From contig OZ250173.1 in NCBI GenBank assembly GCA_965238075.1, positions 1,312,001 through 1,376,000 on the forward strand: 64,000 nucleotides of DNA. Direction: 5' to 3'. The notes below the pieces were generated by a model that was not told where the DNA came from, did not search any database, and saw only the letters and a program-made list of their open reading frames with translations. Positions 1 through 64,000 of this stretch are shown in pieces. A program made the position numbers and the translations under genes. Within the stretch, counting starts at the first letter, position 1. The number at the start of each line of letters is the position of its first letter. This DNA is from Candidatus Entotheonellaceae bacterium (lineage in GTDB: Bacteria > Tectomicrobia > Entotheonellia > Entotheonellales > Entotheonellaceae).

Positions 1-77
1 TCCGGGAAGATGTGAGCGTAGTAGGTGCGCATCCACAGCAAATCCGAACGTGTGGACGGCAGGAAGACAAGCTTCAT
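1..77 (-). CDS. RelE/ParE-family toxin, N-terminal part (runs off window edge)
   Basis: ATG at 77 reads MKLVFLPSTRSDLLWMRTYYAHIFP, 3 bp after the antitoxin stop; ParE-like N-terminus. Confidence 0.7.
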   Translation of the reverse strand, partial: MKLVFLPSTRSDLLWMRTYYAHIFP

Positions 78-80
78 CGG

Positions 81-365
81 TCACTGCGAAGCGATTTGAA
101 CATCGGGCTCGGGCGGCGGAAGTTCCGAGTCCTCGCCCCAGGAAGAAACCCAGGCGTCCATCGCCTCCTGCGAGATGAAGGCACCTTCGCCGGCTTCCGA
201 GACAGCCGCGCGAATTGCGGCTCGTTTCTCGGCCCGGTCGCGCAGCATGGCCTCGATCGCCTTGACGGCAAGGTAGGATGCAGAACGCTCCTCGCGTCTC
301 GCTTCCTGTTCAAGGTTCTTTTTGAGATTCGCGTCGATTCGCAAGCTCAATCGTTCTGTCGTCAT
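81..365 (-). CDS. CopG/ribbon-helix-helix antitoxin
   Basis: MTTERLSLRIDANLKKNLEQEARREERSASYL (RHH) with C-terminal FISQEAMDAWVSSWG..ELPPP typical of ParD-like antitoxins. Confidence 0.85.
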   Translation of the reverse strand: MTTERLSLRIDANLKKNLEQEARREERSASYLAVKAIEAMLRDRAEKRAAIRAAVSEAGEGAFISQEAMDAWVSSWGEDSELPPPEPDVQIASQ

Positions 366-474
366 GCGGCAAATCCTCTGTATGGGTCGGCGGTTGTCGG
401 ACATGGTATGACAGTTGAGCGGGTTTGTCGAATCCCGACCCGGGACAGGTGCCATCTCACGATCATCCCAACCT

Positions 475-603
475 GGTGTCCGTAAGAGGCTCCTCTCTTG
501 CAAATTTCATCGTACCATGCAAATGATACACATATCAGGGCCGTTGCCCGGCACTTCGATGCGGCAACACGATGGCACGTTGAACCCACCTCTTACGGAC
601 ACC
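475..603. promoter_or_regulatory. Putative res site (resolvase binding subsites)
   Basis: Perfect 15-bp inverted repeat GGTGTCCGTAAGAGG (475-489) / CCTCTTACGGACACC (589-603) directly upstream of the resolvase. Confidence 0.6.
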
Positions 604-611
604 CCCAGCAG

Positions 612-1193
612 ATGACAGCAACCCTGATCGGCTACGCCCGTTGTTCCACGGACAGACAGGACCTGACGGCACAGGGACAGGCACTGAAGGACCTCGACGT
701 CGCACCGGACCGCATCTACACGGACAAGGGTCTGACCGGCACCAACCGCGCCCGGCCCGGCCTGGGTCAGGCCATGGCCGCAGTGCGCAAGGGCGACACC
801 CTGGTGGTGCCAAAGCTGGACCGCTTGGCGAGGTCGGTTCCCGATGCCCGGCACATCGCCGATCAACTGCAGGCCAAGGGGGTGAAACTTGCCCTGGGCC
901 GCAATATCCATGACCCCAGCGATCCGATGGGCAAGATGTTCTTCAACATCCTGGCTACCTTTGCCGAGTTCGAGGCCGATCTCATTCGGATGCGCACGCG
1001 TGAGGGAATGGCCATCGCCCGCGCCAAGGGCAAGTTGCGGGGCAAGCAACCAAAACTCTCCGACAAGCAGCAAAAGGAACTTTGCCGCATGCACGCCACC
1101 GGCGACTATTCGATTGGCGATCTGGCCGAGGTCTTCGCCGTATCGCGGCCGACCGTCTACCGGACGCTCAACCGCGCGGTTCCTTCCACATAG
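612..1193 (+). CDS. Serine recombinase (resolvase/invertase) with C-terminal HTH
   Basis: IGYARCSTDRQ, RPGL, VVPKLDRLARS, AEFEADLIRMRTREG, C-terminal HTH VSRPTVYR. Confidence 0.95.
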   Translation: MTATLIGYARCSTDRQDLTAQGQALKDLDVAPDRIYTDKGLTGTNRARPGLGQAMAAVRKGDTLVVPKLDRLARSVPDARHIADQLQAKGVKLALGRNIHDPSDPMGKMFFNILATFAEFEADLIRMRTREGMAIARAKGKLRGKQPKLSDKQQKELCRMHATGDYSIGDLAEVFAVSRPTVYRTLNRAVPST

Positions 1194-1423
1194 ATCGACC
1201 TGTCTTGGAGTGCCATGTAGCGCCAAAAGAATCGTGCCATTTAGCGTTGAAAGTCACAGGTGCGGGTGGTGGCGGTTGTAAGATCAAACGCCCGTTTGAT
1301 GAGAGGACGCCGCCGTGGTGGGCGAACGTGGTTTTCGGGCCTTTGGAAAGTCTGTGAAGGTCGAAGGGCAAAGACGCGGGCAGTGGAGATCCTGAAAAGA
1401 CGAGGACGGCGAGGGGCCGGATG

Positions 1424-1537
1424 TCAGGTCAGCACCCGCAGAGCCGTTTCAGGCGCCTTGTCAAGAACCCGCAGCAGAGCCTTGACGGCACCCGTGGGAC
1501 GGCGCTTACCCTGCTCCCAGTTGCGGATGGTTTCGTG
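1424..1537 (-). pseudogene. C-terminal fragment of an XRE-HTH (HigA-like) protein
   Basis: Minus strand reads ETIRNWEQGKRRPTGAVKALLRVLDKAPETALRVLT*; N-terminus missing. Confidence 0.7.
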
Positions 1538-1943
1538 CGCCATTGATCCGTACCGCGACCGCTACGAACGGGCCTTGGGGGTGTACGCCTTGCGTGGCGG
1601 GGACCTGAACGCCTGGCTGGTGTCGCAGGGCCATGCGCTGGCGTACAGGTGTTACAGCCTGGCGTATGTCGAACAGGAAAAGGCAGCCCGGGCAGCCGGT
1701 CGAGAGATCTGGGCAGGGGAGTTCGTGGCGCCCTGAGACTGGCGGGCCGGCGAGCGGCTGGCGGCAACACCCGAGAATTCACCAGGCGACGAACTCGGTG
1801 CCCTGGCCATCTACGATGACAACGGCAACGGCCGCTTCACGTGCAAGGAGGCGAGACACCATGGCATCGCGCCGGTGAGCAGAGACCATCCGGCTTATCC
1901 GTACATACACGACCGGGACGGTGGCGGCGTGGTCTGTGAATAG
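1534..1943 (+). pseudogene. Truncated thermonuclease (SNase) + Excalibur Ca-binding domain, paralogue of 7879-8576
   Basis: DRYERALG..DLNAWLVSQGHALAY..IWAGEFVAP*DWR (TGA at 1734 where the paralogue has TGG)...DRDGGGVVCE*; 5' half absent. Confidence 0.8.
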
Positions 1944-1946
1944 CGG

Positions 1947-2045
1947 CTACGACGGGATAAACCGTACAGGATTCAAGATGGGCGCGTCATGGTTGGTGAC
2001 GCTGTTCACCCGGGTGCTGACGGGGCGTTTCTCGAAGGCGCCGGC
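1947..2045 (-). pseudogene. Possible C-terminal remnant of an SOS-response-associated peptidase (SRAP)
   Basis: AFEKRPVSTRVNSVTNHDAPILNPV resembles the SRAP C-terminal PVSxxVNxxxN motif; rest not recognisable. Confidence 0.3.
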
Positions 2046-2415
2046 GCAAGCAGCGCCGCGCCGCCAGCTATCTTGGTACAACAGGCCAAGCCGAGGCCCA
2101 TCCTGCAGCTTTTTGCCTTCCATCAAACCCCCTTTAAAGCGCCTGATACCGCACGCCGCGTCCCAAACAACAAAATCGCCTCCGCTGCCGGCACCAAAAA
2201 CGTGGCCAACACGGCTACGAGTGTTCCCGCAGCTTGGCCCTCGAGCCAGGTCTGAAGCCCTACCGCCGCCCAGAAATTTCCACCCGGCGAACCGCCGAAC
2301 TGGTTGAAGGCGTCGTCGCCTCAAGCAGAGCATCGTTGGGGAGACCGGAGGGAACCGCTTGGCCCGGCGCCGCGCACGGGGTCCTGCAGGCGGCCGAAGC
2401 CCCCGCTGGCCTACG

Positions 2416-2703
2416 TTAATTGCTCTGGAAGAGCCCACCGGCCTTCCAGTTGTACTGCCCGGAAGCCGTCCGGTTGTTGCCGACGCTATTGCTGCTAGCG
2501 GTGCTTCCTTGGCCGTTTTGCACGTGCACGTTGCAGCCCGTAAAGATGACATCGTCGACCGTACCCGCTCCCGACGCCGTGGCCATGCAGTCCGGGATGG
2601 CGTTTTGCAGGGCGGTAATCTGGGCTTGCAAGCTCGGGGTCTGTGCCGTAGATGGCAAGGCAGTGAGCCCACCGCACAGCATCACCAATACCAGGGCCTT
2701 CAT
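2416..2703 (-). CDS. Small secreted hypothetical protein, possibly internally deleted
   Basis: Signal-peptide-like MKALVLVMLCGGLTALPSTA, then IFTGCNVHVQNGQGST and NRTASGQYNWKAGGLFQSN. Confidence 0.45.
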   Translation of the reverse strand: MKALVLVMLCGGLTALPSTAQTPSLQAQITALQNAIPDCMATASGAGTVDDVIFTGCNVHVQNGQGSTASSNSVGNNRTASGQYNWKAGGLFQSN

Positions 2704-4168
2704 GAGTCGCGTCAAGGGTTGGAGTGCCGTCGGAAACGGTGCGGTATCGGAACCGCCGGAGCCAGAAGAGCCGGCGACGTGAGTGGGAAAACGATTAAGC
2801 ACACCGTCTCCGAATTATTCAAGCTTTTATGTTTTTATTTTCAAATAGTTATATGCGGATATTGTATTTTGTTGCATATTTCGTAAATTTGTGTATGTCA
2901 TTAGCCTATGTTCGAGGAGGAAACGTTACACTGTTGGAGTTCTCCCCTCAGCCAGCAGGTCAGAAATGTCTCACTCCAGTCGAACTTAGAGAGCTTCAGG
3001 GAGCCTCCTTATAAGGCGCCAGCAATGCACATTGTCTGGATCAGCTTGCAGACCTTCCTTCGCCGTGCGGCGGGCACTTTCTTCTTCGCCAGAGTGTAGG
3101 TATAGCCATGCAAGCCGGGATAGATCCGTCGCCGATGCGCCCTGTCGACGTGATTCCATGAGCTTGGCCAACGGCTTGAAGAGAGCACTGCGCTGGACAG
3201 CATCCATTTCATCAATGATTTCACGGCCACTGTTGACATGATTTGCCATAATGCTGACTTCATTCAGATCCGGTTCCTTAATCTTGGCGGCATTCAAGAA
3301 GGCATTACAGCTTCCAATAATATTTCCTATCTGATTATAGAGACGGGCCAACCGAATCCACGCCTTCTGAGTTTCCTCACTCACTGAATTCTGCTCAAGG
3401 AAATGCTCAACGCATTTGATCTCGCGTTGAGAGCCGCCACCGGTTTCCCTCTCAAGGTCGGCGCACATCAGCCAAGCTGGGGGATAATTCTGGGCCATGA
3501 ATTCCAGCATTAGCCGCACTTTGTCTATGGAATAACTACCTCTGCTAATCTGAAGGGCGACCCTCTTGAACAAAGACTCAATGCGCGGGTAGTTACCCCT
3601 TCTCAGGTCAGTATTCATGGTAGGTCCCATACTCCGAAGAAACTCGATATCATCCTGAATCAACTGGTAATCATGGCTGACTTCAAGTTTTCTGTGGCCA
3701 AACAATGCGGTTATGGTGGGCACTCCGAGGAAGTCGGGCCCATCCTCCACCTCGGTTCGTTCCAAGAGTGACATGCGAACAAGTTCGTCGACAGCTGCTT
3801 CTGGGTCCAGCCTTTCAGAACTTCGCCAACGGAGTACTGCCTCAAGGGCGAGCTGAGGTACAAGAGAACGCCATCCGCTAAGCGTCAGAAAAATACGTTT
3901 GGCCAACGGGGATAAATTGTCATATGTACGCTCAAACAGTGCGTTCAGAATATCGTCCTTACGAGCCAACATCTGGCTGGGCTTGCCAAAAGTGCCCTTG
4001 TCCGCTATTTCCCCCAGAATGATCTTGATTACATATGGATGCCCGTCTGATTCATCAATGATTTGCTCCGTCTGTTCAGAACTGATCCTGTCCAAAATGC
4101 CGAGACTTCCGGCGCTTTTCCGAATCAGCTCCTTAGCTTCTGCGTATTCCATACCAGAAACTTCTATA

Positions 4169-5461
4169 GGGCATCTCTAATAATACCCATCTCCCACATG
4201 GTTTAGAATTACTGAAACACGTCAACCAGCAAGGCCGGAGGAGTTGAACATGTCTCAGATGGGCTTTTTCGATGTCGAGAATCGCTACGCCGCTCTGGAT
4301 GCCAAGAACGATCCCTTGGTGAAAATCAATGCCGTCGTTCCTTGGGAAGCATTCCGCAGCCGCCTGGAGAACGTCTGGCGCAAGCCAGCCGACAAGCGCA
4401 AGTCCAATTCGGGGTGCAAGCCGTGGGAGCGCCATGCCATCGTCATGTTCAAAGCCATCATTTTGTGCGCCCTCTACAATCTGTCGGATGATCAAGTCGA
4501 GTATCAAATGCGCGACCGCCTGTCCTTCGTGCGCTTCTTGGGACTGGCACTTGAAGACAAGGTGCCGGACGCCAAAACCGTGTGGCTCTACCGCGAGCAG
4601 TTGTCACAGGCTGGCCTCATCGATGCCTTGTTTGAGGATTTCGACGGCTACCTGAAAAACCAGGGCTACCAGGCAATGGGTGGTCAGATCATAGATGCTT
4701 CGATTGTCGCGGTTCCCATCCAGCGCAATCGTCGTGACGACAATGAGCAGATCAAGCGCGGTGAGCTACCCGAGGCCTGGGCCGACAAGCCGGCCAAGCG
4801 TCGGCAAAAAGACAGGGATGCGCGCTGGACCAAGAAGCACGGCAAGAGCCACTATGGCTACAAGAATCACGTCAACATCGACCGTCGGCACAAGCTGATA
4901 CGGCGTTACCGGGTGACGGACGCAGCGGTGCATGACAGCCAAGTGCTTGAGGAGTTGTTGGCGTCGGACAACACGGCAAGCGGTGTCTGGGCGGACAGCG
5001 CCTACCGGTCGAAAGACACTGAAGCGAAGGTGAAAGCCAGGGGCTTGACGAGTCGGATTCATCGCAAGGCTTCTCGCAACCGCCCGTTGCGCGATTGGGA
5101 GAAAGCGGGCAACCAGAGTCGTTCCCGATTTCGGGCTCGGATAGAGCATGTCTTCGGCGCGCAGCACAACGACATGGGCGGGACTCTGGTTCGCAGCATG
5201 GGGCTTGTACGGGCGAGGGCGCGCATAGGTCTTAAGAACCTTGCCTACAACATGCGGCGCCTGGTTCACTTGCAACGTCTGGCGATGGTGGATTCACGCT
5301 AAAGGGCGCAGCGGGGTGCCGGATGCCCTCTTTGAAGGCGCCATGGCTCCTGTTGAGGAGCGACATCACCACGCAAACCGCCGTTTATTCTCTGTCGCCA
5401 TGGCGCGGCAAAGTCACTCACGCCAGTTTTGCCCGCCAGTGAGTCATTTTTCGAGGCGCCC
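4169..5461 (+). mobile_element. IS5-family insertion sequence
   Basis: Imperfect IRs GGGCATCTCTAA / GGGCGCCTCGAA; target duplication TATA (4165-4168 / 5462-5465), or CTATAG if the ends are 1 bp shorter. Confidence 0.92.
4250..5302 (+). CDS. IS5-family DDE transposase
   Basis: VPDAKTVWLYRE, IIDASIV, DARWTKKHGKSHYGYKNH, WADSAY, RARIEHVFG, NLAYNMRR. Confidence 0.95.
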   Translation: MSQMGFFDVENRYAALDAKNDPLVKINAVVPWEAFRSRLENVWRKPADKRKSNSGCKPWERHAIVMFKAIILCALYNLSDDQVEYQMRDRLSFVRFLGLALEDKVPDAKTVWLYREQLSQAGLIDALFEDFDGYLKNQGYQAMGGQIIDASIVAVPIQRNRRDDNEQIKRGELPEAWADKPAKRRQKDRDARWTKKHGKSHYGYKNHVNIDRRHKLIRRYRVTDAAVHDSQVLEELLASDNTASGVWADSAYRSKDTEAKVKARGLTSRIHRKASRNRPLRDWEKAGNQSRSRFRARIEHVFGAQHNDMGGTLVRSMGLVRARARIGLKNLAYNMRRLVHLQRLAMVDSR

Positions 5462-7208
5462 TATAGGGAAATCGGCTTTGAAGTCACGGAAACGGGTTGT
5501 TATGACCGCCTTGTTTGGCAGTCTGATGTTTGTGTCAATCCAGTGATACAGGTCAATCGGGCTGCGGACAGTTTCAAAGTTGTCAAAGACAAACAGTTTG
5601 GGACTATCTTCAGAACCATGCATGGCCTGCGGCATGGTGTTGGTGCTGGGATCGGCCACAAGGCTAGTGATCAACTTCGTATATTCCTTGTCAATTTCCT
5701 TTTCGGTGAGTGTCTTGGGTTGAACAACCTTTGGACCGGTTGGGGTCAGATCGATATCTCTTGCGCTAAACCATACGATCATCCCGTACCTATCCGTACG
5801 GGCGACTTCGTGCAGAACGCTGAGCGCGAGTGAGGTTTTACCAATGCCGCCTTGGCCAACGAGTGTGACAATCGGATGTCGGTCATTGGTCAACTTGTCT
5901 CGTATGTCCTGTTCGAGAGAAGGGCGCGTAACGTAACCAACCGGGTTGGCTGGCAAGTTAGTAAAAACTTCCCCGATGATGTCAAATTCGCTCAAACCCT
6001 CCGTCTCACTGGGAGGTCGATCCGATGGGGGTGTCAGGTACGGTTGAGCATCTCCTTTCCGGCGATTATCCGTGATAGGTGAATGCAATTCGTAGCTCTG
6101 GCCGTTAAATTTCCCATTGGGCATAAAGAAGTCAGTAGCGTCAAGATCGCTGCCAAGAAGAGGAACCAGTCTTGGCCTGCCTGCCCACAAATAAACGCCG
6201 TCCGGGTAGTTCTCCCCGTCTTCCGCCGCCGCTGTCTTCAACTCCGAAAAACAAGATGTATCGCCACCAAGTTCGATGACGTTATATCTCCCTGACAGGT
6301 TTCGATGCAGGTAGGCCCAAGGCAGTCGAAATAAAGGAGTGTTCTCAAGTAACAGTTCAATGGAACTTCGCAGACTTCGCACGAGACTGGCGCAGGTAGC
6401 TGGCGTTATTGCACCATGGCCACGGGTCTTGTTCCGCAGTTCAACAAATTTTGTGAACCAGGCACGCAGGTATACCTTTCTGCCCATGGGTTGGGCGTCA
6501 GAATAAACTCCTTCTAAAGCCTCTTGCAGGTCGCACATAGCTCTGTACTGCCAGCTATCAGTCTCAGCCCGCTGTTTAAACACAAGGAGGGCTTCATCAA
6601 AAGGAGGGGAAATTTGTTGCCAGGCCGGACCGGTACAAATGTCATCAAAGACATTCGCCCAGTCCCCAATCCCGGCGGCCCTGACGAGCCTGTGCAAGAA
6701 CTGGTACTTATAATTCTCTCTGTTGTCTTCAACTGAGGCGACGGAGGAGGCTGTTGACGTCGAGGTCTAGCACAATGAGCTTTATCGCAAATTCGCCTGC
6801 ATAGAGGAGCTCATAAAACAGTATGGGGTCGGATTCACCATTCGTTTCGACTCGCTCCATCATTTTTTTTATTGGCGTGAAGGGCATTGACTTTCTCCTC
6901 GGTCCAGGGAGGGACCCTTGACGTATTCGGCGTGAGTGCTAAGGTCGAATTTACAACACGGGGTATACAGAGCGGGAAGATCAACGGTAATTCCTTAAGA
7001 ACACAGTAGCACCCTGTTGGCCCTCTTTCAAAGTCTCTTCACCGCAGATCAGGGCGAACAGACAGTCCAAACATCCCAGACGGGGATCAGTCGTCGCAAA
7101 AACGTCCGTTAAACGAAACGGCGCCAAGCCGTCCCAGAAAACACACCGTTGGCCCATCTTGGCGTGATCCCCTGTCCACAAGACTTTCATGTCATCCGGT
7201 CATTCAGG

Positions 7209-7236
7209 TTGCCAAGCGTAACAATACATATACGAT
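7209..7236 (+). promoter_or_regulatory. sigma70-like promoter with short inverted operator upstream of higBA
   Basis: TTGCCA-16 nt-TACGAT, overlapped by CGTA-N10-TACG. Confidence 0.5.
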
Positions 7237-7241
7237 CAGGC

Positions 7242-7526
7242 ATGATACGCAACTTCAGCAGGAACCGGCTCAAGCGATTTTTCGAGCGCGGCGACAAGAG
7301 AGGTATTCATGCCGACCCGCGCGACACCGTGCGTGACATTCTGGCGCGCTTAAACGCTTCCACATCGCCTGAAGACATGAACCTGTCCGGTTTGCGGCTC
7401 CACCCCCTGAGGGGAAACCAACAGGGTTTCGGGTCGGTGACGGTACAGGCAAATTGGCGAGTCATTTTCCGCTTCGATGCAGGTGATGCCGTCGACGTCG
7501 ATTACCTGGATTATCACGAGAGGTAA
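7242..7526 (+). CDS. higB: HigB (RelE-like) toxin
   Basis: [43 protein letters not shown]. Confidence 0.9.
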
Positions 7527-7530
7527 GACC

Positions 7531-7818
7531 ATGCGGATGCACGATCCACCCCATCCCGGTCAAGTCATCAAGCGGCAGTGTCTGGTCCCTTTGCGGTTGA
7601 CCGTGACTGAGGCCGCAAAAGGGCTTGGTGTATCGCGCAATACGCTGTCGATGCTGCTCAATGGCCGCCTCGGGATATCGCCGGAGATGGCGATTCGTCT
7701 GTCACAGGGCTTCGGCGGCAGCCCGGAGAGCTGGTTGCAGCAGCAGATGCAGTACGACCTGTGGCAGGCGCAGCAACGCCAGGGCAAGATCAAGGTGAGG
7801 AAATTCGAGGCCGCATAG
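7531..7818 (+). CDS. higA: HigA antitoxin (XRE HTH)
   Basis: [48 protein letters not shown]. Confidence 0.92.
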
Positions 7819-7878
7819 CGACGCGGTGTCGATGACCTGTCAAGAACACCGCGTGCCTGGGCGGAACTGGCGCTGCGA

Positions 7879-8576
7879 TGTGGAGGGTTTTGCTTTGCTG
7901 TTTCACATCTTGATCGTTGTCGTGTGCATGGCTAGCTGGCTGCTGCCGTTGGTTGAGGGCGCCGATACCACCATCGTCGGCGGGGCGAGACGCGGGTAAT
8001 CGACGGGGACACCCTGGAAGTGAAAGGGGAGCGCGTGAGGCTCAAGGAAATCGACGCGCCGGAGAAGGGACAATTGTGCGAGAACGCTGCTGGCAAACTT
8101 TATCCGTGCGGCCAGGTGGTAATCGGCGTGCTGCTCGGACGCATCGGCGACAGCAACGTGGCGTGCGCTATTGATCGGCAGCGCGACCGCTACGGACGGG
8201 CCCTGGGGTGTGCTCCGTGCACGGCGCAGACCTGAACGCCTGGCTGGTGTCCCAGGGCTATGCGTTGGCGTACAGGCGCTATAGCCTGCGGTATGTGGAA
8301 CAGGAAGAGGCAGCTCGGGCAGCCGGGCGAGGCCTGTGGGCAGGAGACTTCGTGGCGCCCTGGGACTGGCGGGCCGGCGAGCGGCTGTGGGCGAGGTCGC
8401 CGACCGTGGAATCACCAGGCGACGAGCTCGATGCCCCGGCCATGTACGACGACAACAGCAACGGCCGGATCACGTGCAAGGAGGCGAGGCGACATGGCAT
8501 CGCGCCGGTGAGCAGAGACCATCCGGCGCATCCATACATGGACGACCGGGACGGTGACGGTGTGGTCTGTGAATAA
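7879..8576 (+). pseudogene. Secreted thermonuclease + Excalibur domain, two frameshifts
   Basis: Hydrophobic leader, VIDGDTLEV..RVRLKEIDAPE..DRYGRALG, GLWAGDFVAPWDWR, DRDGDGVVCE; frame breaks near 7990 and 8208. Confidence 0.85.
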
Positions 8577-8916
8577 GCGAATTACCCCCCTTGTCTGACC
8601 TTGTCCTGGGGGAAAGATCGTGCTGTGTGCCATCCTCGTGCGCTGTTTGGTGGGGCGGCGGCCCAAATTTCCGACAAGCGACCGCTTTCTGCAGGGCCTA
8701 GGATGCATCCGGATCGGCTGCCGGGGAGCTGCACGACGTCGGCCCGGATGTCGGTTTCATCCCACCGGGGCACCAAAAAGCGGCGGTTGTTGTGCCCGTC
8801 TCCCCACCGCCTTCGGACGATTTCGGCGCTTTTCCGGCATCCGGTGGGACGTTCTGGAGGCCTGCGGCGCCAGATCGCGCAAGTCCAGTAACGACGCGGG
8901 TTTCAGCCAATGGCAA

Positions 8917-8945
8917 AGTTTATATATAATAGTCTTATCGGAAGT
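8917..8945 (-). other. Degenerate XerC/XerD (dif-like) site
   Basis: Minus strand ACTTCCGATAA-GACTA-TTATATATAAACT; good XerC-like arm, but 5-bp spacer and extra TA in the XerD-like arm. Confidence 0.5.
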
Positions 8946-8975
8946 TGGCGTAGACGACAGAGGGAGGAATGATAG

Positions 8976-9742
8976 ATGCCAGAGACGAAGCGACTCTATT
9001 ACTTTACACCGACAAAATACGGCTTGAAGGCCGTAAAACACCTACGACTGAAAACTGCTGAACTGGACAAGGTAAACGACCCTTACGAATTATTGCCATT
9101 TCAACCGAAGAACAACATTTCGGATGAAGCATTTCAGCGGATTAAAAATAATCTATCAAAGACAATTAAGATAGTCTGCCTTAGCAAGACATACCACAAT
9201 CCTTCGTTGTGGGGACACTATGCTGATAAAGGTAAGGGAATATGTCTCGGTTTTGATATAAAAAAAGATAACAGTGAGATACTTTTGGAAAAAATAAAAT
9301 ATACGAAAGACAAATTGACAACTAGCTTTGGAGATAGCTGGGTGGATGGAGAACTATCCATTGATGACATCAATAATCATAATTTCTATAAAGACATGCG
9401 ACGTCACAAATCACATCACTGGAAACACGAAAAGGAATGGCGTACCTGGACCGTTGCCAAAGACCTAGAACTAGACCCAATTACCGGCTTTTACTTTTTA
9501 CATTTCGGATTGCATTTCGAAAGCCCGTTAAGACTACGTAAGATATTGATCGGGCCTCGCAGCGAGGAGGAAAACATAAAAAGCAACGTTGCCGGCTTGA
9601 AAGGTTGACCGCCGACTACCCTGAGCCAAAACCGAAGATTATCTTCACCCGCCCATCATCTTCCACTTTTAAGATCGGCTGCGTCGATATGCAGCTTGTA
9701 GCCGACCCAGGATTCAAGATGGATAAAGATAGGCAAAAGTAA
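8976..9742 (+). CDS. DUF2971-family protein, probable frameshift near the C-terminus
   Basis: LYYFT, VNDPYE, SLWGHYADKGKGICLGF, KSHHWKHEKEWR, ILIGPR; AT-rich; ORF stops at 9608 but another frame continues KIIFTRPSSSTFKI to TAA at 9742. Confidence 0.8.
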
Positions 9743-9764
9743 CATAACCGCCCTTATGCGAAGT
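9737..9764 (-). other. XerC/XerD (dif/pdif-like) recombination site
   Basis: Minus strand ACTTCGCATAA-GGGCGG-TTATGTTACTT: 11-6-11 architecture matching dif GGTGCGCATAA-N6-TTATGTTAAAT. Confidence 0.78.
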
Positions 9765-9785
9765 TTGCGGTCAAGGAGGTGACTC

Positions 9786-10430
9786 TTGATGCGATATCGA
9801 GGCTTGTACTTGCTGATGTGCGGGCTTGTTCTCGCAGCGGCAGTGGACGCGGCGCAGGACAAAAATATTGCCGAGCAGGAGCGGCCATTCAGTCGTACCT
9901 CGGTCTCGTTTAAAGATCCAAAAGGAGCTAGAAAACCGGTCAAGGTGACTCTTGATGCGAGGTGTTCTCGCAGCGGCAGTGGACGCGGCGCAGGACAAAA
10001 ATATTGCCGAGCAGGAGCGGCCATTCAGTCGTACCTCGGTCTCGTTTTCCAGGAGCTAGAAAACCACAAGCGAAGGTCGCCGAGCGCAGTGGCCTGGACG
10101 GCCGGGTCGTGTTGCGTTTCACCCTGCGCCGGGACGGGGTAGTACTCAACCCGGAGGTCATCGAGGTCACTGGGCATGATTCGTTTCGCGAGGCGGCACT
10201 GCAAGCCTTGGCGGGGGTCGGTCAATTGCCACGGTTTCCCGACGAGATTCGACGCCGTGAACTCTTGGTGGAAGTGCCCATTAACTATCGGATTGTAGAA
10301 AGCCCATTGCGCCGGGACGGGGTAGTACTCAACCCGGAGGGTCGAGGCAGCAAGCCTTGGCGGGGGTCGGGTAATTCGACGCCGTGAACTCGCCCATTAA
10401 CTATCGGATTGTAGAAAGGTCCAGTTCGAA
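9786..10430 (+). pseudogene. TonB C-terminal domain protein, scrambled by tandem duplications and deletions
   Basis: Signal peptide MRYRGLYLLMCGLVLAAAVDA; AERSGLDGRVVLRFTLRRDGVVLNPEVIEVTGHDSFREAALQAL..VEVPINY; repeated blocks. Confidence 0.7.
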
Positions 10431-10760
10431 AGCTGTGGCAGATGACGACGCTATAGAGAAGTACCGGAACTACACGCCGGAACAGTTGGGAGAATTGCCG
10501 CAAGAGACGATCAGTAGCGAAGTTCCCATCATGTACACGATGGCTGCAAGGCGCGCACTGTCACTTGGCGGGGAACTGAGCTGGTATTCGGGATGGAACT
10601 CAACGCGTTGATGTATCCGGGACTTCACGACTTTGAAGGGGCCGTTAAGTTATTCCAGAAGGATCTGGGGGACGAACCAACCGGCATTCTCACGGTCTGG
10701 CAGATTCACAATCTCCAGAAAAGGGCTGAAATGCAGAAGTTGGGGCAACTTATTTTTCCT
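10430..10760 (+). pseudogene. Fragment of a hypothetical protein with a peptidoglycan-binding-like segment
   Basis: AVKLFQKDLGDEPTGILT resembles PG_binding_1; frameshift near 10580. Confidence 0.35.
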
Positions 10761-11171
10761 GATCACCGTGGCATGAAGGAAACGCCTGCTCAGACCTGGG
10801 GTCCTGCGAAGTGGAATAAGGTGAGAAGAGGGCTTGTCGAGTTGCTGAAGAGTCCTGAAGTGGGACTGCATTCCGCGTCGGCGGTAGCGGAGCGTTTGGG
10901 GGTTGCTCCTAGCACGCTGAAGAAACACTGCCCCGAGGAATATGCCGCTCTGAAGAAGGCTCGTGCGGCGCGGCTGGCAGGTGAACGGAAGCGTGGATTT
11001 GCGGAGAAGGAAGCCGCTCTTCATGCTGCCTTTGAGGAGTGTCTGAGGAAGGGGTTGCACCCGTCAAAGGATCTAGTTTTTGAAGGTGCGGGTCTTTCTC
11101 CGGCTTTGTACATGAATTTAAGGTATCGCCAACTGTTTCGAGAGATAAGGCGAAGTGGCGGCCTAATCTAG
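10760..11171 (+). pseudogene. Possible C-terminal HTH region of a TniQ/TnsD-like protein
   Basis: SASAVAERLGVAPSTLKKHCPEEYAAL...AAFEECLRKGLHPSKDLV resembles the repeated C-terminal HTH units of long TniQ proteins; ends about 150 bp from the tRNA 3' end. Confidence 0.45.
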
Positions 11172-11319
11172 GCGGAAGTTTGGATATTGGAGAAGAATGT
11201 AGAGGTGTGAAGCTGCTGTGATTGGGACGGACGATCCGTGGTTGGACAGGATATCTGGCGGTACCGCCAGAATTCTTGAAACAAAACAAAACAGGTAGTT
11301 AAGGGTGTAAAAGGGCAGG

Positions 11320-11393
11320 TCGGGGCGCCCGGATTTGAACCGGGGGCCTTCGGCTCCCAAAGCCGACGCGCTACCAGGCTACGCTACGCCCCG
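11320..11393 (-). tRNA. tRNA-Pro (anticodon TGG), CCA not encoded
   Basis: CGGGGCG acceptor stem, D-arm TAGCGTAGCCTGGTAGCGC, anticodon arm TCGGC-TTTGGGA-GCCGA, T-arm CCCGGTTCAAATCCGGG. Confidence 0.97.
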
Positions 11394-11489
11394 TTGTGTC
11401 TTTGGAAAGGAGGGTGGAACTGACGAACCGGGAACCTACCACGCAACCCCCGAGGGTGCAATGGCTTTTTTGCAGCCAGTCTTCACGCC

Positions 11490-12365
11490 CTAATACCGCT
11501 CCGGCAGATTTCGCTTCAGCGATTCCAGAAACGTCTGCACCAGCGGCCGCGCCAGGGTAGACTGCCGCCCGTACAGGCTGATCGGGATGTTGAGCCCCGG
11601 CTCGGGGAAGCGGACCAGCGCGTCGGTAGGCACCCCAAACGCCCGCGCCACGCCCAGCGTTACCAAGCCGTGGCCGAATCCGACCCTTGCCATTTGGGTC
11701 ACCGCCTGGAATGACTCCATGGTGTTTTCCACGTGAATCTTCACGCCCCACTGGCGCTCGCCACGGCGCATCTGGCGCTCGATAAAGCGCCAGGTTTCCG
11801 ACTGCGGCGCGGTAGTCAGCACCTGCAGCTCGCCCGAGGCGGGGAAGTCGAACGGGCGCAGGTAGTTTGGCACGATGACGATGGTTTCATCCACGACGTA
11901 GCGGGCTTCGAGGTCCGGGGTGCTCTCGCTGCGGCCAAAGCAGATGCCCACCATATACTCGCCGGAGCGCACTCGCTCGATGGCGTCGGGGCCGCGGTAG
12001 GTGTTGATGCGCAGCCGCATGCCGGGGTTTTCCTGCCGCACCTTGGCGAGCACCTCGGCGCCCCAGGCGATCAGAATGGCGGCGCCGATGGCGACCGACA
12101 ACTGACCGGTGTTGTCCGCCACCTCTTCGCTGAGCGCCTCGCGCAACTCGCCCAGCAGCGGCCGAGTGCGCTGCAGGATGTGCAGGGCGTACGGCGTCAA
12201 CTCCACCCGCCGGCCGCTGCGCTCCACCAATGGCTTGCCCAACTGCACCTGCAAGTTGGCAATCCGCTTGCTCACCGCCGATTGCGTGACCGACAGCCGC
12301 AGGGCGGCCTTCGACATGGTGCCGCACTCGGCCAGCGCCGCCAGGGCTTCGAGGTTGTCGATCAT
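11490..12365 (-). CDS. LysR-family transcriptional regulator
   Basis: GTMSKAALRLSVTQSAVSKRIANLQVQLGKPLVERSGRRVELT; 291 aa. Confidence 0.95.
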   Translation of the reverse strand: MIDNLEALAALAECGTMSKAALRLSVTQSAVSKRIANLQVQLGKPLVERSGRRVELTPYALHILQRTRPLLGELREALSEEVADNTGQLSVAIGAAILIAWGAEVLAKVRQENPGMRLRINTYRGPDAIERVRSGEYMVGICFGRSESTPDLEARYVVDETIVIVPNYLRPFDFPASGELQVLTTAPQSETWRFIERQMRRGERQWGVKIHVENTMESFQAVTQMARVGFGHGLVTLGVARAFGVPTDALVRFPEPGLNIPISLYGRQSTLARPLVQTFLESLKRNLPERY

Positions 12366-12446
12366 GACGTATTCCTATCTGGAATGTATTATGGAAAAAC
12401 TATTCGCGCCATTATAAAACCAAGGTGTGGCATAGTGAACACGATC

Positions 12447-12533
12447 CTTCCTCTCCCTGGTCCTCCCCGTCGCGGGGCGAGGGAATCGTTGCCCCCTCAC
12501 CCCTGGCAGGAGAGGGTTGGGGTGAGGGGGAAA
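12447..12533. repeat. REP-like palindromic repeat, family A (CCCTCACCCC...GGGAGAGGG...GGGGTGAGGG)
   Basis: Same motif family at 14232-14345 and 40708-40838. Confidence 0.7.
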
Positions 12534-12609
12534 TTCCAAAACGAGACACCCCCAAAGCGCGGGCATTGCCCCTGCGTCCCCGCATCCGTCAACCCTGAAG
12601 GAGGAATCC

Positions 12610-14193
12610 ATGGGCAGCACAGCCGTCGCCAACCTGTACGACCGGTTGGAGGAAACCGTTCTCGACCGCGATCAAGTGGGCGCCAGCGGGGCCTATTACG
12701 ATCTGGTCCGCGCCGAGCGCCCGCTGACAGAAATCGTCCGCGAAACCACCCGCATCCACGCCCCCTACACGCACGTGCCGTATCACCAGCGCATCGACGG
12801 CGGCTTCGTGCGGTTCGTCAACAACGACCACTGCCTGCTGAGCAGCCGCGCCAGCCTGGCGCTGCCGGAGTACCTGCCCGGCGAATTGCGCTACCTGCCC
12901 ATGGCGCAGACCATCTGGTACGTGCCCTCCGGCCTTGATCCGTGGAACCAGCTTTTGGGCAAGGCGCCGGGGCATTACGGGCGCCGCACCTACAAGCCCG
13001 AGCCCAACGCCACCGTGCCCAGACCCACCGCCCATTGGCCGGATCAGGAGCCGCTGCGCCTCGACGGCCCGTTCGAGGAGCGCCTCAATCACTGGCTGAC
13101 GCTGGTGCAATGCGGCGAGGTGCTCGAAGCTTACCGTGTCTTCCTCGGCCTGTTCGAGGAGCCCGGACGCCGCCACGACCTGCTCGGACACATGGCGTTC
13201 GCCGGCCTCATCGACGTGCAGGACCGCATGCTGCTGAACCGTTCGTACACCACCGGCCACAAGTCCTACCGCGCCCGCGCAACGTTCGAAATCGGCGACG
13301 CCGTCGGCTGGGATCAGGCGCACGACGTGCTGTACGCCGGCGTGCCGGACATGGCCGTGGGGCCGCGCTGGCATTCCGCCTACGAAATGGCCTGCCAAGT
13401 CGCCTGGACCCTGCTGGCGCGCGAGGAGGACATGCCGGAATCGTCCCTGTCGCCCAGTCCGAAGCAGCAGCCGGAAGCCTACCTGTTGGCGAACGACAAG
13501 CCGTTGACCCCACAAGAGGCCGACGAACTCGTGCAGGCGCTGCACGAGGAGGCCGACATGGCCTGGACCAACGCCATCACCGATCTGCTCCTGGCCGGCA
13601 AGGACCCGAAAGCCATCGTCGACGTCATCCAGACAGCCGCCGCCAGGGTCATCCTGCAGGTGCAGCAAAGCAGCGATTTCTCCATGCCGCACCACGGCTA
13701 CGAGTACACCAATACGCTGCGCTGGTTCTATGACAAATTCGACCACCCGCACCGCATCAAGCTGCTCTATGTGGCCGGCTCGTTCATCAACCAGTGCGCC
13801 CTGTGGGTGAAGCACACGCCCGGCAACGGCCCAGCCGAAAACGGCGTGCCGAGCGGTTCCGACCGGCTGCCGGCGGATACGATTTTGCAGCGTGTGGATA
13901 ACGCCATCATCGCCCAGAGCGGCTCCGAAGGCGCCGCCTGGGTGCGTGCCTACCTCGCCGGCGGGTACGAGCGCAAACCCCTGGTGCGCACGCTGGCCCT
14001 GGCCGCCGTGAAAGAAGGCAACGATCCCCATAACCAGGAGATCGGCCTGTGCATGATGGAGGATTACCTGAAAAGCACGGCACCGGAACGCGACGTACTG
14101 CTGCCGGCCTGCGCGCACATCGTGGCGGGCCATGTGAAGTACGGCGACCCGCTGGAGCCGTACAATCGTTTCGCCAAGGCGTTTGATTTGTAG
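12610..14193 (+). CDS. Conserved-looking hypothetical helical protein with four His-containing repeats
   Basis: 527 aa, AGGAGG RBS, host-like codon usage, divergent from LysR. Confidence 0.85.
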   Translation: MGSTAVANLYDRLEETVLDRDQVGASGAYYDLVRAERPLTEIVRETTRIHAPYTHVPYHQRIDGGFVRFVNNDHCLLSSRASLALPEYLPGELRYLPMAQTIWYVPSGLDPWNQLLGKAPGHYGRRTYKPEPNATVPRPTAHWPDQEPLRLDGPFEERLNHWLTLVQCGEVLEAYRVFLGLFEEPGRRHDLLGHMAFAGLIDVQDRMLLNRSYTTGHKSYRARATFEIGDAVGWDQAHDVLYAGVPDMAVGPRWHSAYEMACQVAWTLLAREEDMPESSLSPSPKQQPEAYLLANDKPLTPQEADELVQALHEEADMAWTNAITDLLLAGKDPKAIVDVIQTAAARVILQVQQSSDFSMPHHGYEYTNTLRWFYDKFDHPHRIKLLYVAGSFINQCALWVKHTPGNGPAENGVPSGSDRLPADTILQRVDNAIIAQSGSEGAAWVRAYLAGGYERKPLVRTLALAAVKEGNDPHNQEIGLCMMEDYLKSTAPERDVLLPACAHIVAGHVKYGDPLEPYNRFAKAFDL

Positions 14194-14231
14194 GGGAGTT
14201 GTACGGTCTTGCTCTGTGCGGGAGCGCTTTA

Positions 14232-14345
14232 CCCCCCTCCCTAGCCCTCCCCCGCGGCGGGGGGAGGGGACCAGAGAATTGATCCTCCCCAACCAAGGTG
14301 GTTTCACGCCCTCTCCCCTGGAGGGAGAGGGTTGGGGTGAGGGGG
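14232..14345. repeat. REP-like palindromic repeats, family A
   Basis: CCCTCCCCGCGGCGGGGGAGGG and CCCTCTCCCCTGGAGGGAGAGGGTTGGGGTGAGGGG between convergent genes. Confidence 0.75.
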
Positions 14346-14394
14346 AAGCCCCCGGATTGCAAGCCATCTTGATCAGAATGCGCTCCAATCCGAG

Positions 14395-15120
14395 CTACTC
14401 GGCCTGAAGCCCCAATGCGGCTCGCTGGGCGGCGACGATCTGTTCAATCCCCTGCCGTGCCAACCCGAGCAACTCCAACAACGCCTCCTGACTGAACGGC
14501 GCCCCTTCTGCCGTGCCCTGGATCTCCACCAGGGAACCTTGCCCCGTCATCACCACGTTCATGTCCACGTCCGACGTTGAATCTTCCTGGTAATTCAGGT
14601 CCAGACACGCCGCGCCGCCAACAATCCCCAAGCTGACCGCAGCCACGGCGTCGCGCAGCGGGACGGTCGTCAGCACGCCTTGGTCCTTCAGGTGCTGCAG
14701 GGCGGCGTACAGGGCCACGTAGGCGCCGCTGATCGAGGCGGTGCGGGTGCCGCCGTCGGCCTGGATCACGTCGCAATCCAGCCACACGGTGCGCTCGCCG
14801 AGTTGCTCGAAATCGACCACAGCGCGCAGCGAGCGTCCGATCAGGCGTTGAATTTCCAGCGTTCGGCCGCCCTGCCGACCGCGCGACACCTCGCGCGGCG
14901 AGCGGGTATGGGTGGCGCGCGGCAGCATGGCGTACTCGGCGCTCACCCAGCCCCGGCCGCTGTCGCGCCGGAACCGCGGCACCGATTCCTCCACCGACGC
15001 GGTGCAGCGTACCTGCGTGTCGCCCATGGTAATCAGCGCCGAGCCTTCGGCGTACTTGGCCACGCCGGGGGTAATGCTCAGGGGCCGCAATTCGTCGTGG
15101 CTTCGCCCGTCTGCACGCAT
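14395..15120 (-). CDS. rph: Ribonuclease PH
   Basis: [49 protein letters not shown]. Confidence 0.98.
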
Positions 15121-15165
15121 GGTGTTCCTTTCAGTTGGGGTGAGGGGGGTTATGAGCCAGTCAGT

Positions 15166-15843
15166 TCAAACTGAGGCGCCGCCGGTGTTTGGTGAGAGGC
15201 CCAAGCGCTGCCAGGCCGTGGTGATAGCGTCCCGCAGGGCGCCGAGGTCGGCGGCGTTGTGGATGACGGTGTCGGCGTGGGCGATGCGCTCGTCGTTGGA
15301 CATCTGGGCGGTGATGCGGGCGCGGGCCTGGTCCTCCGGCATGCCCTTGGCGTCGCGCAGGCGGGCGATGACCACCTCGACCGGTGCGACGACGACCCAC
15401 AGCTGGTCTACCAGGGCTTGCCAGCCGGCTTCGAGCAGGACGGCGGCCTCGACCGCCACTACTCGCTGCGCTTGTGCTGGCTCATCGTATGCGCTCGTTG
15501 ACGCTTGCTGCGGGCGCGCCGCTTCCTTGTGGCGAATGTGGGCGATCTGGCCCTGGATGTAAGCGAAGATCTTGCCGTGCATGATGTGGTTCAGGGTTTG
15601 CAGCGCGGCAGGGTCGGCGAACACCCGCGGGCCGAGCTTGCGGCGGTCGATGGTGCGGTCGGCGGCCAGCACCTCCTCGCCGAATGCCGCCACGATCTCC
15701 CGCCAGGCGGGTGTGTCGGGCAGGTACACCTCATGTCCCGCCTTGTCCGCATCGATGACCTCGGCGCCCAGCTCGCCCAGGATCGCCGCGGCCGAGCTCT
15801 TTCCCGCACCGATGCCGCCCGTGATGCCGATAACCGTGACCAT
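15166..15843 (-). CDS. coaE: Dephospho-CoA kinase
   Basis: VIGITGGIGAGKS, VIDADKAGH, IDRRKLGPRVF, EAAVLLE, ARITAQM. Confidence 0.95.
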   Translation of the reverse strand: MVTVIGITGGIGAGKSSAAAILGELGAEVIDADKAGHEVYLPDTPAWREIVAAFGEEVLAADRTIDRRKLGPRVFADPAALQTLNHIMHGKIFAYIQGQIAHIRHKEAARPQQASTSAYDEPAQAQRVVAVEAAVLLEAGWQALVDQLWVVVAPVEVVIARLRDAKGMPEDQARARITAQMSNDERIAHADTVIHNAADLGALRDAITTAWQRLGLSPNTGGASV

Positions 15844-16032
15844 ATCTCCCTCCTTTCCTAAGTTGTAGCCAGCGTTTGTGAAGTCATTGTCGCACCCCTG
15901 GGAACGCGGGCTTCTGGCCGTGCGCGGGCGGGGACACTCCCCGAACCAAACCCCCCGACCCCCCTTTTCAGGGGGGCACTTTCCTTCGACCCCCGATCCC
16001 CTCTTCAAGGGGGTTCTGCCTGGAATCGGCCC

Positions 16033-19000
16033 TCAGGCGGTCAGGCCGCGATACACCTTGGGCAATTCCTGCGGCAGCGCTGCCATGTCGTCGATCACCA
16101 GGTATTGCCGGTCAGGGCACATCTGCCGCAGGTAATCATGCCCGCTGGGGTCGACGGTGATGCAAAAGGTGTGAATCGCCTTGAGCCGCGCCTCCTGCAA
16201 CGCCTTGGCGGTATCCTGCAGGCCGTATTCCTTGCTCTTGCGGTCCTGGCCGTAATCGAAATCCTGCGGGTAGCCGTCGCTCAGCAGGATCAACGCCTTG
16301 AGGCGCGTTTCCTGGCGCCCCAGCTGGGCGGAGGCGTGGCGAATCACCGGCCCCATGCGGGTGCTGCGGTGCGGCTCGATGGCGGCAATGCGGCCCTGGA
16401 TGCGGCGGTCGTAAGGCTCGTCGAACGACTTGACCATGAAGGCGTCGACCTGGTCGCGGCCGTAGCCGGAAAAGCCGTACACAGCGTAAGCGTCGCCGAG
16501 GGCTTCGAGGGCCTCGGCCATCAGCACCAGGGCTTCTTTTTCGACGTCGATGATGCGCCGCGGCGGTTCGCCGTCATCGGCTGCGCTGCCGTCGGGGTTC
16601 TTGATCTTGTCGTCGGTGGAAGCGCTCATATCGAGCAAAAACACCGCCGCGACGCTGCGGTCGTGCTTGTCGCGGCGGGCATAGACCTTGTCCGCCAAGG
16701 CGTGGCCGGCGCGGCGGTCGACAAACGCCTCGACGGCGCTGTCGAGGTCGATGGCCTCGCCGTCGGTGAGCGGCTTGACGGTCTTGAACTGCTCGGGCTT
16801 GAGCAACTGGAATTGCCGCTTCACCTGCGCTAGCAACTCCGCGTAGGCGCGGCGCGTGTCGGCGACGAAATCAGGGCCGGCGTCATGCAGGGGCATTTCC
16901 CGCAGGCGACACCAGGCACGGCGGTAATCGCCAATCAGGTAGTCCCACTCGTCGTAGTGAAAGGTCTGCGGCAGGCGTACGGGCTCGACTTCCGTGTCGC
17001 GTAACTCGGCGCGCAGCAGGTCGGCCCGCTCGCGCAGGGTTTCACGGTGGGCGGTGCTGTCGTTCTCAGCCGGTCGACCTTGCAGATTGGAGACGAACAA
17101 CCCGGTGGTGGCGTTGACCTCTCCCCGTTGCAGGCTCTTGATGTCGAGGCCGTCGTTTTCCAGCAGCGCCTTGAGGGCTTCCGGCGACAGCGGGCTGAGG
17201 CCGTCGTGACGGCGCAGGGCGTCTTCCAGGTCGCTCAGGCGCATCTTTTTCTCGATGACGTCGGGCTTGACGGCGCCGCGGTAGGGAACGGCCTCCACGC
17301 CGGTAGCGAGTGCGTCACCGCCCGGCAAAGCGGCCCTGGCACCGGCCCGGTCGGCGGCATCCCCGGCGGCGCGGAACAAGTCAGCGAGGGCGAGCGTGTC
17401 GGCGGCGTCCGAGAGGTTGAGGTCGAGGGCCGAGAGCAGGTCCGCGGCGTTGAGCGTGAAGGTGAGGCCGGCGTCGTCTGGAATTTGCGTCAGCAGCCGA
17501 TAGGCTTGCAGGACGGCGGCGGCGGTGTCGTACACTGTGGCCGCGGCGTTGTGAAGCGCTTGCGCCAGCGGCTGCAAGTGCTGCAACAGCAGGCGCAAGG
17601 GGAGCGGGTCGAAGCCCCCCGGGTCGGCGCCGAGGCTGAGCTGCAGCAGGCCCTCCAGCAACGCCTGGCGCAGCGGCATGCCGTGCAACGGCGGCCGCTG
17701 GCGGCGGCTGTGCCGCATGAGGCGGCCGAGGTCGGCGCGGATGCCTTTGTAATGGCTAGCGATCCAGGCGTCGACGCGGGTGTCTTCAAAGATGGCGAAC
17801 AGGCTGCGGACGAGATCGGGCTCGGCAAAGGCGTCGAAGAAGCCCTGGAACGACGACAACCCGATGTTGTCGGGCGCCGCGGGCAGGGCGGGCAGCCGAC
17901 GGCGGCAGGCGTCCAGGTCGAACGCAAATGTGCCGCTTTCGTAAAACCCGGCCTGGTGCAGGACGGCCACCTTGTAGGCGGCGAAGTTGTGCGCGGCGGT
18001 GTCGAAGTCGTCCACCCGCGGCGGCAGGTAAATGGCAGCCCCGTCCGAGCTCGGCAGGTCGGGGCTGCCGCGCAGCATGCCTTGCGGCAGCGCGTCAGTG
18101 GTCTTCAGGTCCATGCGGCGGCCCAGGATGGCGTGCGCGTACAGGCGCAGCACCGGCTCGACGGCGGCGAACTCGACCCGTTTTTGCAGCGCTTGCAGGT
18201 TGTCGAGCGCCGTCGCCGATTGCAGCGCGAAGTAGGCCGCGCCGGCTGGCGCATGGCGTTTGGCCGCACTGATGCCGGCGTTGATCCAGGCGTGCAGGCG
18301 GTCGTCCGGCAGGCGTTCCCGCAGGGCGTCCAGGTGGCCGAGAAACGCCAGCCCGCCGGCGTGGCTGACGGCGCTGATCTGCCGGCACCAGGTGAGCGCC
18401 TGCAGGCATTCCGCCGCCGGCAGAAGGGCCAGGGTGGTGCTCACCTGGCTCAGAAAGGTCTCGGCGTCGGCGACTTGCGGCGACAGCAGTTCATCCACCG
18501 TGTCGCGCAAGGCTTCGGCGCCGGCATCGCCGAAGCGCCGCACGTAGTCGGGATAGTGTTCCAGGTATTCCAGGGCAAGGTTTTCGGCTGGCGGCAACAT
18601 TCCGCGCGCTTGTTGCCAGGCCGGAGCGAGATCGACCTCGGGCGCCTGTTCCGCAAGCCGCTGGCTGAGCGCCAGGAAGTCGCGCCCCGACTGCCAGCCG
18701 CGGCGGGCGAAATCGTGCCCCAATTGTCCCCAGACCTGCGCCGCAGCGAGCGGGTAGCGGCCGTACACGGCCGGGCTGACCTCGAAATACGTCACCGCCA
18801 GGGCGGCAAAGGTCGGGTGTTGCTGCAAGTACCATTGTCCGTCCGCCACCCACGGCCGTAGGGCGCCGCCGGGCGCCTGTTGCACGAAGGGCCTGGCGGC
18901 CTGAAAGAAGGACGCGGCGGCCGCGGCGGAGGCGCGCGCCAGCGCTTCGCCGTGCTCGGCCCATTGCCAAAGCTGCGCCGCCGACAGCCGCTGCAGCAGG

Positions 19001-19227
19001 AACGGGCTTACCTGGATGAACGCCTCGGCACTCTCGGCGCTGCGCCAGCCGCACGTCGCCAGCCGCGCGCAACAGGCCAGCCAGCGCGCCGTGTCGGCCT
19101 CCCGCAGTCCGGCGCGCATGGCCGGCATGGCCTGCCGGGCGCACTGCGCCACGGGCGCCGACGCCGCCGCCAGGGCTTCGAGCATATCGGATGGGGATTC
19201 AGGGCAGTCGGGCCGGCGTAAGGGCAT
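16033..19227 (-). CDS. Large NorD/CbbO-like VWA-domain protein
   Basis: YDEWDY, GEAIDLD, MIDAS LLDMSAST, TRMGPVIRHA, LSDGYPQD; long helical N-terminal region. Confidence 0.9.
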   Translation of the reverse strand: MPLRRPDCPESPSDMLEALAAASAPVAQCARQAMPAMRAGLREADTARWLACCARLATCGWRSAESAEAFIQVSPFLLQRLSAAQLWQWAEHGEALARASAAAAASFFQAARPFVQQAPGGALRPWVADGQWYLQQHPTFAALAVTYFEVSPAVYGRYPLAAAQVWGQLGHDFARRGWQSGRDFLALSQRLAEQAPEVDLAPAWQQARGMLPPAENLALEYLEHYPDYVRRFGDAGAEALRDTVDELLSPQVADAETFLSQVSTTLALLPAAECLQALTWCRQISAVSHAGGLAFLGHLDALRERLPDDRLHAWINAGISAAKRHAPAGAAYFALQSATALDNLQALQKRVEFAAVEPVLRLYAHAILGRRMDLKTTDALPQGMLRGSPDLPSSDGAAIYLPPRVDDFDTAAHNFAAYKVAVLHQAGFYESGTFAFDLDACRRRLPALPAAPDNIGLSSFQGFFDAFAEPDLVRSLFAIFEDTRVDAWIASHYKGIRADLGRLMRHSRRQRPPLHGMPLRQALLEGLLQLSLGADPGGFDPLPLRLLLQHLQPLAQALHNAAATVYDTAAAVLQAYRLLTQIPDDAGLTFTLNAADLLSALDLNLSDAADTLALADLFRAAGDAADRAGARAALPGGDALATGVEAVPYRGAVKPDVIEKKMRLSDLEDALRRHDGLSPLSPEALKALLENDGLDIKSLQRGEVNATTGLFVSNLQGRPAENDSTAHRETLRERADLLRAELRDTEVEPVRLPQTFHYDEWDYLIGDYRRAWCRLREMPLHDAGPDFVADTRRAYAELLAQVKRQFQLLKPEQFKTVKPLTDGEAIDLDSAVEAFVDRRAGHALADKVYARRDKHDRSVAAVFLLDMSASTDDKIKNPDGSAADDGEPPRRIIDVEKEALVLMAEALEALGDAYAVYGFSGYGRDQVDAFMVKSFDEPYDRRIQGRIAAIEPHRSTRMGPVIRHASAQLGRQETRLKALILLSDGYPQDFDYGQDRKSKEYGLQDTAKALQEARLKAIHTFCITVDPSGHDYLRQMCPDRQYLVIDDMAALPQELPKVYRGLTA

Positions 19228-19244
19228 GGTATCCAGGGATTCCG

Positions 19245-20096
19245 TCAGGGAAACAGGGTCGTCACCAGCTCGGCGATGGCGCGGTGCACCTCGGTGTCGT
19301 CCGTGACGGCGCGGCAGACGGCAACCTCGCAGGCGCGCCGCGGCGGGATGCCGCGCACGATGAGCTGGCCGGCGTACACCAGCAGGCGCGTGCTGACGCC
19401 TTCCTCGAAGCCGTGCTGGCGCAGGTGCCGGACCTTGGCGCCGAGGGTGGCCAGATCGCCGGCCGTCTCGGCGCCGGCGCCGCTTTCGTGGGCGATGATA
19501 TCGGCCTCGCAGTCGTGCGGCGGGTAGTCGAAGGCCAGCGACACGAAACGCTGCCGGGTGCTGGGCTTCAGGTCCTTGAGGACGCTCTGGTAGCCGGGGT
19601 TGTAGGACATGACGAGCAGGAAGTCGTCGTGCGCGTTGAGGATGAGGCTGCGTTTTTCCACCGGCAGCATGCGGCGGTGGTCGGTGAGGGCGTGGATGAG
19701 GACCATGGTGTCCTTGCGCGCCTCGACGATCTCATCGAGGTAGCAGATGGCGCCGCTGCGCACGGCGCGGGTCAGGGGGCCGTCGATCCACACGGTTTCC
19801 TCGCCGCTGAGCAGGTAGCGCCCGACCAGATCGCTGGCGCTGAGGTCCTCGTGACAGGCGACGGTGACGAGCGGCTCGCCGAGGTCACGGCGGCTTGGCG
19901 AGGCGTCTTCGCCCTGGCGGTAGAGGCGGTGCGCCATGTATTCGACGAAGCGCGTTTTGCCGCAGCCGGTCGGGCCGGTGAGGAGCACCGGCAGGCGGGC
20001 TTCGTAGGCGGCGAGGAATACCTCGATCTCGTCAGCGAGTGGGACGTAGTAGGGGGCATGTTGCCGTTGCGGTGCGATGTCGATGGTGGCTGCCAT
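19245..20096 (-). CDS. CbbQ/NirQ/NorQ-family MoxR AAA+ ATPase
   Basis: [63 protein letters not shown]. Confidence 0.95.
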
Positions 20097-20186
20097 TGGG
20101 GTTCCTTCAGGGAGTGAGCAGGCGCAGCGAACGGGCACTATGATACATGATTTGCGCAGCGGCACCGCGCGGGGCGGCTTTTGCCC

Positions 20187-20894
20187 TTATCGGTACCAGC
20201 GCTTCAGCGTAGCGGGCGGCACGCCGCAGAAATACAGGGTCATGAGCGCAACGTTGCGGGCGGTGGTGACGAGGACGCCGTCGCGCTGCCAGCGGCGCCC
20301 GGAGGTAACGACGGCCTGCGGCACGATGGCCAGGCGGCCGTAGCGTCGTAACGCCTGCACCAGGCGGATGTCTTCCATGAATGGCACGTCGTCGTAGCCG
20401 CCCAGTTCCTCGAACACCCGGCGCCAGACGAAAAGGGCCTGGTCGCCGTAGGGCAGGCCGCCGAAACGGCTTCTCAGGTTGGTGCCCCAGGCGACCAGGC
20501 GCAGGGCGGGCGTCGCCGGGGTGATGGACAGGCGGAAGGCGCCGCCGCCGGTGCCGGGCTGTTGCAGGGCGCGGCGCACCGCGTCCAGGGCGCCGGGCGG
20601 CAGCAGCGTGTCGGCGTGCAGGAAGAGGAGAATGTCGCCGCCGGCGCGCCGGGCGCCGTGGTTCATCTGCTGCGCCCGGCCGCGGGGTCCCTGGTAGACC
20701 TTGGACGTGTAACGCCGCGCGATGTCGGGGGTGGCGTCGCTGCTGCCGGCGTCGACGACGATCAGCTCGTCGCTGGCGGACAGGGCGACGGCGTCGAGGG
20801 TGGCGGCAAGGCAGGCCCGTTCATTGAGGGTCGGGACAATGACGGAAATACGAGGGGCGGCCGGAGCGTCGTTAGCGGTCTGAGGATGGGGCAT
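20187..20894 (-). CDS. Family 2 glycosyltransferase (TIGR04283-like)
   Basis: ISVIVPTLNE, VVDAGSSDAT, GRAQQMNHGA, LFLHADT, PYGDQALF, TSGRRW. Confidence 0.88.
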   Translation of the reverse strand: MPHPQTANDAPAAPRISVIVPTLNERACLAATLDAVALSASDELIVVDAGSSDATPDIARRYTSKVYQGPRGRAQQMNHGARRAGGDILLFLHADTLLPPGALDAVRRALQQPGTGGGAFRLSITPATPALRLVAWGTNLRSRFGGLPYGDQALFVWRRVFEELGGYDDVPFMEDIRLVQALRRYGRLAIVPQAVVTSGRRWQRDGVLVTTARNVALMTLYFCGVPPATLKRWYR

Positions 20895-20948
20895 AGGGAT
20901 GGTTTCCTGGAAGCGGGGAATATCGGATGGCGCTTTCGTCCAGCAGAC

Positions 20949-20980
20949 CTGTCGGATTACGCGTCGCTAATCCGACCTAC
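20949..20980. repeat. REP-like palindrome, family B (GTAGGTCGGATTAGCG...CGTAATCCGACA)
   Basis: Related copies at 25234-25323, 27361-27449, 48292-48323. Confidence 0.7.
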
Positions 20981-21115
20981 TCGGGTCGGTTTGCCAAAAT
21001 TTCGCAATGGGTTCATGCGTTCCTCATAGTGTACGTCCATGTTTGGCGCCGTGTTATCCGTGCCCGGGTCACACTGGCTCGGGATTGGCTTACGTGCTTG
21101 GATGAGGATCGCTAC

Positions 21116-23362
21116 ATGTCTGAAAAACCGTTGTCAACGCAGTCGGCACATTCTGACAGCACCACGAAACAGGCCGTCACGCGCCAACAGATGAACGCAT
21201 GGATCGAACAATTGGTGACCCGCCGCGGCGTGCTGGCCGGCGCCACGACCATCGGTGTAGCAGGGCTCGCCGGGCTTATCCTCGGCGGCTGCGAGGGCGA
21301 CTCGGGCGCCCCAGGTCCCGCCGGGCCTCCCGGACCCACATCGCCAGCACCGCCGACGTTCAATTTCAATGTCGTATCGCTGAACCAGGATGACAAGGTT
21401 ACCATTCCGGAGGGCCACAGTGCCCAGGTTCTGTACGCCTACGGCGATCCAATCAGCTCCGACCTGGAGGCCTATTCCAATATGGGCACCGAACCGGCTG
21501 CGCAATGGGACCAACGCACCGGCGACCACCATGACGGCATGCACTTCTTCGGTCTGAACGACAACGACGAACTGGACCCCAACGCCAGTAATCGGGGCAT
21601 CTTGTGCATCAACCACGAGAATATCACCCAGTCTCTGATGCACGAGTCAGGAACAAGCCTGGACGCCGATCGTAACCGTACCGACATCGACGAAGTGCGC
21701 AAGGAGCAGCGCGCCCACGGCGTGTCCTGCGTCGAGGTCGTCCGCGACGAAGCCACCGGCCGGTTCACGGTCGTCCAAAACTCGCCATTCAACCGCCGCA
21801 TCACCGCCTTAACTGAGATGGATCTGTATGGCCCGGCGGCTGAAAGTGACTTGCTGAAAACCAGACACAGCAACGACGGCCTCAAAGGCCGCGGTACGTT
21901 GAACAACTGCGCCAATGGTTATACCCCGTGGGGCACCTATCTGACTTGCGAGGAGAATTACGATCTCTACTTCCGCGATGACCGCACGATCGGCGACGGG
22001 TCCAAGGAAGTTCCAAGCGAGATCGGCTATGCCAACTACCTGGCCGGTATCGGCGTGCGCGACCCCGAAGGGCGCTACGAATGGGCGACCCTGGCCGGCC
22101 ATGCGGACGAGCAAGACGACGAGTTCGGCCGCTTCAATGTCACCCCCATACAGGGTAAATCGGCCACGGACGACTACCGCAACGAGGGTAATCAGTTCGG
22201 CTACATCGTGGAAATCGATCCGTTGAAGCCGACGGCCGCACCGCGCAAGCGCACGGCACTCGGTCGCTTCGCCCATGAAGGCGTGTGGCCCGCCAAAGCG
22301 GTCGATGGCGAGCCGGTCGTGTTCTACATGGGTGACGACGACCAGTTGCAGTTCATCTACAAATTCGTTTCCGCCGAGGCGTATGGGGCCGGTAATGCCA
22401 GTACGTCCCCGCTGGATACCGGGGACACTTACATGGACGACGGCACCTTGTACGTGGCCCGCTTCGATGCGGACGCCCCGACCGGGCGCCAGACCGGTGC
22501 CTGGCTTCCGCTGCGGCCCGACAACCCGGTCTTACAAGCTGCCAGCGAGGACCCCAATAGCCCGTTCTACGGGTTGTTCGGGACCCTGGCGTCCATCCTG
22601 GTGCATACGCGTGCGGCGGCGTTCGTCGTGGGCGCGACGCCCATGGACCGCCCCGAGTGGGGCGCGGTCAACCCTGGGAACGGGGAGGTTTATTTCACGC
22701 TGACCAACAACTCGGACCGCCGCGGTTTCGACGATGCCGACCCGGCTGCCCGCGCTGCCGGCGACCGGGGTTCGCGCGACGAGGTCACGGAATTCCTCGC
22801 CGACCGCGAATTTGGCGAGGTGCCGGCCAACCCGCGCGGCCCGAATTCCCACGGCCACATCATACGGCTGCAGGAAAGCGGCAACGACCCGGCGGCGCCG
22901 GAGTTTGCCTGGGACATCTTCGTGTTCGGTTCCGATGCGGGCGGCAGCGCCAATTTCTCCGGTCTGACCGCCGACAACGAGTTCACGGACTGCGACGGCC
23001 TGTGGTTCGACTCGGCCGGCCTGCTGTGGATCCAGACCGACGGCGGCCAGCCCGACGGCAACCACAACCAGATGCTGGCGGCGGTTCCCGGAGAGGTGGA
23101 TGACGGCGGCATCGACGCCGGCAATAACGACGTCAGCCTGCGGCGCTTTCTGGTTGGCCCCGAGGGCTGCGAAATCACTGGCATCGACATGACGCCGGAC
23201 CGGCGCTCGATGTTCGTCAACATCCAGCACCCGAATAGACATTGGCCGGCCGATAGCCGTGACGCCACGGAGGTTGCCGCAATGGGCCGTGCGCGGTCTG
23301 CCACCATCGTGATCACCCGTGACGACGGTGGTCCGATTGGTACGGAGGGTATGGACGCCTAA
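21116..23362 (+). CDS. phoX: PhoX-family alkaline phosphatase, Tat-exported lipoprotein
   Basis: TRRGVL Tat motif, LGGC lipobox, GDHHDGM, NCANGYTPWGTYLTCEEN, GRFAHE, MDRPEW, IQTDG, FVNIQHP. Confidence 0.93.
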   Translation: MSEKPLSTQSAHSDSTTKQAVTRQQMNAWIEQLVTRRGVLAGATTIGVAGLAGLILGGCEGDSGAPGPAGPPGPTSPAPPTFNFNVVSLNQDDKVTIPEGHSAQVLYAYGDPISSDLEAYSNMGTEPAAQWDQRTGDHHDGMHFFGLNDNDELDPNASNRGILCINHENITQSLMHESGTSLDADRNRTDIDEVRKEQRAHGVSCVEVVRDEATGRFTVVQNSPFNRRITALTEMDLYGPAAESDLLKTRHSNDGLKGRGTLNNCANGYTPWGTYLTCEENYDLYFRDDRTIGDGSKEVPSEIGYANYLAGIGVRDPEGRYEWATLAGHADEQDDEFGRFNVTPIQGKSATDDYRNEGNQFGYIVEIDPLKPTAAPRKRTALGRFAHEGVWPAKAVDGEPVVFYMGDDDQLQFIYKFVSAEAYGAGNASTSPLDTGDTYMDDGTLYVARFDADAPTGRQTGAWLPLRPDNPVLQAASEDPNSPFYGLFGTLASILVHTRAAAFVVGATPMDRPEWGAVNPGNGEVYFTLTNNSDRRGFDDADPAARAAGDRGSRDEVTEFLADREFGEVPANPRGPNSHGHIIRLQESGNDPAAPEFAWDIFVFGSDAGGSANFSGLTADNEFTDCDGLWFDSAGLLWIQTDGGQPDGNHNQMLAAVPGEVDDGGIDAGNNDVSLRRFLVGPEGCEITGIDMTPDRRSMFVNIQHPNRHWPADSRDATEVAAMGRARSATIVITRDDGGPIGTEGMDA

Positions 23363-23374
23363 ATCGGGACGAAT

Positions 23375-23405
23375 CGGGAAAGGGTGTGCCCGGCACCCTT
23401 TCCCG
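23375..23405 (+). terminator. Stem-loop downstream of phoX
   Basis: CGGGAAAGGGTG-N7-CACCCTTTCCCG perfect 12-bp stem, no U-tract. Confidence 0.5.
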
Positions 23406-23465
23406 GCATGCGACGGGCGCCAGAAACAGCCCATACGCAGCGGGTAGCGGAGCCGTGACGACTAG

Positions 23466-24940
23466 TACTACAGTTGTAAATTGATGTTACGGTTCTGGCG
23501 CCGCCGATAATGACAACGCCGTGCTGACCATTGATGCCGACGGCGCCATCTGCACCACCCCAACACCTGCTCGACACCGTGAGACACCGTCACCACCAGA
23601 CGCCGTATCTCCGGCACACTCAGCGCGACACAAGGCCCCGTGATGCCTTGAAGCCCGACAGACTGCTCGCCGCAGAGCGTTTTTTCCCCGACACCTCCAA
23701 GTGCGCTGCCCGCACCGCACTGAGCAACGCCAATGCCCACATCGACAAGGTGACGTGACGGTACCAGCCCGTCCAACTGCGAACTTCATACTCATCCAGG
23801 CCCACTTCGCCCTTGGCCGCCTCGAAACACATCTCAATGCACCAACGCCGACCCGCCACTGACACCAGGGTCGCCAAATCCGTCCGTGACGGTGCAAACA
23901 CCGCATAGGCCGTCAATTCCCTGTCCGCTTTCAAGCTGCGCCGTACCAGCAAGTAGCGGCACCAACCCACTGTGGGCGGCGCTGTCAACCTCACACACTG
24001 CCAATCATAGAGCCTTGGCCCTTTGCTGCCCGAACCCGCACTCAGTCGTTGCCAAGCACCCTCGTCAAGCCCCTGCAGCACCGATTTCACCGAGCGCTGC
24101 TCAACCCCCAGCCAGACATACTCGTTGCCCGACACCGCCAGCACATAGGCTTTTTCCTGCCCTTCCAACCACAGCCGCAAGCGACGCGCATCGCCGTAGA
24201 CGCTGTCACCCACCACCCACGACGCAGGCACCCCTGCCGCAAAGGCACGCTCAAGCATCGCCTGGGCCAACTCAGGCTTGGTGGCAAACGCCACCTCCGG
24301 GATAATGCCCGCCCGCTGACAGCGCTCAGCGTCTTTTGTCCACGACGCGGGCAGGTATAAGGCACGATCCAGCAGGCTCTGGCCCAAGCGACTGGCATAG
24401 GCCAGAAACACGCCGACCTGGCAGTTCTCCACCCGACCTGCGGTGCCGCTATACTGCCTTGCTACCCCGGCTGACTGGTTGCCCTTTTTCAAAAACCCCG
24501 TCTCATCCACCACCAGCACGGCCTGTGAGTCGCCCACGTGCGCCACCACGTAGGCGTACAGGGCATCTCGGAGTTGGTCGGCCTGCCACAAGGCGCGTCC
24601 AAGCAAATGCTGGATGCCGTAGGGCGTGACATCGCCGTTCACTTCTGCCAGTTGCCAGGCATTTTTGCGCCCTACCGTACTGAGCAAGCCTTCCATATAG
24701 GCCACGGCGCGGTGCCACGATCGACGACGGACAATTCCTCTCGCTCCAATGGGACGGAGGTGCTGTGCCACCTCACGGAGATACGCTTGCCAGCCGCTGA
24801 CGGGCGTCAGAACCTGCCCCGTTCTTGAAACGGGGTCAGTCTCGCTCGCGAGCGGGTCGAAACGTTGGCTTGACATCATGGCTCCCTCCGCTTTGAAATC
24901 AGGGAAAAGACCCTGATAGCATCAAATTACAACTGTAGTA
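23466..24940 (-). mobile_element. IS701-family insertion sequence
   Basis: IRs TACTACAGTTGTAAATTGATGTTA / TACTACAGTTGTAATTTGATGCTA; flanks CTAG (left) and CTAA (right). Confidence 0.92.
23468..24879 (-). CDS. IS701 DDE transposase; C-terminus in a second frame after a GGGGAAAAAA run
   Basis: VVDETGFLKKG, GVARQYSGTAGRVENCQVGV, GDSVYG, RWCIEMCFEAAKGEVGLDEYEVRSW; WRRRHQWSARRCHYRRR in the other frame. Confidence 0.9.
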
Positions 24941-24951
24941 CTAAGTGTATA

Positions 24952-25211
24952 GTCCCAGTGTTTGCACCCCGCATTAGACTTACGCTTGTCGGCTGGCTTG
25001 CGCCAGACTTTCTCCAGGCGGTTCCTGAACGCTTCCCAAGGAACCAGCGCATTGATCCTTACTAATGGATCGGTTTTGGCATCCAAAGCGGCGTCGCGAT
25101 TCTCGACATCGAAAAAGCCCATCTGACCCATGCTCAACTCCCCCGGCTCTTTGGCAAATGTGTCTCAGTGATTCTAAACCAAGCGGGAGATGAGTATTAT
25201 TAGAGATGCTC
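24952..25211 (-). mobile_element. Truncated IS5 (left end plus 5' of transposase), related to 4169-5461
   Basis: End GAGCATCTCTAATAATAC and MGQMGFFDVENRDAALDAKTDPLVRINALVPWEAFR closely match the intact copy. Confidence 0.88.
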
Positions 25212-25233
25212 TAGAGCATTTCCGTATTAAGCT

Positions 25234-25323
25234 GTAGGTCGGATTAGCGAAGCGTAATCCGACATTCCACTGCGCTCCGCAGCCCACTGCTGTCGGGTTA
25301 CGCCTTCGGCTAACCCGACCTAC
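25234..25323. repeat. Inverted pair of family B REP-like palindromes
   Basis: GTAGGTCGGATTAGCGAAGCGTAATCCGACA ... TGTCGGGTTACGCCTTCGGCTAACCCGACCTAC. Confidence 0.8.
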
Positions 25324-25462
25324 ATGAAGCCGCCGGTCCGCACCTCGTTCAATTCAACACGAAAAGGCTCCGAGCCCGTCCAATTTGTTGCGCGTCCAAG
25401 CGGCGCCGTGGCACAATCGCCACCTCTTACCAGCCCCAAGCCCATCGCATGAGGAATACAAG

Positions 25463-26080
25463 ATGATCTATGAGATACGAACTTACGACCTCAAGCCCCG
25501 TTCCGTGCCCGAATTCGAGCGCCGCATCGCGGAAAAGCTCAAGGAAGGCCGCGAGACCTATTCGCCCCTGTTCGGCTTCTGGTACACGGAGGCCGGTCCG
25601 CTGAACCAGGTGGTGCACATCTGGCCGTACGAGGACTCGAACCAGCGGCAGGATATCCGCGCCAAGGTTGTGGCCGACGGCGTCTGGCCGCCGAACCTCG
25701 GCGAATTCATCCTCAACATGCACTCGGCCATCTACCTGCCGGCGCCCTTCATGCAGGACCGCGGCGCCGCCAAGCTGGGGCCGCTGTACGAAATGCGCAT
25801 CTACACCTACGCGCCCGGCGCCATCCCGCGCGTCATCGAGAAGTGGAGCGAGCATGTCCCCGAGCGGGAAAAACACTCGCCGCTGGTCGGTGCCTGGTAC
25901 TCGGACGTCGGCGACCTGAACGTGTGGATTCACCTGTGGGCGTACGCCAGCTTCGAGGAGCGGCTGAAAGTTCGCGCCGAAACGCGCGCGAAGGGCGTGT
26001 GGCCACCGCCGGGCGGCATCGCGCCGCTGCGGCAGGAGAGCAAGCTGCTGACGCCGTTCAGTTGCTCGCCGCTGCAATAA
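25463..26080 (+). CDS. NIPSNAP-family protein (two domains)
   Basis: MIYEIRTYDLKP..GPLNQVVHIWPY and LYEMRIYTYAPG..GDLNVWIHLWAY. Confidence 0.92.
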   Translation: MIYEIRTYDLKPRSVPEFERRIAEKLKEGRETYSPLFGFWYTEAGPLNQVVHIWPYEDSNQRQDIRAKVVADGVWPPNLGEFILNMHSAIYLPAPFMQDRGAAKLGPLYEMRIYTYAPGAIPRVIEKWSEHVPEREKHSPLVGAWYSDVGDLNVWIHLWAYASFEERLKVRAETRAKGVWPPPGGIAPLRQESKLLTPFSCSPLQ

Positions 26081-26120
26081 GTCCATCCGGCCCGCCGTTG
26101 TTCCGCGAGGGAGCAGAACC

Positions 26121-27293
26121 ATGAAAATCACGCAGGTACGCGTTGTGCCCATGAGCGACCCGGTGCCCGTGGAGCGCCGCCACCGTACCGATCTGGGCAC
26201 CAAGGTCAAATCGGACTCGGCGATCATTTTCGTCGATACCGACACCGGCCTCACCGGCATGGGCGCGGCACTGGGCAATCCCGGGGTGGTGCAGGCCATT
26301 GTCGAGCACGAGCTGGGGCCGGACCTCGTGGGCGAGGACCCGATGTTTTCGGAGCGCATCTACGAGAAGCTGTACAACGGCTCGCGTTTTCGCCCGGCCC
26401 TGGAGCGCGGCTGGCAGCAGCCGGAGCCGTCGCGCCGTCGCGGCATGGTGATGGAAGCCATCGCCGGCATTGACATCGCGGTGTGGGACGTCAAGGCGCA
26501 GGCGCTGGAGGTGCCGGTGTACCAAGCCCTCGGCGCCGTGCACAGCGAGGTGCGGGCGTACGGTTCGGGCGGCTGGGCGCCGGGCGATGAGGCCGAGGCG
26601 GAAATGGCGGGCTATGCCGCGAAGGGTTTCAGCGCCGTAAAAATGCGCGTGGTGGGACGCGACGGCTTCTCCATCGGGAACACCGTGCGCCGCGTGCGGG
26701 CCGCGCGGCGCGGCATCGGACCGGACGTGGAGTTGATGGTGGACGCGCACGGCTCGCTAGACGTGTCCACCGCTGTCCGGCTTTCAAAGGCGTTGGAAGA
26801 ATATGACATCGCCTGGTTCGAAGAGCCGGTGTCGCCGGACGACCATCACGGGCAGGCCCTGGTGCGGCAGGCGACGAAAATTCCGATCGCCTCCGGGGAG
26901 CGGGAGTTCACCCGCCATGACTTCCTCGACCTCATGGAGCACGGCGCCCTCGACATCGCGCAGCCGGACGTGGCACGCGCCGGCGGCTTCACGGAAATCC
27001 GCCGCATCGCCGCGCTCACCTCGACCCGCCAAGTCCGCCTGGCACCGCACGCCTGGGGCAGCGGCGTGCTGTTCGCGGCCTCCATCCACGTCGCCATGGC
27101 GGCGGCAAACTGTCACATCCTGGAAGTGAGCCAAGGCTACATGCCGATGATCTGGGAATTGTTCGAGGAGCCGTTCGACATCCGCCCCGACGGTACCGTG
27201 CATGCCCCTGAAAAACCCGGCCTCGGCTTTACCCTGCGACCGGACGCGCTGGAACGGTTCAAGTATCTGACGGGACCGGAATATGAGTGGTAG
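26121..27293 (+). CDS. Mandelate racemase/muconate lactonizing enzyme family protein
   Basis: AGIDIAVWDVKAQ, KMR, LMVDAH, WFEEPV, ASGERE, QPDVARAGG, APH. Confidence 0.93.
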   Translation: MKITQVRVVPMSDPVPVERRHRTDLGTKVKSDSAIIFVDTDTGLTGMGAALGNPGVVQAIVEHELGPDLVGEDPMFSERIYEKLYNGSRFRPALERGWQQPEPSRRRGMVMEAIAGIDIAVWDVKAQALEVPVYQALGAVHSEVRAYGSGGWAPGDEAEAEMAGYAAKGFSAVKMRVVGRDGFSIGNTVRRVRAARRGIGPDVELMVDAHGSLDVSTAVRLSKALEEYDIAWFEEPVSPDDHHGQALVRQATKIPIASGEREFTRHDFLDLMEHGALDIAQPDVARAGGFTEIRRIAALTSTRQVRLAPHAWGSGVLFAASIHVAMAAANCHILEVSQGYMPMIWELFEEPFDIRPDGTVHAPEKPGLGFTLRPDALERFKYLTGPEYEW

Positions 27294-27360
27294 CAACGGA
27301 AACTGCCGGATATCGCGGCGAACCTTCCGGATCGAATCATATGCGGATTGGCGGCTTCAG

Positions 27361-27449
27361 GCAGGTCGGGTTTGCCGTAAGCGCAACCCGACAGCAGAGG
27401 CCTGGGGGCGTCGTGGAATGTCGGACTACGCTTTGCTGATCCGACCTGC
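27361..27449. repeat. Diverged family B REP-like pair
   Basis: GCAGGTCGGGTTTGC..GCAACCCGACA ... TGTCGGACTACG..TGATCCGACCTGC. Confidence 0.6.
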
Positions 27450-27468
27450 AGCCTGATGGGAACATTCT

Positions 27469-28730
27469 ATGAGCAGCGATACCGCAATCGTTGACGATCC
27501 ATTCGCCATTGCCCGGTGGCAGTTGGACGCCGTCGCTGAGCATCTGAAACTGGGTGACGGCATGCGCCGCATCCTGCGCACCCCAAATCGGAGCTGACCG
27601 TCACCTTCCCGGTGATCATGGATGATGGGCGCACGGAGGTATTTACCGGGCACCGAGTGCAACACAATGTCGCCCGCGGCCAGGCCAAGGGCGGTATTCG
27701 CTACTCGCCATACGTCACCCTCAACGAGATGCGCGCCCTGTCCATGTGGATGACCTGGAAATGTGCCGTCGTGAATCTGCCCTTTGGCGGTGCGAAGGGT
27801 GGGGTCTGTTGCAACACCAAGGAGATGTCGCTGCGCGAAATCGAGCGCCTCACGCGGCGCTATGCCACCGAAATTGCCTTCTTGATCGGCCCGGCCAGCG
27901 ACATCCCAGCCCCCGACATGTATACCGACTCTCGCGTCATGGCTTGGATGATGGATACGTAGAGTATGCACAAAGGGTACTCCGTCCCTGGCGTGGTGAC
28001 GGGGAAACCCATCAGCGTCGGCGGCTCCTTGGGGCGTTCGGAGGCGACGGGACGTGGCTGCGTGTATGCCATCGTCAACGTGGCGAAGCAGGTGGGTATC
28101 AACCTCGATGGGGCAACCGTGGCGGTGCAGGGTTTTGGCAATGCCGGCTCGGTCGTGGTCAGACTCCTCGCGCAACTGGGATGTCGGATCATCGCGGTGA
28201 GCGATTCAAACGGCGGCATCTACGATGAACACGGGCTCGATGCAGAAGCCCTGCAGGCCTGCAAGCGGGGGACGGGCTCTGTCAGAAATTATTCGTCAGG
28301 CGACCGCCTCTCCAATGAGGCGCTTCTCACCCTCCCCTGCGACATTTTGGTGCCAGCCGCTCTGGAAAATCAGCTCACCGAGCGGATTGCGCCGAAGGTC
28401 CGGAGCAAGCTGATCGCCGAGGCGGCAAATGGTCCGACCACGCCGGCAGCAGACGCGATTTTTCAAGATCGTGGCGTGACGGTGGTTCCCGACATTTTGG
28501 CGAATGCCGGCGGGGTCACGGTCTCCTACTTCGAGTGGGTTCAGAATCTGCAGGAATTTCACTGGAAGGAGGAGCAGGTCAATCAACAACTCAAGGACGT
28601 AATGGATGCGAGTTGCGGTCAGGTTATGGCGCTAGCCGAGCGGGAGCACGCGAGTTTGCGCACCGCGGCATACATCTTGGCGGTTGATCGCGTCGTCAAC
28701 GCGATTCAAGACCGGGGTATTTATCCATAA
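27469..28730 (+). pseudogene. Glu/Leu/Phe/Val dehydrogenase (glutamate dehydrogenase-like) pseudogene
   Basis: KGGIRY, FGGAKGG, DIPAPD, QGFGNAG, EAANGPTT, ANAGGVTVSYFEW; frameshift near 27590 and in-frame TAG at 27960 (MDT*SM for MDTYSM). Confidence 0.9.
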
Positions 28731-28832
28731 GAGGGTGTCTTGTTTAACGGTCGTTAAATGAGAGGGCGCCAAGCCGGTCTAAAGGACAAAAACAGGTCTA
28801 GCGGTCCGCACCGACCGGCAGTACCACGCTTC

Positions 28833-30062
28833 TCAGATCACGCCCTCGTCCTGCAGCGTGGCGAGTTCGGCATCGGACAGGCCGAGCAGGCCGCCGAGGA
28901 TGTCCTGGTTGTGGGCGCCAACGGCGGGGCCGGGCCAGGTGGTGGCGCCGGGGGTGGCGCTGAGATGGGGGGTAAGGGCGGGGATGCGCAGGGGTTGGCC
29001 GTTGACTTCGACCTGCTGGAACAGGCCGCGGGCGTGGAAATGGGGGTCCTGGAGCATATCCGCGACGCTGTAGATCGGGCCGGCGGGGACGGAAGCGTCG
29101 GCGAGTTGTGCCAGCACCTCGGCGGCGGCGAGGCTGGCGGTCCAGGCGGCGATGGCGGCGTCGATTTCGCGTTCGTGCGCCACGCGGCCGGCGTTTTCGG
29201 CGAAGCGCGGGTCCTCGGCCATGTCGGCCCGCCCGGCGGCGCGCATCAGGCGTTGAAAGATGGAATTGCCGTTGCCGCCGATGACCACGTAGGCGCCGTC
29301 GCGGCAGGCGTAGGTATTGGTCGGCACGATACCGGTCAGGGTCGAGCCGGAAGGCTGCCGCACCAGTCCGGCGCCGTCGTATTCCGGCACCACGGCTTCC
29401 AGCATGTTGAAGACCGATTCGTAAATGGCCACGTCCACCACCTGCCCGTCGCCGCCCGCCGGCTTGCCGCGTTGGATGTATGCCAGCAGGATGCCGAGCA
29501 CGGCGTGCAGTCCGGCCAGCGTGTCGCCCAGGCTCAGGTTGGGCCGCACCGGTGCCTCGCCTGGAAAGCCGTTCAGGTAGCGAAAACCGCCCACCCCTTC
29601 GCACACCGAGGCATAGCCGGGCCGTTCGGCGTACGGCCCGGTCTGGCCGTATCCCGAGACGCGCGCGTAGATCAGCCCCGGATTCGTCGTCTTGACTTCC
29701 TCGGGTCCGAGGCCCCATTTCTCCATGGTGCCGGGACGGAAATTCTCGATCAGCACGTCCACGCGGTCCGCCAATTGGCGGGCGATGCCGCGCCCCTTGT
29801 CGGTCTGCAGATTCAGCGTGATGCTCTTCTTGTTGCGCCCCAGGCTGCGCCACCAAAACGACGTGCCGTTGTCGTCGAGCAGCCGCCAGCCGCGAATCGG
29901 ATCGCCCTTGCCCGGCGGCTCGACCTTGATCACCTCGGCGCCGAAGTATCCGAGGACGCAGCCGGCGAACGGCCCCGCCAAGAGCTGGCCCAATTCGAGC
30001 ACCCGCACGCCGTCCAGCGGTCGAGCGGTCGCAGGGTTCGGTTCCGAAGCAGAAGAGGGCAT
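28833..30062 (-). CDS. CaiB/BaiF family III CoA-transferase
   Basis: PLDGVRVLELGQLLAGPF, VIKVEPPGKGD, RNKKS, ENFRPG, SGYGQTGPY. Confidence 0.95.
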   Translation of the reverse strand: MPSSASEPNPATARPLDGVRVLELGQLLAGPFAGCVLGYFGAEVIKVEPPGKGDPIRGWRLLDDNGTSFWWRSLGRNKKSITLNLQTDKGRGIARQLADRVDVLIENFRPGTMEKWGLGPEEVKTTNPGLIYARVSGYGQTGPYAERPGYASVCEGVGGFRYLNGFPGEAPVRPNLSLGDTLAGLHAVLGILLAYIQRGKPAGGDGQVVDVAIYESVFNMLEAVVPEYDGAGLVRQPSGSTLTGIVPTNTYACRDGAYVVIGGNGNSIFQRLMRAAGRADMAEDPRFAENAGRVAHEREIDAAIAAWTASLAAAEVLAQLADASVPAGPIYSVADMLQDPHFHARGLFQQVEVNGQPLRIPALTPHLSATPGATTWPGPAVGAHNQDILGGLLGLSDAELATLQDEGVI

Positions 30063-30097
30063 GGGGCACGCCTCCTTGGCATGTCGGGCCAGGGAAT

Positions 30098-30535
30098 TCA
30101 GTCTTGCACGTGGATGACGGTGACCTCGAAGACGATGTGCTGACCGGCCAGAGGATGGTTCAGGTCCACCGTCACCGCGGTGTCGTTAATGGCATGAATG
30201 CGATAGGGGATGATGCTGCCGTCCGGCCCCGGAAATTCGCCCTCGAAGCCGAGGTGCCGGGCCGAGGCGGGGAATTGCTCCTTGGAGAGTTCCTGGAAGG
30301 CCGCCGGGTCAATGCACCCGAACGCGTCGGCGGGCTTCAGCTCAAGCCGCACGGTGTCGCCAACGCCGAGACCTTCCACGCCCGTGTGCAGGCCGGGCGG
30401 CATGCGGGTGTGGCCGTGCACGTAAGTCCAGGTGCCGCTGTGTTGGGCCGAGTCGACCAGGGTGCCGTCGGCTAGGCACAGCGTGTAGTCGAGGCACACC
30501 GTCTTGCCGGCCTGCACCCGCTCGTTGCTGCTCAT
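30098..30535 (-). CDS. FKBP-type peptidyl-prolyl isomerase (SlyD-like, no His-rich tail)
   Basis: VCLDYTL..DGTLVDS..YVHGH..PPGL..VDLNHPLAGQHIVFEVTV. Confidence 0.9.
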   Translation of the reverse strand: MSSNERVQAGKTVCLDYTLCLADGTLVDSAQHSGTWTYVHGHTRMPPGLHTGVEGLGVGDTVRLELKPADAFGCIDPAAFQELSKEQFPASARHLGFEGEFPGPDGSIIPYRIHAINDTAVTVDLNHPLAGQHIVFEVTVIHVQD

Positions 30536-30894
30536 GACGCTTCGGGCATCCCCTTTTCCCGCCAGCCGATGAAGCCGCCGATCAGATAATGCACGTTGGT
30601 GTAACCCATCTGCTGCAAGGTCTGTCCTGCCAGGACAGCACGATTCTCGCCGCCTCAATGGGTCACGATGGGCGTGTTCTTGTCGGGGACGGTTTCCTCC
30701 ATGCGGCCCTCGATGAACCCCCGGGCCAGCCACGTCGCCTGCGGAATGTGGCCGTCGTCCCACTCGGCCCGCTCCCTGACGTCCACCACCACAACGCCCT
30801 CGCCCCCGTCCAGTTGGGCGCTGAGGTCGGTTTGGCTGAGGCCGGGCACGACGCGCCGGGCTGCCTCGATCATTTCTCGTCCTGTCATGGCCAT
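30532..30894 (-). CDS. Single-domain rhodanese, probable selenoprotein (UGA at active-site position)
   Basis: VVDVRERAEWDDGHIPQA..PIVTH-TGA-GGENRAVLAGQTLQQMGYTNVHYLIGGFIGW; read-through ends in an ATGA overlap with the PPIase start. Confidence 0.85.
30622..30638 (-). promoter_or_regulatory. Putative bacterial SECIS hairpin
   Basis: mRNA CUGUCCU-GGC-AGGACAG, stem begins 16 nt after the UGA, G-containing apical loop. Confidence 0.7.
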
Positions 30895-30914
30895 GCTGAG
30901 TTCTCCTGTAAATG

Positions 30915-30985
30915 CAGTGTCCAGTGGTTAGTGGCTAGTGAAATCTGGGTTTGCTGACCGCTAATCACTGGTCACCAGCCACTGA
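30915..30985. repeat. Inverted short heptamer-like tandem repeats (AGTGG.T / ACCA.T type)
   Basis: CAGTGTCCAGTGGTTAGTGGCTAGTG ... CTAATCACTGGTCACCAGCCACTG; related to 35210-35312. Confidence 0.55.
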
Positions 30986-30996
30986 TTTTTTCCGCC

Positions 30997-31746
30997 TCAA
31001 GCCAGGTTGCTGCCGCCGTCGAGCACCACCACCTGACCGGTAATCAGGTCGGCACGGATCAGGCCCATGACCAGATCGGCCACGTCTTCCGGCTGGCAGA
31101 CGTTCTTCAGAGGCGACCTCTCGGTGGCACCCTGCTTCACGGTCTCGTACTCCTCGCGGGCCTGCCACCAGCGGGTGTCGATGAAGCCGGGCGCGATGGA
31201 ATTGATGCGAATGGCCGGCCCCAGGGCGCGCGCCAGGGCAATGGTCATGGTGTTCAGTCCGGCCTTGGAGGCCAGATAGGGCACCGAGCTACCCACGCCG
31301 TATACCCCGGCCACGCTGGAGATATTGACCACCACGCCGCCGTCGCGCTCCAGGTGGGGCCGCGCCGCGCGGATGACGTAGAACGGGCCTTTAAGATTAA
31401 CGTCCAGAATCCTGTCCCAATCCTCGTCCTGCACCGCCTCCAGGTCGCCGTGCGGGATGAACGACGTCGCCCCGGCATTGTTGACCAGCACGTTCAAGCC
31501 GCCGAGGGTGTCGGCCACCTGCTGCACCATATTCCGCACGGCAGCGTCGTCACCCACGTCGCCCTTGACCGCCATGGCCCGCACGCCCGTTTCCCGCAGC
31601 GCCTCCGCGGTGGCCATCGCCTGCCCCTCCGAGCGCGAGTAATTCACCGCCACGTGGCAGCCCTCGTGCGCCAAGGCAAACGCGATCGCCCGACCGGCGC
31701 CAACGCCGCCGCCGGTAACGAGGGCGATCTTGTCTTTTACCTGCAT
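30997..31746 (-). CDS. Short-chain dehydrogenase/reductase
   Basis: VTGGGVGAG, VNNAG, YLASK, IAPGFIDT. Confidence 0.95.
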   Translation of the reverse strand: MQVKDKIALVTGGGVGAGRAIAFALAHEGCHVAVNYSRSEGQAMATAEALRETGVRAMAVKGDVGDDAAVRNMVQQVADTLGGLNVLVNNAGATSFIPHGDLEAVQDEDWDRILDVNLKGPFYVIRAARPHLERDGGVVVNISSVAGVYGVGSSVPYLASKAGLNTMTIALARALGPAIRINSIAPGFIDTRWWQAREEYETVKQGATERSPLKNVCQPEDVADLVMGLIRADLITGQVVVLDGGSNLA

Positions 31747-31882
31747 GCTCTCCTCCTGTGTGAATTATGGCATCGGTCGATCATGGCTACCGTCCTGACA
31801 GAGCGTTCAGTCTCGAGCGGCTGGGGTGTTTGGGGGTAGGCAGGCGGGGTGCGGCGGCCTGTGGAGCCGCCGCGGTCAGAGG

Positions 31883-32419
31883 TCAGGAATTCTCTTTCAG
31901 GAATAGGATGATCTTGCGGCGAATTTCGGAATCGTCTTGCTTGTAATACATGCGCACGCCGGGCACCCACGCCTGGGTGCTGGTGATCCAGACGTCGAGG
32001 GTACTGGAGTTCCAGATCATGCCGCGCAGAACGCCCAGAAAGGCTTCGGAATAGTTGTAACTTTCGACGGTGCCGGCCGGCCGGCCGTACACGCCGGTCA
32101 AGTTGGGGCCGAAGGGCGGCGCAATCGCCATGCGCTCACCAGCCAGACCGGCGACCTTGACACCGGCGGGCGTATCCGTCACGGCGTCGGGATGCAGGTC
32201 CATGGCCAGCCGCACGGCATGATGCAGCGGCAACGGGGCCGGTGCGTGCTCAGCAGCCTTAGCCCTCTCGACTTGCACGCCCACGAGGCCGTGACAGACG
32301 CCGCAATGCCTGTCATACAGCCCCTCCGCCTCTACCAATTCGGCGGCCAGGTCCTCGGCGAGCGCCGCCGGGGCCACGGCCAGTAGTGTGATAAGGACAA
32401 ATCCCAAGATGCGGGACAT
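31883..32419 (-). CDS. Class I c-type cytochrome (c2-like) with internal insertion
   Basis: Signal peptide, CGVCH, GPNLTGVYGRPAG, YNYSEA, VPGVRM. Confidence 0.85.
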   Translation of the reverse strand: MSRILGFVLITLLAVAPAALAEDLAAELVEAEGLYDRHCGVCHGLVGVQVERAKAAEHAPAPLPLHHAVRLAMDLHPDAVTDTPAGVKVAGLAGERMAIAPPFGPNLTGVYGRPAGTVESYNYSEAFLGVLRGMIWNSSTLDVWITSTQAWVPGVRMYYKQDDSEIRRKIILFLKENS

Positions 32420-32636
32420 ACGTTAACCTCCCTTGCCTGAACCTCAATTCGCTGTGCACATCGGGCTCTGAAATCGCCGGAAGTGTAGCACCGCGGAAAG
32501 GCCGTGCAAAGCCAAAAGTAACGGCTTGCGTTGAGACGGCGCCGCGTTGAGACGACGGGCGTTTATGATATAACAGGGCGACGGGTCGGCTTGGCGGCGG
32601 CCGGGTCGCATACCGTACACGAAGGAGGGGTTGGGC

Positions 32637-33923
32637 ATGGCCAAGTCGGCCGCGGCCGGCATGATTGCGTCGCTTATCACCGCGCTGTGCATCGCCAGCG
32701 CCGGTGCGCAGGAACGGCGGCTGACACTGACCGAGGCAATCAACTTGGCGATGGCCCACAATCCTGCTCTGGCGGTGGAGCGCCACGGCATGGACATTGC
32801 CGGCGGCGAGGTCACCAAGGCGCAAATCTACCCGCACAATCCCGAACTCGAAGTCTCCCCCGCCCTTGGGGGCGATTACCATCCGTCGGCTCCCGGACTG
32901 AAATTCGCCTACGACGCCCAGGTCGGGGTGTCGCAGGTGGTGGAACTCAAGAATCAGGGAGCTATTCGCCTGCGGCGGGCGAAGGCGCTGGCCGATCAGG
33001 CATCGTGGCAGGTGCGCGACGCCGAGCGCGGCGTGCGGGTACAAGTGCTGCGCGCCTTCAGCGCCGTGTTGTTGTCGCAGCGGCGCGTGCGGCTGGCGGG
33101 CGAGACCGTTGACCTGAGTCGCGAGTTGCTGCGGGTGGCCAGAGAGTTATATGAGGCCGGCCACGTGCCGCGCCTCGACGCCCTGCGCGCCGAGGTGGAA
33201 GAACGCCTGGCGGTTAACGAACAGACCGCCGCGCAGCGCGCGTTGACGGGCCTGAAGCGCGACCTCCTTCTGCTCATGGGGCAGCCGTCCGACCTGCCGT
33301 TCGAGGCCGTCGGCCCCCTGGCCTACGGCCCCCTGGCCATCGTCGAGCGCGCCCTGGCCGAGAACGCCCTGAGCGTGCGCCCAGACGTCAAGGCCGTCGA
33401 AGCCGGTTTGCAGGCCACCGAGGCCGAGGCCGCCCTGGTGCAGGCGGAGCAGACGTTCCCCGCCGTCAATCTGTCGGTCCACTACGAGTTTAGCCGCGAA
33501 GCCGAGGCGCGCCAGCACCGCGCCGTCCTTGGCCTGGCGGTGCCGCTGCCGGTGTTCAATCGCCGCGAAGGCGACCTCGAGATTGCCATGGCGCGGCGCT
33601 CCCGGCAGGCGGCGCGCCTCGAGCTGGTCAAGGCCACCATCAGCGCCCAGGTCGACCAGGCGCTGGAACGGTTTCGCGCCTCGCGCCGCATCGTGGAGCA
33701 GTTCACCCGGCACATCCTGCCGCAGCAGCAGGACAATTTCGAGATGCTGCGCGAGGGCTACCAGCTCGGCCAGTTCACCCTCACGGAGGTGCTGGTGATG
33801 CAGCGCGAATTCATCCAGGGCCGCTCGCGCTACCTCGACGCCATCGCGGAATTCAACGCCGCGCTCGTCGATCTGGAAGCCGCCGGCGGCGCCGCCGTCA
33901 TCGACATCAACCGCAAGCCCTGA
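32637..33923 (+). CDS. TolC/CzcC-family outer membrane factor
   Basis: LTLTEAINLAMAHNP, RPDV, AVPLPVFNR, YQLGQFTLTEVL. Confidence 0.92.
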   Translation: MAKSAAAGMIASLITALCIASAGAQERRLTLTEAINLAMAHNPALAVERHGMDIAGGEVTKAQIYPHNPELEVSPALGGDYHPSAPGLKFAYDAQVGVSQVVELKNQGAIRLRRAKALADQASWQVRDAERGVRVQVLRAFSAVLLSQRRVRLAGETVDLSRELLRVARELYEAGHVPRLDALRAEVEERLAVNEQTAAQRALTGLKRDLLLLMGQPSDLPFEAVGPLAYGPLAIVERALAENALSVRPDVKAVEAGLQATEAEAALVQAEQTFPAVNLSVHYEFSREAEARQHRAVLGLAVPLPVFNRREGDLEIAMARRSRQAARLELVKATISAQVDQALERFRASRRIVEQFTRHILPQQQDNFEMLREGYQLGQFTLTEVLVMQREFIQGRSRYLDAIAEFNAALVDLEAAGGAAVIDINRKP

Positions 33924-33946
33924 CGCGAACACGGCGGGGGAAACCC

Positions 33947-35206
33947 ATGGCCAAAAACGTTGCGATTATCGTCCTGGCAGGCCTTCTGCTGGTGGTTGCC
34001 GGGTTGTGGGTTGCCAGCAATCCGCAATGGTTCGCTGACCTGCAGGACGCCGACGAGTCGCCCCGCCTCGCGCCGGACCGGCATAACGACGATGACGACG
34101 AACACGAGGAAGACGCCGCGGAAGGCATTGCACTCACCCCCGAGGAGGTGGAGCGTCTCGGCCTGCAGACTGCTGGCGTCGAGCCGCACGTGATCGAAGA
34201 AACGGTCACCGTCAACGGCGTTATCCGGCCTATTCCCGACCTGTTGGCATCTGTCAGCAGCCGTGTGGCCGGCAAGGTCACTCGCGTTGTCGGCAACGTC
34301 GGCGATACGGTGCAGGAGGGCCAGACCCTGGCCGAGTTGCGCAGCACGGCCCTGGAGGCGTTGCAGGCCGAGTTGCAGACCGAGGTGCTGCAAGCCCACA
34401 ACCGTCTGCAGCTCGCCACTGCCGACCTGGCGCGCCTCACGTATCTCGTCGAGCGCGGCATCGGCGCCAAGCGCGTGCTGCTGCAAAAGGAGGCGGAGGT
34501 CAGCAGCATCAACGTGGAAATCGCCGGGCTCGAAAACCGCCTGCGCATCATCGGTCTGGAGCCGGCATCTGACGGCGCCTTGCCGGACGGTGACCAATCC
34601 GCCTCGCTCCTCACTCTGCGGGCGCCGCGCGCCGGCGTCATCATGCACCGCGACGTCACCCTCGGCGAGACCATCGACCCCGCCAAGGTGCTCTTCCGCA
34701 TCGCCGACATGCGGCGCGTTTACGCCGAGGGGGAGGCCTTTGAAATCGACGCCACCGCGCTTCGCAAGGGGCAGCCCGTGCGCGTGCAGATACCGGCCTA
34801 TCCTGGGCGTACCTTCGACGGCGAGATCGCCGGCATCAACTACGAGGTCGAGTCGGAGGACAAGACCGTTCCCTTCCGTGTCGAGATCGCCAACGATCCG
34901 CCGCACCCGCTGAAGTCCAACATGACCGCCATCCTCACGGTCACCGTCGGCAGCCGCGGCCACACCCTGGCGGTGCCGCACGCGGCGGTGATCAGCGACG
35001 GCGCCGAATCCGCCGTCTTCGTGCAGGAGAACGGCGCCTTCCACAAACGTACGGTGCTGCTCGGCATCCGCGACGACCGCTATGCCGAGGTGAAGAGCGG
35101 CCTGGAGGCTGGTGAGCAGGTGGTGACGACGGGCAAGCGGCAGCTTTACACCATCCTGCGGCTGGGCGGCGACACCGACGACCTCGAAGAGATGGGCGGC
35201 GATTAA
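33947..35206 (+). CDS. RND membrane fusion protein (CzcB/CusB-like)
   Basis: N-terminal TM, acidic/His patch HNDDDDEHEED, LRAPRAGVI, VPHAAVI, GLEAGEQVVT. Confidence 0.92.
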   Translation: MAKNVAIIVLAGLLLVVAGLWVASNPQWFADLQDADESPRLAPDRHNDDDDEHEEDAAEGIALTPEEVERLGLQTAGVEPHVIEETVTVNGVIRPIPDLLASVSSRVAGKVTRVVGNVGDTVQEGQTLAELRSTALEALQAELQTEVLQAHNRLQLATADLARLTYLVERGIGAKRVLLQKEAEVSSINVEIAGLENRLRIIGLEPASDGALPDGDQSASLLTLRAPRAGVIMHRDVTLGETIDPAKVLFRIADMRRVYAEGEAFEIDATALRKGQPVRVQIPAYPGRTFDGEIAGINYEVESEDKTVPFRVEIANDPPHPLKSNMTAILTVTVGSRGHTLAVPHAAVISDGAESAVFVQENGAFHKRTVLLGIRDDRYAEVKSGLEAGEQVVTTGKRQLYTILRLGGDTDDLEEMGGD

Positions 35207-35209
35207 CGG

Positions 35210-35312
35210 CAGTGGTCAGTGGCTAGTTGCCAGTGAAAGACCCGGGTTTGCTGGTCACTGGCCACGGACCACTGGTTTTTGCTGGCCACTGGCCGCTAGT
35301 CACTAACAACTG
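35210..35312. repeat. Inverted heptamer-like tandem repeats
   Basis: CAGTGGTCAGTGGCTAGTTGCCAGTG ... CTGGTCACTGGCCACGGACCACTG ... CTGGCCACTGGCCGCTAGTCACTAACAACTG. Confidence 0.6.
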
Positions 35313-35320
35313 GGTTTTCC

Positions 35321-38300
35321 ATGTTCAGCAAACTCATTCAGTGGTCCTTGGAGAATCGACTGGTGGTCGTCGTCGGCGTCATCGCCACCGCCGTCGCTGG
35401 CGTCATGGCGGCGCGCGACATCCACCTCGACGTGTTCCCGGACTTCGCGCCGCCGCAGGTGGTCATCCTGACGGAGGCGCCGGGGTTCTCGCCGGAAGAG
35501 GTGGAAACGCTGCTCGCCCTGCCCATCGAGGCCGCCCTGAACGGCACGCCCGACGTCGTCAGCGTGCGCTCGTCGGCCATCGTCGGCCTGTCCACCATCG
35601 TGGCGGTGTTCGAGTGGGGCACCGATCTCACCGTTGCGCGCCAGAAGGTTGCCGAGCGGCTGCGACAAGCCGAGCAGCAGTTGCCGGCGGGCGTCGAGGC
35701 GCCCGTCATGCTGCCGGTGGCGTCGGTCATGGGCCGCCTGCTGGAATACGGCCTCACCTACGAAGGCGACGACGACGCGGTATCCGAACTCGACCTGCGG
35801 ACCATCTGCGAATGGGACATCCGCAACCGCCTGCTGGCCGTTTCGGGTGTCGCCTCGGTGGTCTGCGTCGGCGGCGGCATCAAGCAGTACCAGGTGGTCG
35901 TCTCGCCCCGCCGGCTCAAGGCTTACAACCTCACCCTGCAAGAGGTCATCGAAGCCGTGGAGGCGGCCAACCTGAACCTGCCGGGCGGGGTGCTGCAAAC
36001 CTCCGACCAGGAATACATCGTCACCGGGCGTGGGCGCATCACCTCGCTGGAAGACCTGCGAAGCTCCGTCATCACGGTGCGGGGCGGCAACCCGATCACC
36101 ATTGCCCAGGTGGCCGAGGTGCGACTGGGCGCGGCGCCGAAACGCGGCGACGCCAGCCTGAACGGCGGCAAGCCGCTGGTGCTCGGCGCTGTCACCAAAG
36201 CCTTCGGCGCCGACACGCTGACCACCACCTACGAGGTCGAGGCGGCGCTCGACGAGATCGAGCAGACCCTGCCCGAGGGCGTCAAGCTGCACAAGGCGCT
36301 ATTCCGCCAGGCGACGTTCATCGAGGCCACCATCGAGAACCTGAGAGCGGCGCTGCTGCAGGGCGCCGGCATCGTCACCGTCGTCCTGTTCGTCTTTTTC
36401 CTCAGCTTCCGGCCCGCATTCATCAGCTTCCTGGCCATGCCGTTCTCCCTGCTGCTGGCGCTGATCGCGCTCAGGGCCCTGGACGTGGGGATCAATGCCA
36501 TGACCCTCGGCGGCATGTCGGTGGCTCTCGGCGGCGTGGTCGACGACGCCATCATCGACGTGGAGAACATCCTCCGGCGACTGCGCGAAAACCGTCAGCG
36601 CGGCACCCCCGAGCCGACCCTGCGGGTGATCTACCGAGCCTCGATGGAGATTCGCGCCTCCATCGTCTACGCGACCCTCATCACCATGGTCGTCTTTCTG
36701 CCGGTGTTCTTCCTGTCCGGCCCCGAAGGGCGCATTTTCACGCCGCTGGGGCTATCCTACTGCATCGCCCTCTTCGCCTCGCTGCTGGTCGCCTTCACGC
36801 AGACGCCGGTGCTGTGCTCGCTGTTTCTGACCGGCGGGCGGCTGCTGGACAAGGAAAGCGCCACCAGTGTCGGGCTGAAGAACGTCTACCGGCGGGTTCT
36901 GCAACCGGCGCTGCGGCACCCGTGGTGGGTGGTCGTGTGCGCCACGGCCATGCTGTGCGGCGCCGCGGCGCTGATCCCCTCGCTGGGGCGGGAATTCCTG
37001 CCGCACTTCCACGAGGGCAATTTCATCGTCGCCATGACGGCCCTGCCCGGCACTTCGCTGGAGGAATCCATGCGCCTCGGACGGCAGGTGCAGGAGCGGC
37101 TGCTGACCTATCCCGAGGTGGTGTCGGTGGTGCAGCGGGTCGGCATGGGCGAGGTTGGCGAGGAGGTGTCGCCGGTCAATTTCAGCGAGTTCGACATCAC
37201 CTTGCACTTTGCAGAGCGCGACCCCGAGGAGTTGGTGCAGGCCATCCGCGCCGATCTGGGCAAGCTGCCCGGTGTCGCCATCAGCGTCGGGCAGTTCATC
37301 GCACACCGCATGGACGAGGCGCTATCCGGCGTCACCGCCCAGATCGCCGTGAAGATTTTCGGCCCTGACCTCGGTGTCCTGTGGGAAAAGGGCCAGGAGG
37401 TGAGGGCCATCATGCGGCGCATCGAAGGCGTGACGGACCTCGAACTGGAGCCGCTCGTCAACGTGCCCATGGTAGCCGTCAAGGTGAACCGCACGAAAGC
37501 GGCCAGCTATGGTTTGCGGGCCGAGGACGTGTTGCGCGTCGTCGAGGTGTTCGGCAACGGCTACGTCGTTTCCCAGGTCATCGAGGGCCAGAAATCGTTT
37601 GATCTGGTGGTGCGGTTTGCGTCCACCGCGCCGCCCAGCCTGGAGACGCTGCGGGACGTGCTGCTGGACACGCCCAGCGGCGCCCGCGTGCCGCTGCGGC
37701 AGGTCGCCGACGTGTTCATCGAGGCGCGCCCGTATATTATCAATCGCGAGGACGTCATGCGCCGCATCGTGGCGCGCTGCAACGTCGAGGGCAGGGACCT
37801 CGGCAGCGTGGTTGACGACATGCGGGCGCGCATCACCGCCGGGGTGGACCTGCCGCCGGGGTACTTCGTGCAGTACGGCGGCCAGTTCGAGAGCCAGCAG
37901 AGAAGCCAGCAGATCATCACCTCGCTGGGTCTCGCCGCGGTGCTCCTCATCTTTCTGCTTCTCTATCAGGCCCTGGGATCGGGGAAGGCAGCGCTGCTGG
38001 TGATGGTCAACCTGCCGCTGGCGTTGATCGGCGGCGTCCTGGCGGTCTACTGGACCGACGGCGTGCTGAGCATTTCCTCCCTGATCGGCTTCGTGGCGGT
38101 GTTCGGCATTGCCACGCGCAACGGCATTATCCTGATTACGCACTGCCAGTATCTCATGCGCGAGGAGGGCCGGGCGGTGCACGAGGCGGTTCTGCAGGGC
38201 GCCCTGGACCGTCTGAGCCCGGTGCTGATGACCGCCTCGTCCACGGCGCTCGGGCTGTTCCCGCTGGTGATCGGCAGCCCCATCGGCAAGGAGCTGGAGC

Positions 38301-38440
38301 GCCCCCTGGCTTGGGTGATTCTGGGCGGCCTGGCCAGCTCGACGTTCCTGAACCTGATTGTGGTGCCAACGCTGGTACGGCGCTTCGGCCTGGGCGGCGG
38401 GCCGGTGCGGCAGGCGGAGATGAACCTTGAAAAGGTCTGA
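35321..38440 (+). CDS. CusA/CzcA-family heavy-metal RND permease
   Basis: DVFPDFAPPQV, NAMTLGG..VVDDAIIDVEN, GIATRNGI, RLSPVLMTA; 1039 aa. Confidence 0.96.
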   Translation: MFSKLIQWSLENRLVVVVGVIATAVAGVMAARDIHLDVFPDFAPPQVVILTEAPGFSPEEVETLLALPIEAALNGTPDVVSVRSSAIVGLSTIVAVFEWGTDLTVARQKVAERLRQAEQQLPAGVEAPVMLPVASVMGRLLEYGLTYEGDDDAVSELDLRTICEWDIRNRLLAVSGVASVVCVGGGIKQYQVVVSPRRLKAYNLTLQEVIEAVEAANLNLPGGVLQTSDQEYIVTGRGRITSLEDLRSSVITVRGGNPITIAQVAEVRLGAAPKRGDASLNGGKPLVLGAVTKAFGADTLTTTYEVEAALDEIEQTLPEGVKLHKALFRQATFIEATIENLRAALLQGAGIVTVVLFVFFLSFRPAFISFLAMPFSLLLALIALRALDVGINAMTLGGMSVALGGVVDDAIIDVENILRRLRENRQRGTPEPTLRVIYRASMEIRASIVYATLITMVVFLPVFFLSGPEGRIFTPLGLSYCIALFASLLVAFTQTPVLCSLFLTGGRLLDKESATSVGLKNVYRRVLQPALRHPWWVVVCATAMLCGAAALIPSLGREFLPHFHEGNFIVAMTALPGTSLEESMRLGRQVQERLLTYPEVVSVVQRVGMGEVGEEVSPVNFSEFDITLHFAERDPEELVQAIRADLGKLPGVAISVGQFIAHRMDEALSGVTAQIAVKIFGPDLGVLWEKGQEVRAIMRRIEGVTDLELEPLVNVPMVAVKVNRTKAASYGLRAEDVLRVVEVFGNGYVVSQVIEGQKSFDLVVRFASTAPPSLETLRDVLLDTPSGARVPLRQVADVFIEARPYIINREDVMRRIVARCNVEGRDLGSVVDDMRARITAGVDLPPGYFVQYGGQFESQQRSQQIITSLGLAAVLLIFLLLYQALGSGKAALLVMVNLPLALIGGVLAVYWTDGVLSISSLIGFVAVFGIATRNGIILITHCQYLMREEGRAVHEAVLQGALDRLSPVLMTASSTALGLFPLVIGSPIGKELERPLAWVILGGLASSTFLNLIVVPTLVRRFGLGGGPVRQAEMNLEKV

Positions 38441-38808
38441 ATAAGTCTGCAAATTCCGGGGGCCGTGTATTCATACCTCCTCACCCCGGCGAAAGCCGGA
38501 GGGTGGATGGCCCCCCGTTCAAGCCGGGGGCAGGCTCTGCAGGCTACCTGTAGGGTAATGAAAACGGGTCCCTCAGCGCCCTCCGCCCCCCTGACAAGGG
38601 GGGTTGGGGGGTTACATGTTCCCCCGGGCGGGCCTCGTGCCTGCCCTGTGAGTTCCCGCCTATGCGGGACAATGGGCATCCACAAGGGGTGCCCCTACCC
38701 CGTCCTGTGGGCTCCCGCCTGTGAGGCTATGACGGTCGGGGGCATGAGCACCGGACGGTCTATTTTCACGGTAATGCCACAAGGCATCTTTTCACTCTGG
38801 GAGGAGCT

Positions 38809-39762
38809 ATGGAAACAGTCGGATTTATCGGTCTGGGCAACATGGGCATGGGCATGGCGGCGAATATCCAGAAGGCTGATTACCCATTGGTGGTGTACGA
38901 CGTTCGGCAGGCCGCCACGCAGCCGTTCGTGACCGCCGGGGCGCGTCAGGCCGGCTCGGCCGCCGAGGTGGCGCGCATGAGCGATGTTGTTCTTACGTCG
39001 CTGCCCGGCCCCAAGGAGGTCGAAGCGGTGGCGCTCGGCGCCGACGGCGTGCTGGCGGGCATCCGCGAGGGCGGCATTTACGTGGACCTGTCCACCAGCC
39101 GGCCGACGCTCATCCGCCAAATCGAGCCGCAGTTTCGCGCCAAAGGGGCGCACGTGCTGGACGCGCCGGTAAGCGGCGGCAAGAGCGGCGCGGCGTCGCG
39201 CAACCTGGCGGTGATGGTCGGCGGCGAGCGAGAGATATTCGAGCGCATCAAACCGCTGCTGGACGCCTTTGGCGACAAGGTGTTCTACGCCGGAAGCATC
39301 GGCGCCGGCAGCGTTTGCAAGCTGGTGCACAACATGATCGGCCACGGCGTGCGGCAGGCCATCGCCGAGGGCCTGACCCTGGGGGTGAAGGCCGGCGTCG
39401 AGGCCGAGGCGCTGTGGCAGTGCGTGCGGCGCGGCGCCCTGGGCCGCATGAGCAGCCTGCACGAGGGCATGCCGCGCACGGTGTTCCGCGGCACCTTCGA
39501 GCCGCCCAGCTTTTTGCTGTCTTTGGCTCGCAAGGACATCTCGCTGGCCACCGAGCTGGGCCGCGAGTTCGACGTGCCGATGCCGGTGGCCAACCTCGCC
39601 GAGCAACTGTGCATCGAGGGCCTCAACCGCGGCTGGGCGGACCTGGACAGCAGCATCACCTTCCTGCTGCAGGAGGAGGCCGCCGGGGTGGAAGTGCGCG
39701 CCCCGCAGGTCGATGTGGAACGCGCTGCGCGGTTCATCTCGACGCACCCGGACGCCGAGTGA
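38809..39762 (+). CDS. 3-hydroxyisobutyrate dehydrogenase-family NAD(P) oxidoreductase
   Basis: GFIGLGNMGMGMA, LDAPVSGG, GAGSVCKLVHN. Confidence 0.93.
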   Translation: METVGFIGLGNMGMGMAANIQKADYPLVVYDVRQAATQPFVTAGARQAGSAAEVARMSDVVLTSLPGPKEVEAVALGADGVLAGIREGGIYVDLSTSRPTLIRQIEPQFRAKGAHVLDAPVSGGKSGAASRNLAVMVGGEREIFERIKPLLDAFGDKVFYAGSIGAGSVCKLVHNMIGHGVRQAIAEGLTLGVKAGVEAEALWQCVRRGALGRMSSLHEGMPRTVFRGTFEPPSFLLSLARKDISLATELGREFDVPMPVANLAEQLCIEGLNRGWADLDSSITFLLQEEAAGVEVRAPQVDVERAARFISTHPDAE

Positions 39763-40655
39763 CCGCGATACGTGACGTCGTCGATACCTTCGGGCGCACC
39801 GTGCGGCTGTCGGACGACCCGCAGCGCCTCGTTTCCCTCGTGCCCAGCATCACGGAGACCCTGTTCGACTTTGGCCGCGGCGAGCAGGTCGTGGCGCTGA
39901 CCGATTACTGCACGGAGCCGGCCGCCGGAGTGGCCGGCAAGACGACTATCGGCGGCACCAAGAACCCGGACGTGGCGGCCATCATCGACCTGCAGCCGGA
40001 CTTGGTGCTGGCGGTGGCCGAGGAGAACCGCCGCGGCGACGTCGACCAACTGGCGGCGGCCGGCGTGCCGGTGTACGTCTTCGAGCCGCGCAGCGTGCGG
40101 GACGGCGTCGACCTTCTGTGGCGTGTCGCCGAGCTGCTCGGCTGCCGCACAGAGGTCGCCGGGCGCATCGAAGCCATCGAACACGACCTCGCCGACACCG
40201 AAGCCGTGGCCGCTGCACGGCCGCGCGTGCGGGTGTTCTGTCCGATCTGGAAGGACCCGTACATGACCATCAACCACGACACCTACATCCACGCCATGCT
40301 CACGGCGTGCGGCGGCGACAACGTCTTTGCCGACCGCCAGCGGCGCTTCCCGCTCGCCGCCGACCTCAGCCGCCGGCCCGCAGCCGACGGCGAGCGCCAC
40401 GAGGCGCGCGACCGCCGCTATCCGCGCCTCACGCTGGACGAAATGGCCGCCCACCGCCCCGACGTCATTCTGCTGCCGGATGAACCCTACCCGTTCAGCG
40501 CCGTCGACCTACCCGATTTCGCCCCGTTCGCCGACGTGCCGGCGGTGCGCGACGGACGCGTTCACCTCATCGACGGCAAGATTGTCAGCTGGTACGGCCC
40601 GCGCATCGGGCGCAGCCTGCACACCTTGCGCCGCTTGTTGCACCCTGGGGTATAA
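39759..40655 (+). CDS. BtuF-like helical-backbone metal/cobalamin binding protein
   Basis: RLVSLVPSITETL, GGTKNPD, EENR, WKDPYM, LPDEPYPF, SWYGPR; GTG overlaps the upstream stop. Confidence 0.88.
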   Translation: MTAIRDVVDTFGRTVRLSDDPQRLVSLVPSITETLFDFGRGEQVVALTDYCTEPAAGVAGKTTIGGTKNPDVAAIIDLQPDLVLAVAEENRRGDVDQLAAAGVPVYVFEPRSVRDGVDLLWRVAELLGCRTEVAGRIEAIEHDLADTEAVAAARPRVRVFCPIWKDPYMTINHDTYIHAMLTACGGDNVFADRQRRFPLAADLSRRPAADGERHEARDRRYPRLTLDEMAAHRPDVILLPDEPYPFSAVDLPDFAPFADVPAVRDGRVHLIDGKIVSWYGPRIGRSLHTLRRLLHPGV

Positions 40656-40707
40656 TCCCGCCCTGAGGCGTTTGATAAGTAACCTGAACTTGCGGTGGCG
40701 CCTGATT

Positions 40708-40838
40708 TCCCCCTCACCCCAACCCTCTCCCACGAGGGGAGAGGGAGCAAAAAATTCCCGCCCCTCGTGAAGGGGATGACTGAGGAAGCAGCGGTCCCCT
40801 CCCCCCTTTGCGGGGGAGGGCTAGGGAGAGGGGGTGAA
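40708..40838. repeat. REP-like palindromic repeats, family A
   Basis: CCCCCTCACCCCAACCCTCTCCCACGAGGGAGAGGG and CCCTCCCCCCTTTGCGGGGGAGGGCTAGGGAGAGGGG. Confidence 0.75.
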
Positions 40839-40875
40839 GGCACGACCGAACCTGCAGATCGGAAAGGGAATCACG

Positions 40876-41580
40876 ATGTACGCTCGAAGCTACGCGCAGC
40901 CGGTGATACGCGCGGACGCCGGTCTGCGCGCCACGTTCATCCGGCGCACCTACAATCACCTGGCGGGCGCCGTGCTGGCCTTTATTGTGGTGGAAGCGCT
41001 GCTGCTGCAATGGTCCGGGGCGGAGGCGCTCGTCGGCGCCATGCTCGGCGGCTTTTCGTGGCTGATCGTCCTGGCAGCGTTCATGGGGGTGTCCTGGCTG
41101 GCCGAGAAATGGGCACGATCCGACGCCTCGCCGCAGATGCAATACATGGGGCTGGGGCTCTACGTGGTGGCGGAGGCGGTGATCTTCCTGCCCTTGCTCT
41201 ATATTGCGGCCTACTTCAGCTCGCCGGACGTCATCCCGACGGCCGGCATCATCACCGCGCTGCTGTTCGGCGGCCTGACCCCGGTGGCCTTCACCACCGG
41301 GCACGATTTCGCCTTTCTCGGCGGCCTGCTGAAAGTCGGCGGCTTCGTCGCCCTCGGGGTCATCGTGGCGAGCATCTTGTTCGGCTTCAGCCTGGGGCTG
41401 TTTTTCGTCGGCCTGATGATACTGTTCGCGGGCGGCGCAATTCTCTACAACACCTCGAACGTCATGCACCACTACCACACGGATCAACACGTGGCGGCAT
41501 CGCTGGCGCTGTTCGCCTCGGTGGCGTTGCTGTTCTGGTACGTGTTGCAGGCGGTCATGGCCTTCACATCCGATGAATAG
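40876..41580 (+). CDS. Bax inhibitor-1/YccA-family membrane protein
   Basis: FIRRTYNHLAGA, multiple TM segments, ILYNTSNV, ASLALFASVALLFWY. Confidence 0.9.
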   Translation: MYARSYAQPVIRADAGLRATFIRRTYNHLAGAVLAFIVVEALLLQWSGAEALVGAMLGGFSWLIVLAAFMGVSWLAEKWARSDASPQMQYMGLGLYVVAEAVIFLPLLYIAAYFSSPDVIPTAGIITALLFGGLTPVAFTTGHDFAFLGGLLKVGGFVALGVIVASILFGFSLGLFFVGLMILFAGGAILYNTSNVMHHYHTDQHVAASLALFASVALLFWYVLQAVMAFTSDE

Positions 41581-41607
41581 GATAATCCGACGGCAAGAGG
41601 AGAAATT

Positions 41608-42354
41608 ATGCGACTAGCAGGGAAAGTAGCATTGATCAGCGGGGCCGCTGGCGGCATGGGGGCTGAAGAGGCGCGGCTGTTTGCCCGCGAGGGCGCCAAG
41701 GTGGTCATCACGGACGTACTGGAAGCGGAAGGCGGCCAGGTCGAGGCGGAGATTCGCGGCGCCGGCGGCGAGGCGGTGTTCGTGCCCATGGACGTGACCC
41801 GCGAGGCCGACTGGGAGCAGGCGGTGGGCACCGCCGTGCAGCGCTTCGGCAAGCTGGACGTGCTGGTCAACAACGCCGGTCTGAGCAGCACCTCGGTGGA
41901 CGACCCGCTGGAGACGGCGGGCTGGCACCGCATCATGCAGGTGAACACCACCGGCGTGTTCCTGGGCACGCGGTTCGCCATTCCGGCGATGCAGGCCGCG
42001 GGCGGCGGCTCGATCGTCAACATCTCCTCGATCATGGGCTTCGTGGGCGGCGAGTCCGGCCACCCGGCCTACCACGCCTCCAAGGGCGCCGTGCGCATCT
42101 TCACCAAGGCCATCGCCGTGCAGTACGGACCTCAGAACATCCGCGCCAATTCCGTCCACCCCGGCTTCATGCCGCCCATGCGCTCGGCCCGCCAGACCGC
42201 CGAAGACCGGCAGGTCCGCATCGCGGCCACGCCCCTGCGCCGCCTCGGCAAGCTCATCGAGGTGGCCAACGGGGTGCTGTTCCTGGCCTCGGACGAGGCG
42301 TCTTTTATTACGGGCACCGAGTTGGTCATCGACGGCGGCTACATCGCCAGGTAG
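41608..42354 (+). CDS. Short-chain dehydrogenase/reductase
   Basis: ISGAAGGMG, VNNAG, YHASK, NSVHPG, TGTELVIDGG. Confidence 0.95.
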   Translation: MRLAGKVALISGAAGGMGAEEARLFAREGAKVVITDVLEAEGGQVEAEIRGAGGEAVFVPMDVTREADWEQAVGTAVQRFGKLDVLVNNAGLSSTSVDDPLETAGWHRIMQVNTTGVFLGTRFAIPAMQAAGGGSIVNISSIMGFVGGESGHPAYHASKGAVRIFTKAIAVQYGPQNIRANSVHPGFMPPMRSARQTAEDRQVRIAATPLRRLGKLIEVANGVLFLASDEASFITGTELVIDGGYIAR

Positions 42355-42366
42355 TGCCTAGCTGTC

Positions 42367-44175
42367 TCAGGGGCTCCGCAGCGGGTCCCTGAGGCTGCGC
42401 ACGAAGCGGATGAGCTGCCAGCGCTCGGCGTCCGACAGCGTGTGCTCGAAGCCGGGCATCGCCGTTCCCGCCATGCCATACGTCAGCCACCAGAAAATAT
42501 CGCCGTCGGTGTGATCGTCGACGTGGTCCGCCGTCAGGTCGGCGGGGGGCACGGCGAGGGCCGCGGCTGCCGTGCCGTCGCCGCGGCCTGCCGGGCCGTG
42601 GCAGGGAGCGCAGTGCGTGTTGAACAAAGCCGCCCCGCGTTCCACCGTGGCGGGACCTGGCGGCAGCGGGTTTACCACGTAGGACGTGGGATAGGCATCG
42701 ACGAGCACGACGCGCAGACAGAGCGCCGCGCCGCAGGCGAACAGCGCCAGGCCAACGGGAGCCGACCACAGCGGCAGACGGCGGCGCTGGCTGGCCCACA
42801 GCATGAAGACGGCCAGGGCGGTCAGCAGCACGCCAAGCACGCACGAGAAGATGTTCAGCGGGGAAATCATCACGGCAGCCGGCTCGAAGCGGCGCAGGCG
42901 CCCGAGATCGAGCGCCCCGGTGTCGGCGGTAAAGTCCACGGTGGTGCGCAGGGCGGAGGACTCAGGGGGCTGAACGGTCACCTGTACCTGCCAGTCCCCG
43001 GCCATGGATATGAGTCCTGAGGCGGTGTAGCGTCCGGGGCCGACGGGATCGGCGGTCACGTCCGACAGGCCCATGTCGTGATCGACCATGCGCATGTACA
43101 ACGAGACGGTGCTGCCGGACGGCATGGGTTGGCCGTTTCGCGCCGACAGGGTGACGTCAAACGTCACCCGGCCGATGTCGTTCGTCGGCGCCATGGCGAG
43201 GTGCACGTCCAGAGTCCCCATGCGTCGCTGCCACTCTTGGCGCCCGACGTGTCCGGGCCGCTCGGCGGGCGTGTAGGTGGTGAGCACACCGGCCAACACC
43301 ATGCCGCACAGAATGAGGCCGGCCTCGATCTGCACCAGGATCTGCAAGCGCCGCAGCACCTGCGCGGCTCCGTCGGGCACAAAGCGCCGCGCCTGCCGGG
43401 TCAGCGCCGGACCGATGGCCAGGAGGTGTGCGCTGGCGATGCCCAGGGCAAGCACGAAGGCGATCAGTTTGCCCAGCAGGGCGCGCCCGTAGGGGGTGAT
43501 GGTGAGCGCTTCGGGTCCGTAAACGTGCAGGAAGGTGGCGACGGCGCCCGTGGTGGCCAAGGCCAGCGTGGCGCCGAGCGCCAAAGCCGAAAAGCGCCGC
43601 ACCAGGCGGCCAATGGGGCGTGTGTGGCGGGTGAGGTCGCCGCGCAGCAGACGCCAAGGCAGGGCGGCAAAGCACAGCAAGCCGCCCCCCCAGGTCACGG
43701 CTGCCAGGACGTGCACGATGTCGCTGCAGAAGGGGATGACATCCGGACGGGCGGCGGCGTGACTGGTAAGGCTGACCGCGGCCACGAGCGTCAGCCCGAC
43801 GACGCCCGTGCCCACCCCCCCGGTTTTGGAGGTCCGGTGTTGCGTCAGCACGAACAGGACGGCGAACACCGGCGCCAGAACCGCCTTGATCAGGCTCATC
43901 TGTCCATAGCGCGATGCTGTCAGGAACAGCCACACGTCCGCCGGCACGGATACATCGACCACTTCGCCCGCCGCCCGTACCGCTTCCGCAAGCCCGGACA
44001 GCGCGAACAGGATGGCGCCGGCGATGACCCCGAATCGGATGCGCTTCGCCGCTCGCGCGGAGGCGGCATCGTCAGCGTCGCCGTATACCGGCCGCCACAC
44101 CGCCAGCCAGAACACCACGCCGCCGCCCAACGCCATGAACGCGGTAAAATGAACGGCTTTCAGAACGGCATACAT
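42367..44175 (-). CDS. CopD-like membrane protein fused to YtkA/FixH-like and cytochrome c domains
   Basis: LTSHAAA, HVLAAVTWGGGL, RFS, YGRALLGK; MVDHDMG..SMAGDWQV; CAPCHG, HTDGDIFWW, AMPGF. Confidence 0.88.
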   Translation of the reverse strand: MYAVLKAVHFTAFMALGGGVVFWLAVWRPVYGDADDAASARAAKRIRFGVIAGAILFALSGLAEAVRAAGEVVDVSVPADVWLFLTASRYGQMSLIKAVLAPVFAVLFVLTQHRTSKTGGVGTGVVGLTLVAAVSLTSHAAARPDVIPFCSDIVHVLAAVTWGGGLLCFAALPWRLLRGDLTRHTRPIGRLVRRFSALALGATLALATTGAVATFLHVYGPEALTITPYGRALLGKLIAFVLALGIASAHLLAIGPALTRQARRFVPDGAAQVLRRLQILVQIEAGLILCGMVLAGVLTTYTPAERPGHVGRQEWQRRMGTLDVHLAMAPTNDIGRVTFDVTLSARNGQPMPSGSTVSLYMRMVDHDMGLSDVTADPVGPGRYTASGLISMAGDWQVQVTVQPPESSALRTTVDFTADTGALDLGRLRRFEPAAVMISPLNIFSCVLGVLLTALAVFMLWASQRRRLPLWSAPVGLALFACGAALCLRVVLVDAYPTSYVVNPLPPGPATVERGAALFNTHCAPCHGPAGRGDGTAAAALAVPPADLTADHVDDHTDGDIFWWLTYGMAGTAMPGFEHTLSDAERWQLIRFVRSLRDPLRSP

Positions 44176-44443
44176 GACTGGATTGCACCGGGGACTGCGG
44201 GGATTGGTTTCACGACGGATTCGACCAACCGCCGACGCTACCGGCTCCCCCCAGTCCTGTCAAGCGTGGGCCGTAGGTGCAATAATATATCCTGCGCGCC
44301 GCGGACAAATTGACCTTCCCAAGCCCCTCCCAGAGAGAAGGGCTTTACGCACGGCAACCAGGTACAATCAGGGAATCGAGACCCAGATCACCGCGCAGGG
44401 CCTCTAGCCATACGAGCGAGGGTAGCGAGAGGAAGGCAGACCC

Positions 44444-45733
44444 ATGGCGAAAATTGAGGGGATCAGGTTCAAGAACTACCGGGTACTGCGGGATGTGACG
44501 CTTGGGAAACTATGGAACACGCAGCATGCCCAGCCATTAACGCCATTGACGGCAGTAATTGGAAAAAATGGAGTTGGCAAGAGTTCTCTGTTCGATGCCT
44601 TTGGCTTCCTTGCGGATTGCCTAAAACTTGGCGCGGAAGAGGCGTGCGATACGCGAGGACGCGGAGGCTTCGATCGCATCCGCTCTCAAGGCAGCGACAA
44701 CCCGATTGAATTCGAGGTCTATTACAGGGAAGAGAGCAAGGCCCGGCCCATTACGTACGAGCTCGCTATCGATCAGGACGCTTCGGGGCGTCCCTACGTT
44801 TCACGCGAACGTCTTCGCCAGCGCCGTACAAGACAAAGCCGCGGCCGGCCCTTCTCGTTTCTGATGATGGAAGATGCCAGGGGCGTGGTATGGCGAGGCG
44901 AAGCACCGGGACAGCAGATTGACGAGGGCGACTTCAGGACGCTGCTTGACTTGATCCTGAAATCGGAAGACTCGGAAGACGAAGAAAGTGCCGAACGGGA
45001 AGTTATTGAGCTTCAGGATAAGCGCAAGCTCGGCATCGCGACACTTGGAGCCTTGAAGCAGCATCCCAGAATATCGTCTTTTCGCCAGTTTATCGAAGGA
45101 TGGTACCTGAGCTACTTTACCCCGGACGCTGCCCGCAGTCTGCCGTTGGCTGGCCCTCAACGGCACCTGAATGTCCACGGGGATAACCTTGGCAACGTCG
45201 TTCAGTTCATGGAGCGCGAATATCCGGACAGATTCGGACGCATCCTGAATGAGATTGCAGAGAAGGTCCCCGGCATCGCCCGCATTGATACGGAACGGAC
45301 TGCGGATGGTCGATTGCTTCTCCGATTCAACGACAGGGGTTTCGATGACCCCTTCTACGCGCAGCAGATGTCCGATGGTACGTTGAAGGTCTTTGCCTAC
45401 CTGCTCATGCTGGAGGACCCGCAGCCGCCGCCATTCATTTGTATCGAGGAACCGGAGAACGGCCTTTATCACAAATTGCTGGAGGTTTTGGCCAACGAGT
45501 TCCGCCGCCACGCCGCCACGCACAGAAGGAACGCGCCGCAGGTTTTCGTCACGACGCACCAGCCCTATTTCGTCAACGCACTCGAACCCGAAGAGACATG
45601 GGTTCTGGAGAAGGAGGCGGACGGTTTCTCCACCATTCGCAGAGCCAGCGACGACGAAACCGTCAAAGCCATGTGGGGCGAGGGGTTGCCGCTCGGCGGT
45701 CTCTGGTACAGTGATTATCTGGACCGGGGGTAG
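44444..45733 (+). CDS. ABC-type (AAA_21/AAA_15) ATPase
   Basis: GKNGVGKS, signature MSDGT, Walker B IEEPENGL, VTTHQP. Confidence 0.92.
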   Translation: MAKIEGIRFKNYRVLRDVTLGKLWNTQHAQPLTPLTAVIGKNGVGKSSLFDAFGFLADCLKLGAEEACDTRGRGGFDRIRSQGSDNPIEFEVYYREESKARPITYELAIDQDASGRPYVSRERLRQRRTRQSRGRPFSFLMMEDARGVVWRGEAPGQQIDEGDFRTLLDLILKSEDSEDEESAEREVIELQDKRKLGIATLGALKQHPRISSFRQFIEGWYLSYFTPDAARSLPLAGPQRHLNVHGDNLGNVVQFMEREYPDRFGRILNEIAEKVPGIARIDTERTADGRLLLRFNDRGFDDPFYAQQMSDGTLKVFAYLLMLEDPQPPPFICIEEPENGLYHKLLEVLANEFRRHAATHRRNAPQVFVTTHQPYFVNALEPEETWVLEKEADGFSTIRRASDDETVKAMWGEGLPLGGLWYSDYLDRG

Positions 45734-45735
45734 GG

Positions 45736-46389
45736 GTGCATTTTGAAGTGTTGATCGAAGACCAATCCGGAAGAACGGCGCTCGAAGTCATTTTGGAGAA
45801 GATTCTCGGCGCCAACGCTGTGGAACATTCCTGGCGGATTCACCCTTACAGGGGTGCTGGCCACATACCAAAGAACTTGCGTGGTGTCACCGACCCACGT
45901 AGACGGATACTCCTGGATCGATTACCGAGTCTGTTACGCGGATACGGGAAGAGCCTTCGAGATCCCTCCGCGGTTGTCGTGATCGCGGACTTGGACAACA
46001 GGGATTGCATGGCGTTCAAGCAGGAATTACTCAACCTCTTGAAGACGTGCGACCCGTGTCCGAGAGCGCTGTTCCGAATCGCCAACGAGGAGAGTGAGGC
46101 GTGGCTACTGGGAGACCGGGATGCGGTGAAGACAGCCTATCCCAGGGCAAAGAATGCGGTTCTGGATAATTATGTACAGGACAATATATGCGGCACCTGG
46201 GAAATTCTCGCGGACGCCATCCATCCGGGCGGAGCCTCAAGGCTCAAGAGACTGGGCTACCGTGAGGCAGGGGAGGCGAAACGTCAATGGGCTGAGGAAA
46301 TCGCTCCCCGCATGAACGTGGACAGAAACCAATCCGTGAGCTTTCGAGTGTTTCGAGATGGGTTGAGGGCTCTTGCGCGTATCAAGTGA
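45736..46389 (+). CDS. DUF4276-like (TOPRIM-like) partner protein
   Basis: FEVLIEDQSG, VVIADLDNRDC, IANEESEAWLLGD, NQSVSF. Confidence 0.75.
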   Translation: MHFEVLIEDQSGRTALEVILEKILGANAVEHSWRIHPYRGAGHIPKNLRGVTDPRRRILLDRLPSLLRGYGKSLRDPSAVVVIADLDNRDCMAFKQELLNLLKTCDPCPRALFRIANEESEAWLLGDRDAVKTAYPRAKNAVLDNYVQDNICGTWEILADAIHPGGASRLKRLGYREAGEAKRQWAEEIAPRMNVDRNQSVSFRVFRDGLRALARIK

Positions 46390-46457
46390 ACGGCGCCGAG
46401 GTGAAGCCGACGCCACGATGGACAGTAGTCTCGCAAAGAAGGACCCGCCGAAACCCT

Positions 46458-47042
46458 ATGACCCGCTTCCTGAAGTACCTGTTTCCCGCATTCAGTATCG
46501 CGCTCAGCCTCGCCCTTGCCGGCTGCGGCACGGCCTCCGATTCGAATGATGACGCCAGCCCCACCGGCAGCCTGGAAATCCACCTCACGGATCACCGTGA
46601 GGCCATCGGCGATTTCGCCCGCCTCGAGGTGGAAATCGACACGGTGCGGCTGCACCCCAAGCGTCTCCTGTCGCTGCGCAAGTCCGACTGGCTCGACCTA
46701 CAGCCTGACGTGGCCAGCGTCGACCTGACGCAAGTCACCGAAAAGCGCACTGTCGCCATCTGGCGCGGCGAGTTGCCGACCGGGCGCTTCGAAGCCCTCC
46801 ACCTCAAGCTCAAGCGCGCCGACGGCGAGCTTAAAGAGTCAGCCGGAGCCACTCCGGTGACCGACGAGGCGCGGCCCATTCGCCTGCCGTTCGACATCCG
46901 CACGAACGACGTTACCCGCATCGTCGTCGATCTCGTCGTCCTCGACATGAGCGACCACCCGAAGCGCGGCTACGAGGTGCACGTGCGCGGCTACGAGCTT
47001 TACTACAACGACGCCCTGGCCGATAAGGTGCCACCGGGCTAA
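46458..47042 (+). CDS. DUF4382-like lipoprotein
   Basis: LAGC lipobox, GSLEIHLTD, VDLTQV, LPTGRF, RIVVDL. Confidence 0.7.
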   Translation: MTRFLKYLFPAFSIALSLALAGCGTASDSNDDASPTGSLEIHLTDHREAIGDFARLEVEIDTVRLHPKRLLSLRKSDWLDLQPDVASVDLTQVTEKRTVAIWRGELPTGRFEALHLKLKRADGELKESAGATPVTDEARPIRLPFDIRTNDVTRIVVDLVVLDMSDHPKRGYEVHVRGYELYYNDALADKVPPG

Positions 47043-47070
47043 ACCGTCAACCGCTGCCGTGGAGACCGGG

Positions 47071-47694
47071 ATGCAGCGTCTTTGGGCCCCCTTGCTTGTG
47101 ATCGTCGTCGGCGCGGTGAGCGTTTTCCTGTGGGCGGGTCTGGTCCGCTTTGCCCGGCAGGCGCCCGCGCTGGAGCCGCTTGGCACGCTGCCGGCCTTTG
47201 ACCTGATCGAGCGCCGTCAAGCACCGTTGCGCCTCGACGACCTGCGCGGCAAGGTGTGGGTGGCGAACTTCATGTACACGTCGTGCGTCGAGGTGTGCCC
47301 GCTGCAGAGCGCCGAGATGGCGCGTTTGCAGACGGCGTTTGCCGACCACGCGGACCTCCGCCTGGTGTCGATCAGCGTCGATCCCGAGCGCGACACCCCC
47401 GCGGTGCTGACGGCCTACGCCGAGAACTTTCGGGCTGACCCCGAGCGCTGGTTCTTCGCCACCGGCGAACCGGACGCCGTCGCCCGCCTGGCGCAGGAGG
47501 GCTTCCGGCTGAGCGCCGCGTCGTACGTGTCCGGGGAAGACGGCGAGGACTACGCGTTTATTCACAGCAACCGCTTCGTTCTGGTCGACCGCCAGGGCCG
47601 CATTCGCGGCTATTATCGAAGCACGGACCCCGACGACCTGGCACGGCTGCGGCGTGACCTGACGGTGCTGCTGCAGCAGGTCGCCGCGTCATGA
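47071..47694 (+). CDS. SCO1/SenC copper chaperone
   Basis: YTSCVEVCP (CxxxC), SISVDPERDTP, HSNRFVLVD. Confidence 0.95.
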   Translation: MQRLWAPLLVIVVGAVSVFLWAGLVRFARQAPALEPLGTLPAFDLIERRQAPLRLDDLRGKVWVANFMYTSCVEVCPLQSAEMARLQTAFADHADLRLVSISVDPERDTPAVLTAYAENFRADPERWFFATGEPDAVARLAQEGFRLSAASYVSGEDGEDYAFIHSNRFVLVDRQGRIRGYYRSTDPDDLARLRRDLTVLLQQVAAS

Positions 47695-47727
47695 GCCGCC
47701 GCTTTCAGGCGGCGATGAGGAGATGCG

Positions 47728-48237
47728 ATGCAAGCTGAGGAGTTGCGTGTCATGCAGGCGCCATTCAAACAACGCTACCGCGAGGCGCCCGAGTCGGCGC
47801 TGATTACGCTGTCGGCGCGCGGCAGCCTGGACGACGGCCTGACGTGCTCGGTGGAAACGGGCAAGGCCCTGGTGCAGGCCGGCTTGCATCCCGCCACCGG
47901 CGGCGACGGTTTATCGGCGTGCTCCGGCGACATGCTGTTGCAGGCGTTGGTCGCCTGTGCCGGCGTCACCCTGCGGGCGGTGGCTACGGCGCTTGGTGTG
48001 ACGCTGCACGGTGGTACGCTGGTGGCTGAAGGAGAGTTGGACTTTCGCGGCACCTTGGGCGTGAGCAAGGAAGCGCCGGTGGGATTTTCCAATATCCGGC
48101 TGAACCTCGACCTCGACACGGATGCCACGCCGGAGCAGCTACGCGGCCTGCTGTCGCTGACCGAGCGGTACTGCGTGGTGTATCAGACGCTGCGCAGCCA
48201 GCCGGACGTGGCCGTCAATCTCGTCAATCCTGCCTGA
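47728..48237 (+). CDS. OsmC/Ohr-family protein
   Basis: AGLHPATGG, CSGDMLLQALVAC, GELDFRGTLG, TERYCVV. Confidence 0.92.
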   Translation: MQAEELRVMQAPFKQRYREAPESALITLSARGSLDDGLTCSVETGKALVQAGLHPATGGDGLSACSGDMLLQALVACAGVTLRAVATALGVTLHGGTLVAEGELDFRGTLGVSKEAPVGFSNIRLNLDLDTDATPEQLRGLLSLTERYCVVYQTLRSQPDVAVNLVNPA

Positions 48238-48242
48238 AACGC

Positions 48243-48278
48243 AAGCAGGGGAGCGGCCTGAACGCCGTTCCCCTGCTT
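48243..48278. terminator. Probable bidirectional intrinsic terminator
   Basis: AAGCAGGGGAGCGGC-N6-GCCGTTCCCCTGCTT between convergent genes. Confidence 0.65.
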
Positions 48279-48339
48279 TATATCCTGCTGAATGTCGGAT
48301 CACACTGCTTCAATCCGACCTACATCCATCCAAAATGCC

Positions 48340-49233
48340 CTACGCCACGGTCACCTTTGACAGGCCGAGTTCGGCGATGCGGTTGAGCACGGTCTCGCGC
48401 TCCGCGTCGGTGAGCGGCAGGCCGGGCGGCCGCGGGTCGCCGCAGTCGATGCCGAGACGCTCGCTGAGCACGGCCTTGATGGTGCTGTGCAGGCCGTACG
48501 TGCGCACGATGTTGGTGACGTCGGTGGCGTGGTCCTGTGCCGCCTCGGCACGTTTCCAGTCGCCGTCCTGGTACGCCTGCCAGACTTCGACCCACAATTC
48601 GGGCGCCATGTTGGGCGGGCCGTCCACGCAGCCGCAGGCGCCGACGGTGAGGCCGGGCAGCATGAGGGCGCTGTTGCCGACGAAGCAGGCGAGGCCCATC
48701 TTGGCGAATTCGCGCACGTTGGTGAAGGTGAGGGCGGAATGCTTCAGGCCAGTGAGTTGCGGCACACCGTCCTGAATCCTCTTCATCAGGTCGGGCATGA
48801 TTTCGGTGCCGGTGGCTTGCGGCAGGTTGTAGACGAACAGCGGCAGGTCGGCGGCCGCGCCCACGACGCGGTAGTGTTCGACGATGGCTTCATCGCTGGG
48901 TTTGTAGAAAAAGGGCGGCACGCAGCAGATGGCTTCGACGCCGGCGCGGGCGGCGTGCTCGGCGAGGCGTGCGGCGCGGCCAGTGGTGCTGGCGCCCACG
49001 TGCATGATGTTGGCGATGCGGCCCTGGGACTGGTCGGCGGCGATAGTGGCGATGCGCATATTCTCGTCGTCGTCCAGCAGCACGCTCTCACCCGTGCCGC
49101 CCGCCACCCAGAAGCCGTGCACGCCAGCCTGGATGTTGAATTCCATCACTTCCCGAAAGGCCGCTTCGTTTAGCGCCCCTTCCGGGGTCATAGGGGTGAT
49201 AATGGCAGGGAACACCCCGCGAAACTTCGTCAT
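48340..49233 (-). CDS. Dihydrodipicolinate synthase/N-acetylneuraminate lyase family protein
   Basis: GVFPAIITP, GGTGE, PPFF, YNLP, GLKHS. Confidence 0.93.
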   Translation of the reverse strand: MTKFRGVFPAIITPMTPEGALNEAAFREVMEFNIQAGVHGFWVAGGTGESVLLDDDENMRIATIAADQSQGRIANIMHVGASTTGRAARLAEHAARAGVEAICCVPPFFYKPSDEAIVEHYRVVGAAADLPLFVYNLPQATGTEIMPDLMKRIQDGVPQLTGLKHSALTFTNVREFAKMGLACFVGNSALMLPGLTVGACGCVDGPPNMAPELWVEVWQAYQDGDWKRAEAAQDHATDVTNIVRTYGLHSTIKAVLSERLGIDCGDPRPPGLPLTDAERETVLNRIAELGLSKVTVA

Positions 49234-49357
49234 GAGTACGTCTCCCTCGCCCGGCTGTTCGGGCGCTATGTCGTGGTGTGAAGCCATCAAAATACGGTTG
49301 TCGTGGCTTTGCAAACCTTAGCATACCGGGGTGCGGCTATCCACAGCGGCGCGGCGG

Positions 49358-49801
49358 TCAGCCGTACACGACCACCCGTTCGGACAGCGCGTCGAGCGAC
49401 GAGAAGTCACGGCCATGCGTGACCACGCCGATACTTGAGGTTTCCAGCGCGGTGGCAACCTGCACGGCGTCCGGCAGGCGCAGCCTGGAGCGCGCACGAA
49501 TCCGAGCGGCGCGATGCGCAATGGCAGCGGTTAGCTCCACCAAGCGCCAAGTGGGTGGGGTCGTCAGGACGTCACGATAACGCTCCGCCAAGCGTTCATT
49601 GCCGGTGCGAAGCGGGCCGGTAAGCACCTCGGCCAGCGTGAGCGCCGAGATTACCAATTCGCGGCCGCCGGCCTCGGCGCGCTCGAAGAACGGCGCGAAA
49701 CGCGGTGCGAATACGGCGTCATCCTCCAGCAGATAGATGATCGGCGCACTGTCCACCACGACCCGACCACGCGGCAGTTCGCTGATATCCGTCAACGCCA
49801 T
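49358..49801 (-). CDS. PIN-domain (VapC-like) toxin
   Basis: VVVDSAPIIYLLE, SALTLAEVL, LRLPDAVQVATA, VVTHGRDF (Gly where an Asp is usual). Confidence 0.85.
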   Translation of the reverse strand: MALTDISELPRGRVVVDSAPIIYLLEDDAVFAPRFAPFFERAEAGGRELVISALTLAEVLTGPLRTGNERLAERYRDVLTTPPTWRLVELTAAIAHRAARIRARSRLRLPDAVQVATALETSSIGVVTHGRDFSSLDALSERVVVYG

Positions 49802-50040
49802 TCGTCGCGGAGTCCTTCGACAAAGCGCCGAGCGTCACCGAAACAGCCCCCGGCAGAGCCGCGCAGATCCGACAGCTTTGGCGCTTCCCGAATGGCGTGC
49901 GACACGGGCACAACGGCAGCGTACGGCATGCCGCGCTTGGTAACGATGGTCACAGTGCCTTCTTGATGCGCCGACCTCAAGATCGACGGCAGCTTGGCCC
50001 GAGCCTCTTCAACCCCGGCAACCTGCACTTTGTCCGTCAT
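49792..50040 (-). CDS. Phd/YefM-family antitoxin
   Basis: GVEEARAKLPSIL..TIVTKRGMPYAAVVP; overlaps the toxin start; operator palindrome TGTACGG-T-CCGTACA at 50058-50072. Confidence 0.85.
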   Translation of the reverse strand: MTDKVQVAGVEEARAKLPSILRSAHQEGTVTIVTKRGMPYAAVVPVSHAIREAPKLSDLRGSAGGCFGDARRFVEGLRDEWR

Positions 50041-50120
50041 AAATGGCCTCCTCAAACTGTACGGTCCGTACATAATAAGCTGACCGAAAAGCGAGTGCAA
50101 TCAGAACGCATGGCAATTCC

Positions 50121-50796
50121 TCAGCTTGCCCCGGGCGACCGCCGCCTGACGGCGTCGTACCGCTTCCAATCCGGGACGTGCGCCGTCATCAGCGATTTGA
50201 ACAGCCTGCCGTGGTTGGCCACCCGCAGGTGCAGCAGTTCGTGCGCGATAACGAAGTCCTGAAAGCCGGGCATGAAGCGGCGCGAGGCGTTCCAGGTGAC
50301 CCCGTACCAGTAATCGAGGAGATGGGTGACGTTGAACAACTGGGCCGCGGCGATCAGCTCGGGCGTCTGTTGCTCGTAGCGCCGCAGTTGGGTGATGCCC
50401 CGCTCGATGGCGTCGCGGTCCGTCGGCTTTTTGTGCTCGACGATGGCGACCGGCACGCCGTTGGCGACGAACATGACGTCTGCCCGGTTGCGCTGGCGCG
50501 CCGGGGGCTTGGCCGTCCACTCCCAGGTGACGTGTAAGGCGTTGGCGCTCGGTGTGTCGAAGTCGATGAGCCGGACGGCGTGGCGGCGTTGTTCGGCTTC
50601 GTCATACCCCTGCCGCTCAATCGTGGAGCGGACGGCGTCATCAGCCATCGAGGGGTTGAAGCGGCGGAGTGCCGCCTCCAGTTCGCCGCGAAACAGCATG
50701 CCGTTCGTGCCGCCGCGCCGGGCCAGCGCCTCTTGCGGCGTGGCGCACCATCGGAAACTGGGCGGTGCCCGCTTCGGTGATGCCGGGTTCAGTCAT
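50121..50796 (-). pseudogene. hsdR: Type I HsdR N-terminal remnant fused by deletion to a YgjP/M48 metalloprotease C-terminus
   Basis: [25 protein letters not shown] then [19 protein letters not shown]; helicase domains absent. Confidence 0.8.
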
Positions 50797-50809
50797 GACG
50801 GCGCTCCGC

Positions 50810-50851
50810 TTGACCTGTTTTCGGATTAGTCATAGTGTTAGCTAACACTAT
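50810..50851 (+). promoter_or_regulatory. TA promoter and palindromic operator
   Basis: TTGACC-17-TAGTGT, overlapped by the perfect 20-bp palindrome ATAGTGTTAGCTAACACTAT (50832-50851). Confidence 0.7.
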
Positions 50852-50871
50852 TCTCAACTAAGGAGTCGGCA

Positions 50872-51105
50872 ATGGTAACGGTGAACATCCATGAGGCAAA
50901 GACCAACTTGTCGCGCCTGCTGGCGAAAGTCGAGGCCGGGGAAGATGTCGTCATCGCCCGCAACGGCACGCCGGTAGCACGGCTTGTGCCTGTACAAAGG
51001 CCGGGCAAACGGCAATTCGGCTCCATGAAAGGCCGGATCAAACTCGACGACAGCTTCTTTGATCCGCTGCCGGAAGAGGAATTGGCTGCTTGGGAGGGCA
51101 ATTGA
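50872..51105 (+). CDS. Phd/YefM-family antitoxin
   Basis: VNIHEAKTNLSRLL..GEDVVIARNGTPVARLVP. Confidence 0.93.
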   Translation: MVTVNIHEAKTNLSRLLAKVEAGEDVVIARNGTPVARLVPVQRPGKRQFGSMKGRIKLDDSFFDPLPEEELAAWEGN

Positions 51106-51108
51106 GCG

Positions 51109-51495
51109 TTGCGGCTGCTGCTCGACACCCAGGCGTTTTTTTGGTGGTTCTCCGGGAACAATCGCCTGTCGCTACCTGCGCGGCAGGCGATTGCGGATGA
51201 CGGCAACGACGTACTGGTTAGCGCGGCGTCGGCGTGGGAAATTGCCACCAAATACCGGCTCGGCAAACTCCCGAGCGCGGAGGAACTGGCCCTCGACATT
51301 CCCGCGGCCATCGCTGCACAGAACTTTGAGGAACTGCCAATCACCGTAGAGCATGCCGTGCGTGCCGGGTCCCTACCGGGTCCGCACCGCGACCCCTTCG
51401 ACCGCATGCTCATCGCCCAGGCGCTGACGCACAACCTCTTTTTCGTATCGAACGAATCGCTCTTCGACTGGTACGGCGTTCGCCGTCTCTGGTAA
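51109..51495 (+). CDS. VapC PIN-domain toxin
   Basis: LLLDTQAFFW, SAASAWEIATK, HRDPFDRMLIAQA. Confidence 0.92.
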   Translation: MRLLLDTQAFFWWFSGNNRLSLPARQAIADDGNDVLVSAASAWEIATKYRLGKLPSAEELALDIPAAIAAQNFEELPITVEHAVRAGSLPGPHRDPFDRMLIAQALTHNLFFVSNESLFDWYGVRRLW

Positions 51496-51538
51496 CCCCT
51501 GCTTCCTTCGGGCTTTGCCGGAGGGCAACAGGACCCAA

Positions 51539-51825
51539 TCAATCGCCCTCGGACAGGACACCAAGGACGCGATAGTCGATGCTCACTCGCGCCGAGTACA
51601 CCGGATGCCGCTGACTCACCCACTTGAAGTCCAAGCTTGGGTGACCGGGGTTCGACGCGAAGAAACGATACGACTCGCGCGCCTGCCGCTTTACGTGTTC
51701 GGGGAGGCGTCGATAGGCATCCCCGAAGCTTTTCTGGGCATACGAACGCACGCCTACAGTTCTTCACGGATTGAGAGGTCGAGTTAGCCCTGCTCGGTGC
51801 GCCACCAGAGCCTCATCGGCTAGAT
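51539..51825 (-). pseudogene. Remnant ParE/RelE-like toxin and upstream antitoxin tail
   Basis: YRRLPEHVKRQARESYRFFASNPGHPSLDFK..YSARVSIDYRVLG, truncated; LADEALVAHRAGLTRPL upstream. Confidence 0.6.
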
Positions 51826-51866
51826 AATTTTTGGTTCTGATTGAATCGCTCAATGCTCCAAGGCGA

Positions 51867-51936
51867 TCATTCCGGGCTTGACCCGGAATCCAACGGCCCC
51901 CGAAAACCTCTGGACTCCGGCTTTCGCCGGAGTGAC
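51867..51936. repeat. RPE-like palindromic element
   Basis: TCATTCCGGGCTTGACCCGGAATCCA...GGACTCCGGCTTTCGCCGGAGTGAC; related sequence near 38480-38530. Confidence 0.6.
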
Positions 51937-52201
51937 ATGGATTTAATATAAAGCCATTATGATCCAAAAATTTTCTAGATCGAATACACGGTTACGCACA
52001 GTCTTGCCGTCGCGGTAACAGTGAAAGTACTCAAGGTCCAGGCCCGTATTCGAGGAGATCGTGTTTATAGTCTTCCATTGGCATGGCTGCCAGAAACGGG
52101 CGCTCCATGCTGACACTGGTCAAGACGAAATAGCGAGTCCCGTTCGCGCTGAAGTCGAAGTTTCCAGACTCGTCAAGGAAGATATAGACGCAGCGGTTCA
52201 T

Positions 52202-52552
52202 TCAATCATGACCGGATTCAGGCGGCACGAGCCGCTCAAGATCGGCGATCAGTGCCGGCAGGTCTTCCTGCACGGTTTGCCAGACGACGTCGAGATTGAT
52301 GCTGAAATACGCATGAACAAGTCGGTTTCGCATTGCAACAATCTGAATCCAAGGAATGTCTGCCAACTCCAGGCGAGTCGGTTCGGTTATCTGGGCCGCG
52401 GCTTGACCGACAATCTCGATGTCTTTAACCAACGACAGGACCAACTGGCGGTCGGTCTCCAAGTCGCCGCGGACTCGATGACGCGCAAACGACACGGCTT
52501 CACGCGCCGCGTCGAGCATGTGACGTAAACGGATTTCGTCATCCTTGAGCAT
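52202..52552 (-). CDS. HEPN/DUF86 (HepT-like) toxin
   Basis: [21 protein letters not shown] (RxxxxH), VWQTV. Confidence 0.92.
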
Positions 52553-52844
52553 ACTGCACTTCCGCCGTGTCCAAGACTTCTTGCCGGAAATAGCGGCTCA
52601 GGTCCTCAGGCGTTCGCAGATCGACCTTGCGTCCTGAAAATAACCTGGACAACTCCAACTCCATGCCGGCAATGCCTAACAGCCCCGGAATTCGATCCGC
52701 TTCGAACTCGACGAGGACATCGATGTCGCTCTCAGGCCCGAAGTCCTCCCGCAATGCCGAGCCAAAAACGGCAAGCCGCTTGATACCGTGCTCTTGGCAG
52801 AAAGCGGCAAGGGCGTCCCTAGATACCGATACTCGCGGGTTCAT
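52539..52844 (-). CDS. Minimal nucleotidyltransferase (MntA-like) antitoxin
   Basis: [32 protein letters not shown]. Confidence 0.93.
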
Positions 52845-53240
52845 TGTCGCGCTCCTCCACTTTAGAGTTTGCCTCTTGCTACTCGGTTCATTTCGTAACG
52901 CCGCCCACAATCCCGTCCTGCGTCACTCCGAACAGTACCTGCCCGTCGCGCTGGCTCAGGAAGGCGAATATCGTCCTTGCCGCCTCGCGGCGAAGTCCCG
53001 GTCGTCTCTTTGAACACCAGCGTTTTCGGACTCGCCGGACGCAACCAGCATTGCGAGTTGATCGATAGCTATCACGCGCGTCTCTGAACTACCTGTCGCG
53101 ATCCGCAAGCAGTGCTCGTACTACGGGGACTGGTAAATGGTTTGTATTGATGGCGTCATTGTTCCTTTGAGAACGGTGTAAACTTTCAAGTGCTCCCCGC
53201 AATATGGCGGCTACCAACTCGTTGCGAATCTCCATCACTG

Positions 53241-54040
53241 TTACGAGGGAGAAACTCTGATAGCTGATCTCTTGATAGTGACATTTTCGTAACCTTTGGT
53301 CATTTTCGTTAGATGTTCCGTGGAGCGGAATAAACGGTCCTGGTCATCGGCTGGCCCGATCATAATCTCGGTAATCGGAAGAGGCTCACAACGTATAGGC
53401 ACATAAGGCTTTAGAAACCGACTCCCGCTACTGTATTTGATACTATCGAATGACTCCTGTTGAACTATCTTCACGATCCTCCATTCCTTCCCCTGGCTAA
53501 AAACAACACTCTTTAGGAACACAACACTCAACAGAAAATACCCGTCGGCGCTAAAATTGTCGTCTTTTCTAAACTCAGGTCTCTGCCGGTGACTGTTCAA
53601 ATATTCCAGGTATTTCCGCTGGCTCTTTGCTTCATAGATTACAGGTCCCAACGCAACATCACCTTCTGCTGTCAGTTTGGTTATCTCATGGTTGAAGGTG
53701 ATGCGACAGCCATTCCGACCTGAGTACATCTCCCATTGAGAAAGCATGTCCTCGGATTCCGATAGGCAGAATATGTATGGCTGGATATTGTAGTACAGCC
53801 AGGAAAGGAAATCGGTTCCTTCGCATACGCGATTTCCCGATTCTCCAAACATGTTCCGCATGATTCCAAGGCCATGGCTCAGTTCTGTCGGACCATTGGA
53901 GAAGGCAGCGTGGGTGACAGGGTATTACTGCTTAGAATCTTCTTTGCGTCACAACTGGTGTAGTGGTGTAACCTATTCACCGGACGCTGGGGCTTGGGAG
54001 CTAGGAGTTGACCAAATGAGCTTGTTGTTTCGGAATCATT
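53241..54040 (-). pseudogene. DUF2971-family protein, frameshifted
   Basis: HHYTS in an upstream frame; FCLSESEDMLSQWEMYS, LKSVVFSQGKEWRIV, EIMIGP. Confidence 0.7.
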
Positions 54041-54965
54041 CATTGGGCCTTCTTTCTGTTGACGAAGGAAGCTCCCCCACCCGAATCTCCCCTGTCATCA
54101 GCTTGTGCAGCAGCACCTTGAACAGGTCGTCAAGCACCGCTCGCTTTCTCCGATGCAGGTTTATCTTGCAGTCGATGGCGTCGAGGATAGCGACGGTCTC
54201 TCGCTGCTCATCGAGTGGGGGATGCGGAATAGACAGCCCTGCAAGGCGGGCACGCGACATGTTGGGAATTGTCGTGCGGTTACCCGCGCCTTCATAGGCA
54301 TTACGGTACTTGAACCCTTCTTCCAGCCATGCCATCACGAACCGTGCGTCGGTGTGGGAGGTGTCATCGGGGCGCAAGCGATTGGAGATGATTCTGAAAC
54401 AGGCATCCCCCATCTCGCCGTCCCGCATCGCAGCCCGCCCGATCTCACCACCCGTGCATACGAGAAGGTCGCCCCGGCGCAACAGCCTGTGGGGTGGTAT
54501 CTCGCCTTCAAGACGCATTCGGCTGACAATCTGTAGTTCGGATACGTCCCCAGTACACATTGGATGTGCGGAGAAACGGCACGCCTTGGTCGTTGTTGGC
54601 AAGATTGCCTTTCAGCGAGAGCCCCTGTTCGATCTCGAAAACATGACCGATGGGCGTCAACTCCCAACTCTCCGGCACCGGCCCGATCTCCGTCTCCTTC
54701 TACGGCTCGTCGCGCAGGCCGCACGTGAACAGCATTTGCATCGCGGCGCGTTTCAGTTCTTGCGCAAGCGCAACGCTCTGGGCATGCGTCTTGATGGCTT
54801 CCTGTACTCTTGCGAGCACGGCGACGATGACCCGTTGCTCGTCGAGCGTTGGCTGTGGAATTTCAAGCCCTGCCAACCGGCCGCGCGACAAGTTCGGGAT
54901 CGTCGTCTTGTTGCCCGCGCCGATCTCAAACAGTTCTCCGAGCGGACGCCATGTCCACGCCTCGT

Positions 54966-54969
<4 letters not shown>
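54036..54969 (-). pseudogene. hsdS: Type I R-M specificity subunit, degraded
   Basis: Two IPxPxLDEQ repeats, ETEIGPVPESWE, LLHKLMTGEIRV; frameshifts and deletions. Confidence 0.82.
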
Positions 54970-56690
<1,721 letters not shown>

Positions 56691-56691
56691 A

Positions 56692-57343
56692 TTGCTATGT
56701 ATGCGGCACCTCTATTATTTCCACGACACCAGCAGCGTGTCGCCGATGAAAAAGACGTGCGACGTGCACGACAATCGTTTCCTGCGGCGGGACGGTTCGA
56801 ATCTGGCTGCGTTCCTGTACCTTTTGCGCCACAAACACCGTGCCGGTTACAATCTGATTCGACGCACCATCCAACTGGTTGCGCCGTTTTTCGACGACTT
56901 TGACCTGGCGCCGTTGGCGCTGAACGAAGACAAAATTCGCCTGCAATGGCGGCACCGGGATTCGGACGCCGATTTCGACGCCGCGGCGCTCTCGGACGGC
57001 ACTCTACGCTTCATCGCCCTGACCACCCTCTTGCAGCAGCCACAGGCGTTGCGGCCATCCGTCATTCTTCTGGACGAGCCTGAACTCAGCCTGCACCCGT
57101 ATAGCCATCACCATGCTGGCCTCTCTGGTCAAAAAGGCTTCCCTTGAGACGCAAGTGGTTATGGCCACGCAGTCGCCCTTCCTGCTCGACCATTTTGAGC
57201 CGGAAGACGTGATCGTGGCCGACCGGGTGAACGGAGAAGTGACCTTTACGCGCCTTGATTCTGGGAGCCTGGAAGTGTGGCTGGAGGATTACAGTCTCGG
57301 GCAGCTGTGGGAGAAGAACGAGATTGGCGGCCGCCCGGCTTGA
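56692..57343 (+). pseudogene. C-terminal fragment of an AAA_21 ATPase
   Basis: DGSNLAAFL, LSDGTLRF, LLDEPELSLHP, ATQSP, YSLGQLWEKN; no Walker A; frameshift near 57105. Confidence 0.82.
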
Positions 57344-57364
57344 CGCCCTACGGATTTACAGCGC

Positions 57365-57853
57365 ATGACACGATTGCTGGTCCACGTCGAAGGCGAAACT
57401 GAAGAGACTTTCGTCAAGAGAATACTGGCGCCGCATTCTTGCCATGTCGGCTATTCCACGGTCAGCGCCCGCTTGATGGGGAATTCCCGTCAGCGGGCTC
57501 GACGCGGTGGGATTCGTGCCTGGCCGGCGGTGCGGCGGGGTATCGTGAATCATTTGAATGCCGATGCCGGGTGCGTCGTCAGTACTATGGTGGATTACTA
57601 CGGCCTGCCGCAAACGGGACCTGGCGCTTGGCTCGAGCGTGCCGATGCCGCCCGATTGCCGTTTCCGTGCAGGCCAGTCAGCATCGAAAATGCCCTCCAT
57701 AACCATGTCGTCAGCCACATGGGCGGCGGATTCAATGCAAGCCGATTCGTGCCGTTCGTGATGATGCACGAGTTCGAAGCACTGTTGCTCAGCGACTGCC
57801 AGCGCTTCGCGGAGGGGATCGGTAACGGTCCCCTTGCGCAACCCTCTTCATAA
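57365..57853 (+). pseudogene. DUF4276-family protein, C-terminally truncated
   Basis: LLVHVEGETEETFV, TMVDYYGLP, MHEFEALLLSD. Confidence 0.8.
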
Positions 57854-60389
57854 CCACTCACCGTTAGGCGGTAGAGAATAAGACTTTATATTTTAAGGAC
57901 TTACGTAAATCAGGTCGCTCACACAAAGCCGAAGTGCGGTTGAGGCCGATTTCCCTTTTTCCGATCAAGCAAAATCGAGGCGGAAGCGTTGTCAAGCACA
58001 TTTCCGCCCCCTCGTTTAAGAACGCCCACTCTCCAACGTCGGGACCAGGATATCCGGGTCGTCGTTCACCCTGGTGCTGACGGCGTGCCTCTCGTACAGG
58101 CCGGCACGGAGTTCAAGCACTGCTCGGAGTCAGCTTCTCAGAAGGGGATCGACAGTCGCGCCACAACCGCCAGATCGACCGGACCCGTCTGGGTCTCCCG
58201 CCTTATGGTCTCCAATTCCAACAGCAATGGCAGCGCCCGCTGCGAGCGAGTCGGCAGGCTCCAAGCGGTGCCCAGGGCCAACTCCCGACCCTGCCCGCCC
58301 CAGCGCAACCGGCTGTACGGCGTCAGCAGACCCGGTAAGCCCAGCGCCTTCAGGCCGCCGTAGGCCACCTCGCTCTCCATACGGTACTGGGAACCCATCG
58401 CCCCCAGCCCCGCCGGGCGCATGACGCTATCCGCGTTGTCCCACAGCGTCGTCTGGCCACCGCCGTCCCGACCCCACGAGGACGTCACCGACGCCCTGAA
58501 GCCGCGCTGCTTCTCACCCGGGTCCCAGCTCGCCTGCACACCCAAGCCCCAGTCCCGGTAGTCGCTGGCATGCACCAACAGCACCCGACCGTGCAACGCT
58601 ACGTCCAGACCCCTGTGCGCATCCTGGTAACCCAGACGGATACCAGTTTCCAAGCCGCGGCCGCGTTCCGCATCGCCCCCGTCGAAACGCCAGCCAGCCT
58701 CCACCTGCACCCTCAGCGACCGCCCCACTGACAATGCCTCGTCGTGCACCCAGTCCAGCAGCAGCCGGCTCCGGTGTGCCTCGCCGCTTAGCTTGGCGAT
58801 GTCCTCCAAGGCGCCGGTCTCCAGGTACGCCGTGAAGCCATCCCCTCGCAAGCCCCATTCGTGGTTGCCCCGCCTGCTTAGCACCGCCCTCACGCCCCCT
58901 GCCAACATCCGAAAGTCGGCATTGAAGTGGTGAGCCCGGCCCGGCTCCTCGACAGCCACTTGACCCCCACCGAAACCGCCAATGCTCCACATGCTCAACC
59001 GGCCGTTCAACTGCCAGTACAAATACGGGTGAAACGTGGTCATGTGACTCTCCAACACCCCGTCGATCCCATCATCCGTGTACTCCAGGTCCCCCCAACT
59101 GCGCATGAACGACAGCCCGGCCAGCATCTGATCGTTGGCATACAGGTCCAGACCGACGTGAGCCGCTTCGAGACCGCCTCGATAAGCCATCCCGAGCCGC
59201 CTCAAGTCCCCGTTGAAGCGCTGCACATCCCCCTGGCCCCACAACACCGCTACCCGGCTCGTCTCTGCCTCACTCGCTCCCGACGACAGCTCGAAGGAGA
59301 CCCCTGACAGGCTGAACGCCTGACCCCGCATCCCTGAAAAGTCCCCCGAGCCCGGTCCCAGCGGCGCGGCTCCGGAAGCATCCAGGTCCTGCACGTAGAC
59401 GCTCCCACTCGGCGCCATACCGGAGCCGGGAGAGGCGACCCGGTGCGTTGGGTCAAAGCTGGCGAGGTTCCCCAACGACCCCAGCGACAAACTCCGTAGC
59501 CACGATCCTGGCGTGCCGGTTTCCCGATTCTCCGCGTTCCAACCCGATCCCATCGCTGCGCTGGTCCTGGCTGCGCCCCAGGCGCTGTGCACCACCGAGC
59601 CTTCCACGCCTCTGTCGCCGGCGCCGGCGCGGCCGATCCGCTCCGATTCTCGCGGGCTCAGAGCCGCGGCGCTATGGTCGCTCCCCGGCTGCGGGGTCGG
59701 CAGCGCGCCAACCGATGGCCCCAGGCGACTCCACTGACGATGCCGCTCAAACCGACCCTCTATCGCCGTCTGCGCGCTCACGGCCGTCGAGCGCGCGATC
59801 ACCGCCAGCGCCACCTCCAGCGTTTGCGAGAACCGCTCCGCCATCCGTGGCTGCTCGAAATGCACCTCGGTCGAGGCGGGCTCGCCTGCGCTCACCGCCT
59901 GCGGCAACGCGCCCAAGCTCAGCACAATCCCCTCCCCGGGATCGTCCACGTCGTCCATCAGTACCTCTACGGAAATCGTCCCCTCACTCTCGCCTTCCTC
60001 AAGCACCACCTTCGCCGGCACTCCACTGTAGTCCTCGTCAGTGGCCCCTCCTTTAGGCACCACCACCAGCGGTACTTCCACCCGCCGGTCCGCCGTCGGC
60101 GCCACCTTCACCTCGATGTCGGCCTGCTGGCCTTCCCCAATCTGGTACGCCGCCTGCCCAAAGCTCACCTCGAGCTCCACCAGCCCCTTGTCCTCCAGCG
60201 TCACTGTCGCCACGCCCGGCTCCCCTGCCAGTACTATCTCCGGCAGTTCCCCAAATCCCAGCTCCACCGTCTCGTCGTCCCCGTCCCCGTCATGGTTGGC
60301 CTCTATCGTGAACGTCTGTTCCGTTTCCTCGGCTGGGAAGGTCAGCCTGCCGGTGCCCTCCTGGGCATCCCACTCCTCCAAACCATCTA

Positions 60390-61597
60390 ATGTAGATCCC
60401 TATTGAGACCAAGAATTTTGGCTATGGACAGGCCCTGTGTGATAGAACCATCTATAAGCGTATCTCTCTCCCCACCGAAAACGGAGGAAACGATGGTTCG
60501 ACCCGATTTGAACACCTGGGGTCACAGCTTGGCTGATTTGCGACGCCTCGCGGTCAACGCCCAGCATCCACGCAGTCGCGAGCGTCTCCTGGCCCTCTAC
60601 ATGATCGCCTCTCAGCAAACCAATGCGACTACCTGGGCAGCCCACATCGGACATACCAAGGAGACCGTCCTGAGTTGGGTGCATCGTTACAATTTGGCCG
60701 GCCTCGCGGGCGTCATCTATCGTCACACCGGAGGCCGCCACCCCCTTTTGGCCAAGAGCAACTCGATCAACTCGTCCGCACGGTCGTCGAGACCGACCCG
60801 CTCGACCATGGCCTGCCAGGCCATGCCTGGACCTTGAAAAAGTTGCGACGTTGGCTTGAACAGGTCATCGGCTACGCATGCAGCCGCACGACCTTGCACC
60901 GAGTCCTGCGGGCTCAAAGACTGAGTTGGAAGAAATGCCAAAAAGTGCTCAAGAAGGCCGACCCGCAACGTCGTGCCGCCTTTGTCCAACAATTCCAGGA
61001 ATTGTTGGCGCGGCTTTGTCGCCGGGATATCCGCTTGCTCTATATCGATGAAGCCCATCTGCACCGCGATATGGACCTGGGCTACACCTGGGCGCCCGAG
61101 GGCAAACCCGCTTGGCGTCTGAGCGGCTGTGCCTCTTTGGCTGAACGCATCAACTGGTATGGCGCCTACGATTTCTCCTGCGGCCAGTGTTTCATCTGGA
61201 ACGAGGGCTCCTGTAACCAAGCCCATACGATCGAATTCTTACACCACGTTGCCGCTTGGATGGGTGATGAGCCTGGTGAGGTCGTACTCATCTGGGACGG
61301 CGCCCCGTGGCACAAGGCCAAGCGTGTGCAAGCGGCGGCTTCGGAATTGGGCTTCACGTTGGTCGCTCTGCCAAGCTATAGCCCAGACCTGAATCCGATT
61401 GAAGGTCTCTGGAAGTGGATGCGCGAAGAGGTGACGCGCAATTTCTGTCATGCCTCCATGCGCCATCTCTTTGATGCCTGCAAAGCCTTCATCGATCGTA
61501 TCAATGCCGATCCGCAACGGTTGGTCTCGCGGTTGTGGCCAAGATTCGAACTCGACCTGGAGTTCGAGAAATTCTTGGTATCAAAGTGAACGCACTT
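60390..61597 (+). mobile_element. IS630-family insertion sequence
   Basis: TA duplication (60388-89 / 61598-99); imperfect IRs sharing TTGAxACCAAGAATTT. Confidence 0.92.
60493..61589 (+). CDS. IS630 transposase in two ORFs joined by a -1 shift near CCCCCTTTT (60741-60749)
   Basis: HTH ORF RSRERLLAL; catalytic YIDEAH, IWDGAPWH, LPSYSPDLNPIEGLW. Confidence 0.9.
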
Positions 61598-62888
61598 TAG
61601 GGTATAGTCGGCGGCTTCCGTCGTCTCCGGCCGCGTCACCCGGATCGGGATCGCCAACTCCTCGTCCCAGCCCTGGCTCAGCTTCACCGTCACCGTCACC
61701 GCCTCTCCACCTTCGGTTGCTGTGTAGTTCTCCTCCTGGTAGCTCACCACCAGCTTCGTCTCCACTTCGAAGGCCTCCGCCGCCCGGTTGCCGTTGCCGG
61801 CCCCGTCCTCGGCCACATCCTCGGGGACCTCCACCACGACCGGCTGCCCCAGCTCCGCCGGCTTGATCGTGGCTCGATACTCACTCGATGACGCCTCGGT
61901 GAAGTCCGCCACCATCCCGTTGCTGACCTGGATATCTTCCGGCTCAAAACCCTCCACCGGCTCCGTCGGTCCTTCGATCGTTACCTCCGGCCGCTCCAGA
62001 TCCGCCTCGGCCCGGCGGACCTCGATGGCGTAGGCCTTGGTGGTCACCCCGTCCGCGGCCGTCACTACGACTGCGATGGTGGTCGTGTCACCCTCGATCA
62101 GGGCGATGTCGCCGCTCGCACTCCCACTGGCAACCGGCGTGCCGTTGACCGTCACCGTCGCGCCGGCGTGCTCCGTGGCCGGCGTCACCGTCACGCTGTC
62201 CACGGCGTTCCCAACGTCGACTCTATAGTCCGTGGTGCCCACGGCGAACACCGGCGTCAGCGTCCCCGATGAGATGGTCAGTCCTGACAGGTTCGCGTTG
62301 TCGCTGAGCGGTCGGGTCACGTCGATGGTGGTGGTCTGGATGGTCGTCCCGTCCGCGGCCGTCACCGCCACCGTGATGCGGGTCACGTTATTCTCGGTCA
62401 GGGCAATGTCGCCGCTGGCAGTTCCACTGTCCACCGGCGTGCCGTTCACCGTCACCGTTGCTTGGGCGTCTGCCGTCGTCGGCGTCACCCTCACACTGTC
62501 GGTAAGGGCCTCCACGCGGACGGCGTAGCTCGTGGTCGTCGCGGCGAAATCCGGCATCAGCGTCCCCGACGAGAGGGTCAGGTTCGACAGGTTCGCGTTG
62601 GTGCCGCTGCCAAGGATCTCCACGGCCACCTCTACGTTGCTCGTGTCGAACCCGTCCGTGACGGCGTAGCTAAACGTGTCGGTGCCGGTGACGTTGGCGT
62701 TGGGCGTATAGGTGACGGTGGTGTTGTTGGGGTTGATCGCGACGGTCCCGTTGCTCGGGGCCGTTGGGAACCCCACCTCGACCACGCGGAGGGCAGTCCC
62801 CGGGTCCACGTCCGAGTCGTTTTCCAACACGCCAATGACGACGGGAATGTTCTGGCTGGTCTCGGCGGTGTCAGTCACCGCCACCGGC

Positions 62889-63590
62889 GGGTCGTTCACG
62901 GCATTCACGTTTATGGTGATGGTGTATGCCTTGTCGCTGTCGTCCGTGCCGTCACTGACCTTGAAGGCGAACGTGGCGAAAGCGGCGCCGTTGGCGTTGG
63001 CCGGCGGGGTGTACGCGAGACTGCCGAGCTCGGCCTTCGTCACCTGCCGGGGTGGGCTGACGCTGGCGATGGCCGTGCCGCCAACCGACAGCGTCCCCTG
63101 GTTCGACCCGGGCAGTGAGGTGATCTTCACGTGCCCCAGCGTGGCGCCGGCGTCGACGTCCGAGAAGGCGAAGTCCGCCTCCTTAAAGATGTACGCCGTG
63201 TCCTCCTCCGTGGACACCGTCTTATCGGAACCCGTGATGGGGTCGTTCACGGCATTCACGTTAATGGTGATGGTGTATGCCATGTCGCTATCGGCCACGC
63301 CGTCATTGACCTTGAAGGCGAACGTCGCGAAAGCGGCGCCGTTGGCGTTGGCCGGCGGGGTGTACGTGAGATTGCCGGCATTGAGCCCGGTCTTTGTCAC
63401 CTGCCTGGGCGTGGTGACACGAGTGATGGCCGTGCCGCCAACCGACAGCGTCCCCTGCCCGGGCAGTGAGGTGATCTTCACGTGCCCCAGCGTGGCGCCG
63501 GTTTTGACGCTCGCGAAGCCGAAGTCGTCCTCCTTAAAGATGTAAGCCGTGTCCTCGTCGATGGACACCGTCTTTGCGGAAGCCGTGGGG
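62889..63590. repeat. Tandem ~351-bp coding repeat in the adhesin
   Basis: GGGTCGTTCACGGCATTCACGTT at 62889 and 63240; near-identical translated units. Confidence 0.85.
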
Positions 63591-64000
63591 GCGTCGTTGA
63601 CCGGCGTGGCGGTCGTGGTGGCTGCCAAGCCGCGACCGGAAGCGTTCTCGGCACGCACCGCAAACGTGTACAGGGTGCCGTTGAGCAGTCCGGTCACGGT
63701 GGTGGTGGTAGTGCTCGCACCGCTGTCGCTGATGTCGGCGAAGGTCGTGCCATTGTCGATGCTGACCTGGTACTTGGTGATCGTGGGGTTGTTCGGATCG
63801 TCCCAGGACAGCGTGGCCTGGCTGTTGCTCGGCGTGGCCGAGAGGTTCGTCGGGGCGTCCGGCGAGGCCACCACCGGCGTGGCATCCACGGTGGCTGGCC
63901 AACTGCTGTCCGCGGAGCCCTGTGCGGAGTCCTGTGTCGCCAGCACCGTGAAGGTGTAAGCGGTGCCATTGGCCAACGAGTCAATGGCAGCGATTGTCTT

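Follow-up and report, generated by a model that had tools for sequence, protein, structure and literature searches.

Gene modules that depend on Xer recombination are, to our knowledge, known almost solely from Acinetobacter plasmids, where they are connected to the spread of drug resistance and where the mechanism of their movement is debated. IMEXs also use the host XerC/D, and can stack in tandem. Integrons have, next to attI, the gene intI for a tyrosine recombinase with an IntI-specific insertion, and a platform promoter (Pc) from which promoterless cassettes are expressed; they recombine at attC sites, which are 57-141 bp long, folded, and organized in R''/L''/L'/R' boxes. The plasmid sites cer and psi combine a core Xer site with about 180-200 bp of conserved accessory DNA on one side only, i.e. 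the XerC side, and serve in dimer resolution. According to the E. coli paradigm, unlike centers block the complete two-step XerCD exchange. For the Acinetobacter modules, one report describes genes situated between 28-bp mimics of the host dif, with no recombinase of their own, in multi-module islands that occur on chromosomes too (PMC12907356). In the same report, neighboring sites alternate between C/D and D/C and the modules share inverted sites, which agrees with the inverse orientation given as typical of pdif sites in the initial annotation of the locus described here.

This locus lies in a 64-kb stretch of DNA (the window, by which we mean the whole stretch analyzed) from a Candidatus Entotheonellaceae genome, denoted G000, which was compared with five congeners (G001-G005). 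We assign a probability of roughly 0.6 to the reading that two sites in it bound a single-gene mobile cassette, belonging to a genus-wide system of Xer-type gene capture that uses dif mimics.

Table 1. Features of the cassette locus and its surroundings, in window positions.
Feature	Position	Strand	Details
HigB/HigA toxin-antitoxin pair	7149..7818	+	Pfam HigB-like_toxin 1e-15, HTH_3 6e-10; upstream of platform
SNase/Excalibur nuclease-like gene	8208..8576	+	Pfam Excalibur and SNase; just upstream of arm
Platform arm, non-coding leader fused to site 1	8730..8916	+	invariant boxes CCCACC / CCCACCG / CGGTGGG
Site 1 (platform site)	8917-8946	+	11-7-11, AGTTTATATAT-AATAGTC-TTATCGGAAGT(T); right arm also read as TTATCGGAAGTT
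DUF2971 cassette gene	8961..9742	+	RBS GGGAGG 8961-8966, ATG 8976, stop TAA 9740-9742; Pfam DUF2971 3.5e-8
Site 2 (cassette-borne)	9737-9764/9765	+	11-6-11, AAGTAACATAA-CCGCCC-TTATGCGAAGT; read to 9765, right arm TTATGCGAAGTT
Next unit: RBS, signal-peptide-like start, TonB_C-domain gene	9773..10611	+	Pfam TonB_C 2.5e-10; TIGR01352
192-aa ORF	10593..11171	+	weak HTH_20 match only (Pfam)
Possible decayed terminal half-site	11145..11182	+	..GGCGGAAGTTTGG; by eye, weak; overlaps stop of 192-aa ORF
tRNA-Pro(TGG)	11318..11393	-	ARAGORN; Rfam

The cassette and its two sites

The initial annotation had described a near-canonical 11-6-11 site at 9737-9764 and a degenerate site at 8917-8945 in the same orientation, each preceded by GGCAAA and followed within 20-30 bp by an RBS and a start codon, and all of these elements were recovered. 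Site 2 has no second copy within the 64-kb window, and its minus strand differs by one mismatch from a generic dif consensus (0.00 expected). Site 1 is read by us as extending to 8946, with a center of 7 bp; its left arm is one change off the left arm of the family, and a TATAAT is embedded in it. The GGCAAA motifs are located at 8912-8917 and 9732-9737. The ATG of the cassette gene lies 29 nt after site 1, while site 2 is followed by AAGGAGG and, 20-23 nt after the site, by TTG/ATG at 9786/9789.

The enclosed DUF2971 gene ends inside site 2, its stop codon falling within the left arm, as had been proposed after correction of a frameshift. The position of the stop holds, whereas the frameshift itself is an assembly error: the contigs of all three covering runs lack 8 nt at 9581-9589 and 39 nt at 9675-9713, thereby leaving an open frame of 239 aa, and DUF2971 homologs align over both frames of the window copy. 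The cassette body is, as initially stated, more AT-rich than the host (GC 0.42 vs 0.62 for the genome). Its annotation as defense-type cargo agrees with a match to the candidate defense family PDC-S31 (PADLOC, 4e-25), and the gene may act in phage defense. Five diverged DUF2971 cassettes are known, with 33-48% amino acid identity. For four of them, dif-like sites were found on both sides, and for the fifth (G003:C253) an upstream platform site only. The center of site 2, CCGCCC, also closes the DUF2971 cassettes at G000:2076738 and L037:3406.

We place the dif of the genus, AGTTTACATAA-TATAAC-TTATCAGAAGT, at G000:3139036. Its 24-nt core, ACATAATATAACTTATCAGAAGTT, is present in exactly one copy in all six genomes of the genus, always about 20 kb from xerD. 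Its distance of about 430 kb to the maximum of the cumulative GC skew counts against the assignment, as does the unequal length of the two replichores when taken from dnaA. By hand count, the arms of site 1 agree with this dif at 9/11 and 10/11 positions and those of site 2 at 8/11 and 9/11. Both window sites have what is expected of a Xer site, i.e. two inverted arms of about 11 nt resembling the host dif around a center of 6-8 bp, and among the cassette sites both dif arms are kept while the center of 6-7 bp varies. Judged by their sequence, the two sites are mimics of the genus's own dif, which is the outcome of the comparison with the host dif that had been suggested initially. They do not behave as a dif proper, which would be a conserved single-copy site near the replication terminus, being absent at the tRNA-Pro locus in all five congeners, and lie about 0.54 Mb from dnaA. 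The locus, at 1.32 Mb vs 3.14 Mb for dif, places the cassettes 1.8 Mb away from it. A chromosomal dif with stacked IMEXs was accordingly rejected as a description of the window locus, given dnaA at 1.86 Mb, skew extremes elsewhere and the conserved single-copy site at 3.139 Mb. Reading both sites as attC was rejected as well, since RYYYAAC/GTTRRRY boxes, sought by eye around them, gave no consistent fit.

The TonB_C region downstream of site 2 is badly mis-assembled in the window. In the contigs of all four runs, 9827-9962 is missing, 23 nt stand in place of 10303-10426, and 7 nt are inserted after 10070; one frame change is left in the TonB_C gene after correction from these contigs. The subsequent 192-aa ORF gave no PADLOC or NCBIfam match. 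There is no site between this ORF and the TonB_C gene; the only candidate for a third site there, GCGAAGTT at about 10519, was judged a chance occurrence. The possible terminal half-site comprises only the GGAAGTT part of a right arm and is absent from the two-arm scan. Consequently, the tandem integron-like array initially proposed stands for the genome, where same-orientation site-gene-site arrays are found (see below), but not for the window, which holds one cleanly bounded cassette, the unit of TonB_C gene and 192-aa ORF ending at best in a degenerate half-site.

In line with the proposed location on a chromosomal island, the platform lies on a strain-specific island of 10 kb. Conserved sequence restarts at 11288 or 11297 in all five congeners, with 91-93% identity, and G005 lacks the window from about 1279 to 11287; 11288 is the right border of the island. 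No direct repeat of the tRNA end of at least 13 nt, which could be the att site of the island, was found. The site at G000:1310276, 1.7 kb ahead of the window, was considered as array head and rejected; a more degenerate form of it is kept in G005, which lacks the island, so it is a separate solitary site. The HigB/HigA pair also precedes an arm with its site at G003:C48 (93% identical) and G003:C78 (89%). Likewise, the SNase/Excalibur gene precedes a homologous arm in G003:C53, as is seen from L037, which is 69% identical to window 8427-8947 and has SNase and Excalibur domains in its upstream ORF.

Arrays, platform arms and cassette turnover in the genus

By scanning 41 genomes, 35 of them outside the genus, with a strict site pattern, we found 14, 15, 4, 25, 1 and 5 matches in G000 to G005, respectively, and at most one in each of the 35 others. 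The reversed pattern, used as control, gave none in any of the 41. A relaxed two-arm scan of G000 returned 30 sites, against a background of 2-7 in three controls. Site abundance thus exceeds chance, and the further sites that the initial annotation had led us to expect are present beyond a single dif in this genome and in four of the five congeners.

The sites of the relaxed scan in G000 form nine same-orientation groups, with up to four sites per array. Six of these arrays begin with an arm-bearing site and three have no arm, the latter counting against our reading. Among 30 inter-site intervals analyzed, 27 have a GC content below the genome mean. In eight of these 30, the stop of the longest forward ORF falls 2-11 nt inside the next site, and the corrected gene of the window adds a ninth case. 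Gene boundaries and sites are correlated across the 30 intervals, in line with what had been anticipated, although several intervals have their longest ORF on the reverse strand, which speaks against it. The units are mostly single low-GC genes, with no recombinase gene inside the modules, and in the cassettes that were examined, genes of replication, phages or plasmids were likewise not detected. Larger units of mixed content also occur, among them one of 4.2 kb, at 445778-450072, that encodes a group II intron reverse transcriptase.

The arm, of about 190 bp, is 72-84% identical to the first-site flanks of other arrays and occurs in seven copies in G000, six in G001, one in G002, nine in G003 and three in G005. 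This conserved sequence ahead of site 1 had no place in the initial annotation. In the search for RNA structure, RNAalifold gave one 7-bp helix formed by near-invariant boxes, with a covariation term of -0.21, and no Rfam family matched. By hand count, TATAAT is found in nine of 20 aligned platform sites, with no -35 box; a sigma-70 promoter scan of arm and cassette gave one weak match inside the gene, fewer than in shuffles, and none at the platform site. Among the RNA runs searched, none contained this stretch. The arm may be an accessory or promoter region.

Orthologous arms bear different cassettes in different genomes. At locus E, where the arms are 93% identical, G000 has one DUF2971 cassette broken by an IS and G001 has three other cassettes. 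At locus F the arm is followed by differing contents in G000, G001 and G005, and the flanks abut in G004. This empty junction in G004 contains no dif-like site, so platforms come or go by another route, a point against our reading. Furthermore, one cassette of about 190 bp was found in three contexts, in two of which the copies are about 97% identical. The identity runs from the right arm to ..ACATAAAA and breaks off in the final 4 nt of the center. The breakpoints thus fall inside the central region of the site. Empty-site alleles and circular intermediates, the other signs of movement named initially, were not seen in the public contigs: those of four runs from two studies contained no solid joint of either kind, and cassette depth equaled flank depth. 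Weak joints only were detected, namely 8947>9735 (depth 3.9, 30-nt side) and 8947>9527 (depth 11), with sides of 20-30 nt, under the tool's warning.

Recombinases and competing explanations

G000 encodes XerD (TIGR02225, 370 bits) and XerC (TIGR02224, 337.5 bits), both over the NCBIfam cut-off, and on both proteins the integron-integrase models score below cut-off. Its two other PF00589 matches are broken genes, one for a small recombinase of the Tn3 type, which is split, and the other interrupted by a stop codon. No recombinase-like gene was found beside the arm by Pfam in the window, and no recombinase type tracks array presence across G000-G005. With XerC and XerD present, other intact tyrosine recombinases absent and the sites mimicking dif, Xer catalysis is the best reading, and XerC/XerD would catalyze the movement of the cassettes. 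The 198-aa tyrosine recombinases of G001 and G003 were rejected as the cassette enzyme: they are transposon-resolvase-like, one adjoins a Tn3-family transposase, and the G000 copy is split.

In the proposed mechanism, the arm and its fused dif-like site would make up a landing platform. We infer a circular cassette intermediate, consisting of one gene and one dif-like site, and such circles would enter the platform successively by way of the host XerC/XerD. An integrated cassette would then start with the XerC-type right arm, RBS and start codon, and end with its own XerD-type left arm, which would often supply the stop codon. Neighboring sites have unlike centers, of 6 and 7 bp, which counts against this scheme, and a one-strand pathway would consequently be needed.

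The most probable alternative, though an unlikely one, is that the cassette architecture is real and that the cassettes are moved by another tyrosine recombinase, either dedicated or carried by a phage or plasmid, which recognizes dif-like sites and is not encoded in the genome, the arrays now being static. Excision was indeed not seen in the public contigs, and G003, the genome with most sites, also has the most PF00589 matches (23) and among them a protein of 308 aa that scores best with the integron-integrase subfamily model (180 bits vs a cut-off of 265). However, this protein is situated on a site-less 2.9-kb contig, in an assembly with 6% contamination, and no such protein exists in G000 or G001 with their 14 and 15 strict sites. 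Both arms, moreover, copy the genus's own dif and not a foreign site.

We regard it as improbable that the units descend from decayed Xer-exploiting elements, i.e. phages or plasmids of the IMEX type, reduced to single genes after integration at secondary dif-like sites. The loci are far from dif (1.32 vs 3.14 Mb for the window), the cassettes examined yielded no replication, phage or plasmid genes, and single genes start and stop at sites, in arrays of at most four sites behind a conserved arm. Consistent with such an origin are the larger, mixed units, e.g. that at 445778-450072, and the dif-like direct repeats around foreign low-GC DNA, which are of the kind that results from IMEX integration. 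Finally, dispersed regulatory or structural elements (an operator or a terminator-like palindrome) resembling dif by chance would account for imperfect, intergenic palindromes and for TATAAT in the platform site, but are very improbable given that the sites follow the genus dif in both of their 11-nt arms as well as in the 6-7-bp spacing, that identity of the same cassette ends inside the center, that contents vary behind orthologous arms, and that congeners differ in copy number, from 1 to 25.

Should Xer catalysis of cassette movement hold, integron-style capture would be possible without a dedicated integrase, a class of mobile cassettes would have been overlooked by present integron and mobile-element finders, and the system would be relevant to the origin of integrons from Xer-type systems. 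The same borrowing of dimer-resolution enzymes would extend to an uncultured, unrelated lineage, where the layout resembles that of an integron.

Relation to described systems

The full-text literature searched, with subscription journals outside its coverage, yielded no account of chromosomal cassettes between directly repeated dif mimics outside Acinetobacter. Ectobacillus panaciterrae, a cultured member of the Bacillota, has 105 dif-like sites and site-gene-site arrays, with recombinase genes beside some, and one three-site array was found in another genus of the symbiont's wider group. The question is testable, since site variants occur naturally in large number and Ectobacillus may offer a parallel that can be cultured. 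Less probable than the cassette reading itself, and less likely than not, is a wider one, in which host XerC/XerD and the conserved platform arm would constitute a second, integrase-free kind of integron, a general device that captures, stores and shuffles single defense or accessory genes at many platforms on the chromosome, also beyond this genus.

The closest known systems are the Acinetobacter pdif/dif modules, IMEXs and integrons, and none of them fits. With the Acinetobacter modules, the cassettes share that dif mimics bound genes and that the module contains no recombinase gene. In contrast to these, all sites of an array are co-oriented here. The Acinetobacter modules are mostly plasmid-borne and often contain several genes or IS, as well as resistance genes, whereas here single genes with RBS and stop abutting the sites are found at scattered chromosomal loci, in arrays headed by the arm. 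IMEXs (CTXphi, TLCphi, VGJphi and the gonococcal genetic island), have directly repeated dif-like sites in common with the present locus, but are phages, satellites or islands that integrate at dif itself and bring their own replication or transfer genes, as opposed to a single gene 1.8 Mb off dif. One-sided conserved DNA is common to cer/psi and the platforms, the arm here being on the XerD-type side and heading cassette arrays. Integrons, including the integrase-less CALINs, share the most in layout: a platform that heads an array of co-oriented cassettes, mostly single and of low GC, boundaries of units within the recombination site, cassettes without ORFs, and accessory or defense-like cargo. 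They differ in that the present system has no IntI and no folded site of the attC type, employs 28-29-bp dif mimics of the double-strand type, and is distributed over many small platforms per genome instead of one.

Dif-like sites in the window and in the genus

Of the two dif-like sites that the initial annotation had placed around the DUF2971 gene, site 2 was recovered as claimed, as were the shared orientation of both sites, the GGCAAA preceding each, and the ribosome binding site and start codon following each, i.e. GGGAGG and ATG at 8976 after site 1, and AAGGAGG and TTG/ATG at 9786/9789 after site 2. Site 1 is indeed present in direct orientation, but is better extended from the claimed 8917-8945 to 8946, which gives it a centre of 7 bp and a left arm that differs by one base. 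Site 2 occurs once in the window, and its minus strand has 1 mismatch to a generic dif consensus, with none expected by chance. The enclosed body is more AT-rich than the host, as had been noted (GC 0.42 vs 0.62).

Searching 41 genomes with the strict pattern ACATA-N7,8-TTATNNGAAGTT, we found 14 sites in G000, the genome holding the window (reversed control: 0), and 15, 4, 25, 1 and 5 in the congeners G001-G005, the single match in G004 being dif alone. With up to 4 mismatches allowed, a two-arm scan gave 30 sites in G000, against 7, 2 and 5 in three reversed-arm controls. The expectation of further sites in this genome and its relatives was thus borne out: those in G000 fall into nine same-orientation groups, and comparable arrays occur in G001, G003 and G005. 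Compared with the host dif at G000:3139036, the mimics retain both arms, and their centres are variable, mostly GC-rich and 6 or 7 bp long. A solitary good mimic (AGTTAACAGA-atgccgc-TTATCCGAAGTT) lies 1.7 kb before the window (G000:C1:1310276-1310304), flanked by a PIN/FitA-like pair and an acyl-CoA dehydrogenase, and G005 has a more degenerate copy at the equivalent place.

The dif of the genus is taken to be AGTTTACATAA-TATAAC-TTATCAGAAGT, with the reservation that it lies ~430 kb off the GC-skew maximum in G000. Exactly one copy of ACATAATATAACTTATCAGAAGTT is found in each of the six genomes, always ~20 kb from an xerD-type gene, and eight genomes outside the genus had one strict-pattern match apiece, in several of them with a comparable AT-rich centre. 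In the single 3.35-Mb contig of G000, where the window occupies 1312001-1376000, dnaA is situated at 1.86 Mb and the cumulative GC skew has its minimum at 1.0-1.9 Mb and its maximum near the contig ends, which rules out the window locus as the terminus. The skew fails to close (net +12,800) and the replichores from dnaA measure about 1.28 and 2.07 Mb; together with the offset of dif, this suggests rearrangement or mis-assembly.

Platform arms, cassettes and cargo

Upstream of site 1 lies a non-coding arm, which together with the first site of an array makes up the platform. The arm is 72-84% identical to the DNA ahead of the first site in six further groups or single sites of G000, and has 6, 1, 9 and 3 matches in G001, G002, G003 and G005, respectively. 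In an alignment of 20 arms, the boxes CCCACC, CCCACCG and CGGTGGG are invariant and the arm-site joint AAAGTTTACATAT nearly so; the arms also show indels whose length is not divisible by three. A fold received no support from covariation, and no Rfam match was found. TATAAT is embedded in nine of the 20 platform sites. An arm-bearing first site heads six of the nine G000 arrays, and the arm at G000 3066948 has one site only. Two weaker single sites, at G000:C1:148005 and 1928810, share ~190 bp of upstream DNA (73.5% identity) with no likeness to the main family, which may represent a second arm type.

Similarity to the congeners resumes at window position 11288 or 11297 in all five genomes, where the tRNA-Pro and a LysR gene are found. 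In G005, collinearity extends to about 1278 and the island (1279-11287) is missing, and no site occurs beside tRNA-Pro in any of the five. The platform is therefore located in a 10-kb strain-specific island, at the end nearest the tRNA. Neither an integrase nor an att-like repeat was found in the island.

Coordinates of features in the window and of a recurrent cassette in fetched loci (L handles)
Feature	Position	Strand	Remarks
Serine resolvase gene	498-1193		just outside left edge of island
Island	1279-11287		adjoins tRNA-Pro; two SNase-type genes, TPR protein, IS, STAND NTPase, HigBA
IS (DDE_Tnp_1)	4244-5302		many copies in G001 and G002
STAND/NB-ARC NTPase	5444-6697	minus	
Arm of site 1	about 8730-8916 (~190 bp)	plus	upstream of site 1
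Site 1	8917-8946	plus	AGTTTATATAT-AATAGTC-TTATCGGAAGTT; best reading
Site 2	9737-9764	plus	AAGTAACATAA-CCGCCC-TTATGCGAAGT
tRNA-Pro	11318-11393	minus	
~190-bp ORF-less cassette	L031:5165-5411, L036:2019-2265, L043:1082-1323		three arrays, two genomes

Cassettes were analyzed in 30 intervals between consecutive same-orientation sites (10 from G000 and 20 from fetched loci of relatives), 27 of which had a GC content under the genome mean. Gene boundaries were found to track the sites, as anticipated: in these long-read assemblies, which carry indel errors, the longest forward ORF stops 2-11 nt into the next site in 8 of the 30 intervals (9 with the corrected window gene), usually by TGA or TAA at left-arm positions 4-6, and at most 80 nt ahead of it in a further 9. 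Several intervals have their longest ORF on the reverse strand, and an IS or a group II intron is present in some. DUF2971 cassettes were found in five diverged copies (33-48% amino acid identity), four of them with sites on both sides and one, in G003:C253, for which the platform site alone was found. DUF5677, DUF6988 and an FRG-TPR protein are carried by a four-site array at 3.298-3.301 Mb in G000, and other cargo includes a trypsin-like protease and small ORFs without known family. PADLOC assigned the DUF2971 proteins to PDC-S31 (4e-25) and the FRG protein to PDC-S15, both candidate defence families. A 4.2-kb unit between two mimics at G000:C1:445778-450072 contains a trypsin-like protease gene, a group II intron reverse transcriptase/maturase and a DUF2513-like ORF, both cargo genes opposing the site orientation.

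The window copy of DUF2971 appears frameshifted, since homologues match first the 8976 frame and then the 9605 frame. This is an assembly artefact. Public short-read contigs (3 or 4 runs per place, from two studies) were compared, and those of the three runs spanning the region lack 8 nt at 9581-9589 and 39 nt at 9675-9713. Deleting both pieces by coordinates opens a 239-aa frame ending in TAA at 9740-9742, in the left arm of site 2, so that the claimed stop inside site 2 stands and the frameshift does not. The 39-nt piece coincides with a very-high-depth bin and is similar to a repeat in G001 loci. In all four runs of both studies, the contigs also reveal a spurious 136-nt duplication (9827-9962), 23 other letters in place of the 124 nt at 10303-10426, and 7 letters missing after 10070; the "compressed repeats" of the TonB_C gene are thus assembly errors, and one frame change is left after correction.

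Turnover of cassettes and its possible mechanism

G000 and G001 have arm and platform site in common at a locus bordered by a D-glutamate-cyclase-like gene and an alcohol dehydrogenase, with 93% identity from the site outward; next comes one IS-broken DUF2971 cassette in G000, and three unrelated cassettes of about 600-740 bp in G001. The arm is also present at a second locus in G000, G001 and G005, where the contents differ from genome to genome; in G004, 5 nt separate the two flanks, and their junction bears no dif-like site. The window platform has a counterpart in G003:C53 (69% identity; SNase/Excalibur gene, arm, site), followed by a 915-bp cassette and a DUF2971 cassette ending ..ACATAACCGCCC.., as in site 2. 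HigBA copies 93% and 89% identical to that of the window each have arm and site behind them, and differ in the downstream DNA. Finally, the ~190-bp ORF-less cassette is about 97% identical between G001 and G003, from TTATCGGAAGTT to ..GGCRACATAAAA, with likeness lost in the final four bases of the centre, and its neighbors on both sides are unrelated between its three contexts. Unit boundaries inside a site centre are the signature of site-specific exchange. This cassette has a long GC-rich hairpin (GAAGAGCCGCGCGGG...CCCGCGCGGCTCTTC) and may be terminator or small RNA cargo.

Our best reading of these sequences, with a probability of about 0.6, is that circular cassettes, each bringing one dif mimic, would be joined to the arm-linked platform site by the host XerC and XerD. 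Such insertion would account for the canonical left arm of the first array site, for the cassette-specific left arms doubling as stop codons in later ones, and for the right arm, ribosome binding site and start codon travelling with the following gene. As neighboring centres are unlike, they should be inefficient partners for a complete two-step exchange, which would keep arrays stable; cassettes would instead recombine by exchange of one strand, with resolution through replication, as is known from some IMEXs. The arm may have a role comparable to that of the accessory DNA of cer/psi, or to that of attI with a promoter. Against XerC/XerD insertion count the arrays without arm and the gain or loss of the platform without a dif-like target in G004, and no excision product (empty site or circle) was seen in public contigs of the window locus.

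That another recombinase moves the cassettes is unlikely: besides XerD (TIGR02225, 370 bits) and XerC (TIGR02224, 337.5 bits), both above cut-off, G000 has only two tyrosine-recombinase matches, a split Tn3-type small recombinase and a stop-interrupted one. Decayed IMEXs are improbable, as IMEXs insert at dif itself, unlike these cassettes. A non-recombinational repeat, given the boundaries inside site centres, is very improbable.

Occurrence beyond the genus and relation to known systems

A scan of one genome per species gave two further cases among the matches listed. The cultured Ectobacillus panaciterrae (Bacillota), whose dif likely has the centre TATATA, has 105 pattern matches (control: 0) and same-orientation site-gene-site arrays (L182-L187) with Imm8, GNAT, SnoaL-like and MerR/TipAS genes; genes there have the opposite polarity relative to the site, and tyrosine-recombinase genes adjoin some arrays (contigs C23 and C62). 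Candidatus Versatilivorator has 8 mimics in all, three of which are co-oriented at L188 2351-5072, with 7-bp centres and gaps of 0.8 and 1.9 kb. Reverse-strand ORFs are the longest both in the gaps and immediately past the array, where the ORF following the third site encodes a Sel1-repeat protein.

The pdif/dif modules of Acinetobacter share the principle with the genus cassettes, chromosomal "module islands" included, but their sites alternate C/D and D/C instead of being co-oriented (PMC12907356). They are also larger, plasmid-linked resistance units, unlike the cassettes of this genus. Integrons, in turn, require IntI and attC, which sets them apart from these cassettes. The arrays depart in at least one defining feature from each of Acinetobacter modules, IMEXs and integrons, and no description of their layout was found in full-text literature outside subscription journals. 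We file them as a variant of Xer-exploiting gene modules with an integron-like organisation.

Follow-up and report, generated by a model that had tools for sequence, protein, structure and literature searches.

The window analysed here, a stretch of 64,000 nt (positions 1,312,001 to 1,376,000 of the forward strand of contig OZ250173.1), carries on its minus strand a rhodanese gene with an in-frame TGA, flanked by genes for an SDR-family oxidoreductase, an FKBP-type peptidyl-prolyl isomerase and a family III CoA-transferase. The features of the locus, in window positions, are the following:

28833..30062, minus strand: family III CoA-transferase gene, 35 nt downstream of the FKBP gene (Pfam CoA_transf_3, 404.6 bits)
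30098..30535, minus strand: SlpA/FkpB-like FKBP peptidyl-prolyl isomerase gene, 145 aa, its ATG overlapping the rhodanese stop as ATGA
30532..30894, minus strand: predicted Sec-rhodanese coding sequence, 120 residues with Sec as residue 80 and the terminal TGA at 30534..30532 (translated with TGA as U)
30622..30638, minus strand: SECIS-type hairpin CUGUCCU-GGC-AGGACAG, starting 16 nt after the UGA, its apical loop 23 nt from that codon
30655..30657, minus strand: internal UGA codon (predicted Sec) at the catalytic Cys column, in the active-site loop U-G-G-E-N-R
30903..30906, minus strand: GGAG motif read directly from the sequence, 8 nt upstream of the ATG at 30894, a putative ribosome-binding site
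30997..31746, minus strand: SDR-family oxidoreductase gene, upstream of the rhodanese gene across a 102-nt spacer (Pfam adh_short_C2, 187.2 bits)

The conventional open reading frame of the rhodanese gene starts at the ATG at 30894, runs for 79 codons to the TGA at 30657..30655 and ends in ...NTPIVTH. Past this TGA the frame stays open for 40 more codons (GGENRAVLAGQTLQQMGYTNVHYLIGGFIGWREKGMPEAS), up to the TGA at 30534..30532, which overlaps the ATG of the FKBP gene (30535..30533). An earlier note on this DNA had described the interrupted frame, its 40-codon continuation and the ATGA overlap with a PPIase gene, and all three are indeed present on the minus strand. When the internal TGA was read as U, residues 21–113 of the product matched positions 2–101 of the 102 positions of the Pfam Rhodanese profile (PF00581) with 70.3 bits (cut-off 22.2). 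Since the match spans nearly the whole profile across the TGA, the domain is complete only with read-through. The 120-residue product contains no Cys, so that its sole chalcogen nucleophile would be Sec80.

Upstream of the gene, the spacer that separates it from the end of the SDR gene holds an imperfect inverted repeat (30917–30984) with 20-nt arms at 30922–30941 and 30965–30984, which are 80% complementary and lie 23 nt apart; the repeat may serve as an operator or form a stem in RNA. Scanning of positions 28700–32500 for promoters and terminators returned no promoter-like site and two terminator-like sites, both intragenic and not above shuffle level.

The AlphaFold2 model of the read-through product, built on a 28-row alignment, reached a pLDDT of 96.2 and a pTM of 0.89, and placed residue 80 between strand 76–79 and helix 84–95. 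A Foldseek search with this model retrieved rhodaneses only (6mxv_A, TMq 0.91, 35% identity), and phmmer against solved structures gave the same protein (6mxv, 1.5e-36). Both the domain match above cut-off and the alpha/beta fold with a loop between strand and helix assign the product to the rhodaneses. If the TGA were instead a true stop, the gene would be a pseudogene, would contain an assembly error or would encode a 79-residue product, and the downstream frame would be untranslated. Against this stands the make-up of the 79-residue piece itself, from which the active-site loop is missing, as is the final third of the fold with its last strand-helix units.

A protein database search retained 126 relatives out of 143 candidates, and 120 of the 126 were listed. 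Among these listed matches, the best 35 (67–96% identity, 72–102 aa) all break off precisely after ...V[A/T]H, one step short of the catalytic column. That public protein sets offer only fragments for these 35 closest relatives among the matches listed is what a true stop would also produce. The full-length homologues among the matches listed have Cys at the catalytic column in 84 out of 84 cases, always within C-x-x-G-x-R. One further database entry of 76 aa (P0078) looks frame-shifted.

Exactly one in-frame TGA was found in each of 16 orthologous matches from 15 of the 61 genomes searched (host included), with identities down to 44%, and in all 16 the TGA occupies the identical alignment column. 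The 15 genomes comprise all six species of the genus, members of other genera in its family and members of one more family in the class; all of them fall within the 17 genomes of the class that were searched, where the other two (G007 and G016) contain Cys-type relatives only. Homologues without the TGA taken from species genomes (n = 51, a sample biased by the peptide patterns used in the scan) have Cys at the catalytic column in 50 cases and Gly in one. Downstream of the TGA, where the frame is intact in the orthologues, lie R85, L93, G97, Y98, G107 and W111, which are six of the 12 invariant columns of the 28-row alignment. Further, the TGA is read identically in six independent assemblies from the genus. 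Conservation on this scale, together with that agreement, argues so strongly against a true stop that we consider it scarcely credible.

The earlier note had placed the TGA where the catalytic Cys is expected and had proposed an alignment of homologues at this column; the alignment bears it out, with a Sec/Cys pair formed by the UGA of the 16 orthologues and the Cys of the 84 full-length homologues among the matches listed. The gene thus shows two of the marks by which a selenoprotein gene is recognized, a UGA aligned with the Cys of homologues and UGA-bearing orthologues with a conserved downstream frame. A maximum-likelihood tree, for which U was coded as C, united the 14 Sec rows (support 98/96) and divided them into two subclades, A and B; genome G010 has a copy of each. 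This topology is in keeping with one change from Cys to Sec and a later duplication.

The hairpin downstream of the UGA (CTGTCCT-GGC-AGGACAG, 30638..30622) consists of seven perfect pairs and a 3-nt loop, just as the earlier note had read it: a perfect 7-bp stem with a G-containing loop, 16 nt downstream. All 16 TGA orthologues keep the seven pairs, the GGC loop and the fixed 16-nt spacing. In the hairpin alignment 100% of the cells are paired, and one pair varies, being C-G in nine and U-A in four distinct rows. The U-A form occurs in the genus of the host and the C-G form elsewhere, and the exchange combines a nonsynonymous change (Val to Ala) with a synonymous change in a Gly codon. Covariation alone is thin, since it concerns a single pair and probably a single evolutionary event that separates this genus from all others. 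In addition, the third-codon positions within the hairpin are all invariant among proteins that are merely 45–50% identical.

This contrasted with the Cys- and Gly-type homologues (n = 52), none of which forms all seven pairs at the homologous place (best 6, mode 3). Seven of them encode the same LAGQT peptide and still lack the hairpin, and one Cys homologue (L025) spells the same ALAGQT peptide with other codons, again with no hairpin. A metagenome scan by the exact hairpin pattern matched at least 120 contigs. The 80 contigs examined were all members of the Sec-rhodanese family, with the TGA, the downstream frame and 7/7 pairs; their stems are all of the C-G form, with no mismatched combination. 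The pattern fixed 'GA' at the fourth codon of the loop, so that counts of Glu and Asp at this position in the metagenome set are not independent.

The free energy of folding was less telling. The 60 nt after the UGA gave a z-score of -0.54, and 51 of 200 shuffled sequences folded at least as well, a value that is unremarkable for G+C-rich sequence and was dropped as evidence. By itself this would sit well with a true stop, but the significance of the hairpin comes from its conservation and not from its energy. An extended lower stem, predicted in the genus of the host, is not kept in other genera and was rejected as part of the element. The hairpin resembles the SECIS of the Escherichia coli fdhF type in lying within the coding sequence, a short way 3' of the UGA, and in the G that starts a small apical loop; it differs in its tiny 3-nt GGC loop on a perfect 7-bp stem, with no conserved bulged U or lower stem across genera. 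The bacterial SECIS (bSECIS) criteria given in a figure legend of a 2026 review are a loop of 3–9 nt, a stem of 4–16 bp, a G in the first two loop positions, 16–37 nt from the UGA to the loop and a minimum free energy of -7.5 or lower (PMC13188914, Fig. 2 legend). The corresponding values here are a GGC loop, 7 bp, 23 nt and -8.3 kcal/mol for the bare hairpin, all within these ranges.

The host genome is a single contig of 3.35 Mb, and the earlier note had proposed a search of it for selA, selB, selC and selD. All four were found. Profile searches gave 606.7 bits for selA, 357.7 for selB and 318.8 for selD, each above its curated cut-off, and a tRNA-SeC with anticodon tca lies at contig positions 617194–617290. 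The selB and selA genes are adjacent on the minus strand (1025501–1028793) and selD is at 1156322–1157239; the tRNA-SeC gene is far from selB/selA. A search of the genome for a Sec-containing formate dehydrogenase (TIGR01553) returned only molybdopterin enzymes below the cut-off, with no internal stops, which indicates that the Sec machinery is not there for formate dehydrogenase.

Other selenoprotein genes were sought by a scan that combined three conditions: a TGA with open flanking frames, a perfect hairpin of 6–9 bp whose loop has a G at its first or second position, and a codon usage that favours one and the same frame over the other five before and after the TGA. The scan may miss genes with SECIS elements of other shapes. 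With GC3 as the coding filter 160 candidates were left, which was of no use, while the codon-usage filter left 14, the Sec-rhodanese included. Read with TGA as U, 12 of the other 13 match known selenoprotein families: GrdA, two GrdB-family proteins, two PrdB-like proteins, five of the UGSC family, MoeB and a two-domain rhodanese. Seven of the 12 exceed curated cut-offs, namely GrdA (206.6 bits, cut-off 130), the two GrdB-family proteins, Sec-MoeB (574 bits, cut-off 449) and three UGSC proteins. The thirteenth was a false candidate, TyrS running into EtfB. For the 12 that match, the T of the TGA lies at these contig positions (loci L113–L116 and L118–L125):

Plus strand: 190029, 601403, 1107559, 1188681, 2326031, 2436234, 2942591
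Minus strand: 2947866, 2668409, 2111094, 1388794, 1385377

Some of these candidates have features of their own. The Sec-MoeB candidate has an N-terminal Cys-rhodanese domain, and the second Sec-rhodanese is a two-domain protein of the 3-mercaptopyruvate sulfurtransferase type, with Y-U-Q-G-G-I-R. The UGSC-type candidate L113 (189693–191393; 566 aa in total) continues for about 450 codons after its TGA with a long unmatched C-terminal region, which may stem from a fusion or from running on into the gene that follows; it scored 89.4 bits against the UGSC model, under the cut-off of 125. With at least 12 further candidates besides the Sec-rhodanese, the genome is, on these predictions, selenoprotein-rich, and its Sec machinery is put to use.

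Reading of the UGA by a near-cognate Cys- or Trp-tRNA, with the hairpin serving only as a pause or read-through stimulator, would be in keeping with the Cys that the column tolerates in all homologues among the matches listed. However, a complete Sec machinery is encoded in the same genome, together with about a dozen selenoprotein gene candidates whose hairpins are much alike, mostly 3-nt G[G/U]N loops on stems of 6–9 bp. The hairpin of the rhodanese gene also fits the bSECIS model, and a lineage in need of Cys would simply keep TGC or TGT, as all the outgroups do. Decoding other than by Sec is thus very unlikely. We conclude that the rhodanese gene (30894..30532) is very probably a genuine selenoprotein gene, in which UGA codon 80 specifies Sec. 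By analogy with the established bacterial system, the hairpin would act as a SECIS element that brings SelB and Sec-tRNA(Sec) to a ribosome pausing at this codon; SelB, with GTP and Sec-tRNA(Sec), would bind the apical part of the hairpin and decode UGA-80.

The predicted active-site loop, U80-G-G-E-N-R85, has six residues with the nucleophile first, Sec in place of Cys, and ends in an Arg that is invariant in 28 of 28 alignment rows. A loop of six residues (C-X4-R) is typical of sulfurtransferase-type rhodaneses, and one of seven of the Cdc25/arsenate-reductase type. The fourth position of the loop is acidic in all 16 Sec orthologues (Glu in clade A, Asp in clade B), whereas it is Gly in 84 of 84 Cys relatives among the matches listed, which sets U-x-x-[E/D]-x-R against C-x-x-G-x-R. 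As the acidic residue is encoded by four different codons (GAG, GAA, GAC and GAT), it is under selection at the protein level.

In fold, in the six-residue loop and in its terminal Arg, the protein is like the Cys-containing single-domain rhodaneses and the rhodanese domain of MoeB (6mxv, GlpE 1gmx, PspE and the N-terminal domain of PRK08762); it is unlike them in having Sec for Cys, an acidic residue for the loop Gly and Ala for the Ser/Gly after the Arg. Selenocysteine rhodaneses as such are not new, as the earlier note had rightly stated. A "rhodanese-related sulfurtransferase" appeared in the Sargasso Sea selenoproteome in 2005 (PMC1088965), and the 2026 review catalogues five Sec-rhodanese forms with the motifs UxxS, UxxG, CxU, UxxG and UxxxxU (PMC13188914). 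To the extent that these sources describe them, the known forms share with the present protein the PF00581 domain, Sec at the catalytic loop position and a prediction from a Sec/Cys pair plus a bSECIS element (PMC1088965, PMC13188914), and a review form with the UxxG motif has the same single-domain COG0607/PspE-like size (PMC13188914).

The loop U-x-x-[E/D]-x-R nevertheless differs from all five forms of the review, although from forms 1, 2 and 4 it is set apart by the listed motifs only (PMC13188914). The UxxG motif of forms 2 and 4 is replaced by UGGE in the host and by Glu or Asp at the last position throughout the 16 orthologues. Form 3 (NF041203, LYCAU/CxU) gave 43.6 bits against a cut-off of 115, and the sequence reads T-H-U with no Cys. 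Likewise, form 5, TsoB (NF045694, UxxxxU), gave 26.1 bits against a cut-off of 805, and the protein has a single Sec. None of the NCBIfam selenoprotein and rhodanese models reached its cut-off. In the literature searched, no paper was found that names both Tectomicrobia and selenoprotein. The portions of the 2026 review considered here make no mention of Tectomicrobia or Entotheonella (PMC13188914). As far as its text was covered, the one Entotheonella paper that names selenocysteine reports SelA/SelB homologues in a gene cluster and nothing more. Judged by its sequence, the protein is therefore of a known kind, a Sec-rhodanese, and what is new is a member that lacks annotation and whose loop and partner are specific to its lineage.

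That partner is encoded by the FKBP gene, whose product matched Pfam FKBP_C with 35.7 bits (cut-off 21.1) and NCBIfam PRK15095 with 76.7 bits (cut-off 125). Its similarity to the SlpA/FkpB and SlyD FKBPs, which have a chaperone domain inserted in the flap, extends over the full length. The PPIase assignment of the earlier note stands, but the protein, called SlyD-like there, is nearer to SlpA/FkpB, with 5.8e-20 for residues 4–143 against PDB 2m2a (the E. coli FKBP-type 16 kDa PPIase) and 1.8e-16 for SlyD 8g01. It has no His-rich tail, and it has Cys14 at a position where E. coli SlpA has Leu. This Cys is invariant in 52 of 52 orthologues.

The pairing of the two genes is a property of clade A. 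Of the 11 clade-A genome loci with downstream sequence (in G011 the contig ends), 10 have the FKBP gene as the immediate downstream neighbour; the exception is G013, with no FKBP gene within 1.5 kb of its clade-A rhodanese. In metagenomes, 44 of the 50 clade-A loci that could be evaluated have it directly downstream, two of the 44 as partial matches. No FKBP gene was found beside clade-B rhodanese genes in 18 evaluable metagenome loci and four genome loci, nor beside Cys-form rhodanese genes in the six loci checked. To our knowledge, a pairing of an FKBP with a rhodanese has not been described.

A 4-nt overlap of start and stop occurs in all six species of the genus (ATGA in five, GTGA in one) and is confined to it, from which we infer translational coupling of rhodanese and FKBP within the genus. 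The coupling to the PPIase gene put forward in the earlier note thus holds up, on the overlap in the genus and the adjacency in 10 of 11 clade-A genome loci. Its inclusion of the CoA-transferase in the coupled unit does not: outside the six genomes of the genus, the rhodanese/FKBP pair is not accompanied by the SDR, the CoA-transferase or a cytochrome c-like gene. These genes belong to no conserved module, and the sister Sec clade lacks the SDR and CoA-transferase genes. Of the neighbourhood that the note had proposed to check for conservation, the FKBP pairing is therefore retained in clade A, and the SDR and CoA-transferase genes are not.

The clade-B loci of three genomes (L097, L098 and L099, in G010, G006 and G009) have the motif H-U-R-R-D-x-R. 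There, the rhodanese gene is divergent from a PNPOx-like gene and two acyl-CoA dehydrogenase genes, and an MMPL transporter gene lies on the other side. As a functional lead these PNPOx-like, acyl-CoA dehydrogenase and MMPL genes gave nothing.

With regard to function, the family to which the protein belongs suggests that Sec80 most likely carries sulfane sulfur or selenium, as an Se-S or Se-Se adduct, to an acceptor. The rhodanese would be co-expressed with the SlpA-like FKBP, a foldase/chaperone, and translationally coupled to it in the genus. The retained six-residue X4-R length and the invariant Arg of the loop are in accord with such sulfur transfer. On the other hand, the loop departs from C/U-x-x-G, and the chemistry may for this reason not be ordinary sulfur transfer. 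In that case Sec would be real but the protein might have a redox or reductase function or carry selenium, acting through a selenenyl-sulfide with an outside thiol, possibly Cys14 of the FKBP. Since the rhodanese has no Cys at all, a resolving thiol must come from outside. The strict division between U-x-x-[E/D]-x-R and C-x-x-G-x-R, as counted above among the matches listed, the selection on the acidic residue and the invariance of Cys14, at a position that is Leu in E. coli SlpA, all favour a function other than sulfur transfer; the conserved length and Arg of the loop, and a sister clade B that does without an adjacent FKBP, speak against it. We regard this alternative as improbable overall, though as one to be taken seriously.

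A more far-reaching proposal can be offered, which we hold to be doubtful and advance only tentatively. The proteins with U-x-x-[E/D]-x-R would constitute a distinct Sec-rhodanese subfamily, in which the change from Cys to Sec went together with that of the otherwise universal loop Gly to Glu or Asp, and one branch would have acquired a dedicated SlpA-like FKBP with an invariant Cys. Within the present sampling, such a subfamily may be confined to the lineage of 'Entotheonella'-labelled MAGs and many uncultured environmental relatives. As part of this proposal, the two proteins could form an Se/S relay via a selenenyl-sulfide between Sec80 and Cys14; or else the FKBP might serve as a dedicated chaperone, keeping hold of the nascent chain of 79 residues while Sec is slowly inserted.

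Because gene callers cut the protein at its Sec codon, this Sec-rhodanese is effectively invisible in public annotation, where the nearest 35 database clusters among the matches listed are fragments, of 72–79 aa; the metagenome contigs that carry the gene, at least 120, point to a widespread environmental selenoprotein. The conserved pairing with an FKBP provides a concrete candidate partner, and the split between Sec with an acidic loop and Cys with a Gly loop constitutes a natural experiment on what selenium does to rhodanese chemistry.
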